In this document: piece after piece, positions 1 through 34,170 of the stretch
Layout of the letters: each line of letters opens with the position of its first letter
Position numbering within the stretch: the first letter of the stretch is position 1
From: a virus
Lineage: Duplodnaviria; Heunggongvirae; Uroviricota; Caudoviricetes
Direction: 5' to 3' (one strand)
Length of the DNA stretch: 34,170 nt
IMG/VR virus record: IMGVR_UViG_2706796290_000001
Span: 1-34,170 of that record
Made by a program: the position numbers and the translations under genes
Notes under the pieces: generated by a model
The model's input: the letters and a program-made list of their open reading frames with translations, nothing else
Database searches by the model: none
What the model was told of the DNA's origin: nothing

Positions 1-45
1 CAAGCCAAATATCTTTAGGTATATACATTATTTACTCCAAGAGTT

Positions 46-744
46 TTAATTTAAGTAAGTTTTTATTAGCTCTTCTGCGCTAACTACACACATACCATAA
101 CCGAAGCAACCACCATAGTCAATAAAAAGTTGGTTACCTCTTAAAATTTTTCTTCCTCTGGTTACAGAATGACCATGTATCATCAAATCTACACCAGAAA
201 TTGGTTGAATTTCCTCCAAAGATTGAATTGTTGAACGCTCCCACATTAAAATATCCTGTAGTTCTCGTCCACATACCTTATGTTTTGCCTTGAGGTGGTA
301 AACCCCCTCATGGTATTCATTGTAAGGGTAATCTGCATGAGTTACTACAAACCGTTTACCGTGCACATCTATCTCAATGATCAAAGGTAGCTCAGCAAAG
401 ACTTTAGCAATGTTATACATAGCTTGACCATCTAATTGGTAAAACCAAGCACCACCATTATCAATATGGCATCGTGCATAACTCTCATTGTATAAACCTT
501 GAATGGCTAAGTCTTCATGGTTACCCCTTACAGATTCAAACCAATCCTCTTTTAATAATTGGATAACCTCTAGGTTTTGCTTCCCACGATCCACCAAATC
601 ACCAGTACAAATTAAGAGGTCTTCCTCAAAATTAAAGCCTTTTGACTGAAGAACTCCCATTAAAAGGTCCAAACACCCATGAATATCCCCACAGAACCAC
701 ACCTTACCCTTGCGAGGTTTCACTACTTTAACCAAATCAACCAT
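46..744 (-). CDS. Ser/Thr protein phosphatase (PPP-family metallophosphoesterase, lambda NinI/PphA-like)
   Basis: Motifs GDIHG, GDLVDRG, RGNHE and HGHS in canonical order; 232 aa. Confidence 0.92.
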   Translation of the reverse strand: MVDLVKVVKPRKGKVWFCGDIHGCLDLLMGVLQSKGFNFEEDLLICTGDLVDRGKQNLEVIQLLKEDWFESVRGNHEDLAIQGLYNESYARCHIDNGGAWFYQLDGQAMYNIAKVFAELPLIIEIDVHGKRFVVTHADYPYNEYHEGVYHLKAKHKVCGRELQDILMWERSTIQSLEEIQPISGVDLMIHGHSVTRGRKILRGNQLFIDYGGCFGYGMCVVSAEELIKTYLN

Positions 745-1180
745 TCAAGAACTCCTGATTTACTCGTTCGTCTTCACTCTTATAAGTAATAACTTCAACA
801 TGGTCATAAAAACCCCATTGCATCATAGTTTCAAGTTGATATTCACCAAATCCCGAATAACTATCTTCAAAAGAAACTATGGCAGAAAGTCTTTCTTTAA
901 ATTTCTTAAAATTTTCATCCCAGCCTATTTTTTGACGTATCATAACAGTCCGTGCTGAGATATACTCCATAACATCTTTATATTTATGTCTCTCCTCTTC
1001 GAAGTCTTTCATCATAGCGCACTCCACTCTTCTGTAATCATGAGAGAATATCTCAATCTCTTTGATTATAGGTTCAAGTGCCTCTTTCACCTTCTCAGCA
1101 ACCTCTCGATCACTCACAATGACAACGCTGACAGTATCTGGACCACTTCCTGACAGTAAAACCTCATGAATTTCACTCAT
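737..1180 (-). CDS. hypothetical protein, 147 aa
   Basis: ORF overlapping its neighbours in a tightly packed leftward operon; GAGGTGA SD upstream. Confidence 0.75.
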   Translation of the reverse strand: MSEIHEVLLSGSGPDTVSVVIVSDREVAEKVKEALEPIIKEIEIFSHDYRRVECAMMKDFEEERHKYKDVMEYISARTVMIRQKIGWDENFKKFKERLSAIVSFEDSYSGFGEYQLETMMQWGFYDHVEVITYKSEDERVNQEFLNG

Positions 1181-1389
1181 TTTTCACCTCTTTTAAATTT
1201 GTTAAAGATAGCTTGTTTATTCTCTAGGAAGAAACACACTAGAAATATCATTAAAAATGCAATTATTGGAACTAAAACAACACCACGAGATGCAATTATA
1301 AGACCAATTATGGCTAAAACAAAAGTTACTCCAAAAAAACTAATCGCAAAAATTGCAAAAGCCTTACTTAAAGGACCTTCTACATCCAT
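1177..1389 (-). CDS. small two-TM membrane protein, 70 aa
   Basis: Start moved to MDVEG (GGAGG SD); the track start would run through the terminator at 1421-1450; two hydrophobic segments. Confidence 0.7.
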   Translation of the reverse strand: MDVEGPLSKAFAIFAISFFGVTFVLAIIGLIIASRGVVLVPIIAFLMIFLVCFFLENKQAIFNKFKRGEK

Positions 1390-1420
1390 AAACACCTCCA
1401 AAACATAAAATTTAAGTAAT

Positions 1421-1450
1421 AAAAAACCCTGAAGGATTACCTTCAGGGTT
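1421..1450 (-). terminator. intrinsic terminator
   Basis: 11-bp stem AACCCTGAAGG/CCTTCAGGGTT, 4-nt loop, U-tract on the minus strand. Confidence 0.85.
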
Positions 1451-1465
1451 AATTTACCAGTTATC

Positions 1466-1882
1466 TTATTCAGAGTCAACTGATTTTGCTTTAGAAGCTC
1501 GTTTTGGTTGAGATTTTGTAGCTACTTCTGCTGGTTTTTGTTTTTCAACTTCCACTTCAACTTCTTTAGGAATCTCAGCTTGTTTTACTGGTTCTTCTTT
1601 TGGTTGTTCACCAACTTTGAATGCAGCATAAGCTAATGGAAAGTGTTTACTTACAAGATCATCTGTACCATTAACAAAAACAATGAAACGTGCACTAGAA
1701 CCTAATGCGATATTTCCTTGTGTTCTTGAAAGCACAGTTTCAGACAATTCAAATCCCCACTTGCTAAGCACAAGAAGATTCTGATTACTCTTGTGAAAAG
1801 AGTTTGAATAGACACTTACTTCGATTTTACCATCTTCAAGTCGTCTAAGTTTTGGTGCAAATGTTGTATTTAATTCGGACAT
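1466..1882 (-). CDS. hypothetical protein, 138 aa, K/E/P-rich C-terminal tail
   Basis: AAGGAG SD; followed by terminator. Confidence 0.75.
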   Translation of the reverse strand: MSELNTTFAPKLRRLEDGKIEVSVYSNSFHKSNQNLLVLSKWGFELSETVLSRTQGNIALGSSARFIVFVNGTDDLVSKHFPLAYAAFKVGEQPKEEPVKQAEIPKEVEVEVEKQKPAEVATKSQPKRASKAKSVDSE

Positions 1883-1892
1883 TAAGAACTCC

Positions 1893-2081
1893 TTAACCTT
1901 CTAATCCTTCACGTTTATTACTTCGCTTACTTTTTCGATCTAAAGTACGGGCTTTATCATTAAGTTTTCTCTGAAGTTTATCGCCAAGACCATAACCATC
2001 AGACATCTCAACACTAAGACCAAGACCATAACCATCTTTATAAGCTTTGCGTTTAGCCACGAATACACTCCTATGTGACAA
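1893..2081 (-). CDS. small basic protein with duplicated DGYGLG motif, 62 aa
   Basis: First ORF after the promoter at 2106-2133; 17-bp direct repeat at 1984-2000 and 2020-2036. Confidence 0.65.
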   Translation of the reverse strand: MSHRSVFVAKRKAYKDGYGLGLSVEMSDGYGLGDKLQRKLNDKARTLDRKSKRSNKREGLEG

Positions 2082-2105
2082 ATAAGTTACTTTACTACTT
2101 AAATA

Positions 2106-2133
2106 AGTTTACCACGTTTTAACAATGTGTCAA
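2106..2133 (-). promoter_or_regulatory. sigma70-type promoter, extended -10
   Basis: Minus strand TTGACA-N16-TAAACT with TGn before the -10. Confidence 0.75.
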
Positions 2134-2137
2134 CTAT

Positions 2138-2374
2138 TTATTCCTCTTCATCATCTCCACCGTATCCAAATCTTGAATTAAAGAAACATTCTACAAGTGT
2201 GCATATGATGTTGTATATGATAATTGAGAGAATTCCCACTGTCAAGATACTTTGATCAAATCCCCACCCAACGAAATCCAAGGCAAAGAGTAAGCACTTA
2301 GTTATAACAGCAGATAAAAATATAATACAAAAGTTTAAAACCAAATAGAGTAGTTGCAAACTAGACTCACTCAT
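2138..2374 (-). CDS. membrane protein, 78 aa
   Basis: Two hydrophobic segments; AAGGAGG SD. Confidence 0.7.
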   Translation of the reverse strand: MSESSLQLLYLVLNFCIIFLSAVITKCLLFALDFVGWGFDQSILTVGILSIIIYNIICTLVECFFNSRFGYGGDDEEE

Positions 2375-2397
2375 AACACCTCCTTGTGAGGATAACC

Positions 2398-2607
2398 TCA
2401 GATCTCTTCCAAGTCATCATAGCCTGTTAGGAGTTTCTCAGATGGCATTTCTTCCACAGATAACTCCCCACATTTTGAACATTCTAAGGTTATTACAGGC
2501 ATCTCTATCCCAAATAACTCATTGAATTCCTTACCACTTTCCTTAAAAATCAAAACACCAGAACCTTTACAGGACCCATTGGTGTGTTTTACAGGTTTAT
2601 CTTTCAT
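2398..2607 (-). CDS. hypothetical protein with CxxC, 69 aa
   Basis: Start moved to MKDKPV, downstream of the terminator at 2622-2643; CSKC motif. Confidence 0.6.
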   Translation of the reverse strand: MKDKPVKHTNGSCKGSGVLIFKESGKEFNELFGIEMPVITLECSKCGELSVEEMPSEKLLTGYDDLEEI

Positions 2608-2621
2608 AAACACCATCCATG

Positions 2622-2643
2622 AAAAAGAGGGCACTAAGCCCTC
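2622..2643 (-). terminator. intrinsic terminator
   Basis: GAGGGC/GCCCTC stem with U5 tract on the minus strand. Confidence 0.7.
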
Positions 2644-2652
2644 AATTTTTAA

Positions 2653-3033
2653 TTAAATATCATACCGAACTCTAATTATCTCACGCTTATCAAGATCTGT
2701 CAAGATACCATAAGCATAACAATTATTCTGTATGTAATTGTCAACAGTTTGAATATTGAAGGATACCCACCTTGGTGACTTACCCTCACTAATTGTACAC
2801 AATAAGCAACTACCATTTCGTATGTGTAGAACAGTCAACATTCCTTCAATACTAACCATCCAGTGTGTAGCAGATTCTAAGTGCTCTTTACGACCCACAA
2901 ATGTTCGAACAACAGATGAATGGACACTTTTCATCTGAATGGCACCTAGAAAGCTGTTGTGCATGACTAATCTAGGTTTCCCACACTGGTATTGACCATT
3001 GTTATAGCTAGTTACACCCTTTAAAGCCATCAT
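2653..3033 (-). CDS. hypothetical protein, about 126 aa
   Basis: Start moved to MMALKG (ATGA overlap with the upstream stop, GGGGTGG SD); an internal start at MKSVH is also possible. Confidence 0.6.
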   Translation of the reverse strand: MMALKGVTSYNNGQYQCGKPRLVMHNSFLGAIQMKSVHSSVVRTFVGRKEHLESATHWMVSIEGMLTVLHIRNGSCLLCTISEGKSPRWVSFNIQTVDNYIQNNCYAYGILTDLDKREIIRVRYDI

Positions 3034-3116
3034 CCACCCCAAATTGTTATACAAACCATAAGGACAGTATAACAAACAATTCCTGTACAGACAACAAGAG
3101 CAGTATATTTATTCAA
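3030..3116 (-). CDS. single-TM microprotein, 28 aa (MNKYTALVVCTGIVCYTVLMVCITIWGG)
   Basis: TTG start overlaps the upstream TGA; its stop overlaps the next ATG; not in the ORF track. Confidence 0.5.
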   Translation of the reverse strand: MNKYTALVVCTGIVCYTVLMVCITIWGG

Positions 3117-3229
3117 AATAAAAACCCCCACATTAGTTGAAGTAGTTTAAACCCAACAAAGGCAAAACCTCCCATAATAACCGATATCACAAGCATACCT
3201 ATAATCATCACAACTATTTTCCAGTTCAT
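3113..3229 (-). CDS. membrane microprotein, 38 aa (MNWKIVVMIIGMLVISVIMGGFAFVGFKLLQLMWGFLF)
   Basis: AGGGGA SD; fills the gap between neighbours; not in the ORF track. Confidence 0.65.
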   Translation of the reverse strand: MNWKIVVMIIGMLVISVIMGGFAFVGFKLLQLMWGFLF

Positions 3230-3230
3230 G

Positions 3231-3464
3231 TTAATCCCCTTTAGTTGTACCTACATTCTTACCACATAAGAATGCATAAAGCATGACAGGTGCCCAGAAG
3301 AACATAACAAATATGATTATCAGTGATAAAGCAAATGAATTAACAGCTTGTTTTTTCTGTGCTCGATCCAACTTAATCATAACTGCCAGCTTACCAGCAT
3401 TAAAGCAACCGTACATCAGATATAAAGAAACTAAAAAACTTAACGTGTCAGTATTGATCATCAA
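3231..3464 (-). CDS. membrane protein, 77 aa
   Basis: Two hydrophobic segments; GGAG SD. Confidence 0.7.
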   Translation of the reverse strand: MMINTDTLSFLVSLYLMYGCFNAGKLAVMIKLDRAQKKQAVNSFALSLIIIFVMFFWAPVMLYAFLCGKNVGTTKGD

Positions 3465-3478
3465 TTATCTCCAAAAGA

Positions 3479-3775
3479 TTAATGTTTATGTATGAAGTTT
3501 AAATCACCTAGATTTTTAATGCAAGCATCAATTGTAGCTTGTACACGCTTGTCTAAGGCTTCTAAATCATTTAAGTCACTAGATATTACCTCCATGAACT
3601 TAACACGCTCTAAACAAGCCTTAACAGTCGAGAAATAACCTATAGGTGTTCTTCGAATTTCACCCTCTTGCTTTCCACTTTTTGCAATACTTAAGCTGTA
3701 CAAGATGAAATTCATATCATCCGAACCTAAAGCATAACCTACTTGATCTTTTGTAGGTTCTTTTAACACCTTCAT
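3479..3775 (-). CDS. hypothetical protein, 98 aa
   Basis: AAGGAG SD; operon packing. Confidence 0.75.
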   Translation of the reverse strand: MKVLKEPTKDQVGYALGSDDMNFILYSLSIAKSGKQEGEIRRTPIGYFSTVKACLERVKFMEVISSDLNDLEALDKRVQATIDACIKNLGDLNFIHKH

Positions 3776-3820
3776 CTTACTCTCCTTGTAAAAATCTTTC
3801 AGGCAGTTGATATGGAATCA

Positions 3821-4192
3821 TTATAAACCTCCAAGGTGTCCTGATTTATGAATTAATTCTGATACAAAACCTTTCAACTCTTCCGATACCTGACCAGACT
3901 CTAATCTCTTCTTATAAGAAACCTCAAGGTCAGAAATAGTGACTCTATGTAAATCTTTATACACTGTGTCATGTTCTCCATAATAACCATACCACAATCT
4001 ACAAGCATATACTATAAAGAAATCTACATCTGTTTTTTTAGATATCTCAACATTGTTTCCATCTCTTGGTTGCGCCCACTTCCAACCAAGACCATGAATT
4101 AATGCAAGTATGTAAAGCTTTTCACTAGGTTTCATACCCTGAACAACAATTAATTGATCATCATTCACACAACTTCTCCCAACAAGAATCAA
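3821..4192 (-). CDS. hypothetical protein, 123 aa
   Basis: ORF in the leftward operon. Confidence 0.65.
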   Translation of the reverse strand: MILVGRSCVNDDQLIVVQGMKPSEKLYILALIHGLGWKWAQPRDGNNVEISKKTDVDFFIVYACRLWYGYYGEHDTVYKDLHRVTISDLEVSYKKRLESGQVSEELKGFVSELIHKSGHLGGL

Positions 4193-4451
4193 ACCACTCA
4201 GACTTAGCTACAAAGTAACCTTTTCCATCATACATAATGTAATCACCCATATTAGCAATCTGTAATCCATACTCTGGATCAGTGAATTCAAACTCACGTA
4301 TATCACATGTGGTTATTGCCGAAGGCTTATATACACCACCAACTTCCATCCAAAGTGCTAGAGTAGCAATGTCGGTGGAGGAACCACCAAACATTACCGC
4401 AATAACAACCTTACCACTTACCTTGTTCTTACAACGTTTGGCAGTTCTCAT
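4161..4451 (-). CDS. conserved-type phage protein, 96 aa (AxxGDYI...F...WE pattern)
   Basis: Start moved to MRTAK (GGAG SD); C-terminal pattern recalls a widespread uncharacterised phage family. Confidence 0.6.
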   Translation of the reverse strand: MRTAKRCKNKVSGKVVIAVMFGGSSTDIATLALWMEVGGVYKPSAITTCDIREFEFTDPEYGLQIANMGDYIMYDGKGYFVAKSEWFDSCWEKLCE

Positions 4452-4453
4452 TA

Positions 4454-4726
4454 TTAAGCTCCAGATACTTGGTTTTCGGTGCACCACTCTTTCATGTCAG
4501 TTTTGGTAATAGTTGCACTATCCACATCAATCGTAATCAGGTCGTAACCTTCAGGCTCATTTCTGGTGTACTGTTCTTTGTAAACACCATCACGGAATAG
4601 TCGATTTAACTGTAGGGCATTTTTCAGTGCACCCAAAGAGGTCCAGCATTTACCATTTTTTGTCACAGTCATACCAGCAGCTAGGTACTTACCGTTCTTT
4701 TTACCACGAATCATGTAAATTTTCAT
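4454..4726 (-). CDS. hypothetical protein, 90 aa
   Basis: GGAG SD; operon packing. Confidence 0.72.
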   Translation of the reverse strand: MKIYMIRGKKNGKYLAAGMTVTKNGKCWTSLGALKNALQLNRLFRDGVYKEQYTRNEPEGYDLITIDVDSATITKTDMKEWCTENQVSGA

Positions 4727-4741
4727 AATTACTCCAAAATA

Positions 4742-5206
4742 TCAATGAAAAATAACTGCTACTAACCCTATTACCAACAGAACTGACATACATATTGCAA
4801 AAATCTGGAATGCATCAGTTCTACAATAGTATCCTAACACACCCTTCCATCCACGAGCAAGAGCAACATCAAAGTTTTTAACTTGAAACTTGCACTTGTA
4901 TGCATCATTTCTACGAACCGTACATGAACCATAGCTATAATCGATGTCGTAATCTTTGAGAGGTGAATTTCCAACATCTCGATAGAGATCCCTCCCATCA
5001 TAACTTTCAAAGTCAAAACGAACATTCATCAGGTCTTCAAACTCAATGACATGCTTAATGAACTGCTTTTTAAGGAAAGCTTTTTTATCCTCTTCATCTT
5101 GCTGGACCTTTTTCTCAGTAGCTACCTTTTGCATGTGTTCATGATACCACTCAGGTTTTTGTTCCTCTTCTTTCATCTTTTTCTTCACAAGATTCTTGAT
5201 CATCAA
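4742..5206 (-). CDS. hypothetical protein with charged N-terminus and C-terminal TM anchor, 154 aa
   Basis: Hydrophobic C-terminal 22 aa; GGAGG SD. Confidence 0.72.
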   Translation of the reverse strand: MMIKNLVKKKMKEEEQKPEWYHEHMQKVATEKKVQQDEEDKKAFLKKQFIKHVIEFEDLMNVRFDFESYDGRDLYRDVGNSPLKDYDIDYSYGSCTVRRNDAYKCKFQVKNFDVALARGWKGVLGYYCRTDAFQIFAICMSVLLVIGLVAVIFH

Positions 5207-5342
5207 GTGCTTCCTCCAAATCCTGTCTTACAATACCCTCATCATAACCCAGCTTAACATCTTTCTTTTTATCCCGAAAGGTCTTAGGCTGGTTAAATTT
5301 GTGAAGATTTTTCGCTACAGGGTTCCTATAACCTTTAGCCAT
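5151..5342 (-). CDS. small basic phage protein (NPVAK...FRDKKK pattern), 63 aa
   Basis: The motif recalls a common small phage protein; coupled to the upstream stop. Confidence 0.65.
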   Translation of the reverse strand: MAKGYRNPVAKNLHKFNQPKTFRDKKKDVKLGYDEGIVRQDLEEALDDQESCEEKDERRGTKT

Positions 5343-5554
5343 TAGATTAAGTGCTCAAATCTAAGGTATTCATAAACCTTTTCACCATTTAGTGTAACTT
5401 CACCAACACTACCAACAATTTCAATCTGAAGGACATTATCACCTTTACTCAAGGTGTGCACCTCCATCTTACCACAACGTACAGACTGGATGTTGTCTGC
5501 ACTTTTAAACTCATCAATCAAACCGAAAAGTTTATATTCATCATAAGTTTGCAT
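5342..5554 (-). CDS. hypothetical protein, 70 aa
   Basis: GGAG SD; operon packing. Confidence 0.65.
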   Translation of the reverse strand: MQTYDEYKLFGLIDEFKSADNIQSVRCGKMEVHTLSKGDNVLQIEIVGSVGEVTLNGEKVYEYLRFEHLI

Positions 5555-5693
5555 AGATAGTTATTAACTCCAAAATAATAATAAAAATAAACATCATAAG
5601 TAAAAACTGTTTGAAATTCCTACTTACCATAATAGCCATACCAAAAAAGCAAGCATTTAAGGCCAACATCAATACAAAACCTAAAAGTGTCAT
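5541..5693 (-). CDS. two-TM microprotein, 50 aa (MTLLGFVLMLALNACFFGMAIMVSRNFKQFLLMMFIFIIILELITIYANL)
   Basis: ATGA overlap with the upstream stop; fills the gap exactly; not in the ORF track. Confidence 0.65.
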   Translation of the reverse strand: MTLLGFVLMLALNACFFGMAIMVSRNFKQFLLMMFIFIIILELITIYANL

Positions 5694-6178
5694 TTCTTGT
5701 ATTCCTCTATAGCCTCCTGAAGTGTTGGGTATACAATGTAGTAAATATACTGAGAGAAACTTCTAAAGTCATCGTACCACTCTTGAAATGACTCTTCTTT
5801 ATAATTGAACCATTTATCAAGAACTCGCTTAGCTTCTAAACTAACATAAACACTTGACGATACCCCTGAAGTATCTAACAACTCCAAAACCTTCATGTCT
5901 TGCTCATACTTAACACGTTTAGCTTTAGCATATTGTCGAAACCGAGATTGTTGACCCGTGTAAATTTTCAAACGCTTCAAGGATTTCTTACCCCACTCAA
6001 TACCTAAGAAGCTATGTTGGTAAACAGCACATTCTTCATATGACAACTTTTCCATCACCTCAAAGAACTTTGCACGATCCTCAAGGTACTTCTTGAGGTT
6101 TTTTATCGCTTCTTTCTGCATGTAGCTAATACTAGTGCTTGTCAAATTGACAAACCCTACAGGATTAAATTCAGACAT
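5690..6178 (-). CDS. hypothetical protein, 162 aa
   Basis: GGAG SD; long ORF. Confidence 0.75.
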   Translation of the reverse strand: MSEFNPVGFVNLTSTSISYMQKEAIKNLKKYLEDRAKFFEVMEKLSYEECAVYQHSFLGIEWGKKSLKRLKIYTGQQSRFRQYAKAKRVKYEQDMKVLELLDTSGVSSSVYVSLEAKRVLDKWFNYKEESFQEWYDDFRSFSQYIYYIVYPTLQEAIEEYKK

Positions 6179-6191
6179 CTAAACTCTCCTA

Positions 6192-6572
6192 TTATTTATA
6201 ATTAACTTTAGTTACTTCAACCTTTTCAATATCGCCACCAGCACCATGAGTGTAGAAATCACTAATGGTAACAGCGAGTTGCACAATATCCGAAAGTTTT
6301 CCTTGATATACACCAAGTTTTGGACGATGGTGATAACCACCAAAATCACAGTTTGGGTCCTCTCCATACACAGTCCACAAACCTTCTTCATCCAGAGAGT
6401 GCTTCTTTAACAACCTTTTCCCAGCATAACTACCAAGCCAACCTTTTGCTTTCTTGTCATGCTTATACTTCTCAGATTCCTCATATCTAAGAGCTTCTTC
6501 AGGCGTGCTAAACTCTTTACCATCATCTGCAACATAAATAGTTTTAACGTGCATTTTATCCTCACTAATCAA
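6192..6572 (-). CDS. phage protein with YxxxDGKxFxTxEEA motif, 126 aa
   Basis: N-terminal YVADDGKEFSTPEEALRYE pattern common in phage hypotheticals. Confidence 0.7.
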   Translation of the reverse strand: MISEDKMHVKTIYVADDGKEFSTPEEALRYEESEKYKHDKKAKGWLGSYAGKRLLKKHSLDEEGLWTVYGEDPNCDFGGYHHRPKLGVYQGKLSDIVQLAVTISDFYTHGAGGDIEKVEVTKVNYK

Positions 6573-6582
6573 TATCTTTCAA

Positions 6583-7809
6583 CTAATCTTTGTTTAACCA
6601 ATCTCTAAACAAACTATACATACGTTTTGATGCTATTGCAAGCACAATTTTCTCACCTTTACGTATTCTTGAACGCCAAACCCATTGAAGCATCTCCGAC
6701 AAGGCAAAAACCTCACGGGAAATCGGATATCCATAATCTTGGAGGTATGACTCCACACTAACCATCGGGTAACGATCATAACAGTGCACTAAAACTGACT
6801 TGTCAGCATAATCATTAGTTGCTCTTGTCTGAACAGGTAACCAACAGTAACTCCAAGAGCCATCGTTACTTCTTTTACGGTAATAACCTTTTGGTTTAAC
6901 TAAGTTTTTACTTCCAACATGTCTTTCTTTTGGTATTGTGTACATTAAATCATCTGGTGTGGCTTTATACTTCATGGCAACACTTCTAATGTATTTACCA
7001 ACCACATCAAGTTGAGCCTGACTAGCTCTTTTATACCAACTACTTGACAAACCAGTGGAAATTGACAAGTCAGCCCTAGGTTCAACCAATTCAATTAAAT
7101 CACGAATGGTGTCTTTAGATGTCTTCGTTACCTCAATTTCTCTAAAAGGTTTAGATTCAACACCCTTCAACCTTAAGAAACGATCTAAAATGTTACCTTC
7201 AAACATATAAGTGAGGATAACCACCCTTTTAGCCACTGTCATTAACCTGATAGGTAGTTGAGTCACCATCATTAAATTACTTCTCTTGGCAACATAAAGG
7301 CACTGACTATCACAATACTGCTTCAACATGTAATATTTATGAGCTTTCCCAACTGGCTGGTCGCACACCCAAGATAGCATACCATCATGTGGATCTACTG
7401 AAACTTTCTCATTCGAGTACAACCACTTATAATCATCTATGGAATACTTATCAAAACCTTCGATAACATTGATCTCCTCGTCAATCACAACGGTGTAGCC
7501 ATGATATTCAACAAGGTCTAAGTGCTCGTTGGTCAGGGACATGTACAGGCTATGCGTACAAGCAATATTTTCACCATTACTTAGAAGTTCAAGTAAGTGC
7601 TCCGATTTAGTATCATGATCTTCAGTGGTTGGGTAGGAGAATGATATACGGCTAACCGCTTGGGATAACCTTCCACCATCACCCACCTCAGAGAGTAAAG
7701 GAGAAACATAAATATATTTCTCTTCATGGTACTTTTCCATCCACTTAATAATTCCAGTGGTTTTATGTGAACCCATAATAGAATCAAGAACTTCAATTAC
7801 CTCAGCCAT
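6583..7809 (-). CDS. SF2 helicase-like P-loop protein, 408 aa (possible origin-binding protein)
   Basis: Walker A-like LDSIMGSHKTT, Walker B VVIDEE, C-terminal QWVWRSRIR resembling SF2 motif VI. Confidence 0.7.
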   Translation of the reverse strand: MAEVIEVLDSIMGSHKTTGIIKWMEKYHEEKYIYVSPLLSEVGDGGRLSQAVSRISFSYPTTEDHDTKSEHLLELLSNGENIACTHSLYMSLTNEHLDLVEYHGYTVVIDEEINVIEGFDKYSIDDYKWLYSNEKVSVDPHDGMLSWVCDQPVGKAHKYYMLKQYCDSQCLYVAKRSNLMMVTQLPIRLMTVAKRVVILTYMFEGNILDRFLRLKGVESKPFREIEVTKTSKDTIRDLIELVEPRADLSISTGLSSSWYKRASQAQLDVVGKYIRSVAMKYKATPDDLMYTIPKERHVGSKNLVKPKGYYRKRSNDGSWSYCWLPVQTRATNDYADKSVLVHCYDRYPMVSVESYLQDYGYPISREVFALSEMLQWVWRSRIRKGEKIVLAIASKRMYSLFRDWLNKD

Positions 7810-8022
7810 TTAATCTCCAAAATATTCACGTAGTGTATCTATCCAATACTGATTATACTTCAAGTCATACTCTATTTCTGCAACCTCACGGGCAGTAAAC
7901 CACCAAACACCATTCTCATTACATGTGTTTTCTACAACAAAATCACCATCCGAGTTTTTATAACAAATAAAAATTAAATCTAAACCTTCGTGATAAAAGG
8001 CATGTTTCTTAGCTTTTTCCAT
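7810..8022 (-). CDS. hypothetical protein, 70 aa
   Basis: Start moved to MEKAK (GGAGG SD). Confidence 0.65.
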   Translation of the reverse strand: MEKAKKHAFYHEGLDLIFICYKNSDGDFVVENTCNENGVWWFTAREVAEIEYDLKYNQYWIDTLREYFGD

Positions 8023-8261
8023 CACACATCCTCCACTTTGCAATTCGGTGAAATGTGGTTTTCTAGTTTGTCTAGTGTTTCCAATTCGCCCAAATCCGAG
8101 GGTTTATCAATACAGCCAATGAGGTTTTCTGTGTTGGAATCGTCACTTATCAACTCTAAAAAGTTCTCATTAAGAACTTTTTCAAACTCTGGATGCAATT
8201 CTTGCAAACTCCCAATTGGCTTGGGCATAGTGGGCATGTCAATATCACTAAACTCACTCAT
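8022..8261 (-). CDS. acidic hypothetical protein, 79 aa
   Basis: Start moved to MSEFS (AAGGAG SD). Confidence 0.65.
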   Translation of the reverse strand: MSEFSDIDMPTMPKPIGSLQELHPEFEKVLNENFLELISDDSNTENLIGCIDKPSDLGELETLDKLENHISPNCKVEDV

Positions 8262-8517
8262 GGCTGGCTCCTTCCAAACTTTCCAAGTTCTTTTCTTCAA
8301 CCCAGATTAGGCCTTCTCCAGTTTCAACCTGCCAAGAATCATCATTGTGTGGATGCGGTCTAACAGCAGTAACTACATTTCCTGCAAACTCTAATGTGCC
8401 GCGCGATTTAAGGACCTCATCGACTTCAACCAAGCGGTATTGCTTCATTGATTTGATTGATGAGCCGTCTTTGTCTTGTGCTAGCAAGTGAATTGTTTTA
8501 TGTGTATTTGATTTCAT
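8254..8517 (-). CDS. hypothetical protein, 87 aa
   Basis: Start overlaps the upstream stop. Confidence 0.65.
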   Translation of the reverse strand: MKSNTHKTIHLLAQDKDGSSIKSMKQYRLVEVDEVLKSRGTLEFAGNVVTAVRPHPHNDDSWQVETGEGLIWVEEKNLESLEGASHE

Positions 8518-8741
8518 TTTTTTATCGTCCGAATCATGATTGCAAAGGGAATTAGGAATGGAGCCACAATCAGGCAGATAATTCCAAGCACCCCAATCAG
8601 TAAAAGTTTTGTGGCGTATGCAAAGTCACGGAATGCTTGTTTATAGAACTGCCCCGCATTGCTAAACTCATGCCATTCATGTGTATAAAGCTCTTTAAAA
8701 TCCTTTAGTGTGGCTTTCACCTCATTCTTGAATTTACTCAT
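8514..8741 (-). CDS. hypothetical protein with C-terminal TM, 75 aa
   Basis: Start moved to MSKFK (GGAGG SD). Confidence 0.65.
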   Translation of the reverse strand: MSKFKNEVKATLKDFKELYTHEWHEFSNAGQFYKQAFRDFAYATKLLLIGVLGIICLIVAPFLIPFAIMIRTIKK

Positions 8742-9114
8742 CCCCGCCTCCGTATATTGATTCGTATGCTGCAATAGCTGCTAGCAATGGCTGGTTATAT
8801 ACAAAACAATCTTTATGAGCTTCTGAACGTGCTGCTTTTAATCCACCTAAGCTATTTACTAAATCAACCGACTCCACCAGACGCTTGAGTTCGGAAAGTG
8901 GTTTAATTACCTCACTGGTAAATATCTGATATGGAACAACGCTTCTTCTCCAATGCTTATTGGTCCACACATAGCATTCAGTTTCAGAAACATTCTTTGT
9001 GTATCTAGTTCCGCAACTTAAATCCCTATAGTGAGTTGCATCTTCTGGCGCCATTTCTAAAATTTGCTTAGCCTCTGGCAACCCCTGCTCACGAATAAAC
9101 TGTTCTGGTTTCAT
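8734..9114 (-). CDS. hypothetical protein (MKPEQFIRE family, recalled from Acinetobacter prophages), 126 aa
   Basis: AAGGAG SD; N-terminal sequence recalled, not searched. Confidence 0.65.
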   Translation of the reverse strand: MKPEQFIREQGLPEAKQILEMAPEDATHYRDLSCGTRYTKNVSETECYVWTNKHWRRSVVPYQIFTSEVIKPLSELKRLVESVDLVNSLGGLKAARSEAHKDCFVYNQPLLAAIAAYESIYGGGDE

Positions 9115-9194
9115 TTAGGAACTCCTTTACTGATCATTGGACAGTATATCGCATGTTCTTTAATACTTCTACCACAAAATTGACATTTTACCAT
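9111..9194 (-). CDS. 27-aa C2HC zinc-knuckle microprotein (MVKCQFCGRSIKEHAIYCPMISKGVPK)
   Basis: GGAG SD; C-x2-C-x6-H-x3-C; stop overlaps the next ATG; not in the ORF track. Confidence 0.6.
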   Translation of the reverse strand: MVKCQFCGRSIKEHAIYCPMISKGVPK

Positions 9195-9195
9195 A

Positions 9196-9360
9196 TTAGT
9201 TCTCCATGCACCATTTAAGTGCACATTCCAAGCTTTCTGCTTCAGCAACCTGCCGACCATCAATTTCAGAAATGTAAAATGCTAAAGCTCCCTCTTCAAT
9301 TTCATAACCATTGCATGAAATATAGTCACCATCAACTATCACAACAGCTTCTAAAGTCAT
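9196..9360 (-). CDS. acidic hypothetical protein, 54 aa
   Basis: GAGGG SD; fills the gap; not in the ORF track. Confidence 0.6.
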   Translation of the reverse strand: MTLEAVVIVDGDYISCNGYEIEEGALAFYISEIDGRQVAEAESLECALKWCMEN

Positions 9361-9363
9361 GCA

Positions 9364-9570
9364 CTAACCCTCAAAAATGTTATTATCCATGATATCAGAA
9401 ATAACTTCATCAATCTCTAAATTTGTTTCTTCGATAAGTTTATCGTACTTTTCTTTTTCCGCAAATACATCCCTCTCAGTCTTCAACTTCTCAAGACGAA
9501 CATGAAGAGAGTGTAACTGAGTGTGAAGCCTTGCGAGATTACCTGTGGTTTCTAAGTCAAACATTGTCAT
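9364..9570 (-). CDS. coiled-coil hypothetical protein, 68 aa
   Basis: GGAGG SD; heptad pattern. Confidence 0.7.
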   Translation of the reverse strand: MTMFDLETTGNLARLHTQLHSLHVRLEKLKTERDVFAEKEKYDKLIEETNLEIDEVISDIMDNNIFEG

Positions 9571-9871
9571 CCTCCATTAAATTGTAGGCAGAAATTAGGC
9601 TAGTTATCAACTGATCCAACTCACTCTTCGAGAGAATTCCAACTTTTTGACATGAAACTTCATCAAGCATATTTCTTCTTGTATCATAGAAGTTAATACT
9701 ATTATCTTCTTGCACACTGATTAAATCTTGCTCACACAGGAAGTTTGGTTTGAAGTCGTCACTTATAACAATTCTCAAACCATTAGCATCACCATCACTA
9801 TCAAGAAAAGTGTAGACAAACACCCCTTTCTCTTTACCGATACCTCTTTTATCATTGGTAGTTATTTTCAT
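9557..9871 (-). CDS. hypothetical protein, 104 aa
   Basis: Operon packing. Confidence 0.7.
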   Translation of the reverse strand: MKITTNDKRGIGKEKGVFVYTFLDSDGDANGLRIVISDDFKPNFLCEQDLISVQEDNSINFYDTRRNMLDEVSCQKVGILSKSELDQLITSLISAYNLMEDDNV

Positions 9872-10142
9872 AAGATCTCTGACTCCCTAAATAACTTTCT
9901 AAAATAACATCATATAAATCATCTTGGTTATTTATGTAGTAGCTATTGTAAGGGCTTAGCACCAAGATTTCAGATGGTCTATATGCCCTACCTTCTTCAG
10001 TGACTATTGTGGATTTTTCACTGTTGTAATACTCACTATTAAGTTTCAGCTTACCAACCAAAACCCTACCACAATCTCTGGGTATAAACTGTACTAGATC
10101 ACCATCTCTGTATGAACTCACCCATTTTCCATAAATGATCAT
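9852..10142 (-). CDS. hypothetical protein, 96 aa
   Basis: Start overlaps the upstream stop. Confidence 0.68.
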   Translation of the reverse strand: MIIYGKWVSSYRDGDLVQFIPRDCGRVLVGKLKLNSEYYNSEKSTIVTEEGRAYRPSEILVLSPYNSYYINNQDDLYDVILESYLGSQRSYENNYQ

Positions 10143-10390
10143 TCTTCATCCCCCATAGAAACCAACCAAGATATATGAGTTTTCCCAGTAAGTACAAATG
10201 CTGTATAACCAGACTTCCTTAACTCCTCCAAGGTTCTTTTTGTAACTTTTTTGTCAAGCGATATACTGAACGCACCTGAACTTGCTGCACTCTTAATCTT
10301 TTTATAGCACTCTTCAAGATCTTCTTCTGTGTTACCCTCATCAAAACTATCAGCCATCTTTCTAGCTTCTTTTGCAGTTATCTTTTCCAT
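10139..10390 (-). CDS. hypothetical protein, 83 aa
   Basis: Start moved to MEKIT (AAGGAG SD). Confidence 0.7.
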   Translation of the reverse strand: MEKITAKEARKMADSFDEGNTEEDLEECYKKIKSAASSGAFSISLDKKVTKRTLEELRKSGYTAFVLTGKTHISWLVSMGDEE

Positions 10391-10400
10391 TTTTATCTCC

Positions 10401-10607
10401 TTAAGATAATTCATTAAGTGCATCTACAGCAAAGCGATGCGGGTTATTGAGAGTAAGCAAGCCAATAAAAAACATAAGGATGTACATTACCGGTGCAAAC
10501 AAGAACCAAATTACAAAAGCCATCCAAATCAGCTTTACTCTTTTTTCTGGATATTCTTTCCACTGGTGCTTAAATGACTTAAGCTGCCTAGTTGCATATT
10601 TTCTCAT
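10401..10607 (-). CDS. membrane protein, 68 aa
   Basis: GGAGG SD; hydrophobic central segment; first gene of the leftward arm. Confidence 0.7.
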   Translation of the reverse strand: MRKYATRQLKSFKHQWKEYPEKRVKLIWMAFVIWFLFAPVMYILMFFIGLLTLNNPHRFAVDALNELS

Positions 10608-10634
10608 AAAACCTCCTAAAAATTTTGTTTATTT

Positions 10635-10950
10635 TAGCACTAAAAATCACCAAATACAAGCACCATAAAAATCACCTTTGGAAACCTCACTTCCAGAAAT
10701 TAAAAAACGGCAAAAAATTTAACTTAAAAAACAAGAACTTGTAGCACTAAAATTTATCGTCCCTTGAGAAAAGAAACATCGAAAAGGATACCTTAAAAAG
10801 AAAATAAAAGAGCACATAAAAACTTACCTAAAAGGATAACCTAAAGGTTAAATTTGGTGGGTGGGTAATTTTTAAAACAAACAACCCAAACAAAGGAAAA
10901 ACCTAAAGGTTAAAACTTAAGAAGATCCCTAAAGGATACCTAAAGGTACA
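10635..10950. repeat. AT-rich divergence region with iteron-like repeats (candidate origin or genome-end region)
   Basis: CCTAAAGG at 10840, 10902, 10928, 10939; CCTAAAAGG at 10827; TAGCACTAAAA at 10635 and 10742; no ORF; gene polarity switches here. Confidence 0.6.
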
Positions 10951-10965
10951 TCTTAAAGAAACAAC

Positions 10966-10993
10966 TTGACAAAGAGATAAACTGTGCTATTGT
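10966..10993 (+). promoter_or_regulatory. sigma70-type promoter, extended -10
   Basis: TTGACA-N16-TATTGT with TGn. Confidence 0.7.
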
Positions 10994-11076
10994 AATTAGT
11001 ATAGGATAACCACAATAAGTAAACATATTGATCACTAGGATGTGATTGTCCCAATAACTTACAAGGAAGGTTTCAT

Positions 11077-11376
11077 ATGCGTAAAAGCAAAAAGAAATCT
11101 GGTAAAATTTCCTTCAGTATTGTTCCTAAAGAAGCTGTTCAAGCAAAACCTTTAAAAATAACATGTTCAGAGTGCTCCAGTCATAATGTAATTATCGATA
11201 CTGGTGTGTGCTCTTTACCTAAAGGAAATAATCCAGAAAAACAAGTAATCCACCAGACCATTTGTCTCGATTGCAGTCATGTTGGTGGGGTTTGTCTAAC
11301 CAGTGAACAAGTAGAACAACTCATTAGAGATGAAGAGGAGTTAGCTGAAGTAATGATTGTTGCTGGAAAACTTTAA
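11077..11376 (+). CDS. zinc-ribbon protein, 99 aa
   Basis: CSEC and CLDC pairs; basic N-terminus; GGAAGG SD. Confidence 0.7.
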   Translation: MRKSKKKSGKISFSIVPKEAVQAKPLKITCSECSSHNVIIDTGVCSLPKGNNPEKQVIHQTICLDCSHVGGVCLTSEQVEQLIRDEEELAEVMIVAGKL

Positions 11377-11395
11377 CAGAATATAGGTGAATGGC

Positions 11396-12028
11396 ATGTT
11401 AGTCTTTAAAACACTTGTCTTGGATTTCCTGACAGGTTTAGTTGGTTCTTTACTTAAAAACTGGAAGTTAGCCTTAATTAGTTTCTTGATTTTATTCTCA
11501 GTGCTTTATACCAGTCACCTTAAAGGTGAGTTAAAAGATGCTAAAACTGATTTGGATACTCAAAAGGCATATCACAGTGCATACGTACAGGCATATGAAA
11601 AGGAATTCCAGAAGAGATATGCAGAGGTCGTGCACATAAACAAACGATTAGTAAAAGATTTGGAGGAAGTCAATGGACAAATTGAAAGGAAAAATCAAGA
11701 AGTTGAAGCTACTTATGCCGATAACCGTGCTCTTCTTGATGAGCTTACTCGTAGGTTGTCAAAGCAGCAAGATTCAGGAACCAAAGGTGGGGGTTGGGTC
11801 ACTACCGATTCCAGTGTACCAGCTACCAAAGCTACAGAACCCGAATCCACAAGCAGATCATTCATCGAATGTGCACAAGAGCTTACAGAAATGGGTCGGG
11901 AAGCAGACTCCTTAGCAATTGACCTACAGGCAGTTATCCAAAGTCACAATAATTATTTAACTGAGATAGAGATTTTAAACTCAAGTAACTTAAATGGAAA
12001 TTCCAAGGAATTAGATAAGAGGGATTAA
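11396..12028 (+). CDS. Rz: i-spanin (Rz-like)
   Basis: N-terminal TM plus long coiled-coil; contains a +1-frame lipoprotein gene; ATG at 11396 follows an AGGTG SD (track start 11387). Confidence 0.82.
   Translation: MLVFKTLVLDFLTGLVGSLLKNWKLALISFLILFSVLYTSHLKGELKDAKTDLDTQKAYHSAYVQAYEKEFQKRYAEVVHINKRLVKDLEEVNGQIERKNQEVEATYADNRALLDELTRRLSKQQDSGTKGGGWVTTDSSVPATKATEPESTSRSFIECAQELTEMGREADSLAIDLQAVIQSHNNYLTEIEILNSSNLNGNSKELDKRD
11673..11915 (+). CDS. Rz1: o-spanin lipoprotein (Rz1-like), embedded in Rz
   Basis: GGAGG SD; signal peptide with lipobox LLVG-C; Pro-rich mature part; fully nested in the +1 frame. Confidence 0.82.
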   Translation: MDKLKGKIKKLKLLMPITVLFLMSLLVGCQSSKIQEPKVGVGSLPIPVYQLPKLQNPNPQADHSSNVHKSLQKWVGKQTP

Positions 12029-12031
12029 GTA

Positions 12032-14794
12032 ATGGCTGATGTATTAGTCACAGGTATTAAAATTGGGGATATGCCCCTTAAAGGTACTGTTTCAGGAAAT
12101 GAAAAGCTACCTACTGGAGATGTAGGAGACTTAGCTGTTACTCCTAATCAAATTAAAGACTTCACGATTCAAGAAGGTAACCTTGTAAATCAAGAACAAC
12201 TTGATGATGCAATAGAGTCAGTAGAACAAACCTCTTCAGGGCTTGCTGGCAGGGTGCAGACACTAGAAAGTAGAACTTCTAATGTCGATAATACGGCTGA
12301 CCTAGATAAACCCATCAGCAATGCTACACAAGCTGCTTTAGATGCTAAGGCAGATAAGGTAGATGTAGACGCAAAATTAGATCTCAAAGCTGACAAAGAT
12401 AAAGTAGTTTCTTCTTTTAATGGTCAAACTGGTGCAGTTACACTGGATCAATCCGATCTTATTGATGTTGGTGGTGATTTCACTGCAACACCAATTTTTC
12501 AAAACGTACCTAAATTAACAAAACCTGATGGTAGCTCTATACCAGAGATTGATTCTCAAATTCAACCATTAGTAAATAGTATAGCAGTCCATAGACAAGG
12601 ATTAACCCCGACATTTGATCAAGCATTTGCTGAGGCAATTGGTGGCTACCCATTAAATGCCAGACTAATGCTCGATAATGGGGATATTGTTAAATCAACA
12701 ATTCCTAATAACGTTAACAATCCTAATGCAAATATGAATGGTTGGAGTGTTATTAAAAACTCCATTCCTTTTGTAGACTCTATCTCCGATCTATCAAGTA
12801 TTAATAATCCAAAACATGGAGAAATTATTGTTGTACGACACTTTGATAAACCTAGCAACCGCTTAAATGGTGGTGGTGAATTTTATTATGACTCTTCTAA
12901 ATCAAGTGTAAATGACGGTGTTTTGTGCTTCAACGGATGGGTTAGAGAAGTTCCATTTAATATCTATACACCCTATATGTCTGGTTGTTATGGAGATGGA
13001 GTTACTGATGACACACTTAATTTTGACAAGCTTATGTATGCATTGGAAGTCAATTCATTAAGTGGAACTGTTGTTTGTGATGGTGTTTTTTATTTTAACA
13101 GTCAATGTCCTCGAACTGGAAAAATGATTGACCCTGTTCAGTTCAATGAAAAAAATGCTATTCGTTTAGTATCAAATGTTGATCTGGTTATTCAACCAAA
13201 TTCAGTATTAAAATTTGGCTCATTTTACAGGGGTACTGCCGAACAACCAAAGTGCAACATTCTTAGTGCTATGTATCGAGAAGATTCAAATGATTGGTAT
13301 GGAAGAAGTAAACATAAAAACATTAATATCTATGGAGGGGGAAAATTAGACTTTTCTGAAACATCAAGTCCAGATGCTCCACAGGACGGCTACAGATGGG
13401 CTATAAAAGCATCAATTGATAATATGAAAGTTTACGGCTTGACTTTTGAAGGGGGTGATTTTGCAAATGCCTTTCAATCTTCAAAAACATCAACAAATAT
13501 TGAAATATTTGGAAATACATTTATCAATTTGATGTCTGATACATCATTATTTCATGATCATTCTACTATTTATTGTATCGGTAAGAATATAAAAGTGCAT
13601 GATAACGATTTTATATTTACAACAGTTAAAGGTAAATTAAACTCTTGCGCTTGTGAATTGCACGGATCAAACCAGTGGTTTTACAATAACCGCATAAATG
13701 GGTATCCAAATATGCTATTTAGTGCAATTTTACGGACAGATCAATCTTTAGATTCTAACGAAATAGTTTATGATCAAAAAGCGTACAACAATACTGCAAC
13801 CATATCAAGATCGGCTCTTGGATTCTGGTCGATACCAAATCAAACTGCAAAATTAAATGATCTTGAGTTTTATGATAATAATGTAACTTTTATTGAAGCG
13901 CCAACTTTACAAGAGTATACAAATTCAGGAGTTAGAGGATTAAGCTACCCATCCGATCTTAGCGCATCCGTATTTACCGTATGGCCTGAAGGAGATACTG
14001 TTCCTAACATTACTTATTCTGCTGAAGTTTTGGATCATATTTTAATTCGTGACAATACATTCAGCGCTACTGATGAAATTCTAAATAATCAGATTGTCAG
14101 TGCTGTTAGATTTGTTGGTAGTTATGTTCGTGAGAATCTTAAATTTCTAAACAACTCGATGAAATTGAATACGATTCTGAATCGTGACGTTAGCACAAGC
14201 ACTGCAAATGATTATTTTAAGGGGTGGGAGTTCTCTGGAAATGAGTATGACTTTTCTAAATTTATTAATCGGCGACACGGTATGTTGATGTATCTGGAAT
14301 ACATGCAAGACTGCTTGTTTGACTTCAATATCAACTCTAAATTTCCCGCAATTGATAAGACTTATAGCTTACTAAACTTTGTGTTTAGTGATGACTCTAA
14401 GGTATTAAATAATACCATTAAAATCAAACCAAACGGTTCATATCGTGTTTTTAATTCATGGCTTGGTGGTGACTTTAACACATACTCAGACGCCAATATT
14501 GGTGGAAAAGGAAATTATATCGAATCTGTTTCATATGTTTATATTCAAGAAAGCAGGAAAAGTGGCGGTACTGTTTCAAAAATGGGAGTGCAAAGTGGAT
14601 CAATTCCCTCTGCTGCAAAACTGGGCATGGTTTTAGAGTATACCGAAACCATGCTTTCTACTGTTATTTACTCTCCCTCGTATACTACTGATTATTCAGG
14701 AACATACAAACTTGTATCGCTAGGAATATCTGAAACACCTTTTTCAATCACAGATACATCTGACAGGTTTGCTTTTATGAAATATTCAACGTAA
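12032..14794 (+). CDS. tailspike / capsule depolymerase, 920 aa
   Basis: Fibre-type N-terminus (KAD repeats, VSSFNGQTGAVTL, IGGYPLNARLML); GDGVTDDT pectate-lyase-3-like start of a right-handed beta-helix. Confidence 0.85.
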   Translation: MADVLVTGIKIGDMPLKGTVSGNEKLPTGDVGDLAVTPNQIKDFTIQEGNLVNQEQLDDAIESVEQTSSGLAGRVQTLESRTSNVDNTADLDKPISNATQAALDAKADKVDVDAKLDLKADKDKVVSSFNGQTGAVTLDQSDLIDVGGDFTATPIFQNVPKLTKPDGSSIPEIDSQIQPLVNSIAVHRQGLTPTFDQAFAEAIGGYPLNARLMLDNGDIVKSTIPNNVNNPNANMNGWSVIKNSIPFVDSISDLSSINNPKHGEIIVVRHFDKPSNRLNGGGEFYYDSSKSSVNDGVLCFNGWVREVPFNIYTPYMSGCYGDGVTDDTLNFDKLMYALEVNSLSGTVVCDGVFYFNSQCPRTGKMIDPVQFNEKNAIRLVSNVDLVIQPNSVLKFGSFYRGTAEQPKCNILSAMYREDSNDWYGRSKHKNINIYGGGKLDFSETSSPDAPQDGYRWAIKASIDNMKVYGLTFEGGDFANAFQSSKTSTNIEIFGNTFINLMSDTSLFHDHSTIYCIGKNIKVHDNDFIFTTVKGKLNSCACELHGSNQWFYNNRINGYPNMLFSAILRTDQSLDSNEIVYDQKAYNNTATISRSALGFWSIPNQTAKLNDLEFYDNNVTFIEAPTLQEYTNSGVRGLSYPSDLSASVFTVWPEGDTVPNITYSAEVLDHILIRDNTFSATDEILNNQIVSAVRFVGSYVRENLKFLNNSMKLNTILNRDVSTSTANDYFKGWEFSGNEYDFSKFINRRHGMLMYLEYMQDCLFDFNINSKFPAIDKTYSLLNFVFSDDSKVLNNTIKIKPNGSYRVFNSWLGGDFNTYSDANIGGKGNYIESVSYVYIQESRKSGGTVSKMGVQSGSIPSAAKLGMVLEYTETMLSTVIYSPSYTTDYSGTYKLVSLGISETPFSITDTSDRFAFMKYST

Positions 14795-14865
14795 TAGAAT
14801 CATTAATGTTATCTTGTGTGCAGCACTTTCAACCCCAAAGGTTTTGTACCACTCCTCTAGACAAT

Positions 14866-14893
14866 TTGACAAACTAACTTTCTGTGATAAAAT
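14866..14893 (+). promoter_or_regulatory. sigma70-type promoter, extended -10
   Basis: TTGACA-N16-TAAAAT with TGn. Confidence 0.78.
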
Positions 14894-14920
14894 GAATAGT
14901 TTTTGATCAAGGAGTTAGTT

Positions 14921-15307
14921 TTGTCTAGTTTAATGTGTATGGCATTGGTTATCTTTTCAGAAGCTCGTGGTGAGCCACTTAAAGGTAAACAAGCTGTTGC
15001 AGAAGTGGTAGCAACACGATCTATTGAATGGAACAAGGATGTATGTGGTGTGATTTACCAGAAAGGTCAATTTACAGGAATTAGAAATGTAAAGCCACCT
15101 AAAGAGGGGACACCAGCACGAAAAGAATGGGAAGATTGTCATGCAATTGCCAAAAAGTATGTTCATGATGAGAAAGCCGTTACTAAATATAAAGTAAAAA
15201 GACCTACAAACTTCACCAATAGGGCACTCTACTTCAATCGAGGCAGTAGTTGCTCTAACGGTAATTATAAGATAACCAAGATAGGAAATCATGTTTTTTG
15301 TAGGTGA
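14921..15307 (+). CDS. SleB-like cell wall hydrolase (Hydrolase_2)
   Basis: EARGE catalytic motif, AVAEVV, VIYQKGQF, C-terminal IGNHVFC; TTG at 14921 follows AAGGAG (track start 14903). Confidence 0.88.
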   Translation: MSSLMCMALVIFSEARGEPLKGKQAVAEVVATRSIEWNKDVCGVIYQKGQFTGIRNVKPPKEGTPARKEWEDCHAIAKKYVHDEKAVTKYKVKRPTNFTNRALYFNRGSSCSNGNYKITKIGNHVFCR

Positions 15308-15331
15308 TTTTAATATTTAAAGGAGTTAAGT

Positions 15332-15847
15332 ATGTCACAGGAACGTGAAGACTTAGAAGTTTCTTCTCAAGATACTCCAATTGGCTCTGAGTTAATGACT
15401 AATGCTCAGAAAAAACTTAAAGAAGCCCAAAAGAAAAGAGTATCTTTAGAAAAAATTATTGCTTTAACAGACGATGCTATGATTGACTCTATTCAGTACA
15501 TGCACCAAACAGTAAATAATCCTAAAGTAAGTCCAAATGCTCGTGTTGTTTGTGCGAATAACTTGGTTGCAATCAACCTTAAAGCTAAAAAACAACTTAC
15601 AGAAGAGAAAATGGCTGAACAAATGTACAGACACAAGGAACTTGTTATCCGTGCTGAAGCTATGAAGATTGCCCAATTGTCTGGTATAGGTCAAGAAGGT
15701 GGAGGATATGCTTCAGAAAGAACTGGGACTTTACAGTTAGAGTATGTAGAGAATCCAGAATATGCCGATGTTCCTACAGACCCAACATTAGCTGATGGAT
15801 ACGTTCCTGAATCTGGTGAAGGTCTGGGTGAGTATGAGATAAATTAA
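15332..15847 (+). CDS. helical protein, 171 aa; possible terminase small subunit
   Basis: AAGGAG SD; size, helical character and acidic tail; TerS call rests on position only. Confidence 0.4.
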   Translation: MSQEREDLEVSSQDTPIGSELMTNAQKKLKEAQKKRVSLEKIIALTDDAMIDSIQYMHQTVNNPKVSPNARVVCANNLVAINLKAKKQLTEEKMAEQMYRHKELVIRAEAMKIAQLSGIGQEGGGYASERTGTLQLEYVENPEYADVPTDPTLADGYVPESGEGLGEYEIN

Positions 15848-15930
15848 CCTTATTTTGTACAATAAATATACAACTAAGTAATATTTTTATGGTTTTTATG
15901 AAAAATTTATGAAAATATCAAATTTAGGTG

Positions 15931-15958
15931 TTGACAATGTATAAAAATCTGGTAATCT
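15931..15958 (+). promoter_or_regulatory. promoter of the tRNA array
   Basis: TTGACA-N16-TAATCT with TGn, about 90 nt before tRNA-Tyr. Confidence 0.8.
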
Positions 15959-16050
15959 TAAATACATAGCGCTGATAAACATATTGATTATTTGTTTTTC
16001 ATAGTTATGTCCTTATCGGTAACCAAGAGTAAAAGCCCTCTTGGTTATTT

Positions 16051-16136
16051 GGGTGATGTTGGGGTGTTGGTCAACCCCATCAGACTGTAAATCTGACGTG
16101 AAAGCTGTCTAGGTTCGAATCCTAGATCACCCACCA
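16051..16136 (+). tRNA. tRNA-Tyr(GTA)
   Basis: GGGTGAT/ATCACCC acceptor, TCAGA/TCTGA anticodon stem, variable arm, CCA. Confidence 0.93.
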
Positions 16137-16139
16137 AAT

Positions 16140-16214
16140 AGTACCTTAGTTCAGGGGTAGAACGCAGAACTGATAATTCTGAGGTCGATGGTTCGAAACC
16201 ATCAGGTACTACCA
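16140..16214 (+). tRNA. tRNA-Ile(GAT)
   Basis: Canonical cloverleaf, CCA. Confidence 0.95.
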
Positions 16215-16243
16215 ATTTAAAAGTTTTTAAAAGTTTATTCAGG

Positions 16244-16315
16244 TCTAGTGTAGCACAACGGTAGTGCAGCAGACTGTTAATCTGTTGGTTGTTGGTTCGA
16301 ATCCAGCCTCTAGAG
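16244..16315 (+). tRNA. tRNA-Asn(GTT), CCA not encoded (CCT)
   Basis: Cloverleaf with G73; U6xU67 mismatch. Confidence 0.88.
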
Positions 16316-16317
16316 CC

Positions 16318-17028
16318 TGAGTAAATTAAGAATTACCCTTCGGGGTATGGGTCGTGTATAACCCTTAGATAAACTGCAAAACAGTATAAAGTCGTAACGG
16401 CAGTTATGGCGCAGAGTAAAAATCTGTCAAGTACACACTCAAGGTATCATACTTATGTGGCGTAGAGCCAATCGGTGTAAACCATTTAAGTATGGGGGTG
16501 TAATGCTCCTGAGTCGATAGGCAATAAGAGAACTTGAAGGTATCTAGCGAAGTTGATTGTCAAGTCAAAACGCTGTTTACCATTGTGAGAGGTATATAGA
16601 GTTTAACAGGTGGTGCTGAATCTCGTAGTCCTAAACCAAGTGGACAATATATGCTTGAAACATCGTGCATGGTAAAGCACATTAGGTAGTGTGGTATTGA
16701 TGGGTTCAAAAGATCTGTTAGCCACAGAGAAACCACTATCTATGCAATACAAATTTCATTTTAGGAAAAAATTAAATTCAAAAGTGTTTCTCACGTTGGC
16801 ATGAAAGGTGCTTACATAGTAATGGGTTGTCCATTGCACATTTAACCTGAAAGGTTATTTGTATTTTCATGAAAGGATTATGTTTGGTAGGCATACTAGC
16901 ATAGTTTGAGTATTGGGAGAGTAGTTCCAACGTCTAAGAGTGGTTAGCTATACTGACCAGCACTGATCACTACTATATAAAGTATAGTGGATAATGAGGG
17001 AAAAGATAATCCTCTCAAGGTGGTCATT
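16318..17028 (+). ncRNA. large (~700 nt) structured non-coding RNA, GOLLD/ROOL-like candidate
   Basis: No ORF; at least 15 hairpins or long-range stems visible by eye; sits between tRNA-Asn and tRNA-Asp; family not confirmed. Confidence 0.7.
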
Positions 17029-17057
17029 TAAACGTGTAATCTCAGCGTTTTACTTGT

Positions 17058-17133
17058 GGCTCTGTAGCATAGTGGATTATGCGCCTCCCTGTCTAGGAGA
17101 AAAACGCCAGTTCGAGTCTGGTCAGAGTCGCCA
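17058..17133 (+). tRNA. tRNA-Asp(GTC)
   Basis: Cloverleaf, G73, CCA; unusual U37. Confidence 0.92.
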
Positions 17134-17137
17134 GTAT

Positions 17138-17212
17138 TGTCGTATAGTGTAATGGTTAGCACAGAAGACTTTGACTCTTCTAGTTTAGGTTCGAGTCCTA
17201 ATTCGACTACCA
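17138..17212 (+). tRNA. tRNA-Gln(TTG)
   Basis: Cloverleaf, CCA; U1xU72 and U6xU67 mismatches; A73. Confidence 0.88.
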
Positions 17213-17215
17213 AAT

Positions 17216-17291
17216 GGGTCACTAGCACAATGGTAGTGCAGTTGCTTTGCAAGCATCAGGTTAAGGGTTCGAGTCCCTTGTGTATCCACCA
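17216..17291 (+). tRNA. tRNA-Ala(TGC)
   Basis: G3.U70 identity pair; one bulged U in the 3' acceptor strand; CCA. Confidence 0.87.
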
Positions 17292-17293
17292 AT

Positions 17294-17368
17294 ATTCCAT
17301 TCGACTAGCGGTTAGGTCGCTTCCCTTTCAAGGAAGTAGCACGAGTTCGAATCTCGTATGGAATACCA
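17294..17368 (+). tRNA. tRNA-Glu(TTC)
   Basis: Canonical cloverleaf, CCA. Confidence 0.95.
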
Positions 17369-17370
17369 AT

Positions 17371-17447
17371 AGGACGTTAGCTCAGTTGGTTAGAGCAAGA
17401 GCCTTTTAAGTTCGAGGTCATAGGTTCAAATCCTATACGTCCTACCA
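17371..17447 (+). tRNA. tRNA-Lys(TTT)
   Basis: Cloverleaf, CCA; C31-G39 pair. Confidence 0.95.
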
Positions 17448-17452
17448 ACAAT

Positions 17453-17527
17453 GGTGACTTTGGTGTAATGGTTTGCATCACTCCCTGTGAAGGAGAAGGT
17501 CAGGGTTCAAATCCCGAAGTCACACCA
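17453..17527 (+). tRNA. tRNA-His(GTG)
   Basis: Encoded G-1, A73, bulged T-stem, CCA. Confidence 0.87.
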
Positions 17528-17540
17528 AGAATTTTAAGAA

Positions 17541-17674
17541 TTTCAAACGAGTAGAGGTACAGTCCTGAAAGTTTGAAAGTGGGGCGACACCTGCCTGAAG
17601 TAGTAGCTAATAATGGCCTGTTAGTGAATCTAAGTGGTGTGACTTAACTGACTTGGAGAGAAAGGTCGGGGCAG
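17541..17674 (+). ncRNA. structured inter-tRNA RNA (hairpin domain plus four-way junction)
   Basis: TTTCAAAC/GTTTGAAA stem; CTGCCT/GGGCAG stem enclosing three hairpins. Confidence 0.45.
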
Positions 17675-17675
17675 A

Positions 17676-17750
17676 GCACAAGTAGCTGAGATGGATTAGC
17701 GCTACCCTGAAGAGGTTGAGAGGTTGGATCGTTACCAACATTGTGCACCA
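17676..17750 (+). tRNA. tRNA-Phe(GAA)
   Basis: Cloverleaf, CCA; T-loop ATCGTTA and G37 are non-canonical. Confidence 0.85.
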
Positions 17751-17778
17751 AATTTTTAAAAGAAGAATTATTTTAGGA

Positions 17779-17854
17779 TTACCATAACCTAAAGGCTCGA
17801 AGGGGCGGTCTGCAACATCGTTGTTGGTGAGTTGAAGTCTCACATGGTAATCCA
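17779..17854 (+). tRNA. tRNA-Cys(GCA)
   Basis: U73 identity base, CCA; T-loop TTGAAGT. Confidence 0.87.
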
Positions 17855-17867
17855 AAGTGATTTTTAT

Positions 17868-17955
17868 AGAGGTTAAACCAGATAGGTTCTGGGACACCCT
17901 GCTAAGGTGATCGTGTTAGAAATAGCATTCGGATCGAGACCGATGGCCTCTGCCA
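17868..17955 (+). tRNA. tRNA-Ser(GCT)
   Basis: Long variable arm with GAAA loop, G73, CCA; T-loop ATCGAGA. Confidence 0.88.
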
Positions 17956-17957
17956 AA

Positions 17958-18225
17958 TTTGTTGTGCGCTCCACAGGTTGATCCTGTTACGGTTATCCTC
18001 AAGACCAGACCGCAACAAAGCAACATCAATGGCTTGTCTAAAGTAACGCTGTTGATGGGGCAAATGCAGACACCGATTCGCCTCTGACCTAGTTAAGCAC
18101 ACTAATCGGTTTTTTCTTAGGGCTATTGGACAGGTAATTACCCCTCCTTTAGTTACGACAAGATATCTTCGTGGCTCGCTACCTTGAAGGCATCCCAGTT
18201 AGGGTTCTGGTTAAAAACTCACTAC
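17958..18225 (+). ncRNA. structured ORF-less inter-tRNA segment
   Basis: Three-way junction 17958-18019, 10-bp hairpin 18024-18057, terminator-like stem 18072-18116. Confidence 0.4.
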
Positions 18226-18301
18226 AGTCCCTTAGCTCAATCGGGAGAGCAACACTCTTACAAGGTGAAGGTAGTAGGTTCGAAACCTACAGGGACTACC
18301 A
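18226..18301 (+). tRNA. tRNA-Val(TAC)
   Basis: Canonical cloverleaf, CCA. Confidence 0.95.
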
Positions 18302-18302
18302 A

Positions 18303-18391
18303 GGTGGGTAGCGTCAAGGTGACAAAGCGGGCTTGAACCCCGTGCCAATTGTGATGAGCAGTTGAGAGTTCGATTCTTTTACCCATCGCCA
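18303..18391 (+). tRNA. tRNA-Ser(TGA) with 8/4 acceptor/T-stem fold
   Basis: GGTGGGTA/TACCCATC 8 bp, AGAG/CTTT 4 bp, 7-bp variable arm, G73, CCA. Confidence 0.82.
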
Positions 18392-18392
18392 A

Positions 18393-18466
18393 GCGTTTAT
18401 AGTGTAGTGGTAACACCCTGTACTTCCAATTCAGTATCTTCGGTTCGAATCCGAATAGACGCTCCA
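18393..18466 (+). tRNA. tRNA-Gly(TCC)
   Basis: Cloverleaf, U73, CCA. Confidence 0.95.
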
Positions 18467-18478
18467 GATTATGTTTAT

Positions 18479-18601
18479 GGACACTTCCTAAGGTTCTTTC
18501 TACAGGTTCGAAACTGTTTTAAGAATTGCTGGTGCTAGGTTTAGCGTCAAGAATCATTCGAAGGGTTCTTGGGGTGGTGAGTTCGATTCTCACAGTGTTC
18601 C
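18479..18601 (+). ncRNA. tRNA-like RNA (acceptor stem and T-arm intact; D and anticodon arms replaced by three hairpins; no CCA)
   Basis: GGACACT/AGTGTTC stem; GTGAG-TTCGATT-CTCAC T-arm; 123 nt. Confidence 0.6.
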
Positions 18602-18619
18602 CCCTATTTTAAAGTTTAT

Positions 18620-18696
18620 CTCTGTGTAGCTCAGTTTGGTAGAGCACTCGCTTTGGGAGTGAGGGGTCGTAAGTTCAATTCTTACTACAGAGACCA
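18620..18696 (+). tRNA. tRNA-Pro(TGG)
   Basis: C1-G72, A73, CCA. Confidence 0.95.
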
Positions 18697-18698
18697 GT

Positions 18699-18776
18699 TA
18701 TGAAGTGTTTGTACAGCTATCAGCTCACCGTTTAAAGGATACGGACAAGTCGGCTCGACTAAAGACTCACTTCATA
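18699..18776 (+). ncRNA. 78-nt multibranch inter-tRNA RNA
   Basis: TATGAAGTG/CACTTCATA 9-bp closing stem with internal hairpins. Confidence 0.45.
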
Positions 18777-18783
18777 TGTTTTT

Positions 18784-18860
18784 GGGTAGTTGAAGGGAAT
18801 GGCATACCTTTCACGCTTAGAACGTGAAGTTTCTGAGTTCGAGTCTCAGACTACCTACCA
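18784..18860 (+). tRNA. tRNA-Leu(TAG), short variable loop
   Basis: Cloverleaf, A73, CCA; 5-nt variable loop. Confidence 0.87.
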
Positions 18861-18866
18861 AATTCT

Positions 18867-18942
18867 GGGGATATAGCCCAACGGCAGAGGCAAGAGGTTT
18901 AAACCCTCTCAAGTTTCAGTTCGAATCTGAATATCCCTACCA
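18867..18942 (+). tRNA. tRNA-Leu(TAA), short variable loop
   Basis: Cloverleaf, A73, CCA; 5-nt variable loop. Confidence 0.9.
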
Positions 18943-18957
18943 GTTTAGGAGTGCTAC

Positions 18958-19239
18958 ATGGAAGTATTACTTGTTAGTGATTGTAGATGCCAAGAGCGTT
19001 ATGACTTTGCAGATATTGTAAAGGATGCTCAAGAACAAGGTATCAAAATTAAGTACACATTAGTTCCTAAGAAGATATCCTATGAAGATAGAACTTACAC
19101 ATTTGTTAATGTTGAAGATCTCACTAAGGATAAAAGTTGTATTGTTGGTAAGAAGTTTGATGATGTCTATTTGACACCAGAAGCTAAAGATGCTATACCT
19201 TTAGGGTTGCTATCATTTATACTTACAAGAATACGTTAA
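18958..19239 (+). CDS. hypothetical protein inside the tRNA array, 93 aa
   Basis: TAGGAG SD; fills the gap between tRNA-Leu and the Arg-like RNA. Confidence 0.72.
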   Translation: MEVLLVSDCRCQERYDFADIVKDAQEQGIKIKYTLVPKKISYEDRTYTFVNVEDLTKDKSCIVGKKFDDVYLTPEAKDAIPLGLLSFILTRIR

Positions 19240-19246
19240 GTTTTAA

Positions 19247-19334
19247 GTCCCTACACCCTCCAAGAGCCTTCTAAGCTCTCGACATTAAATAGGGGGAAGG
19301 TAGTCAGAGTGTTCGATTCACTGTGGGGACTCCA
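19247..19334 (+). tRNA. atypical tRNA-Arg(TCT) lacking a D-arm
   Basis: 7-bp acceptor, AGAGC-CTTCTAA-GCTCT arm, T-arm TTCGATT, CCA; only a 9-nt linker where the D-arm should be. Confidence 0.65.
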
Positions 19335-19335
19335 A

Positions 19336-19411
19336 GCCGAATTAGCTCAGTTGGTAGAGCAGCGCACTTGTAATGCGAAGGTCGTAGACTCGGATTCTAC
19401 ATTCGGCACCA
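19336..19411 (+). tRNA. tRNA-Thr(TGT)
   Basis: Cloverleaf, CCA; T-loop CTCGGAT. Confidence 0.9.
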
Positions 19412-19417
19412 TATTTA

Positions 19418-19507
19418 GGTCGTGTAGCTTAAAGAAAGCAAGAGGATTTATAAACCTTTTCACTAGATAAGTGCTTGATGTGGGGGCAGTACCCACCACG
19501 ACTACCA
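19418..19507 (+). tRNA. atypical tRNA with TAT anticodon (nominally Ile) and long variable arm
   Basis: 7-bp acceptor, A73, CCA; D-loop AAAGA lacks GG; T-loop GGCAGTA; CACT/AGTG variable arm. Confidence 0.65.
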
Positions 19508-19509
19508 AT

Positions 19510-19579
19510 AAGTCCCCCTCTGGGAGGGAAGAGGTCTCCAAAACCACTTAGCTGTGTTCGATTCACAGGGGATTTGCCA
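19510..19579 (+). tRNA. compact tRNA-Trp(CCA)
   Basis: 70 nt; G73, CCA; 3-nt D-loop, extended anticodon stem, 2-nt variable loop. Confidence 0.72.
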
Positions 19580-19729
19580 AATTAGATTAAGATGTTGGTG
19601 CGTGACAACCTTAATCGGCATGATTTTAGTTTATGTCGATGTGATAAACATGGCTAGATAGATATGTCGATAAAAACTAGAAATTAAAACACGTAGTATT
19701 GAAATGTTAAAAATAATTAAACAAAACAC

Positions 19730-19761
19730 TTGACAAATAGATTTTTAGTGTTATATATAAT
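19730..19761 (+). promoter_or_regulatory. promoter upstream of tRNA-CAT/thioredoxin
   Basis: TTGACA at 19730 followed after 16 nt by TGn-TATATATAAT; the exact -10 register is ambiguous. Confidence 0.6.
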
Positions 19762-19783
19762 ATATAAGCAATTAAGTTTTCAT

Positions 19784-19858
19784 AGCGAGGTAGTGTAACG
19801 GTTTGCACAGGGGACTCATAATCCTCTGGTTTGGGTTCGAATCCCAACTTCGCTTCCA
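19784..19858 (+). tRNA. tRNA with CAT anticodon (Met; Ile2 not excluded)
   Basis: Cloverleaf, CCA; A1-U72 and U73; lacks the three consecutive anticodon-stem G-C pairs of initiators. Confidence 0.88.
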
Positions 19859-19878
19859 GTTTCGGAGGATCAATTATC

Positions 19879-20193
19879 GTGTATTTAGAACTAGTAGAAA
19901 ATGAAGCATTTAGCCAGATTGGTACAAACCGAAAGGTTATCTTCAAATTTGGTGCAAAATGGTGCTCTGGTTGTAAAGCGATAACTCCAGTCCTCAAAAA
20001 ATTATCTGAACAAAATCCTGATATTGTCTTTGTAGATATCGATATTGAGCAATCGAAAGGACTAGCTGAAAGATTTAATGTTCAGACCTTACCAACTTTC
20101 ATATCTTTCCAAGAGTCCTTAAAGAAGGATACCATTGTAGGTACTCCTAAAATTACTCAGTTGAAAGAAATGATCACAAATATGCAAAAATAA
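19879..20193 (+). CDS. trx: thioredoxin, 104 aa
   Basis: WCSGC active site, FNVQTLPTF cis-Pro motif; GTG start after GGAGG (track start lies inside the tRNA). Confidence 0.9.
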   Translation: MYLELVENEAFSQIGTNRKVIFKFGAKWCSGCKAITPVLKKLSEQNPDIVFVDIDIEQSKGLAERFNVQTLPTFISFQESLKKDTIVGTPKITQLKEMITNMQK

Positions 20194-20344
20194 TAAAGAT
20201 AAGCAAACACGTTTCTAAAACCTTTAGTTTAAGGTTTTTCTCCAACCCCACTAACCAAATAACTGTTATGGATGACACAAGTCAATAATAGGGAATAATT
20301 AAGGTTAGTGGGTTTTCTTATTTATAATGACATTTCGTGTAGAT

Positions 20345-20411
20345 TTAAGAGGTGGTGCTTACTTGTCCTAGGCATCACCCCTTAAGTTATCAACATAGAG
20401 GACAAGCTATG
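20345..20411 (+). promoter_or_regulatory. SD-sequestering RNA pseudoknot in the HNH leader
   Basis: 17-position stem 20345-61/20369-85 with one mismatch; loop CTTGTCC complementary to GGACAAG at 20400-06. Confidence 0.7.
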
Positions 20412-20903
20412 GAAGAAATTTGGAAGCCTGTTGAAGGTTTTGGTGGCTATGAAGTTAGTGATTTGGGTCGTGTACGTAAGGTTGACGGAACTATTGTTAA
20501 TCTATTCAACCATCCGCAAGGATACCTAAAAGTAGCCCTTAAGGTTGCTGGCCAAAAGGTTAGTAAGAAGTACGTGCATAGGCTTGTAGCTGCTGCATTT
20601 ATACCTAACCCAGACAACCTTCCTTATGTAAATCATAAGAATGGCAAGCAGTGGTGTAATGAGGTTGATAACCTTGAGTGGATATCCTCTAAAGATAACC
20701 ATACACATGCTCGTGAGACTGGTCTTATTGACTATTACAAGTCACACCGAGTAGTTTCTGTCGAGGATGTACGATACATACGTAAGCATATAAAACCTTA
20801 CGATAAAGAATTCGGTAATGGTGCTATTGCAAAGCGATTGGGCTTAAGCCGAGACCAAGTTACTGACATTGCCCTGTACCGGAATTACAAAGACGTGATA
20901 TAG
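20409..20903 (+). CDS. free-standing NUMOD4-HNH homing endonuclease (I-HmuI-like), 164 aa
   Basis: EEIWKPV...YEVSDLGRVR (NUMOD4); VHRLVAAAF...VNHKNG...NLEW (HNH); ATG after GAGGA. Confidence 0.9.
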   Translation: MEEIWKPVEGFGGYEVSDLGRVRKVDGTIVNLFNHPQGYLKVALKVAGQKVSKKYVHRLVAAAFIPNPDNLPYVNHKNGKQWCNEVDNLEWISSKDNHTHARETGLIDYYKSHRVVSVEDVRYIRKHIKPYDKEFGNGAIAKRLGLSRDQVTDIALYRNYKDVI

Positions 20904-20912
20904 GAGGTATTA

Positions 20913-22905
20913 ATGTCGAATATATTTGCACCGTGTAGTCCAGTGCAAGCAAAGTTACTGCAAAGTGATGCAACAATTACAGTTTATGGTGGGTGAATAT
21001 AGGCTCCTTTAAGTAGTAATACTTATCGAATAACCTTGTGAAATGCTGGAAACCCCTTAGAGCCTTGAGTACCGAAGTGTAACAACCTTAAGGATTGGGC
21101 AATCAGCAGGGAAGCCTCTTATTAGAGGAACCCTCAACGACTATCGAAAGGGTAACGAACCGAGTAGAGTAGGGGCAAGTGTCCCGAAGTGCAAGGCACC
21201 TCAAGTAGGTGAAGATATAGTCTGGACTCATGGGAAACCTTGAGCATGCAATTGGCTAATGTGCTGTTGCATGGGTTGGCTCTAACGAAGCCTTCTTAAC
21301 ACAATCACTATGGGGTCTGCGAAAACCTATGGAGGTCTACTAAGACACCTTCAATATGTAAATAGTCCTCATTATGTTGGGTGAAAATACATGCCCCTTT
21401 AAGTGGTGACACTTATCGAATAACCCCTCTAATTGCTGGGAACCCTCTTTGAGGCAATCAGCAGCCAAGCCCAGCAGGGAAGGTTCAACGACTATTCCGA
21501 CAGGAAGTACACTCAAGTGAGTGGAAACGGGGGGCATCTCGCAGAGATGATGATATAGTCTGATCTACATGGTGACATGTAGCAAGGTTAAAACCTTGGA
21601 GTTAGCTTAACGAGCTAACACTAACAAAATGATGTTATCCGTAAAAATGAAGTAGTTCTGAGGGCTGGTGGTGGTGCTTTTGAAGAAGCCAAAGCTTTAT
21701 ACAAGGCATTTGAGCCGAGAGTTAAAATCACAGAGAAACCTATGAGGTTTCGCTTTCCTTCTGGTGCTGTAATTAACTTTGCAGGTGCTGAAGATGAGAA
21801 AGCTATGGAAAAATATCGTGGTCTTAACTTGACTGGCGTGATGGTCGATGAAGGTACACAGTTATCAGAAAGACAAATTTGGTTCTTGATCTCTCGTTTG
21901 CGTAACGGTAAAGATCCAAACATTATGCCAAATATATGGATTACATGTAACCCTGACCCTGATAGTTATTTGTTTGAATGGGTTAAGTGGTATTTATATC
22001 CTGTAGGGCATCCTCTTGCTGGAAGACCTGATAAAGATAAGAATGGATTAAAAAGATATTTCGTATCGACTCCAGAAGGTTTAGTTTGGAGTGATAATGA
22101 ACAGGAATTACTTGATAAGTATCCGCATTTATTTACAAAAGGGACTAGACCACTAAGCTTTAGATTTATTGGTGGTACAGTTTACGATAACCCACCTCTT
22201 CTTAAGAACTCACCTCAATATCTTCAAAACCTACTCCAACAGAAAGACCGAGTAGTGCGAGAACGTGAGTTGTACGGCAACTGGTTTGCACGTAGGGAAG
22301 ATTCAAGTTACTTCAACAGGTCTTGGTGTGAGATAGTTGATAAGCCTCCTGAAAGGGTCCGTAAAAGGGTTCGTTCTTGGGACTTGGCTTTCACATTACC
22401 AACTGAGACAAACCCAAACCCCGATTATACCTGTGGTGTTCGTCTGAGTAAAGATGATGAAGGTACAATCTATGTTGAAGACATGGTTCTTGAAAGGGTT
22501 GGTTCTGGGCAAATTATTGAGTTAATTGCAAAGACTGGTCTAGAAGATGCTGAGATGTTTGGTGTTGTTGAAACAACAATCCCTCAAGATGCTGGTGGTA
22601 TGGCTAAATTTGCAGCTAGGGATATGGCCTCTAAGCTAAGAGAGCATGGTGTATCTCCTATTGTAGTTCCTGTAGGTAATAAAGGCAAGCTCGTTCGTTT
22701 TATTCCATTCTCAGGTGCAGCACAAAATAAACATGTGAAGATTGTACGTGGTGATTGGAATGCAGCCTTCTTTCATCAGTTAGAAGCTTTTGGAAGTGGA
22801 AATAAGGCTGTGCACGATGATGCTGTCGATGCTGTTGCTGATGCTTATAAAAGAGTAGCAGAAAATAGAACGATTGACTATGCCATCGACTTAGCAGTTT
22901 TATAA
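20913..22905 (+). CDS. terL: terminase large subunit, join(20913..20994,21308..21382,21632..22905), 476 aa after splicing
   Basis: Splicing restores Walker A VYGGSMGSAKT; Walker B VMVDEG, TCNPD coupling motif, RuvC-like RSWDLA and HDDAVDA. Confidence 0.93.
20995..21307 (+). mobile_element. group I intron 1 (IA2-like, ORF-less, 313 nt, terminal A)
   Basis: P AAATGCTGGAAA 21041, Q AATCAGCAGG 21101, R TCAACGACTA 21134, S AAGATATAGTCT 21212; U.G at the 5' splice site. Confidence 0.92.
21383..21631 (+). mobile_element. group I intron 2 (IA2-like, ORF-less, 249 nt, terminal G)
   Basis: P AATTGCTGGGAA 21431, Q AATCAGCAG 21456, R TCAACGACTA 21485, S ATGATATAGTCT 21550; omega-G 21631; P10 UACAU region pairs with exon AUGU. 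Confidence 0.94.
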
Positions 22906-22915
22906 AGGAGTAGTC

Positions 22916-24417
22916 ATGGCTATAAATGAAGTACAAACAGTTTCTGGTTTCAGTGATACTGGGATGGTTGTTAAAAAACGTGTTAGAAGAAAAAACTCGA
23001 CCCATTAAACGTTGAGTTAGGTGTTCATGGTAATACCTTCAAGGATTTAACTGAAATGAATTGGGATGCTCTAACATACCCAACAAGCCTTGAAACATAC
23101 AAATTAATGGGCAAACATTTAGTTATCTCTTCAGCACTTAATCTAATTTCAACCATGATGGCTAGGGTTCCTTGGAGAATTGAAGCTTACGAGCCTAAAG
23201 AGGCTGATATGAAGAATGCTAAATTTATCACTGAAGTGTTTAATGACATGGATGAAGGTTGGCAGACTTTTATTTCAGAAGTATCAACAATGAACCAATA
23301 TGGACATTCTGTTCATGAGATTGTTTTAAGATACAGAAGATTTGAGGAAGGTTCACGATACAATGATGGTAAGATTGGCCTAAAATATTTACCAATCAGA
23401 TCACAACACAGTATTGCTGAATGGGTTTATGACCCTAATGGTAGAACCTTGCTAGGTATCACTCAGAAGATTCCTCAAACTAAAAAATATATGGGTTATA
23501 AAGAAAAAGAGATCTTTATTCCTATTGAAAGTCTCTTAATTTTCAGAGTCAATCCTCAAGATGGTAGCCCTATTGGGACAAGCCCTTTAGATGGATGTTA
23601 TAGTGCTTGGAGATACTTGGTAACTTATCAAGAAATTGAAGGTACAACTGTTAGTAAAAACCTTAACGGTGTGGGTATTTTTAAAATCCCATCTAAGTAT
23701 ATGGCTGAGCATGCCACTCCAGCAGACCGAAAGGTTTATGAGAATGCAAAACGTATTGTTTCTAATGTGAACAATGGCGAGCAAGCTGGTATGGTTATCC
23801 CTTCAGATTTTGATGAACTTAGTGGTAAGCCTTACTTTGGTTTTGAAGTTATTAACTCTACAGCATCTAATACATCTGTTACAGGTGAGATTGTTAAAAG
23901 ATACACCAATGAAATTCTTCAATGCTTGAGTGCAGATTTATTACAACTTGGTTCTACCAATACTGGTTCTTACTCTCTTGCCGATAGTAAAACTTCTCTA
24001 GTAGAAACTGTAGTTGAATCTCGTATGATGGTTATTAAAGAATTAATGAATAGGAAGTTAATTCCAATCATTGCAGAAGCTAATGGTATGGATTTAGAAA
24101 GACTACCTAAATTTGAATTTGGTGATATCTCTAGACCAGACCTTGAGACTTTCGCTAAGGCAATCCAACAACTTACTGCTGTTAATATGGTATATCGCTC
24201 AGCACGTAATGTCAACAGAATTGCAGAGATTCTAAGTCTTCCTGACATGGTTGACCCTGATATCTCTAAAGAGGAACTTGACAAGTTACTTGGTGTTGAC
24301 CAAGAAATGCAAAGTAAGAGTGGTAAAGGTTACGCTTCTGATACTGGTGGACTTAATGGAACATCAAATAAAGTAGCTAAGAAGGATAACTCAGCAAATA
24401 ATTTACAAAATAAGTGA
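22916..24417 (+). CDS. portal protein (main frame 22987-24417; probable true start at 22916 requires a -1 shift)
   Basis: Position after terL, size and portal-like motifs (ELGVHG, GSPIGTSPLDGCY); strong AAAGGAG SD at 22916. Confidence 0.85.
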
Positions 24418-24424
24418 GGTACTA

Positions 24425-25999
24425 ATGTCAAGAGCACACAGTATTATGCGCTTGAGTGAATCTGTTTTCAATACCCCACAATACATGCTTCCAGAGCACT
24501 TTGAAAAGCTTACCAGTTATATGATTGATCGTAACACTGGTAAGTTAGCTTGGCAAGTAGATATTGGTGCTGAAAAAGAAAGAGCAGCAAAAGAAAAAGC
24601 TGAAAAGGATAAAGATAAGGTTTTAGCCTTAGATCCAGTTAAAGCAAATTCATTCAAACGACCTGACTTCTCACAGTATCCTGAAGATGTTCGTGAGCAA
24701 GCTCGACAAGATTATTATGACTTCATTCAATATGACCCTAAGAATAAATTAGGTGTTTTAAATATTGAAGGTACGACTGTTTACAGAAGTACCCCCTTCG
24801 AGGCTATGTGTGGGATGACCTCTTACCAAAGACTCGAACGTACTATCAAGGCACAAATAGCAGAGGGTGCTAAAACCATCCTCATGTATGTTGATAGTGG
24901 AGGTGGTGAAGCATTCGGAAATATTGAAACAGCAGTTAACTTGAGAAATATTGCAGATGCATCTGGGGCTAAATTAATAGCCTATATTGATGGTAAATCT
25001 GCTTCAGCAGCTTATGCTTTATCAGCAGTTGCTCATACAGTGGTAGCAAATCCAGACTCAGAAGTGGGTTCAATTGGGGTTGTTGCTTCACTGATTGAGG
25101 ATACCTCAAAAGAAGAAGGTATACAAACAATCACACTATTTAGAGGTGATAACAAAGTAGCAACTGATGATGAAGGACGTTTTAAAGAAGGCTTCATTCA
25201 AAGAATCAACAACACACTTGATCGTTTATATGGTGTATTCACAGGCCACGTTGCCAAATACAGAAATATGGATGTCAAGGATGTTGTAGGAACACAAGCT
25301 TCTATGTATACCGCAGAGAAAGCCCTAGAGGTTGGCTTGGTGGATGTATTAATGACTCGTGCAGATTTCTTTGGTGATTACCTTCCAAGACAAACCCAAA
25401 GAGTTAACTCTTTAAGTTTCAGTCCGTTTGCTGAAACTGCCAAGTTCAAAACAACATGTGAGGATGTAAAACAAATGGACGTAAAAGATTTAGATTTAAA
25501 CCAAAAAGATAATCCAGAAGTGGTAACCCTGCAAAAATCTGAATATGAAGATTTGATGACTAAGGTTTCTGCTACTGATGAACAAATTAAATTGGCTATT
25601 GATGCTGCATTGGCTGAACAAGCTGATACACACCAACAAGCACTTCAAGCATTACAAGCTGATATTGCACAAAAAGAAGTTGACTTACAAGCTTTAACTG
25701 AACGTGCACAACTAGCTGAACAAAGTTTAATTGATCTAAAACATGAAACTTTAATGGCTGACCGCAGAGAAAAACTTGAGAAAGTTCTTGCAGTTGACCA
25801 AGTAGAAGGTGCAATGCAACTGGCTGCTACATTTAGTGATGAGCAATTCGAAGCTTATCATGCAACACTTTCAAGTGTTTACCAAAAATCAAAAGACAGT
25901 CTTAAAGAGAAGGGTACAAAGGCAAATGATGAAGAGCCTACCAAAGATTATTCTTCTATTTTAGGTGCTGCAATTCAAAAACACAATCAATCTCGATAA
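24425..25999 (+). CDS. S49-family prohead protease fused to a scaffold domain, 524 aa
   Basis: DSGGGEA, SASAAY, GSIGV (S49/SppA); C-terminal coiled-coil. Confidence 0.9.
   Translation: MSRAHSIMRLSESVFNTPQYMLPEHFEKLTSYMIDRNTGKLAWQVDIGAEKERAAKEKAEKDKDKVLALDPVKANSFKRPDFSQYPEDVREQARQDYYDFIQYDPKNKLGVLNIEGTTVYRSTPFEAMCGMTSYQRLERTIKAQIAEGAKTILMYVDSGGGEAFGNIETAVNLRNIADASGAKLIAYIDGKSASAAYALSAVAHTVVANPDSEVGSIGVVASLIEDTSKEEGIQTITLFRGDNKVATDDEGRFKEGFIQRINNTLDRLYGVFTGHVAKYRNMDVKDVVGTQASMYTAEKALEVGLVDVLMTRADFFGDYLPRQTQRVNSLSFSPFAETAKFKTTCEDVKQMDVKDLDLNQKDNPEVVTLQKSEYEDLMTKVSATDEQIKLAIDAALAEQADTHQQALQALQADIAQKEVDLQALTERAQLAEQSLIDLKHETLMADRREKLEKVLAVDQVEGAMQLAATFSDEQFEAYHATLSSVYQKSKDSLKEKGTKANDEEPTKDYSSILGAAIQKHNQSR
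25475..25999 (+). CDS. nested scaffold protein (internal in-frame start), 174 aa
   Basis: GAGGA SD 10 nt before in-frame ATG (MDVKDL); analogous to lambda C/Nu3. Confidence 0.55.
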   Translation: MDVKDLDLNQKDNPEVVTLQKSEYEDLMTKVSATDEQIKLAIDAALAEQADTHQQALQALQADIAQKEVDLQALTERAQLAEQSLIDLKHETLMADRREKLEKVLAVDQVEGAMQLAATFSDEQFEAYHATLSSVYQKSKDSLKEKGTKANDEEPTKDYSSILGAAIQKHNQSR

Positions 26000-26017
26000 T
26001 TAGAGGAAGTTCAACAT

Positions 26018-26482
26018 ATGGCAACTTTAGATTTAAATGCATTGTTTAATCTTGGTCACACCGAGTTTTCTGATGTTTTCCAGACTGAAGCTGGTACAAC
26101 TATTGGTTATGTTCGTAAGAACATCACAGTAACAGGTACGGCTGGTACAACTTTACAAATCGGTCACATCTTACAAGATAATGGAGATGGTACTGCCACA
26201 ATCCCTGCAACTACAGCTTCAATTACAAACCCTGTAATTTACTGTGGTGATGACCCTTACAAACAACAAGCTGATGGTAAGCGTGACTGGAATTCAAATA
26301 CAACTGTATTCACAGCAGATAACCTTACACAAGATGTTGTAGTTGTTTATCGTGGTCGTGTTGGTGTAGGTACATCTTACCTAGTATTCCCTGCCGATGT
26401 AACTCCAACTACTCGTGCAGCAGTTTACAAAGCTCTTGACGACAAAGGCTTCAAGATCATCAGACAAATCGCTAAATACTAA
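26018..26482 (+). CDS. head decoration protein, 154 aa
   Basis: Position between scaffold and capsid; beta-rich composition; lambda gpD-like slot. Confidence 0.7.
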   Translation: MATLDLNALFNLGHTEFSDVFQTEAGTTIGYVRKNITVTGTAGTTLQIGHILQDNGDGTATIPATTASITNPVIYCGDDPYKQQADGKRDWNSNTTVFTADNLTQDVVVVYRGRVGVGTSYLVFPADVTPTTRAAVYKALDDKGFKIIRQIAKY

Positions 26483-26587
26483 TTTTAAGATATTTACGAA
26501 AAATAGTCAAAAGGAATTGATGGTGGGTGGGATGAATTTGTTTCGCCACTCATCCCATAACACTTTCAAATATGAGGAATTTATAAT

Positions 26588-27658
26588 ATGCCAACTATTC
26601 GCAATCCATTAGATTTCAGCACTACTCTTGATCTTACTGATGCTATTAATGAGATCGTACCAGAGTATGGTGCTTTTAACAACTCTGGATTATTTAATAA
26701 ACGTGGTACAACTCAGGAAGCTGTACTTTACGAAATCAACCAAGGCGCTCGTAGCTCAATGGTTGGTACAACTTCTCGTAGAGAACGTAACACTGTTAAA
26801 GACGCTCGTGGGCGTGTTAAACAACAAGCTCTCTACATTCCTTACATCAAACACAGCGCACAAATCGCTCGTGAAGATGTAGCGTATGTTGTACGTGACT
26901 GGAAAGAGCTTACTGTTGAATCAGTAACAGAGTTATACGTAGACAAGCTTGCAAGCTTACGTAGAAACTTAGAGCAATCTCATGAATATATGGCTGTAAC
27001 AGCTACACAAGGTATCACTCGTGATCCTCTAGATGGTTCTGTGATTGTTGACATGTTCGCTATCAATGGCGTTACACAAACAGTTCATACTTGGAACTTC
27101 ACTGACCCTAACTTCGACCTTATTGGTGCGATTCGTAAGTTAAAAACTGACTTAACTCGTGCCAACCTTTGGGGTGGTGTGATTCAGTCAGTGGACGTAC
27201 CAGTAGGTGAAGCGTTGTTTAATGCTATCGTAACACACCCTCAATTAGCTGAACTTTATGTTCTTGCTATGACTGGTCGTGGTCAAGAAGCAATCAACAA
27301 CTCTCGTCCTTGGGCAACAGAAACAATGACTCGTTACGGTATTGCTTCTACGTTTACATTTGATGGTGTACGTTTCATGACTTACCCTTCAACATTCCGT
27401 ACAGAGCAAGGTGACTTGATTGAACCTATCGCTAATAACGAAGGTCATACAATTGTACGTGGTTTATCTGGTATGTATGAAGCTCGCTTCGCTCCAGACA
27501 ACAACCTTGACACAATTGGTCAAGTAGGTCAAGAGATTTTCGCATGGCGTACTCCATTGATCGAACGTCACCACTTCGAAATCATCACTGAAACAAGCCC
27601 AATCTACTTCGCTACACATCCTGAATTAATCTTCAAGATCGTAGGTACATTGGCTTAA
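26588..27658 (+). CDS. major capsid protein, 356 aa
   Basis: Position, size, highly biased codons, lambda gpE-type features (DLTDAIN, ATQGITRDP). Confidence 0.9.
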   Translation: MPTIRNPLDFSTTLDLTDAINEIVPEYGAFNNSGLFNKRGTTQEAVLYEINQGARSSMVGTTSRRERNTVKDARGRVKQQALYIPYIKHSAQIAREDVAYVVRDWKELTVESVTELYVDKLASLRRNLEQSHEYMAVTATQGITRDPLDGSVIVDMFAINGVTQTVHTWNFTDPNFDLIGAIRKLKTDLTRANLWGGVIQSVDVPVGEALFNAIVTHPQLAELYVLAMTGRGQEAINNSRPWATETMTRYGIASTFTFDGVRFMTYPSTFRTEQGDLIEPIANNEGHTIVRGLSGMYEARFAPDNNLDTIGQVGQEIFAWRTPLIERHHFEIITETSPIYFATHPELIFKIVGTLA

Positions 27659-27677
27659 TCAGTCAAATGAATAACCT

Positions 27678-27705
27678 TCTAGGCTATCTTTCTAGGTAGC
27701 CTAGA
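27678..27705 (+). terminator. strong hairpin after the capsid gene (terminator or stabiliser)
   Basis: TCTAGGCTATCT/AGGTAGCCTAGA stem; weak U-tract. Confidence 0.55.
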
Positions 27706-27775
27706 TAACTTTATCTAAAGGCATTTCATAAGGTTTAGAGATGTTTTTACATAAAGTTATTTCTAGGAGAATGTA

Positions 27776-28324
27776 ATGACATTTACATATACAGGCGATC
27801 CATCAAACAACAAAATCGATGAGCTTAGATTACTCTTAGGTGACTTAGATGAAAGACAACCAATCTACCAAGATGAAGAGATTCAATACTTTTTAAATCA
27901 AGCTGATGGTAACGTAAAGGTAGCCTTCTACTTAGCTATTGGCGCTATGATTCCAAAGTTTACTCGAATGGCAAGAGAAAGGGCTGGACAAATCGAAGTC
28001 TATGCTGGTGATTACTTCAACCACTACTTACAGTGGATTAAAATGTTAATGAAGCCTACTTCACCATCATTCCAGTTAAGAGAAGACGCTCTTTTCTATG
28101 GTGGTATTGAGAAGGCTCAGTCACAACAATACTTCCTAGACCCTTCTATTGTTGCACAACCATTCTATAGAGGCCAATTCTTCAGAATGCCAACTATGAT
28201 GGGATATCGTAGATTAACCCCTACAGGATTCGCTGAGGTTGATGAAAGTGGAAGACTTTTAGGTTTTGTGAGAGATGTGGCACTACCAGCAGTTATTGAT
28301 GACTCTGATGTGCCAAATCCTTAA
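27776..28324 (+). CDS. head-tail adaptor, 182 aa
   Basis: MTFTYTGDP...IDELRLLLGD N-terminus typical of connector proteins; position. Confidence 0.75.
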   Translation: MTFTYTGDPSNNKIDELRLLLGDLDERQPIYQDEEIQYFLNQADGNVKVAFYLAIGAMIPKFTRMARERAGQIEVYAGDYFNHYLQWIKMLMKPTSPSFQLREDALFYGGIEKAQSQQYFLDPSIVAQPFYRGQFFRMPTMMGYRRLTPTGFAEVDESGRLLGFVRDVALPAVIDDSDVPNP

Positions 28325-28333
28325 GGAGTAAGT

Positions 28334-28939
28334 ATGGCTAGGGGTGGATTACCTGAATGGCAAAAGGCCAGATATAGAACAACATATGCTGGAAAGAAAG
28401 CCTATACGGTTAGACATAAGAACCTAACCATGCATGTGAATACTGAAAAGTTAGAAGCCTTGAAAGGTGAACTTGTTAACCTATCTCTTCAACATGTACG
28501 TTATGGTATTGTAGATGACAATAGATATCCTACAAGTGACCCTAGAGGTAGAGGTGGGATGTATGTAGCAACCATTTGGAAGCGTCTTGAGTTTGGTTCA
28601 GTGGATGAGATCAATGGTAAAGCCAGAGTTATTCCACCACGACCAACATTTACACAACATGTGCACACTGGTGGTAAAGGTACAGCAAAACTTGTAATGA
28701 TGGATATCATGCACGATGTCTTTACAGGTAAATCTGTTAGGGATAAAGCATGGGTGAAGTTAGGTTTAGCAATGCAATCTCGTCTTAAATTCGATGTAAT
28801 GACTCAGAAAGGTTTTGTTCCATTGAAGTTACCTAGTTGGTCCGATAGATCCCCAACAGACTTCTATAATGATACAGGTCATTTAATTAGAAGTATTTCT
28901 TATCGAATTATGCCTATAGGTTTAGATTTTAGCAAGTGA
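28334..28939 (+). CDS. neck/tail completion protein, 201 aa
   Basis: LEFG...IPPRP and DTGHLIRSI motifs of virion morphogenesis proteins. Confidence 0.7.
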   Translation: MARGGLPEWQKARYRTTYAGKKAYTVRHKNLTMHVNTEKLEALKGELVNLSLQHVRYGIVDDNRYPTSDPRGRGGMYVATIWKRLEFGSVDEINGKARVIPPRPTFTQHVHTGGKGTAKLVMMDIMHDVFTGKSVRDKAWVKLGLAMQSRLKFDVMTQKGFVPLKLPSWSDRSPTDFYNDTGHLIRSISYRIMPIGLDFSK

Positions 28940-28957
28940 TTTAGTGGAGATTAAAAT

Positions 28958-29368
28958 ATGGAAATTATGCCACTATCATCACCTACGGGGCGTGTCAATT
29001 TAAAAGTATTGAGACATGTTGGTGGGTATTACGATGAAGATGGGATGTGGGTTGGTGGTCAATATCAAGAGATCTCTGTTATTGCCAATGTTCAACCAGC
29101 TAACAGATGGAACGTACAACAACAATTAAAAGAAGGGGACAGACAGAAAGATACAATCTTAGTTCTCTGTTACGACAATCTTGTCAAGGCAGATGATAGG
29201 GCTGATCCTTCAGGGAATCCTCAAGTTAAAACCAAAGCTGATATTGTTGTCTGGAAAGATAAATACTATGAGGTAAAAACAGCAGAACCTTATGAAATGG
29301 GTGTGCTCAATCACTGTGAATGTATTTGTGTAAGGCTAGATGATGAATCACCATTTATTGGAGGTTAA
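28958..29368 (+). CDS. head closure protein, 136 aa
   Basis: GGYYDEDGMWV, ANVQP, DIVVWKDKYYEV pattern; position. Confidence 0.72.
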   Translation: MEIMPLSSPTGRVNLKVLRHVGGYYDEDGMWVGGQYQEISVIANVQPANRWNVQQQLKEGDRQKDTILVLCYDNLVKADDRADPSGNPQVKTKADIVVWKDKYYEVKTAEPYEMGVLNHCECICVRLDDESPFIGG

Positions 29369-29370
29369 TC

Positions 29371-29937
29371 ATGCAAGACAGAAGACAATTCTCAAGAGCA
29401 TTTAGAGAGTTGATGCCAGATGTACAGTTCTACTGGTCTGGACAAGAAGGTGTAAAACTAACTCCACCAATGGTTCTATTTGATGTTTTAGCCGATGAAA
29501 TTGTTGGTATGGGTGAAAAACCAACCTCAACCGCACCAAGAGATGTAGCTGGTGATACTGACTATGTTGGACGTTATGGGGAAACTAGAGAGGTAGTCGT
29601 TCGGGTTTCCTTTATAGGTAAATTTACTGATAGCACATATGCTAATTCCAGAAAGTTTATGGCAATCGTAAAAAGTTTTCAAGGAAGAAGTGCATTTTAC
29701 CGACAGGGATTGTCTTTAGCAGGTGTCTCTCCGATGAGGCCAGTTGATGTTTCTACAGAGACTACAGCCTATACAAACAACTATGTGGATCTTACCCTTA
29801 GATATAAATCAATCTTTGAATTTAATTTAGAGCCTATTGAAGAAGTAGAAGTGAGCCATGTTCTCACTATTGACGAAGATTTAGGGACTCCAGAACCTGA
29901 CTACACAATAACAGGTACAAACACTATCACCAGATAA
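29371..29937 (+). CDS. tail terminator / neck protein, 188 aa
   Basis: Position immediately before the sheath; acidic C-terminus. Confidence 0.6.
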   Translation: MQDRRQFSRAFRELMPDVQFYWSGQEGVKLTPPMVLFDVLADEIVGMGEKPTSTAPRDVAGDTDYVGRYGETREVVVRVSFIGKFTDSTYANSRKFMAIVKSFQGRSAFYRQGLSLAGVSPMRPVDVSTETTAYTNNYVDLTLRYKSIFEFNLEPIEEVEVSHVLTIDEDLGTPEPDYTITGTNTITR

Positions 29938-29950
29938 AAGAGGAAGAAAA

Positions 29951-30979
29951 ATGGCTTCAAAACTTTCTGAAGTAGTGAATGTTGTTATTAGAAGAGAGAC
30001 TAGTTTCATCCGTGAAGCTGATTTAAACACAATGGCTATTGTCTCAAATAACACAACATTTACAGATGCATACCGCATCTACACTAATATTGATCAAATT
30101 TTAGATGATGGCTTTGATACAGATTCTTATGTTTATAAAGCAGCAGCAATGGCTTTTGGACAAGAAATTAAACCAGCTAAGATTGTTGTTACAGGTGGTG
30201 CTGTTGCAACTGGCGAGTATGTTACAAAGCTTACAAGTACATTAAGTGCATATAACCAATTTTTATTCGTTGTCACAGATGCTACAGCAGATGCAGATAT
30301 TCTTGCAATTGCAGCTTATGTGGAAACACAAGAGTTATTTTATGGAGTTACTATGACTGATATTACAGCACAAGGCAACTTGATGACTCAGCTAAAAACT
30401 CTTGGCTACGATCGTACACTTGTTTTATTCAATGAAAATACTACAGGAACTATCCCAGAAGCTGGATGGATTGCTAGATTCGGTTCTGAGCAAGCTGGAA
30501 GTATCACTTGGGTTCTTAAACCAGTTAAAGGTCTTTTACCATCAAAACTTTCTGAAACACAGAAAACATTCTTAGAGACCAACAACGTTTCATGGCTAGA
30601 CAGTTATGAAGACGATGCAGTTATCTCTAATCGTGGTGGTAAGGTTGCTTCTGGTGAGTGGATTGATGTAATGCTTGGGGTTCAGTGGATTATCACTCGC
30701 TTGAGAGAAGCAGTTTACAACGTTCTAAGAAACCAACGTAAAGTAGGTATGAGTAATGAAGGGGTTGCTTTAATTGAGGCACCGATTCGTAGAGTTTTAG
30801 AACAAGCTATCCTGTTTGGTATCTTGGCAAGAGAACCACAATATTCTCTTATCATGCCTGATGTTCTAGCATTGACACCAGCAGAACGTAACTCTCGTAA
30901 ACTTAAAGGCATCACTTTCAGAGCTAGACTTGAAGGTGCTATTCACTATGTTGACATTGAAGGCACTGTTTACCCTTAA
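29951..30979 (+). CDS. tail sheath protein (DUF3383-like), 342 aa
   Basis: GGKVASGEWIDVMLGVQW and C-terminal ARLEGAIHYVDIEGTV pattern. Confidence 0.87.
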   Translation: MASKLSEVVNVVIRRETSFIREADLNTMAIVSNNTTFTDAYRIYTNIDQILDDGFDTDSYVYKAAAMAFGQEIKPAKIVVTGGAVATGEYVTKLTSTLSAYNQFLFVVTDATADADILAIAAYVETQELFYGVTMTDITAQGNLMTQLKTLGYDRTLVLFNENTTGTIPEAGWIARFGSEQAGSITWVLKPVKGLLPSKLSETQKTFLETNNVSWLDSYEDDAVISNRGGKVASGEWIDVMLGVQWIITRLREAVYNVLRNQRKVGMSNEGVALIEAPIRRVLEQAILFGILAREPQYSLIMPDVLALTPAERNSRKLKGITFRARLEGAIHYVDIEGTVYP

Positions 30980-31016
30980 TCTGAGGGTAAACTTACTTAA
31001 AATAAGGAGAGTTTAG

Positions 31017-31544
31017 ATGGCTGAACAAAACTTAGGTACATACAGTGCTGAAGAAGTTCAAGTAATTTTAGAGCAAGAAAGTACAGGTCTAGTTTATAGG
31101 GTTGTAGGTTTCATGGAAGATTCTATGGTTACTATAACACCTTCAGTAGATACATACACACCATACAATGGTGCAGATAATACTGGTGCCCGTATTCATA
31201 ATGGTAACAGAAGTGCAAACGTGGTTTTATCTCTACAACAAACTTCACCTTCGAACGATGTCTTAACAAGACTACTTCAAAAGGATGTTCGTTCACGTAG
31301 AAATGAAGGTCTCTTCTCAGTAATGATTAAGGATGCTTCTGGACGTACTGTTGCGACAGCACGACAAGCATACATTACAAGACTACCAGAAATCACTTAC
31401 ACAAACAACATGTCAGTGCGTGAATGGAATATTTATGCATACAACTCAGAAATCTTCGTTGGTGGTAACGCTATGTTAGAACCAGAAGTTGTAGATGCTT
31501 TAACAACACTTGAAGCACCTATCGACAACACTTGGGTTGACTAA
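31017..31544 (+). CDS. tail tube protein (DUF3277-like), 175 aa
   Basis: Follows the sheath; TYSAEEV, GADNTGAR, LQQTSPSN motifs. Confidence 0.85.
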   Translation: MAEQNLGTYSAEEVQVILEQESTGLVYRVVGFMEDSMVTITPSVDTYTPYNGADNTGARIHNGNRSANVVLSLQQTSPSNDVLTRLLQKDVRSRRNEGLFSVMIKDASGRTVATARQAYITRLPEITYTNNMSVREWNIYAYNSEIFVGGNAMLEPEVVDALTTLEAPIDNTWVD

Positions 31545-31549
31545 TGCTT

Positions 31550-31581
31550 GGGAGGGTTGGGTTTTCCTTCCCTCCCTTTTT
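31550..31581 (+). terminator. intrinsic terminator
   Basis: GGGAGGG/CCCTCCC stem followed by T5. Confidence 0.85.
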
Positions 31582-31600
31582 GTTTCTTTGAGAGGATATT

Positions 31601-32167
31601 ATGATCAATGAATTGATGTATTACTCACCAATGGATGTGCAATTCACCATTCTTGGAAAAACCATTTCAGGTTATGCTGAAGACAACTTCATTGTGATTG
31701 AGCCTCAAAATGACACATCAACCATGAAGGATTCTCTTGATGGTAGAGTGCAAATAACACATAAACCTAATGCAATGTATACTGTAACTCTTTCATTGCA
31801 GCAGACATCACCAGATAACACCTTATTGAGTGCACTACATACAATCTACAAGAGATTTGGTTCAACACTAAAACTACCATTGATTATTAAAGATCATAAC
31901 ACAGGGACCACAATGTATGCAACTGATGTTTTCTTTAGAAGGGAACCTACAGTTACTTTTGGCTCAGGTATGAATGTACTTAATTGGGAGTTTAATGTAA
32001 AGAATCCTTCTTTTGTCATTAGTGGTAACCCTATAGGTGATAATGATGATATTGAAAGAATGATCAACCAAGCTATTCAAATAGCTGGTTATTTAGATAT
32101 TGACCTATCTTCAATTTTAGGAACTGTTAATAATCTTTTTGAAGATGTTAGAGACATATTTGTCTAG
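31601..32167 (+). CDS. tube-like paralog 2, 188 aa
   Basis: YSPMDV, LQQTSPDN motifs shared with the tube protein. Confidence 0.72.
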   Translation: MINELMYYSPMDVQFTILGKTISGYAEDNFIVIEPQNDTSTMKDSLDGRVQITHKPNAMYTVTLSLQQTSPDNTLLSALHTIYKRFGSTLKLPLIIKDHNTGTTMYATDVFFRREPTVTFGSGMNVLNWEFNVKNPSFVISGNPIGDNDDIERMINQAIQIAGYLDIDLSSILGTVNNLFEDVRDIFV

Positions 32168-32170
32168 GGA

Positions 32171-32785
32171 GTGAATTATATGGCTGATCTTGATTTTGAT
32201 CAATACATCAAAGAAAACCCCGACATCTTAGGTCAAACAGTTGATAGAGATTCCTTACTAGGTCCACAAGCTACAAATACTGTTTTAAAGTCATCAACAA
32301 AGGCTTCTGAGAGCTTTGGTAACTTTGTTAAGCAAACCCAAAGTGTTCTTAACAGCAGAGTTTTTACAACCCTTAAGAGGATTGCTGGAAAGATTATCTC
32401 TAATGGTGAGGGTTCTTATGACCCTTCAAAGCATATCTTTTATGTTGGTGATTTAAAATTAGAGGGTGTTGTTGAATGTAGAATCAACTACCCCGATGTT
32501 TTCAAAACTTACGAAAGTATGGCAATTGGTGGAAACCCTGTAACCAGAAAAAGAAATGGTGTCATTACTATGGAGATTGTACTACAAAGAACCTCTCCTA
32601 GTTGTAATGCACTTAATCAAGCATGGGATATCATGTATAGAACTGGTAGGGGAAAACTTAAAATCCACATTGTCGATAATGGTGGTATTGGCCTAGATGG
32701 TGATGCCATTATTGTTAAAAAACCAGACAATACAATGGATATTGATGGTGCAGATTTTACATATACCTTTCAATTATTTAGATAA
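32171..32785 (+). CDS. tube-like paralog 3 with N-terminal extension, 204 aa
   Basis: YDPSKH and LQRTSPSC in the C-terminal half. Confidence 0.6.
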   Translation: MNYMADLDFDQYIKENPDILGQTVDRDSLLGPQATNTVLKSSTKASESFGNFVKQTQSVLNSRVFTTLKRIAGKIISNGEGSYDPSKHIFYVGDLKLEGVVECRINYPDVFKTYESMAIGGNPVTRKRNGVITMEIVLQRTSPSCNALNQAWDIMYRTGRGKLKIHIVDNGGIGLDGDAIIVKKPDNTMDIDGADFTYTFQLFR

Positions 32786-32804
32786 TATCTTTGTTATATA
32801 AGGA

Positions 32805-33236
32805 GTGAATATGACACAAGAACTACAACGAGTTGTTACTGTTAACGACAAAGAATACACAATTCAAATCTTCAAGGGTGAAACCTCAATGGTTATCTTC
32901 CATGAGTTAAGCCGTGTAATCATCCCCTTCATTAAGGATTTACAGGATGCCTTCACAACTGAAGATGAAGCAGAAAAAAGTAAAATGATTTTAAGTGCTC
33001 TAGAGAAAGTATTCACTACAGTGGATTATAACACAGCACTCAAACTCTTAAAAACTCTGGTAAGTCAAGTATATGGTGCCAATGGCCGTGTAATTGTTCC
33101 TAATGATGAATTCGCTAAGAACATTACTTCATGGTACTTGTTAGCTTGGGAAGTTATCTCATTCAACTACGCTGATGTTTTTTCCTTTCTCGGTTCAGGA
33201 GAGACAGCAGCAGACCTGAAACGAGACTTAATCTAA
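32805..33236 (+). CDS. tail assembly chaperone (G-like), 143 aa
   Basis: Position before the tape measure gene; T6 run at 33178-33183. Confidence 0.78.
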   Translation: MNMTQELQRVVTVNDKEYTIQIFKGETSMVIFHELSRVIIPFIKDLQDAFTTEDEAEKSKMILSALEKVFTTVDYNTALKLLKTLVSQVYGANGRVIVPNDEFAKNITSWYLLAWEVISFNYADVFSFLGSGETAADLKRDLI

Positions 33237-33445
33237 AATTAAGGGCTGAACTTGACAAATTAGATGAAGAGTTCAGCATGCCTCATGAATGGCTGCAAAT
33301 ACTTAGTGCTAAAAAACCTTTGGTTACCTATATGGAATTAAGGAATATGACATGCTCTGAAGTATACGATATTCTTGAGTTGCAAGATAGTTTAGACCTC
33401 TACAGGGATGTTGCTGAATATATCCAAGAGCAAAATAAAAAATAA
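32805..33445 (+). CDS. tail assembly chaperone, -1 frameshift-extended form (GT-like), about 213 aa
   Basis: -1 frame open 33176-33445; GTTTTTTC site resembles the P2 E+E' T6 slip site. Confidence 0.65.
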
Positions 33446-33460
33446 TTGTGAGGTAATATA

Positions 33461-34170
33461 ATGGAAATTGCTAAGCTGTTTGCCTCTGTCGGCTTCCGAG
33501 TTGACACAACAAACCTTGAAAAGTTCGAAAGCAAATTGGGCCAAGTACAGACTAAGTTTGTAGGTTTTAGCCAAACAATTAGTGCTGTTGGTACACAAGC
33601 ATCTACAGCAATTGTCCCTGTAAATAACTTACTTAAAGCTTTAGATTTTAAAGGTAAAAGTACAGGTATTACCCCTTTAGTTACTGCTTTAGGGAGATTA
33701 TCTACCACAGTAAATGCAATGAATACTTCTGAGTTCCACTCAAAGATTCAAAAAATTACATTAGCACTAGAAGAATCTAGACCTAGTATTTGGAAAAGTA
33801 AAAATGCTTGGGAAGCATACGCTAAAGCTGTAGCAGAAGCAAGGGCTGCCTTAACAGGAAACTGGGGAAGAATGCCCCCTAGCCCAAGAACTGCTGCTAG
33901 TGGTGCTGCTGGGGTAGCTGGAGGTATGGCTTTAGGGTCAACTATGAGAGGAGGTGGTGGTTATGTATCATCACCTCACTACACACCAGCAAGTAGACTT
34001 TTAGCACCAATGGTTGGCTCTCACTTAGCTTATTTAGGTTCTGGTGGCGTTATGGCTGGGGTTGGTGCTATCTATGCCACTAAAGCCACTCTAGATAGAG
34101 CACAAGAGAACGTAACCGCAGAGAACTTTGTAAAGATGGCCTCTAAAGATGATGCCGAGTTCAAACAAAA
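33461..34170 (+). CDS. tape measure protein, N-terminal part (runs off the window)
   Basis: GAGGT SD; MEIAKLFASVGFRVD start typical of TMPs; Ala/Gly-rich; open to the window end; absent from the ORF track. Confidence 0.87.
   Translation, partial: MEIAKLFASVGFRVDTTNLEKFESKLGQVQTKFVGFSQTISAVGTQASTAIVPVNNLLKALDFKGKSTGITPLVTALGRLSTTVNAMNTSEFHSKIQKITLALEESRPSIWKSKNAWEAYAKAVAEARAALTGNWGRMPPSPRTAASGAAGVAGGMALGSTMRGGGGYVSSPHYTPASRLLAPMVGSHLAYLGSGGVMAGVGAIYATKATLDRAQENVTAENFVKMASKDDAEFKQ

Follow-up and report, generated by a model that had tools for sequence, protein, structure and literature searches.

Among GOLLD RNAs, cage assembly is known only for env-38, which forms a hollow homo-oligomer made of RNA only, resolved by cryo-EM as a 14-mer, in which the loops L21a and L21b make the bridges B8 and B9 that join the half-shells (PMC12286853); its linker is disordered and points into the cage (PMC12286853). 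The Rfam GOLLD model covers only the universally conserved 3′ region of the family, whereas the 5′ region is less conserved (PMC12286853), with 5′ domains reported to vary across the family (PMC12286853). GOLLD RNA reportedly increases in abundance during lysis and brings down ribosomes in pull-downs (PMC12286853, PMC7567579), and the GOLLD of a Lactobacillus brevis prophage is reported to be dispensable for phage production (PMC7567579).

Here, we compare with these systems a locus in a 34,170-nt stretch (below, the window) that opens a virus record of 98,170 nt. Two tRNA genes enclose 740 nt (window positions 16318-17057, structured on the plus strand) which we read, with a probability of about 0.93, as one complete two-domain GOLLD RNA of ~720-740 nt, carried by an AM24-like lytic Acinetobacter baumannii phage. 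Its 5′ domain spans ~16345-16681 and its 3′ domain 16682-17050, with a linker at 16744-16790.

Genomic setting

The tRNA array enclosing GOLLD comprises 17 tRNA genes by ARAGORN, all on the plus strand. Directly 5′ of the stretch stands tRNA-Asn(GTT) (16244-16317, plus strand; ARAGORN, Rfam tRNA 66.3 bits), while tRNA-Asp(GTC) (17058-17133, plus strand; ARAGORN and Rfam) is the first of six tightly spaced downstream tRNAs. The first-pass annotation had remarked that the CCA of tRNA-Asn is not encoded, and a comparison of 3′ ends agrees: it is the sole member of the 17 without a complete encoded CCA, reading G-CC-T, so that CC is encoded and a T stands in place of the A. The GC content of the stretch is that of the rest of the window.

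Over the stretch, nucleotide identity to the A. baumannii phages Ab15, Herod, Bestia and AM24 is ~98-99%, and the whole-length similarity to the copy in A. johnsonii phage vB_AciJM_313 is 69.9%. Comparison of related phages placed the homologs of AM24 (GOLLD score 214.7 bits) and vB_AciJM_313 (207.2 bits) within the tRNA arrays of their own genomes. Identical coordinates in a published alignment indicate that the phage carrying this GOLLD is YMC13/03/R2096, which infects A. baumannii lytically, is AM24-like and has no lysogeny genes (PMC6444642); the earlier assignment to a lytic gammaproteobacterial phage fits this family, which is lytic, AM24-like and associated with Acinetobacter (PMC6444642).

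Several further features of the array and its surroundings were observed. A tRNA at 17676-17747 (Rfam 38.6 bits; anticodon loop GAA, Phe) was missed by ARAGORN, and relatives annotate a tRNA-Phe at the homologous place. Between this tRNA-Phe and tRNA-Val lies a second ORF-poor stretch of the array, ~475 nt long (17751-18225), which folds with a z of -2.85, has no Rfam match and contains a core (17824-17958, ~135 nt) that shares ~70% identity with DNA of Pseudomonas PAK_P1-like phages for which no annotation exists; this stretch is a possible further structured RNA. A weak tRNA match at 19418-19504 (Rfam 32.3 bits) was not called by ARAGORN. Two group I introns (20975-21244 and 21360-21582; Rfam 78.8 and 96.6 bits) are followed just downstream by a 387-codon ORF, and the corresponding place in Ab15 is an uninterrupted terminase large-subunit gene. 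In vB_AciJM_313, an unannotated tRNA-like sequence lies directly 3′ of that phage's GOLLD (~3745-3835 of locus sequence L002); its anticodon loop reads GTT, its T arm is normal and it ends in CCA, but its D region is odd, and neither the record nor Rfam calls it.

Family assignment and the conserved 3′ domain

The whole window was scanned against all 4,227 Rfam families, and the neighbourhood 15800-22000 at E up to 1. The GOLLD model (RF02032, gathering score 150) matched 16682-17048 on the plus strand with 217.6 bits (E 1.7e-60). The match runs through the complete model (positions 1-416 of 416), lies 68 bits above the cut-off, forms nearly all consensus pairs with few non-canonical ones, and represents the only GOLLD copy in the 98-kb genome. 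The models of ROOL, tmRNA and RNase P RNA, examined beside that of GOLLD, found no match in 15800-22000 at E up to 1 and none in the whole window at gathering score; ARAGORN likewise called no tmRNA, and no other non-tRNA Rfam family matched the GOLLD stretch at E up to 1.

The first-pass annotation had offered two readings of this stretch, a GOLLD-like RNA or a new giant RNA class. The former is upheld by the full RF02032 match together with the usual GOLLD 5′ domain upstream of it. The latter, a giant phage RNA unrelated to GOLLD or ROOL, could draw on a 5′ half that has no Rfam model of its own, but it is refuted: the 217.6-bit match covers the full model, the 5′ half can be aligned with many GOLLD 5′ domains and looks like the beginning of env-38 as printed, and a published alignment of GOLLD already includes this locus. 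The first-pass annotation had foreseen that a strong GOLLD hit would mean a class that is not new. The alignment in question (Supplementary File 3 of Kretsch et al. 2025, PMC12286853) contains the rows NC_027332.1:16682-17048 and KM672662.1:16682-17048, Acinetobacter phage YMC13/03/R2096, and also rows for phages Bestia, Herod and P577. Since the published row coordinates are those of the Rfam match, the locus has already been catalogued as GOLLD. The finding is real and already known, within a family described since 2009 and with a structure solved in 2025; a literature search for GOLLD and Acinetobacter found no relevant main-text mention.

All elements of the 3′ domain lie on the plus strand. 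It opens with a branched first stem (16682-16743; Rfam model positions 1-62 in the cmscan alignment), in which 7 of the 9 pairs of 16682-90/16735-43 and 12 of the 14 pairs of 16691-706/16712-25 covary among 38 homologs. This is followed by a variable A/U-rich linker (16744-16790), unpaired in the Rfam consensus and, at 47 nt, shorter than the median of 69.5. Most differences that distinguish close relatives and a metatranscriptome variant fall in this linker, which has no tRNA inserted within it. The conserved core (16791-17050), supported by the 217.6-bit Rfam alignment and by covariation, includes a long-range, pseudoknot-type helix (16793-16802/16924-33) with covariation among the 38 homologs at all ten pairs, nine of which are formed in the window; P21 (16876-16906), with a single hairpin inside (loop GGCA, 16890-93); and a terminal hairpin (17030-36/17043-50) that is intact and bears the near-invariant loop GUAAUCUCAG.

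The 5′ domain

Because RF02032 is restricted to the 3′ region, the 364 nt upstream of 16682 needed a separate test. A pattern of two invariant 3′-domain motifs retrieved at least 119 GOLLD loci from IMG/VR, and these were searched with an nhmmer profile built from the Acinetobacter 5′ half in three iterations. The profile matched 57 of the at least 119 loci, 51 of them near-completely, and every match adjoins the 3′ domain directly on its upstream side. In the window, the GOLLD 5′ domain supported by the nhmmer matches and by RNAalifold on 38 sequences occupies 16348-16681 (plus strand); its opening motifs are those at the printed start of env-38, as matched by eye.

Covariation among homologs supports the fold in both domains, as counted from compensatory changes by RNAalifold in an alignment of 38 non-redundant GOLLD sequences. 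For the 5′ domain, 54 pairs are predicted, 41 of them with a compensatory change in at least one sequence; the full-length consensus fold has ~39 helices, most with several covarying pairs. Between the window and vB_AciJM_313, 23 pairs have changed on both sides and 19 on one side while remaining paired. At the very 5′ end, a hairpin with a UUCG tetraloop (16334-16347, plus strand; perfect 5-bp stem) is kept in vB_AciJM_313 with one compensatory and one G-U change, and UUCG or UACG hairpins occupy the same place in several IMG/VR homologs; the env-38 construct used for cryo-EM begins downstream of the position of this hairpin.

The nhmmer homology and the compensatory pairs of the 5′ half thus argue that the whole interval is a single two-domain GOLLD. 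Were GOLLD limited to 16682-17048, then 16318-16681 would be an unrelated spacer or a separate RNA, as might be read from the Rfam model, which ends at 16682, and from the published alignment row, which likewise covers 16682-17048 only. That model is, however, limited by design to the conserved 3′ region (PMC12286853), whereas near-complete 5′-domain homology in 51 loci always lies directly upstream of the 3′ domain, the 5′ helices are supported by covariation, and a single 728-nt RNA-library contig spans both halves, all of which makes a GOLLD confined to 16682-17048 highly improbable.

Secondary structure and coding potential

The six helices quoted by the first-pass annotation all lie where it had placed them, three as perfect complements and three with a G-U pair or a bulge. 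The UUCG hairpin described above is one of them. Helices 16448-55/16487-94 and 16941-47/16953-59 agree with the covariation-supported fold. Helix 16683-95/16732-42 survives in part, since its outer eight pairs stand while the consensus pairs the inner residues 16691-95 with 16721-25. Two of the six conflict with the conserved fold as predicted from the alignment: the nine-pair helix 16746-54/16857-65 has one arm in the variable linker and suffers uncompensated breaks in AM24 and in the metatranscriptome variant, and 16913-18/16925-30 competes with 16865-69/16914-18 and 16793-16802/16924-33, both of which covary among 38 homologs.

The description of the stretch as ORF-less and highly pairable holds. 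No credible ORF is present in 16318-17057, where the longest stop-free runs are 42 codons on the plus and 59 codons on the minus strand, and the plus strand folds at -205.2 kcal/mol (z -3.0; equalled by none of 20 shuffles) against -154.5 kcal/mol for the minus strand. The annotation of phage Ab15 nevertheless implies that small proteins are encoded here, and minus-strand ORFs of 58 and 50 codons are indeed present; its GenBank record PP763259 lists two such 'hypothetical protein' CDS on the minus strand over GOLLD (6243-6419 and 6461-6613 of locus sequence L001). In vB_AciJM_313, however, the ORFs differ in position and length and reach 52 codons at most, and the substitutions between that phage and the window preserve base pairs, not frames; moreover, nothing is annotated at this place in four other phage records, and the plus strand folds far better than the minus strand. 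A coding role is therefore barely credible, and the hypothetical CDS of Ab15 over GOLLD are almost certainly spurious.

Representation in RNA libraries

Four public runs, chosen because they contain the GOLLD stretch, were examined over 9 kb around it. In a sludge metatranscriptome, one assembled 728-nt contig corresponds to 16345-17062 at a depth of 21, reaching at least 5 nt into the downstream tRNA-Asp. In a second run of the same sludge study, two contigs cover 16351-17043, and a run of another study, whose kind we guessed to be RNA, yielded three contigs over 16343-16998. Across the 9 kb, protein genes on either side have almost no cover, with only two short pieces at depths of 2-3. No weight was given to run X17 (one 203-nt piece, depth 2.2), to parts without cover, or to tRNA-sized, high-depth pieces near 19340-19385 that come from other organisms. 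With moderate confidence, given assembled contigs from preselected runs, this pattern is what a stable and abundant GOLLD RNA would give.

Predicted transcription and processing

GOLLD would be co-transcribed with the phage tRNA array, probably, judging from position, from a promoter near 15931-15958. The candidate sigma-70 promoter there (plus strand; a perfect TTGACA, a 16-nt spacer and TG-n-TAATCT) was picked out by eye; the consensus promoter scan did not list it, promoter-like sites being no commoner than chance, and the promoter and terminator scan of the plus strand near GOLLD returned nothing above chance. As tRNAs stand directly on both flanks of GOLLD, host tRNA-processing enzymes probably excise it.

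At the upstream side, a leader from tRNA-Asn to the first hairpin (16318-16333, plus strand) was delimited by alignment with AM24, in which 49 extra nt separate tRNA-Asn from the GOLLD 5′ hairpin (2947-3000 of locus sequence L003), an insertion that is absent from the window and from Ab15. This insertion suggests that 16318-16333 probably lies outside the functional core and that the functional 5′ end falls at or after ~16323-16334. The 5′ end would arise from 3′ maturation of the CCA-less tRNA-Asn, combined with trimming back to the UUCG hairpin.

At the downstream side, a short trailer (17051-17057, plus strand; position read from the sequence) precedes tRNA-Asp. A tRNA starts 11-17 nt after the terminal-loop motif GTAATCTCAG in 10 of 120 GOLLD loci, at 13 nt here, and 18-25 nt after it in none of the 120. 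A spacing of 11-17 nt fits a GOLLD 3′ end made by RNase P, and a cut by this enzyme at 17057/17058, the 5′ end of tRNA-Asp, is quite likely to produce it. In the 36 homologs that share the 5′ domain type, no tRNA lies within 900 nt upstream, so an abutting upstream tRNA is particular to this phage group rather than a rule of the family.

A compact form and its possible assembly

At ~735 nt, this GOLLD copy is compact. Its 5′ domain, counted from 16345 to 16695, is 351 nt long. In 31 homologs this domain spans 403-443 nt, and in five others, which form a divergent group, it is similarly short. Three hairpins of most homologs are absent, between 16520/16521, near 16604-16622 and between 16881/16883. 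The last of these gaps lies in P21, where only one of the self-kissing hairpins L21a and L21b is present: the remaining hairpin (16883-16900, loop GGCA) corresponds to the second hairpin of two-hairpin relatives. In an alignment-based count over 100 unique GOLLD 3′ domains, the P21 interior measures 49-52 nt in ~74, against 32 nt here, and single-hairpin forms make up ~11-20, so that a single-hairpin P21 is a variant within the GOLLD family and does not exclude the RNA from it.

The missing first P21 hairpin would be L21a, which makes bridge B8, according to our own mapping, which draws on the text of PMC12286853 and on env-38 as printed there; residue numbers are approximate, since the printed sequence is ~17 nt shorter than the stated 833 nt. 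Searching the retrieved IMG/VR GOLLD loci for env-38 itself with a 23-nt word gave no match. Other single-hairpin P21 variants in IMG/VR (loci L013, L098, L037 and L050) have four-base loop palindromes (GGCC, GATC, CTAG), and in such palindromic variants a longer self-kissing contact may replace two short ones.

A shorter RNA with three hairpins gone could also be the decaying remnant of a GOLLD that no longer functions and travels with the tRNA array, the more so as GOLLD is reported to be dispensable in one prophage (PMC7567579). Decay sits poorly, however, with a score far above the cut-off and few non-canonical pairs, with 23 compensatory changes relative to the phage of another Acinetobacter species, with retention of the compact form in both lineages, and with abundance relative to neighbouring genes in RNA libraries, and a relic is accordingly very unlikely.

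The structure of env-38 offers a model of assembly. By homology, copies would assemble into a hollow homo-oligomeric shell of RNA alone, its cap built of 5′ domains and its ring of 3′ domains; kissing loops and A-minor contacts would hold the shell together, and the A/U-rich linker would face the lumen. We lean towards the Acinetobacter-phage GOLLD forming a closed cage on this basis, while assembly of exactly 14 copies, likewise extrapolated from env-38, is somewhat doubtful. With peripheral hairpins missing, stoichiometry, or even cage closure, may differ from env-38.

A bolder proposal, which we consider unlikely as a whole, is that the Acinetobacter-phage GOLLDs constitute a compact ~735-nt subtype, lacking P21a/L21a and two 5′ hairpins, that assembles differently from env-38 and has its ends set purely by tRNA processing, with no promoter or terminator of its own. 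Such a subtype might differ in copy number, be weaker at its equator or stop at an open half-shell and, if it were real, would offer a small system, in culture and amenable to genetics, in which the function of GOLLD cages could be studied.

Practical significance and possible role

In the GenBank records of related phages, GOLLD is left blank or called protein-coding; records of Acinetobacter phages that are therapeutic candidates leave it unannotated or mis-annotate it as two hypothetical proteins. With a lytic carrier phage in culture and a host for it in the laboratory, knock-out and end-mapping of this GOLLD are feasible, and a naturally trimmed copy could reveal which cage contacts are dispensable. 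As to function, placement among tRNAs and the reported pull-down of ribosomes incline us, tentatively and at odds well below even, to a role late in infection that is tied to tRNAs or ribosomes, for example in holding or shielding them. The dispensability of the L. brevis GOLLD implies that any role may be conditional.

Comparison with known systems

ROOL, which forms an 8-mer nanocage, is likewise a large phage-associated RNA that often lies near tRNAs and builds a cage of RNA only; its sequence and fold are unrelated to GOLLD, and the window has no ROOL match at E up to 1. In Lactobacillus brevis ATCC 367, the prophage GOLLD (Weinberg et al. 2009, cited in PMC12286853 and PMC7567579) is similarly phage-borne and is reported to accumulate in the lytic cycle. 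It belongs to a temperate Firmicute prophage, whereas the Acinetobacter copy resides in a virulent, myovirus-like genome without lysogeny genes (PMC6444642).

With env-38, from a marine metagenome and solved by cryo-EM as a D7-symmetric 14-mer (Kretsch et al. 2025, PMC12286853), the Acinetobacter copy has the two-domain plan in common. The two are alike in their 5′ opening motifs (by eye), their 3′ helices and the GUAAUCUCAG terminal loop, in having a variable linker that follows the opening stem of the 3′ domain, and in adjoining a tRNA. In contrast to env-38, the Acinetobacter copy is ~100 nt shorter, has three peripheral hairpins fewer and a shorter linker (47 nt), lacks the first P21 hairpin (the one mapped to L21a/B8) and carries an extra 5′ UUCG hairpin; its host is a cultured gammaproteobacterial phage.

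A parallel in genomic setting is the GOLLD of mycobacterial tRNA clusters that have spread by horizontal transfer (PMC6582537). That RNA resides in bacterial chromosomes and has a pseudo-tRNA within its linker, whereas the Acinetobacter phage copy is free of a pseudo-tRNA. Both are nonetheless embedded in a large tRNA cluster with HNH endonuclease genes, and in the mycobacterial clusters (PMC6582537) and the Acinetobacter phage alike, tRNAs stand on both sides of GOLLD.

Follow-up and report, generated by a model that had tools for sequence, protein, structure and literature searches.

The DNA analysed here, termed the window, is a stretch of 34,170 nucleotides that represents the first 34 kb of the 98,170-bp genome of an Acinetobacter myophage of the AM24/Bestia/Herod/Mithridates group. 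It carries a tRNA array, in which nucleotides 19247–19334 (+ strand, as are all features of the gene described below) lie 7 nt 3′ of a 93-codon open reading frame and 1 nt 5′ of a tRNA-Thr gene that starts at position 19336 (ARAGORN). These 88 nt specify a tRNA-shaped RNA with the anticodon UCU, an encoded CCA and a normal T-loop, and the D hairpin is absent. The acceptor strands are GUCCCUA and UGGGGAC, followed by U-CCA. The NCCA end is a canonical tRNA feature, as are the 7-nt loop CUUCUAA, with U33 and a purine at position 37, and the T-loop UUCGAUU. A first-pass annotation had pointed out the CCA end, the T-loop and the anticodon arm AGAGC-CUUCUAA-GCUCU, as well as the uneven spacing of 9 nt before the anticodon arm (counted from a 7-bp acceptor) and about 27 nt after it, and all of these are present.

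Gene finders do not recognize this RNA. ARAGORN makes no call at 19247–19334, at either the default or the 90% threshold, and no match to the Rfam model RF00005 overlaps the locus, even at E ≤ 10; the gathering score of that model is 29 bits, a level that no match to the gene reaches. At the 80% threshold, ARAGORN forces a cloverleaf termed 'tRNA-Stop(uua)' onto 19256–19334. This candidate was rejected: over the alignment, 58.9% of the cells in its acceptor and anticodon stems are paired, which is no better than shuffles.

Homologous genes

The homologs comprise 14 distinct sequences, whose sources are three lineages of Acinetobacter phages as well as contigs of uncultured viruses and of metagenomes. 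BLAST finds identical copies of the gene in phages Bestia and AM24, and diverged copies in two further Acinetobacter phage groups, one with KissB and 14/CRR8 (Saclayvirus) and the other with MD-2021a and phiAB441. The remaining homologs were obtained by scanning IMG/VR and metagenome contigs with sequence patterns. The database records of Bestia, AM24, KissB, CRR8, MD-2021a and phiAB441 do not annotate the gene; the KissB record has a spurious opposite-strand CDS annotated across it (L004 627–740).

Twelve of the 14 sequences are exactly 88 nt in length; homolog L088 is one nucleotide shorter and L274 two. The mean column identity is 79% and the stems differ, which excludes a recent origin of the homologs by copying of a single sequence. 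With a covariance model made from the first 10 homologs, family members score 66–104 bits, and all other sequence in the roughly 800 kb of DNA retrieved stays at 21 bits or below. The pattern scans gave 120 matches in metagenomes and 119 in IMG/VR, most of which are chance matches, situated in coding DNA and scoring 21 bits or less. The anticodon is UCU in all 14 homologs; it was forced by the search patterns in 11 of them, but not in the phage homologs found by BLAST. An anticodon-free pattern gave only the known members in IMG/VR, and thus no other anticodon in the 88-nt subfamily; one extra match of this pattern, in a GC-rich MAG, was judged to be chance. The encoded CCA is present in 12 homologs, with L008 ending in CCG and L088 in CUA, and the T stem of L274 is weakened. 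Some gene copies may therefore be decaying.

The contig that carries L008 (G001) has two Rfam tRNA matches directly after the rewired gene, at 21236–21313 (37.9 bits) and at 21649–21765 (42.7 bits, 117 nt long). Neither is called by ARAGORN, and they may be further non-standard tRNAs.

Secondary structure

Positions within the gene are numbered 1–88, the window position being 19246 + n. The 5′ strand of the acceptor stem (19247–19254) pairs with 19323–19330, i.e. positions 1–8 with 77–84, and all eight pairs are compensated, with 100% pairing in the 14 sequences. The seven acceptor pairs of the first-pass annotation are present, but the comparison adds an eighth, 8:77, which leaves a T stem of 4 bp. 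This pair was first detected by RNAalifold; it is C:G in two sequences (the window phage and KissB) and G:C in the other 12, and positions 61 and 77 pair in none of the homologs. The branch is thus divided into an 8-bp acceptor stem and a 4-bp T stem, what seemed to be a T-stem mismatch being an acceptor pair. U8 is absent, position 8 being base-paired. The T arm (19308–19322) consists of the stem AGUG/CACU (62–65 with 73–76), in which three of four pairs covary, and the loop UUCGAUU. The discriminator U and the encoded CCA occupy 19331–19334.

A D hairpin is absent between the acceptor and the anticodon arm in all 14 homologs. The 8 nt found there consist of a 2-nt linker (19255–19256; AC here, mostly UC in the aligned relatives), the 5-nt strand CCUCC (19257–19261), and a single A (19262, alignment column 16), which is invariant and similar in location to position 26. 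The anticodon arm follows (19263–19279, with UCU at 19270–19272); all five of its stem pairs covary and its loop is invariant. Next is a 12-nt segment, CGACAUUAAAUA (19280–19291), that is nearly invariant (columns 34–45), and then the strand GGGGG (19292–19296), which pairs with CCUCC to form a helix, H2, around the invariant A and the anticodon arm. H2 (11–15 with 46–50) is paired in 70 of 70 cells and shows five pair types at each of two positions. The first-pass annotation had proposed an enclosing helix, and one does exist and does covary, but the proposed register was one base off: 19256–19260 with 19292–19296 is 70% paired and has no compensation at all, the true signal being one column over.

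The connector AAGGUAGUCAG (19297–19307) links H2 to the T arm. It begins with a D-loop-like A-GG-(N)A, in which the GG is at 19299–19300. Among the homologs this segment reads A-(A/U)-G-G-(U/A)-A, and the connector is A-A-G-G-U-A-G-U-C-A-G in the window; G54 never varies, and conservation is 90% or higher at G53, A51 and A56. The equivalents of U55 and C56 in the T-loop, which face this GG, are invariant as well. The connector also contains GUC (19303–19305; 57–59), which can pair with GAC (19281–19283; 35–37) of the 12-nt segment. This possible pseudoknot had also been suggested in the first pass. It is paired in 42 of 42 cells and shows one double change, A:U to G:C, in L274; since the compensation is a single event, support is weak. 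The 3-bp GAC/GUC probably closes a variable-arm-like hairpin around the second H2 strand and so makes the pseudoknot. This stem is 3 bp at most, with its loop engaged in H2.

All four helices covary, including the one around the anticodon arm. Standard pairs are formed in 99.4% of cells, and compensatory changes are found in 18 of 22 pairs (14 sequences). None of 500 shuffles matches the real alignment on any of five measures, and sliding the pairing partners lowers pairing to 39–48%. RNAalifold independently predicts the same fold from the alignment. The minimum-energy fold of the single sequence includes H2 and the 8-bp acceptor, and its stability is no better than that of a shuffled sequence (z = −0.72), so that thermodynamics alone is uninformative.

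A cloverleaf starts its D region with the ascending strand of the D stem; the D loop, the descending strand, position 26 and the anticodon arm follow in turn. In the RNA described here, CCUCC corresponds topologically to the descending strand and GGGGG to the ascending strand. The order would thus be descending strand, position-26-like A and anticodon arm, with the ascending strand and a shortened D-loop-like segment coming afterwards. This order allows H2 to be stacked on the anticodon stem in the manner of a D stem and brings the GG within reach of the T-loop; the molecule would be L-shaped. The order was also restored in silico by moving columns 46–56 in front of column 11 and dropping columns 34–45. 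ARAGORN then calls tRNA-Arg(tct) in nine of 14 sequences, compared with none of the 14 native sequences and none of the 14 with the moved segment deleted. Versions with the moved segment shuffled are still called in 35 of 70 cases; the exercise mostly shows a restored spacing and is not counted as evidence.

The tRNA array and the arginine slot

Default ARAGORN finds tRNAs for 16 amino acids in the array, and the 90% threshold adds Phe, Cys and Trp. This makes the other 19 amino acids, still without Arg, in agreement with the first-pass annotation, and there is no other Arg tRNA in the whole 98-kb genome. AGA is the commonest Arg codon of the phage, with 15.6 per 1000 codons or 36% of Arg, and AGA and AGG together make up 47% of its Arg codons. 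Neither an ArgRS catalytic domain nor a CCA-adding enzyme was found encoded by the phage, so host enzymes would have to serve.

In the sister phages Mithridates and Ab15, a cloverleaf tRNA-Arg(UCU) is found in exactly the same slot with the same flanks, and the sister-phage DNA around the slot is 93–98% identical to the window. Phage Herod (L001) has a 26-nt 5′ remnant of the rewired gene at 848–873, truncated within the anticodon loop after CUUCU; after this remnant come a cloverleaf tRNA-Arg(UCU) and a PD-(D/E)XK endonuclease open reading frame at 981–1421 (Pfam, E = 8e-30). It looks like a mobile cassette has destroyed one tRNA-Arg allele and delivered another. Neither the 91.6-kb genome of MD-2021a nor the circular 88-kb genome of phiAB441 has any RF00005 match, so that the rewired gene is their sole tRNA, and in KissB it is the sole Arg tRNA among 14, none of the 13 others being for Arg. 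The shared slot, the Herod locus and these genomes speak for equivalence of the rewired gene with an ordinary tRNA-Arg(UCU).

HNH homing-endonuclease genes are situated directly downstream of the rewired gene in two other phage lineages. They are found in KissB (L004 754–1170; Pfam HNH_3), in 14/CRR8 (L005 753–1169; record annotation), in MD-2021a (L006 696–1229; Pfam NUMOD4 and HNH_3) and in phiAB441 (L007 696–1229; record annotation).

The Herod locus shows that the gene can be destroyed, and together with the rejection by gene finders it might suggest that the window gene is a decaying tRNA pseudogene whose D arm has been lost. The 14 homologs show compensatory pairs in every helix instead, and it is this covariation that excludes a pseudogene. 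In addition, the single-stranded segments are nearly invariant, and the gene is the sole tRNA of two complete phage genomes.

Other elements of the array

The array contains further RNA genes and elements. A GOLLD RNA (Rfam, 217.6 bits, E = 3e-61) is present at 16682–17048, between tRNA-Asn and tRNA-Asp. Two Rfam group I intron matches, at 20975–21244 (78.8 bits) and 21360–21500 (41 bits), lie downstream of the tRNA array. Default ARAGORN misses four tRNA genes: Phe(GAA) at 17676–17750, Cys(GCA) at 17779–17854, Ser(GCU) at 17868–17955 and Trp(CCA) at 19510–19579. The Phe gene has the T-loop AUCGUUA, in which A54 and U58 are swapped, the Cys gene has a 3-bp D stem, the Ser gene is called by ARAGORN only at the 80% threshold, and the Trp gene is compact (70 nt). 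The tRNA at 19418–19507 (Rfam, 32.3 bits) has the anticodon UAU, a long variable arm and the non-standard T-loop GGCAGUA. Its slot in Mithridates and Ab15 has a gene annotated as tRNA-Met(cat), and it may be a second case of an odd allele in place of an ordinary one. A tRNA-like element at 18479–18602 lacks both a CCA and a clear anticodon loop, although its T arm, GUGAG-UUCGAUU-CUCAC, is good; it is reported as 'tRNA-???' when the ARAGORN threshold is 80%.

Phages counter tRNA-cleaving defences, and phage tRNA clusters contain tRNA-like RNAs that are not tRNAs, for example the CCA-less element just described. The RNA from 19247–19334 might accordingly be a tRNA-shaped decoy or regulator that acts outside translation, e.g. 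as a bait for a host anticodon nuclease, the alternative offered by the first-pass annotation, or as a competitor for a tRNA-binding defence protein. The anticodon loop, identical to that of an ordinary tRNA-Arg(UCU) and invariant in all homologs, would suit this role. An anticodon nuclease bait, however, needs only the anticodon stem-loop, and compensatory change has here also maintained the acceptor/T branch with its 12 bp, the CCA end and discriminator position, and the elbow of T-loop and GG. The gene also alternates with an ordinary tRNA-Arg(UCU) at one locus and supplies the sole Arg tRNA of a set that otherwise covers all amino acids. As retention of the acceptor/T branch, the CCA end and the elbow is left unexplained by a decoy, this role is considered improbable.

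Related genes in phi92 and other phages

A wider search shows that the topology is not limited to the 88-nt genes. Coliphage phi92 has an unannotated 81-nt tRNA-Arg(UCU)-like gene of the same topology (NC_023693, 51875–51955), which the covariance model R1 scores at 38.9 bits (E = 4e-8). BLAST with this gene gives matches covering at least 80% in 242 phage records, among which are Felix O1-like, rV5-like and jumbo coliphages and a Streptomyces phage. The enclosing helix of the phi92 type covaries, with CUC/GAG changed to CGC/GCG in the Streptomyces phage Yaboi. The Yaboi gene (L268; NC_048730, 86686–86764) is annotated as tRNA-Val(aac); its sequence is that of a phi92-type rewired tRNA with the loop CUUCUAA, and on this basis the label is probably a mis-annotation.

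The phi92 type shares with the window gene the short 5′ strand, the anticodon arm, the bulge, the partner strand, the GG segment and the T arm. It differs in having a 7/5 branch, a 3-bp helix, an 8-nt bulge and a longer D-loop-like segment (AAUUGGA), and in lacking the GAC/GUC pair. A possible variable-arm stem of the phi92 type, GUUA/UAAU, was also considered; its inner pairs are invariant, whereas the outer one varies between G.U, G.G, G:C and a deletion, and this stem is slightly disfavoured. The occurrence of a 5-bp H2 with an 8/4 branch in one type and of a 3-bp helix with a 7/5 branch in the other would fit a geometric compensation. With the phi92-type relatives included, the window gene represents one subfamily (88 nt, 8/4) of a wider and mostly unannotated class of phage genes.

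Comparison with known tRNAs

No published description of such a rewired tRNA was found in the full-text literature outside subscription journals. The closest comparison is with the ordinary cloverleaf tRNA-Arg(UCU) of bacteria (E. coli argU type) and phages, such as that of Mithridates and Ab15. The gene of these two phages occupies the same locus and presumably does the same job, and the cloverleaf type has in common with the rewired RNA the loop CUUCUAA, a UUCRA-type T-loop, the CCA, the GG elbow motif and a 12-bp branch. In contrast to the cloverleaf, the rewired RNA has no D hairpin; it has a long-range 5-bp helix around the anticodon arm and a D-loop-like segment 3′ of that arm. Its branch is 8/4 rather than 7/5, and its length is 88 nt.

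An 8/4 division has been described before. Mukai et al. (2017, Nucleic Acids Res 45:2776, PMC5389517) reported (8/4) tRNAs and allo-tRNAs, also from phages, whose 8-bp acceptor stem and 4-bp T stem add up to the usual 12 bp. These are Ser, His or suppressor types that retain both a long variable-arm hairpin and a D hairpin, the latter made of a long stem and a tetraloop; none is described with a D stem around the anticodon arm (PMC5389517). The rewired RNA thus has the 8/4 split of the RNAs of Mukai et al., but neither their D hairpin nor their long variable arm.

The same split, known from Ser and His tRNAs of some bacteria and from allo-tRNAs, some of them in phages (PMC5389517), raises the question of whether the gene encodes a recoding tRNA that reads AGA and is charged with another amino acid such as serine, in the way of the published 8/4 allo-tRNAs. 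A short variable-arm-like stem would be in keeping with this. Yet the putative variable stem has 3 bp only, with a loop that is occupied by H2. The discriminator may be U, G or A, unlike the G73 requirement of the SerRS type. In addition, AGA accounts for 36% of phage Arg codons, and in close sister phages these codons are read by the cloverleaf tRNA-Arg(UCU) that occupies the slot. Recoding therefore has very little to recommend it.

Other departures from the cloverleaf are known. Metazoan mitochondrial tRNA-Ser(AGY/AGN) has no D hairpin and has an unpaired replacement loop, degenerate elbow contacts and adapted partners. It resembles the rewired tRNA in lacking the D hairpin and, coincidentally, in reading AGN. 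The phage gene differs from it in having a covarying replacement helix and a GG/T-loop pair, and in having to use ordinary bacterial machinery. Plant-virus tRNA-like structures such as that of TYMV attain a tRNA shape by means of a pseudoknot; they form genome ends and have no decoding role. In Cyanidioschyzon merolae, circularly permuted tRNA genes give an ordinary cloverleaf after processing. The TYMV structure and the C. merolae genes have a principle in common with the rewired tRNA, namely a tRNA shape obtained from a different strand order.

Proposed function and arginine identity

The reading favoured here, with a probability of roughly 0.78, is that 19247–19334 is a functional tRNA-Arg(UCU) gene of non-cloverleaf form. 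The first-pass annotation had proposed a re-wired topology for AGA codons, and in the comparison of homologs and sister phages this proposal is supported by the covarying helices, the GG segment, the status of sole Arg tRNA and the allelism with a cloverleaf tRNA-Arg(UCU). The gene would be co-transcribed with the phage tRNA array, and its precursor would be excised by host tRNA-processing enzymes. Charging would be by the host arginyl-tRNA synthetase, and the charged tRNA would decode AGA and probably AGG. Acceptance by RNase P, EF-Tu and the ribosome is assumed.

In the proposed molecule, the acceptor/T branch would have the normal 12 bp, divided 8+4. The anticodon branch would consist of an ordinary anticodon arm stacked, by way of one invariant A, on the 5-bp helix H2, which is made of the strand just 3′ of the acceptor and a strand 25 nt further on, past the anticodon arm. 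H2 would substitute for the D stem, and the A-GG-A segment would stand in for the D loop and dock on the T-loop to form the elbow. We know of no bacterial tRNA that functions without a D hairpin.

The bacterial Arg identity set is A20, C35, U/G36 and A/G/U73 (PMC9976931). C35 and U36 are present, and the discriminator, which is U, G or A among the homologs, is within the set. An A is located 1–2 nt after the GG in every homolog, as GGA in 11 of 14 and as GGUA in the window, KissB and MD-2021a. Because the window has GG-U-A where most relatives have GG-A, the main ArgRS determinant is not cleanly placed in the window gene.

Perhaps the rewiring is itself adaptive. The surfaces recognized by RNase P, ArgRS, EF-Tu and the ribosome would be kept, and the D hairpin and core, as seen by a host tRNA-targeting defence or by a phage-made activity that depletes host tRNAs, would be altered, so that a private AGA decoder would outlast the ordinary tRNA-Arg(UCU). 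This is a speculative proposal and on the whole an unlikely one.

Significance

To our knowledge, the cloverleaf is taken as universal for tRNAs that work on bacterial ribosomes. The known armless exceptions are in animal mitochondria, where the partners are adapted. In the phage gene, strands in another order build up what looks like the same L-shape, which has been retained under selection in many phages and apparently relies on unmodified host enzymes. If the RNA is charged and decodes, it would place new bounds on the tRNA forms tolerated by RNase P, ArgRS, EF-Tu and the ribosome, and would provide a natural scaffold for the design of orthogonal tRNAs. It would also mean that phage tRNA repertoires are under-counted, and would raise the question of why phages specifically retain a rewired tRNA. 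Should the adaptive proposal be true, this would be the first natural tRNA of pseudoknotted, non-cloverleaf form with a demonstrated role in bacterial translation, and there would be a selective reason for the spread of rewired tRNAs among unrelated phages.

Follow-up and report, generated by a model that had tools for sequence, protein, structure and literature searches.

Homing endonucleases need enough expression to spread, without harming the phage or disturbing the genes they sit in, and to our knowledge the control of free-standing homing endonucleases is largely unknown beyond a few T4-type cases. A long RNA hairpin just upstream of an HNH endonuclease gene in an Acinetobacter phage, with a loop exactly complementary to the Shine-Dalgarno (SD) region of that gene, raises the question of whether loop and ribosome-binding site pair in the mRNA, and what such pairing would mean for translation of the endonuclease. 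The stretch of DNA analysed here (the window; 34,170 nucleotides) is part of a virus record of 98,170 bases from an Acinetobacter baumannii phage of the AM24/Herod/Bestia/Mithridates group, with 97% identity to Herod by blastn.

The HNH gene is carried by a cassette inserted ahead of terL

In the window, a tRNA array containing a GOLLD RNA is followed by a thioredoxin gene with its end at 20193, 215 nt of spacer, the HNH gene and, after a gap of 11 nt, terL, which heads the late operon. The GOLLD RNA within the tRNA array (RF02032, 16682-17048) matches the full model with 217.6 bits and an E-value of 1.7e-60. The HNH protein is 98.8% identical to that of Herod. We take the ATG at 20409 as its true start because the NUMOD4 match begins at residue 3, homologs open with MEEIWKP, and the annotated Herod CDS is a colinear ORF of equal length (495 nt).

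Four relatives, AM24, Ab15, Bestia and Mithridates, have no HNH gene between the thioredoxin gene and terL; Herod has the same leader-HNH cassette as the window. Identity of these four relatives with the window breaks off past GGGTTTTCTT (20319), the shared sequence is regained within exon 1 of terL, and the 3' end of the cassette is approximate because the terL ribosome-binding site and first codons differ too. The cassette comprises 25 nt including a TATAAT hexamer, then the hairpin, the ribosome-binding site and the HNH ORF (Table 1). These genome alignments show that the HNH ORF at 20409 is a mobile insertion.

Two further features of this neighborhood were observed. The terL gene of the window is split by two group I introns (20975-21244, 78.8 bits; 21360-21582, 96.6 bits) and is uninterrupted, at 1431 nt, in AM24, Ab15, Bestia and Mithridates; its exon 1, beside the HNH insertion, differs from that of those four phages at many synonymous positions, as expected of a co-conversion tract or of target-site immunity. 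Separately, the first ~30 nt of the NUMOD4-HNH ORF (ATGGAAGAAATTTGGAA..., 20409-20440) are conserved at the nucleotide level in many phage records, spanning Enterococcus, Bacillus, Staphylococcus and Acinetobacter phages, to a degree that exceeds prediction from protein identity.

Table 1. Coordinates of the leader, the cassette and related leader loci (window positions unless a contig is named)
Feature	Coordinates	Strand	Basis or remark
Inserted cassette (leader and HNH gene)	20320..20905	+	Alignment against AM24, Ab15, Bestia and Mithridates
TATAAT hexamer	20323..20328	+	Present in sequence; promoter role not supported
Hairpin 1, 5' arm	20342..20361	+	Sequence and fold; lower part 20342-49 AU-rich, upper part 20351-61
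Loop CUUGUCC, anti-SD element	20362..20368	+	Sequence; covaries with the site in AM24/CRR8/KissB and contig L012
Hairpin 1, 3' arm	20369..20388	+	Sequence, fold and alignment
Linker, 11 nt	20389..20399	+	20394-98 can pair with 20407-11
SD GAGGA of the HNH gene	20398..20402	+	Sequence
Loop-complementary site GGACAAG	20400..20406	+	Covers the 3' half of the SD and most of the spacer
NUMOD4 + HNH_3 homing-endonuclease gene, 164 aa, I-HmuI-like	20409..20903	+	PF07463 (9.8e-10), PF13392 (4.7e-07)
tRNA-adjoining leader-HNH loci	L058:1078-1221, L003:600-702, L002:560-664, L178:714-872, L179:740-869		Aci05, Ab15, AM24, CRR8, KissB
Three-way-junction leaders	L209:300-400, L215:300-400, L229:290-400, L233:300-400		IMG/VR contigs

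The hairpin loop is complementary to the SD region of the HNH gene

Hairpin 1 forms a 20-bp stem spanning 20342-20388, read from the sequence and recovered in the ViennaRNA fold, with an energy of -22.6 kcal/mol for the hairpin alone. Within 20345-20361/20369-20385, 16 of 17 positions are paired, two of them as G-U, the sole exception being A20350 opposite C20380, and three extra pairs extend the stem to 20342/20388. The reverse complement of its 7-nt loop recurs exactly as the site GGACAAG, which overlaps the GAGGA motif; the spacing from GAGGA to the ATG is 6 nt. Direct reading of the sequence bears out the initial annotation in its description of the stem, the loop and the exact complement at the SD; U20369 and A20399 could supply the eighth pair of its proposed extension.

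The stable hairpin stops 9 nt short of GAGGA, and the SD is not in its stem. The only stem that touches the SD and the AUG is that of hairpin 2 (20394-20411), a weak 5-bp stem between CAUAG (20394-98) and CUAUG (20407-11) that appears in the ViennaRNA minimum-free-energy fold at -4.0 kcal/mol. Its loop, AGGACAAG, contains the GGA of the SD, and its 3' arm includes the start codon.

The site at 20400-06 is the only copy of GGACAAG in the genome within a translation-initiation context; among the remaining copies, considered as potential trans targets, none lies at a start codon. The loop begins with CUUG, which fits the YUNR U-turn consensus. According to PMC4485353 (citing Franch 1999), the YUNR U-turn motif speeds loop-initiated RNA pairing in antisense systems. 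By analogy, the CUNG start of the loop may play a U-turn-like role, speeding loop-initiated pairing here.

In a single genome, such a match is barely beyond chance. The exact hairpin/complement pattern occurs once in the window and in none of 100 shuffles. The 98-kb genome as a whole contains 768 hairpins with a 7-nt loop and a stem of at least 6 bp, for which ~1.5 downstream complements are expected by chance and two loci were observed; for stems of at least 10 bp (25 hairpins), 0.047 are expected and one was observed. The second locus, at 26529, was rejected, its loop and complement being merely two arms of one larger hairpin. The complementarity in this one genome is thus marginally significant, and we accept the loop-site pairing as real because it is conserved and covaries in relatives.

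Compensatory changes preserve both helices in homologous leaders

A leader homologous to that of the window precedes other HNH genes in Aci05, Ab15, AM24, CRR8 and KissB, and a 42-nt stretch around the SD and start codon is 93% identical to the corresponding region of a different HNH gene in Aci05 and Aci01-1. A covariation search upstream of these homologous HNH genes, suggested when the pairing was first noted, found complementarity kept in 7 of 7 leaders, with two compensatory pairs. In Aci05 and Ab15, loop CUUGUCC and site GGACAAG are kept, and the stem sequences differ yet still pair. In AM24, CRR8 and KissB, the loop reads CUCGACC and the site GGUCGAG, again exact complements, reached through two compensatory pair changes, U-A to C-G and U-A to A-U. 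None of the 7 pairs of the loop-site helix is broken in any of the 7 leaders, 2 of them having both partners exchanged, and the variants stay complementary in leaders that are only ~80% identical (Aci05 against AM24), which substantiates the earlier claim of loop-SD pairing. The two changes within the Acinetobacter set are probably one evolutionary event, common to AM24, CRR8 and KissB.

The stem behaves likewise. All 8 pairs of the upper stem are intact in the 7 leaders, four of them covarying, and across alignment cells the whole structure is 92.6% paired, against 37-44% in every slid register. Between Aci05 and CRR8, 7 of 69 leader columns differ, and 6 of those 7 make up three compensatory pairs, a placement with P ~1e-4 under random placement alone. 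The stem of hairpin 2 shows a single one-sided change, U-A to U-G in AM24, which has a GUG start, and pairing is kept. G-U pairs are common in the stem across leaders, and the covariance-model score is ~16 bits on the minus strand compared with ~100 on the plus strand; these two features argue for selection on the plus-strand RNA. Taken as alignments of homologous leaders, the data show that the stem of hairpin 1 and the loop-site helix are both under selection.

The leader travels with HNH ORFs of different types

Next to the NUMOD4-type HNH protein of Aci05, 45% identical to that of the window, the relatives include a 138-aa protein with HNH_3 only in CRR8, which is 25% identical; one leader type serves both NUMOD4-HNH and HNH_3-only ORFs. 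The leader-HNH genes of the relatives occupy a different genomic place from the HNH gene of the window: in Aci05, Ab15, AM24, CRR8 and KissB, the leader begins at most 4 nt past a CCA terminus belonging to a tRNA or to a degenerate tRNA-like gene (Table 1). The position of these CCA-adjoining cassettes suggests homing into tRNA arrays, with tRNA processing setting the mRNA 5' end. Conservation among the leaders sets in at the hairpin base, ACATAGAGG in the linker region is invariant in 7 of 7 leaders, and the linker ACAUAGAGG is invariant in the aligned leaders.

A covariance model of the leader matched 7 of 9 records, with one copy each, all with such an HNH gene, and found no leader in Bestia or Mithridates; across the 9 records examined, the model thus shows the leader solely together with HNH ORFs. 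Weak matches of the model elsewhere in the genome (81164 and others) were rejected as unrelated promoter regions, and nothing significant was found at 51 distant HNH loci. Exact leader patterns in the CUUGUCC and CUCGACC forms had no match in IMG/VR. Framework patterns with free loops likewise had none in IMG/VR and only chance matches in the metagenome and genome collections; among the chance matches of one such pattern, 1 of 10 had a loop complementary to its site. An initial inverted-repeat scan, broad in design, lacked the specificity to be of use. Only ~10 members of the family were found, to which the pattern scans of IMG/VR and of the metagenome and genome collections added none.

Predicted hiding of the ribosome-binding site recurs in more distant HNH genes

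Two IMG/VR contigs, L012 and L014, encode NUMOD4-HNH proteins 42-43% identical to that of the window. Their leader has an 11-bp hairpin with loop CUCGUCU, followed 19 nt later by AGACGAG, which overlaps a GAGGAG SD and is enclosed as loop sequence by a second hairpin of 6 bp. By eye, the 5' arm and loop of L012 match the CRR8 leader at 13 of 18 bases; the second stem differs from CAUAG/CUAUG though it is at the same place. Homology of the leaders is likely, and a position-by-position correspondence is uncertain because the L012 site lies at -18, not at -9. Over the three loop variants, C1, U2, G4 and C6 are constant and positions 3, 5 and 7 vary, with the site always matching. A pattern modelled on the L012 leader matched just the two known contigs.

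Of 94 unique HNH-homolog leaders, 16 contain a hairpin loop with a complement of 6 nt or more within the last 30 nt ahead of the start, where 3.3 ± 1.7 are expected when loops and targets are permuted between loci. Other arrangements are among these 16. Four IMG/VR NUMOD4-HNH contigs (L209, L215, L229 and L233) have a three-way junction of P1, P2 with a conserved loop AGUAGCU, and P3, the loop of which varies between the four and complements two direct repeats just 5' of the start codon. Rfam applied to the related loci reported tRNAs only, and no family for these three-way-junction leaders. Two hairpins 5' of the HNH start with mutually complementary loops occur at L009:1400-1512 (GUUGCAG/CUGCAAC) and at L017:1065-1176 (GUGGAAG/CUUCCAC), candidate kissing loops that covary between the contigs.

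Enterococcus-phage HNH homologs offer a further variant, in which an anti-SD, CCUCCUUU, sits between the -35 and the -10 of a local promoter. In Enterococcus phages EF36P1 and KEN18 (L296:150-285 and L298:150-280), an anti-SD CCTCCTTT lies between TTGACA and a TAT(T/C)AT box and pairs with the ribosome-binding site AAAGAGGAGG. As read from the sequence, this is the classic I-TevI type of arrangement, in which the transcript of the local promoter would be without the inhibitory arm. Given the 16 of 94 leaders and the classic arrangement in the Enterococcus phages, hiding of the ribosome-binding site appears as a recurrent trait of this HNH gene family, and loop pairing as one form of it.

No promoter, terminator or catalogued RNA was found on the leader

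The proposal in the initial annotation that the TATAAT at 20323-28 starts the transcript does not hold up: the hexamer has no acceptable -35, is unlisted by the promoter scan, and lies outside the module common to the other leaders, which start at most 4 nt after a tRNA CCA. The scan reported nothing within the hairpin, phage-specific promoter types being outside its coverage. An intrinsic terminator was also rejected, as the sequence after the stem, ATCAACATAGA, has no T-run and the terminator scan lists nothing there. Rfam reported nothing on the leader when the whole window was run at the gathering score, and spurious miRNA matches only when 20194-20460 was run at E up to 10. The idea of a riboswitch-like ligand pocket likewise found no support, either in Rfam or in the alignment, which has no conserved junction or bulge besides the linker.

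Just upstream of the cassette, a 73-nt element (20247-20319) is identical in 6 of 6 aligned phages, and the neighboring 3' UTR varies. In this element, a T-run comes directly behind a 10-bp long-range stem, CCCACTAACC/GGTTAGTGGG, the loop of which contains a promoter-like ATGACA-16 nt-AATAAT. The element may both stop read-through from upstream and give rise to the late terL transcript, and the promoter-like site at 20272-20299 in this fully conserved element may be the source of the transcript here. One RNA-library contig spans 20300-20440, a kind of evidence that cannot show RNA ends or prove transcription; other RNA-library contigs miss the hairpin and the site because they start at 20411 or later. 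The single raw-read RNA run has no reads on the stretch.

A probable cis-acting lock on endonuclease translation

We consider it rather probable, at about 0.7, that the leader is a pseudoknot or kissing-loop lock acting in cis to lower translation of the endonuclease, repression being judged from the position of the pairing. Between 20342 and the ATG at 20409, ~70 nt make up a conserved, modular mRNA leader that travels with HNH ORFs in Acinetobacter phages. Its long hairpin would present the loop CUUGUCC for pairing in cis with GGACAAG, the weak stem CAUAG/CUAUG could additionally tie up the AUG, and the resulting H-type pseudoknot or kissing-loop complex would block 30S binding. Such a block is to be expected because the site covers the GGA of the SD and most of the spacer, to 2 nt before the AUG. 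A potentially harmful endonuclease would thereby be held low despite heavy transcription, here at the head of the late terL operon and in the relatives within tRNA arrays. Relief, if there is any, might come from RNase III cutting the ~20-bp stem or, alternatively, from competition of the AU-rich lower stem with loop pairing. The promoter scan revealed no promoter for an unlocked transcript, and conservation sets in at the hairpin base; the most economical reading is a constitutive damping of endonuclease translation on transcripts reading through from strong upstream units, which in the relatives are the tRNA arrays.

The energetics and geometry of the lock leave room for more than one topology. 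The 7-bp loop-site helix contributes ~-13 kcal/mol by nearest-neighbor stacks, and the pseudoknot lies 3-5 kcal/mol below the best nested fold in 4 of 4 leader types, a rough estimate that ignores sterics and adds to the stacks the Dirks-Pierce pseudoknot penalty. An H-type pseudoknot needs the 9-11-nt linker to span an 18-20-bp stem (~50-56 Å), for which, by our own geometric estimate, the linker may suffice only if almost fully extended; full stem and loop pairing may be mutually incompatible. A kissing complex with hairpin 2 is impossible unless the AU-rich lower stem opens; the upper stem only, together with loop pairing, gives ~-22 kcal/mol, which is less favorable than the nested fold at -26.6. 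Because of this geometry and the energy of the upper-stem form, loop pairing may be transient, may occur on processed RNA, or may alternate with the lower stem. The H-type pseudoknot first proposed for this locus stands in part: its loop-SD helix covaries, but the topology may be that of two kissing hairpins, the second being CAUAG/CUAUG.

A bolder version, tentative and in our view rather doubtful, is that the leader belongs to a widespread uncatalogued class of portable translational locks, in which a hairpin loop pairs at the initiation region and which pass, together with endonuclease ORFs of unrelated families, between phages whose hosts are unrelated; the lock may work as a two-state timer. 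Here the AU-rich lower stem and the loop-to-ribosome-site pairing would be mutually exclusive, and the endonuclease would be made only briefly after transcription or RNA processing, by RNase III or in tRNA maturation, and not just damped.

Alternative explanations

The pairing might be real and its main role another one, in that it organizes or activates initiation, or in that the long hairpin is an RNA-processing or stability element. The hairpin could be an RNase III site, its 18-20-bp stem with one mismatch or bulge being about the size of an RNase III substrate, or a 5' stabilizer after release of an upstream tRNA, as, given its position at most 4 nt after a CCA end in five relatives, tRNA processing would leave it at the 5' terminus of the mRNA. 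Activation of translation by a pseudoknot of this loop-to-ribosome-site kind is known from IncI-alpha repZ, and GA, the 5' half of the SD, remains unpaired in the leader. However, the paired GGA and the spacer to 2 nt before the AUG must be single-stranded for the 30S subunit, the upstream leader peptide that the repZ mechanism demands is absent, and a stabilizer or RNase III site leaves the covariation between loop and initiation region unexplained, so that we regard a main role other than repression as unlikely. A regulated switch, in which a small ligand or a protein (for example the HNH enzyme, or an RNA-binding protein of phage or host) stabilizes or opens the pseudoknot, appears quite improbable. 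Its topology resembles that of SD-sequestering pseudoknot riboswitches, the linker ACAUAGAGG is invariant, and a lower stem competing with loop pairing would yield two states; yet hairpin 2 and the SD account for the conservation of the linker, there is no conserved internal loop or junction for a pocket and no Rfam riboswitch match, and specific autoregulation sits badly with one leader serving HNH proteins only 25% identical.

Two further explanations dispense with the RNA pairing. Selection at the DNA level, in which CTTGTCC/GGACAAG would serve a protein as the two inverted halves of its operator or recognition site and the hairpin would be incidental, could draw on the fact that the half-sites change with the downstream protein family, CUCGACC/GGUCGAG going with 138-aa HNH_3-only proteins. 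We nevertheless consider it highly improbable, as a distance of 31-33 bp, occupied by a 40-bp palindrome, separates the half-sites, HNH enzymes of the I-HmuI type bind asymmetric sites as monomers, and NUMOD4 proteins only 45% identical (window against Aci05) have identical half-sites; moreover, G-U pairs in the stem and the plus/minus asymmetry point to RNA-level selection in the same element, and the IMG/VR leaders with one loop and two direct-repeat complements fit RNA pairing, not an operator. Least credible of all is chance complementarity beside a commonplace stem-loop, for instance an insulator or what is left of a terminator. The ~1.5 configurations per genome expected for stems of at least 6 bp would allow it, but only 0.047 are expected at 10 bp or more, the stem lacks the T-run and the scan hit of a terminator, and chance would have to reproduce the compensatory loop and site changes of the homologous leaders and of the distant homolog.

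Significance and comparison with known systems

The lock reading would place on this gene a modular leader, the same one serving endonucleases only 25% identical, and a candidate family for RNA catalogues. It is directly testable, as the cultured A. baumannii phages AM24, Herod, Aci05, Ab15 and CRR8 carry the leader, and it bears on the annotation and engineering of therapeutic Acinetobacter phages, in which the cassette can lie immediately ahead of the terminase gene and the late operon.

Several known RNAs share elements of this architecture. In the preQ1-II and SAM-II riboswitches, in rpsO/S15 and in the T4 gene 32 operators, a hairpin loop pairs at or near the ribosome-binding site and controls initiation. 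Like these H-type pseudoknots, the leader has a loop that would pair with a downstream strand overlapping the SD, with support from covariation; unlike them, it has neither a ligand pocket nor a known protein partner, lies on a mobile endonuclease gene, and combines an 18-20-bp stem, a fully paired 7-nt loop and a short linker without an Rfam match. The IncI-alpha/IncB repZ/repA pseudoknot is a translational activator that requires a leader peptide to be translated. There too, an upstream hairpin loop pairs beside the ribosome-binding site, whereas the present leader has no leader ORF and the pairing covers part of the SD itself. Fully paired 7-nt loops occur in kissing complexes. The CUNG starts of the 7-nt loops (CUUG, CUCG, CUCG) fit the YUNR motif as given in PMC4485353, a likeness to hok/sok, CopA/CopT and RNAI/RNAII; in contrast to those trans-acting pairs, loop and partner belong to one mRNA, the partner lying 31-33 nt downstream.

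The closest functional precedents are the T4-type phages, in which hairpins sequestering the ribosome-binding site, combined with internal late promoters, are described on I-TevI, I-TevII, I-TevIII, segB and mobE (PMC2988022, PMC3014915); loop-to-ribosome-site pseudoknots on homing endonucleases are absent from these two reviews. A single hairpin has been published that leaves the ribosome-binding site unsequestered, that of seg43(25) of Aeromonas phage 25; its loop, GAUAAA, has no complement in the ribosome-binding site, so that loop-site pairing is not its explanation. By analogy, translational repression of the endonuclease fits the I-TevI, mobE and segB precedent (PMC2988022, PMC3014915). 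As on I-TevI, I-TevII, I-TevIII, segB and mobE (Aeh1), a cis RNA structure lies at the initiation region under read-through from strong upstream transcription, and the presumed purpose, as for the T-even leaders, would be to limit or delay endonuclease synthesis. Unlike the T-even leaders, the window has, by the promoter scan, no promoter inside the structure to give an unlocked transcript, and where the T-even SD lies in a stable stem, here a hairpin loop would pair with it. The leader would thus represent a second structural solution, loop-to-ribosome-site pairing as opposed to a simple hairpin, and one that is backed by compensatory mutations.

What the first reader, a model, noticed from the sequence alone, without database searches (positions are those of the whole stretch)
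20995..21307. Group I intron in terL that ends in A, not the near-universal omega-G
Seen: the intron has a canonical IA2-like core with an intact P7 G-binding G-C pair (GACUA/UAGUC). Three independent constraints put the 3' splice site after A21307. (1) Frame: only T20994+CT(21308-09) gives TCT and restores Walker A GG-S-M-GSAKT; the nearest Gs (21287, 21290) give a stop or the wrong frame. (2) P10: IGS UAUAG (20998-21002) pairs over 5 bp with exon start CUAUG. (3) P9.0: G21225-A21226 pairs with U21305-C21306, exactly as A21563-U21564 pairs with A21629-U21630 before omega-G in the sister intron. Established: omega-G binds the G-site for exon ligation, and omega-A introns are rare. Inference: an essential packaging gene depends on a non-canonical second splicing step, which may be slow, helper-dependent or regulatory.
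Basis: partly seen in the sequence, partly recalled or inferred. Interest (0 to 1): 0.88.

Follow-up and report, generated by a model that had tools for sequence, protein, structure and literature searches.

The report
Phage terL intron ending in A
The only DNA-packaging (terL) gene of an Acinetobacter phage carries a self-splicing-type group I intron whose last base really is A rather than the almost universal G; this is rare but has precedents, and a natural sister version ending in G makes a ready test pair.

Summary
Observation confirmed. Rfam calls two tandem group I introns in terL (20995-21307 and 21383-21631). Intronless terL genes of sister phages (Mithridates, AM24, Bestia, Ab15) and a third allele in metagenome contigs all encode ...YGGSMGSAKT.... 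This fixes the exon junction at T20994|C21308, so intron 1 ends in A21307. It is not a sequencing error: phage Herod, 12 metagenome loci and contigs from four further sequencing runs keep A.

Of 91 candidate 3' splice sites, only 21307 gives the homologous protein together with a 5/5 P10 and a 2/2 P9.0. Both pairings show compensatory changes among natural variants. The P7 G-binding G-C pair and the U.G pair at the 5' splice site never vary. One lineage (L021/L022) carries the same intron with omega-G.

Splicing itself is inferred, not shown. Herod is an isolated phage with a single terL that contains this intron.

Novelty is modest. Omega-A introns are published for hexacoral mitochondria (ND5-717), and a Coxiella 23S intron lacks omega-G. 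Earlier unchecked notes of this scan also list introns lacking omega-G in other phages and bacteria.

A free-standing NUMOD4/HNH gene upstream always occurs together with intron 1, which suggests collaborative homing.

The parts
20409..20903 (+). Free-standing NUMOD4/HNH_3 homing-endonuclease gene (164 aa) that ends 9 nt before terL
   Evidence: Pfam NUMOD4 E 9.8e-10 and HNH_3 E 4.7e-07. Present in every locus that has intron 1 and absent from all loci without it.
20913..20994 (+). terL exon 1 (27 codons plus the first base of the Ser codon)
   Evidence: Matches the N-terminus of the intronless Mithridates TerL.
20995..21307 (+). Group I intron 1, 313 nt, ORF-less, subgroup IA-like (P7.1/P7.2 present)
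   Evidence: RF00028 at 78.8 bits. No + strand ORF of 30 aa or more. Boundaries fixed by intronless alleles.
20991..21006 (+). P1: GGGU (20991-20994) pairs with GCUC (21003-21006), with the U20994.G21003 wobble at the 5' splice site
   Evidence: Read from the sequence. T20994 and G21003 are invariant in 15 copies. 21005 U to C strengthens the pair.
20998..21002 (+). Internal guide segment UAUAG, which forms P10 with exon 2 bases 21308-21312 (CUAUG)
   Evidence: 5/5 pairs, unique among 91 candidate sites. Pair 21001-21309 covaries A-U to C-G.
21138..21143 (+). P7 5' strand, including G21139 of the guanosine-binding G-C pair
   Evidence: Invariant in all 15 copies and the same sequence as in intron 2.
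21218..21224 (+). P7 3' strand (UAGUC, bulged U, G), including C21222
   Evidence: Invariant in all 15 copies.
21225..21226 (+). P9.0 5' strand (GA), pairing with U21305-C21306
   Evidence: Pair 21226-21305 covaries A-U to U-A in L017-L020. It sits in the same register as in intron 2.
21305..21306 (+). P9.0 3' strand (UC), immediately before omega
21307..21307 (+). Omega position: A (G only in loci L021/L022)
21308..21382 (+). terL exon 2, 75 nt, encoding the Walker A motif (S)MGSAKT
21383..21631 (+). Group I intron 2, a paralogue of intron 1 that ends in the canonical omega-G21631
   Evidence: RF00028 at 96.6 bits. Aligned with intron 1. Absent from Herod, L021 and L024.
21632..22905 (+). terL exon 3 (Terminase_6N/6C)
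   Evidence: Pfam. 99.8-100% identical to TerL of the AM24-group phages.

Best explanation
Intron 1 (20995-21307) is a genuine ORF-less group I intron of subgroup IA in the single terL gene of an AM24/Herod-type Acinetobacter myophage, and its last nucleotide is A.

Shown: the boundaries, the core, the intact G-C guanosine pocket, and the P9.0 and P10 pairings that bracket A21307.

Inferred: step 1 proceeds normally, with exogenous G attacking after U20994. In step 2 the 3' splice site is placed in the active site mainly by P9.0 (2 bp) and a 5-bp P10, while omega-A sits only weakly in a pocket built for G. Exon ligation therefore still occurs at U20994|C21308 and restores the Walker A motif, probably less efficiently than in the omega-G allele.

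The intron probably persists and spreads because it travels with the adjacent free-standing NUMOD4/HNH endonuclease (collaborative homing). Such drive can carry a sub-optimal splice site.
For: - Rfam score above threshold, with all core helices present.
- Three independent intronless allele types encode GGSMGSAKT: Mithridates-type GGA TCT ATG, L010-type GGC TCA ATG, and the protein P0001.
- Only 21307 gives this product together with P10 5/5 and P9.0 2/2.
- Compensatory changes occur in P10 (A-U to C-G) and P9.0 (A-U to U-A) within omega-A copies. P7 and the U.G pair are invariant.
- A21307 is found in Herod, 12 loci and four further runs.
- The complete 98-kb genome and Herod each have a single terL.
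- Exons are under purifying selection (dN/dS 0.10). Introns are 93-95% identical where exons are 78% identical.
- The HNH gene co-occurs with intron 1 without exception.
- Omega-A introns yield ligated exons in vivo in hexacorals (PMC6545197, PMC8146996).
Against: - There is no RNA evidence of the spliced junction.
- From my own recollection of the Tetrahymena and T4 literature, omega-G to A mutations strongly impair exon ligation, and nothing in the pocket has changed to compensate.
- L018/L020 tolerate a C/U mismatch in P10, so P10 is not strictly required to be perfect.
- A at 21307 unchanged across copies only about 5% diverged is weak evidence of selection for A itself.
Confidence: 0.8

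Rival explanations
1. The intron ends in A as described, but exon ligation needs a phage or host protein (a maturase-like helper or RNA chaperone/helicase). It would not be truly self-splicing.
For: - Some Bastillevirinae phage introns splice in vivo but not in vitro (PMC11878797).
- The pocket keeps G-C, so omega-A should bind poorly.
Against: - No candidate helper was identified.
- The title of Raghavan 2007 (seen) calls the Coxiella introns self-splicing although one lacks omega-G.
- The core and the peripheral helices look complete.
Confidence: 0.25
2. A21307 is a sequencing or assembly error, and the true base is G.
For: One lineage (L021/L022) has G at this position.
Against: - A is found in GenBank phage Herod, the window's own record, 12 independent Logan/ENA contigs and four further runs from different studies, including copies 4-5% diverged.
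- The G lineage differs at six other intron positions, so it is a separate haplotype.
Confidence: 0.01
3. Splicing uses a canonical G further downstream (G21313 or G21319), giving a TerL with a shortened P-loop.
For: Both sites are in frame and open.
Against: - The products GGWSAKT and GGSKT remove residues kept in every homolog.
- P10 is 0/5 or 1 contiguous pair, and P9.0 is at most 1/2.
- The covariation supports the 21307 register.
Confidence: 0.03
4. Intron 1 is not removed correctly. The phage makes do with an N-terminally truncated TerL started at ATG21310, or with exon-skipped products.
For: - GenBank annotates Herod terL from that ATG.
- Exon 2 is 75 nt, so joining exon 1 to exon 3 stays in frame.
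- Exon skipping is reported for tandem phage introns (PMC11878797; PMC10136302).
Against: - No Shine-Dalgarno sequence precedes ATG21310.
- A truncated protein would lose the first Walker A glycines, and skipping would remove the whole motif.
- Exon 1 is conserved and is kept in frame with the junction in all lineages.
- Herod and L024 lack intron 2, so skipping cannot explain them.
Confidence: 0.04

Closest known systems
Coxiella burnetii 23S rRNA intron Cbu.L1917 (Raghavan et al. 2007, J Bacteriol 189:6572)
   Same: A bacterial group I intron that lacks the canonical omega-G, lies in tandem with a second canonical intron across a short exon, and is described as self-splicing. Only the title was seen, in the reference lists of PMC11270868 and PMC3428280. 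That omega is A there is my recollection and an unchecked scan note.
   Different: It sits in rRNA rather than a protein-coding phage gene. The two Coxiella introns belong to different subgroups (IB2 and IA3 per PMC10136302), whereas here they are paralogues. No natural omega-G allele of that intron is known to me.
Hexacoral mitochondrial ND5-717 group I intron
   Same: It ends in omega-A, sits in an essential protein-coding gene, and still gives perfectly ligated exons in vivo (PMC6545197, PMC8146996).
   Different: It is a giant organellar intron with genes inside P8. It is vertically inherited, sometimes back-spliced, and likely depends on host factors. The phage intron is 313 nt, ORF-less and horizontally mobile.
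Intron 2 of the same gene (21383-21631), and the omega-G allele of intron 1 in loci L021/L022
   Same: Same P2, P4, J6/7-P7, J8/7 and P9.0 register. L021/L022 carry the same intron at the same site.
   Different: Both end in G. L021/L022 also have GAC instead of GGA in J7/9, so the P9.0 register used by the omega-A copies is not available to them.
Collaborative homing systems (cyanophage psbA intron with F-CphI; T3/T7-like phage DNA polymerase introns; reviewed in PMC3984707)
   Same: [quoted passage not shown]
   Different: Cleavage of the intronless terL site by this HNH has not been shown. Two different HNH alleles (164-166 aa and 266 aa) occupy the same slot.

Membership tests
Group I intron (Rfam RF00028) | Conserved catalytic core (P3-P8) scoring above the curated threshold | tested here: met
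   78.8 bits against a gathering score of 50, full-length model match.
Group I intron (Rfam RF00028) | U.G wobble pair at the 5' splice site in P1 | tested here: met
   U20994.G21003, invariant in 15 copies.
Group I intron (Rfam RF00028) | Guanosine-binding G-C pair in P7 | tested here: met
   G21139-C21222 within GACUA/UAGUC. It is invariant and identical to intron 2. That this is the binding pair rests on homology with Tetrahymena G264-C311, which I cite from memory.
Group I intron (Rfam RF00028) | 3'-terminal guanosine (omega-G). This is near-universal, but accepted members lack it. | tested here: not met
   A21307 in 13 of 15 aligned copies, G only in L021/L022. It is still filed as a group I intron because ND5-717 and Cbu.L1917 are accepted members without omega-G.
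Group I intron (Rfam RF00028) | P9.0 and P10 pairings that define the 3' splice site | tested here: met
   5/5 and 2/2 pairs, unique among 91 sites. Compensatory changes occur in both.
Group I intron (Rfam RF00028) | Guanosine-dependent self-splicing with exon ligation | not testable with these tools
   No spliced joint was seen in the contigs of four runs. The tool says contigs drop rare variants, so this is uninformative.
Subgroup IA (reader: IA2-like) | Extra helices P7.1/P7.2 between P7 and P3 | tested here: met
   Two hairpins fold in 21144-21185, and pair 21173-21184 covaries G-C to A-U. IA2 was not separated from IA1 or IA3.
Natural omega-A group I introns (ND5-717, Cbu.L1917) | Ends in A yet produces correctly ligated exons | tested here: inconclusive
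   The terminal A is shown. Ligation is inferred from the single terL in the isolated phage Herod.
Collaborative homing pair (free-standing HEG plus ORF-less intron) | Endonuclease gene adjacent to the intron-bearing gene and co-inherited with the intron | tested here: met
   The 164-166-aa HNH gene occurs with intron 1 in the window, Herod and 13 loci with readable 3' ends. It is absent from 4 intronless phages and from 3 loci that carry another HNH and no intron 1. Loci found through the HNH protein are biased towards having it.
Collaborative homing pair (free-standing HEG plus ORF-less intron) | Endonuclease cuts the intronless insertion site, and the intron confers immunity | not testable with these tools
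   Needs a cleavage assay.

The most novel reading that the evidence does not exclude
Omega-A turns exon ligation into a tunable checkpoint for terminase production. The pocket still prefers G, so free GTP would compete with omega-A in step 2. Alternatively, N1-protonated A+ could mimic G's two hydrogen-bond donors, which would make ligation depend on pH. TerL output would then follow the nucleotide pool or the physiological state late in infection. The natural omega-G allele with its altered J7/9 would be the unregulated form.
Probability: 0.12. Interest if true: 0.75.

Novelty: new member of a known kind. Interest (0 to 1): 0.5.

Why it matters
Textbooks treat the terminal G as essential for the second step of group I splicing. 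This case offers a 313-nt ORF-less intron in an essential gene of an isolated phage (Herod). It has a paralogue ending in G 75 nt downstream, and natural alleles of the same intron ending in A or G. Together these form an unusually clean system for measuring how much omega-G contributes, and how far P9.0 and P10 can replace it.

It also corrects the annotation of this phage group: Herod's terL is annotated as truncated and its intron is not annotated. Finally, it adds a candidate collaborative-homing pair that targets the terminase P-loop.

Tried and rejected
- Read laying on four runs, two to three of them RNA libraries: no 20994-to-21308 joint. All the data are contigs, so this says nothing about whether splicing occurs.
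- Exact 26-mer of P7-P9 in IMG/VR: only an unrelated intron in another gene (L006). In JGI metagenomes: nothing.
- Exact look-up of the window's own HNH protein: not on record. Relatives were reached through the search for homologous proteins instead.
- P0131 locus: no DNA available.
- Literature searches for 'omegaA' and 'terminal adenosine': nothing relevant. One search failed on syntax.
- Raghavan 2007 and Hicks 2011 are not held, so only titles and citing text could be used.
- The count of structure pairs was not called, to avoid typing a 346-character structure string. The same pair counts were computed in a script.
- A TadA-type A-to-I edit of omega was considered and dropped. The context UCAC is not the UACG loop motif that, as I recall, TadA recognises.
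- An alternative P9.0 register that includes U21223-A21307 was rejected, because the 21226/21305 covariation supports the original register.

Full report
**What is there.** The window comes from a complete 98-kb virus record. It is closely related to the Acinetobacter baumannii myophages AM24, Mithridates, Bestia, Ab15 and Herod. Rfam finds two group I introns in tandem: 20975-21244 at 78.8 bits and 21360-21582 at 96.6 bits, against a gathering score of 50. They interrupt the 5' end of terL, a Terminase_6N/6C gene. Neither intron holds a + strand ORF of 30 aa or more.

**Fixing the junction.** Four GenBank sister phages have an uninterrupted terL of 1431 nt. At the relevant place it reads GGT GGA TCT ATG GGT, and the protein is ...TVYGGSMGSAKTYGG.... 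A third allele type, in Logan contigs L010, L014 and L015, reads GGA GGC TCA ATG GGG and encodes the same peptide.
- In the window, exon 1 ends GGT GGG T (20994) and exon 2 begins CT ATG GGG (21308).
- Joining them gives a 1431-nt ORF whose first 80 residues are identical to Mithridates TerL.
- Sliding both boundaries by one base either way changes the conserved Ser to Thr or Cys and removes the U at the 5' splice site.
- I listed every possible 3' splice site from 21240 to 21330. Only 21307 reproduces the homologous peptide.
- The only in-frame, open sites that follow a G are 21313 (GGWSAKT) and 21319 (GGSKT). Both cut residues out of the Walker A loop.

**RNA structure around the 3' splice site.**
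- P1 is GGGU/GCUC, with the U20994.G21003 wobble.
- The guide bases directly 5' of G21003 (UAUAG, 20998-21002) pair 5/5 with CUAUG (21308-21312), forming P10.
- G21225-A21226 follow the P7 3' strand (UAGUC, bulged U, G) and pair with U21305-C21306, forming P9.0. Intron 2 uses the same register (A21563-U21564 with A21629-U21630, before G21631).
- Among the 91 candidate sites, only 21307 has P10 5/5 and P9.0 2/2.
- P7 is GACUA/UAGUC. As I recall it, this is the same sequence as Tetrahymena P7 around the G264-C311 guanosine-binding pair.

**Natural variation.** Using the exon 3 product and relatives of the upstream HNH protein, I fetched 20 Logan and ENA loci. I aligned 15 copies of intron 1, of which 13 are distinct. 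They fall into five haplotypes.
- Omega is A in 13 rows: the window, Herod, L009, L011, L024, L017-L020 and L025-L028. L012 and L013, not in the alignment, also end in A.
- Omega is G only in L021 and L022, which are two runs that by their accession numbers look like one study.
- Three pairs change on both sides: P10 21001-21309 (A-U to C-G, with a C/U mismatch in L018 and L020), P9.0 21226-21305 (A-U to U-A), and P7.2 21173-21184 (G-C to A-U).
- Both matched states of P10 and of P9.0 occur in omega-A copies. The pairings that place A21307 at the splice site therefore appear to have been maintained while omega was A.
- P7, J6/7, J8/7 and the U.G pair never vary, so there is no compensating change in the guanosine pocket.
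- The omega-G haplotype has six further private changes. Two of them (21225 and 21226, GGA to GAC) abolish the P9.0 register of the omega-A copies. A shifted G21224-A21225 pairing would remain possible.
- Contigs of four further runs from four studies cover 21284-21314, two of them 4-5% diverged. None lists a change at 21307.

A sequencing error is therefore excluded, and omega is a real polymorphism in which A predominates.

**Is the omega-A intron spliced?** This is inferred, not shown.
- The window's genome and Herod each have one terL.
- Herod is recorded as an isolate from sewage with an A. baumannii host strain. It carries intron 1 with omega-A but not intron 2. It therefore cannot rely on the 3' splice site of intron 2.
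- Between the window lineage and the L017 lineage, terL exons are 78% identical, with dS about 1.2 and dN/dS 0.10. Intron 1 is 95.5% identical and intron 2 is 92.8%.
- So the gene is functional, and the introns have spread horizontally rather than diverging with their hosts.
- The RNA libraries I could lay are contigs only. They showed unspliced sequence and no exon 1-exon 2 joint, which is uninformative.

**Mechanism (inference).** Step 1 should be ordinary, because the G-C pocket is intact. In step 2, I propose that P9.0 and the 5-bp P10 position the scissile phosphate while omega-A binds poorly. Exon ligation would then be correct but probably slower than in the omega-G allele.
- Speculative refinements are competition by free GTP and use of N1-protonated A+.
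- Exon 2 is 75 nt and both introns have GGGU 5' exon ends. An in-frame exon 1-exon 3 skipped product lacking Walker A is therefore conceivable. Such skipping is reported for the terL introns of phage SIOphi, for Twort orf142 and for Coxiella (PMC11878797, PMC10136302).

**Why a sub-optimal allele could persist.** A NUMOD4/HNH_3 gene (20409-20903) ends 9 nt before terL.
- Every locus with intron 1 has it.
- The four intronless phages have neither element.
- L010, L014 and L015 carry a different 266-aa HNH gene, no intron 1, and intron 2.
- This is the architecture of collaborative homing (PMC3984707). Cleavage has not been tested.

**Comparison with the literature.**
[quoted passage not shown] The paper itself is not held.
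- I found no paper reporting introns in AM24-group phages.
- Earlier notes of this scan, which are unchecked, describe further omega-A or non-G introns in phage nrdD, capsid and tRNA-Met genes and in CPR 23S rRNA. The scan has therefore met this phenomenon before on other DNA.

**Verdict.** The functional gloss is untested. This is a new member of a rare but known kind. Its added value is the natural omega-A/omega-G allele pair, the canonical sibling intron next door, and the covariation support for P9.0 and P10.

Noticed in passing
L021:2078-2423 and L022:991-1336 (equivalent to window 20980-21325): The same intron at the same site, but with omega-G. It also has exon +2 G (TCG Ser codon) and GAC instead of GGA in J7/9. 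This gives a natural near-isogenic contrast with the omega-A haplotype of L025-L028.
   Followed up: partly
window 20409-20903; L010:181-981, L014, L015: Two unrelated-length NUMOD4/HNH alleles occupy the slot between the thioredoxin gene and terL. The 164-166-aa form always comes with intron 1. The 266-aa form comes with intron 2 only. Intronless phages have neither.
   Followed up: partly
window 21308-21393, as seen in run X16: One metatranscriptome contig continues after 21314 with 13 other bases and then matches intron 2 from 21393. In that variant a second intron may start only about 8 nt after intron 1, leaving a micro-exon. The contig could not be retrieved.
   Followed up: no
window 16682-17048: A GOLLD RNA (Rfam RF02032, 217.6 bits) lies inside a cluster of at least 16 tRNA genes (16052-19855).
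   Followed up: no
L002 (Herod, MW316732.1) 1011-1852: The GenBank terL CDS of Herod starts at the ATG inside exon 2. The intron and exon 1 are not annotated, so the deposited protein lacks its first 28 residues.
   Followed up: yes
window 20913-22905 compared with L017: Introns are 93-95% identical between lineages whose terL exons are only 78% identical (dS about 1.2). This fits recent horizontal spread of both introns.
   Followed up: yes
window 21389-21392 with 21632-21635: Intron 2's P10 is ACAU/AUGU in the window. Most other copies have ACAC (T21392C), which mismatches the first exon base. P10 is therefore imperfect in many copies of the canonical intron too.
   Followed up: partly
window 20994, 21382, 21632: Exon 2 is exactly 75 nt and both introns split a codon after its first base. 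Joining exon 1 to exon 3 would therefore stay in frame and delete the Walker A motif.
   Followed up: no
L006:1030-1265 (IMG/VR contig): An intron in another phage gene shares an identical 26-nt stretch of P7-P9, and its 3' tail is similar (…AACAAAACG). This hints that G is the ancestral omega of this intron family. Its splice sites were not verified.
   Followed up: no
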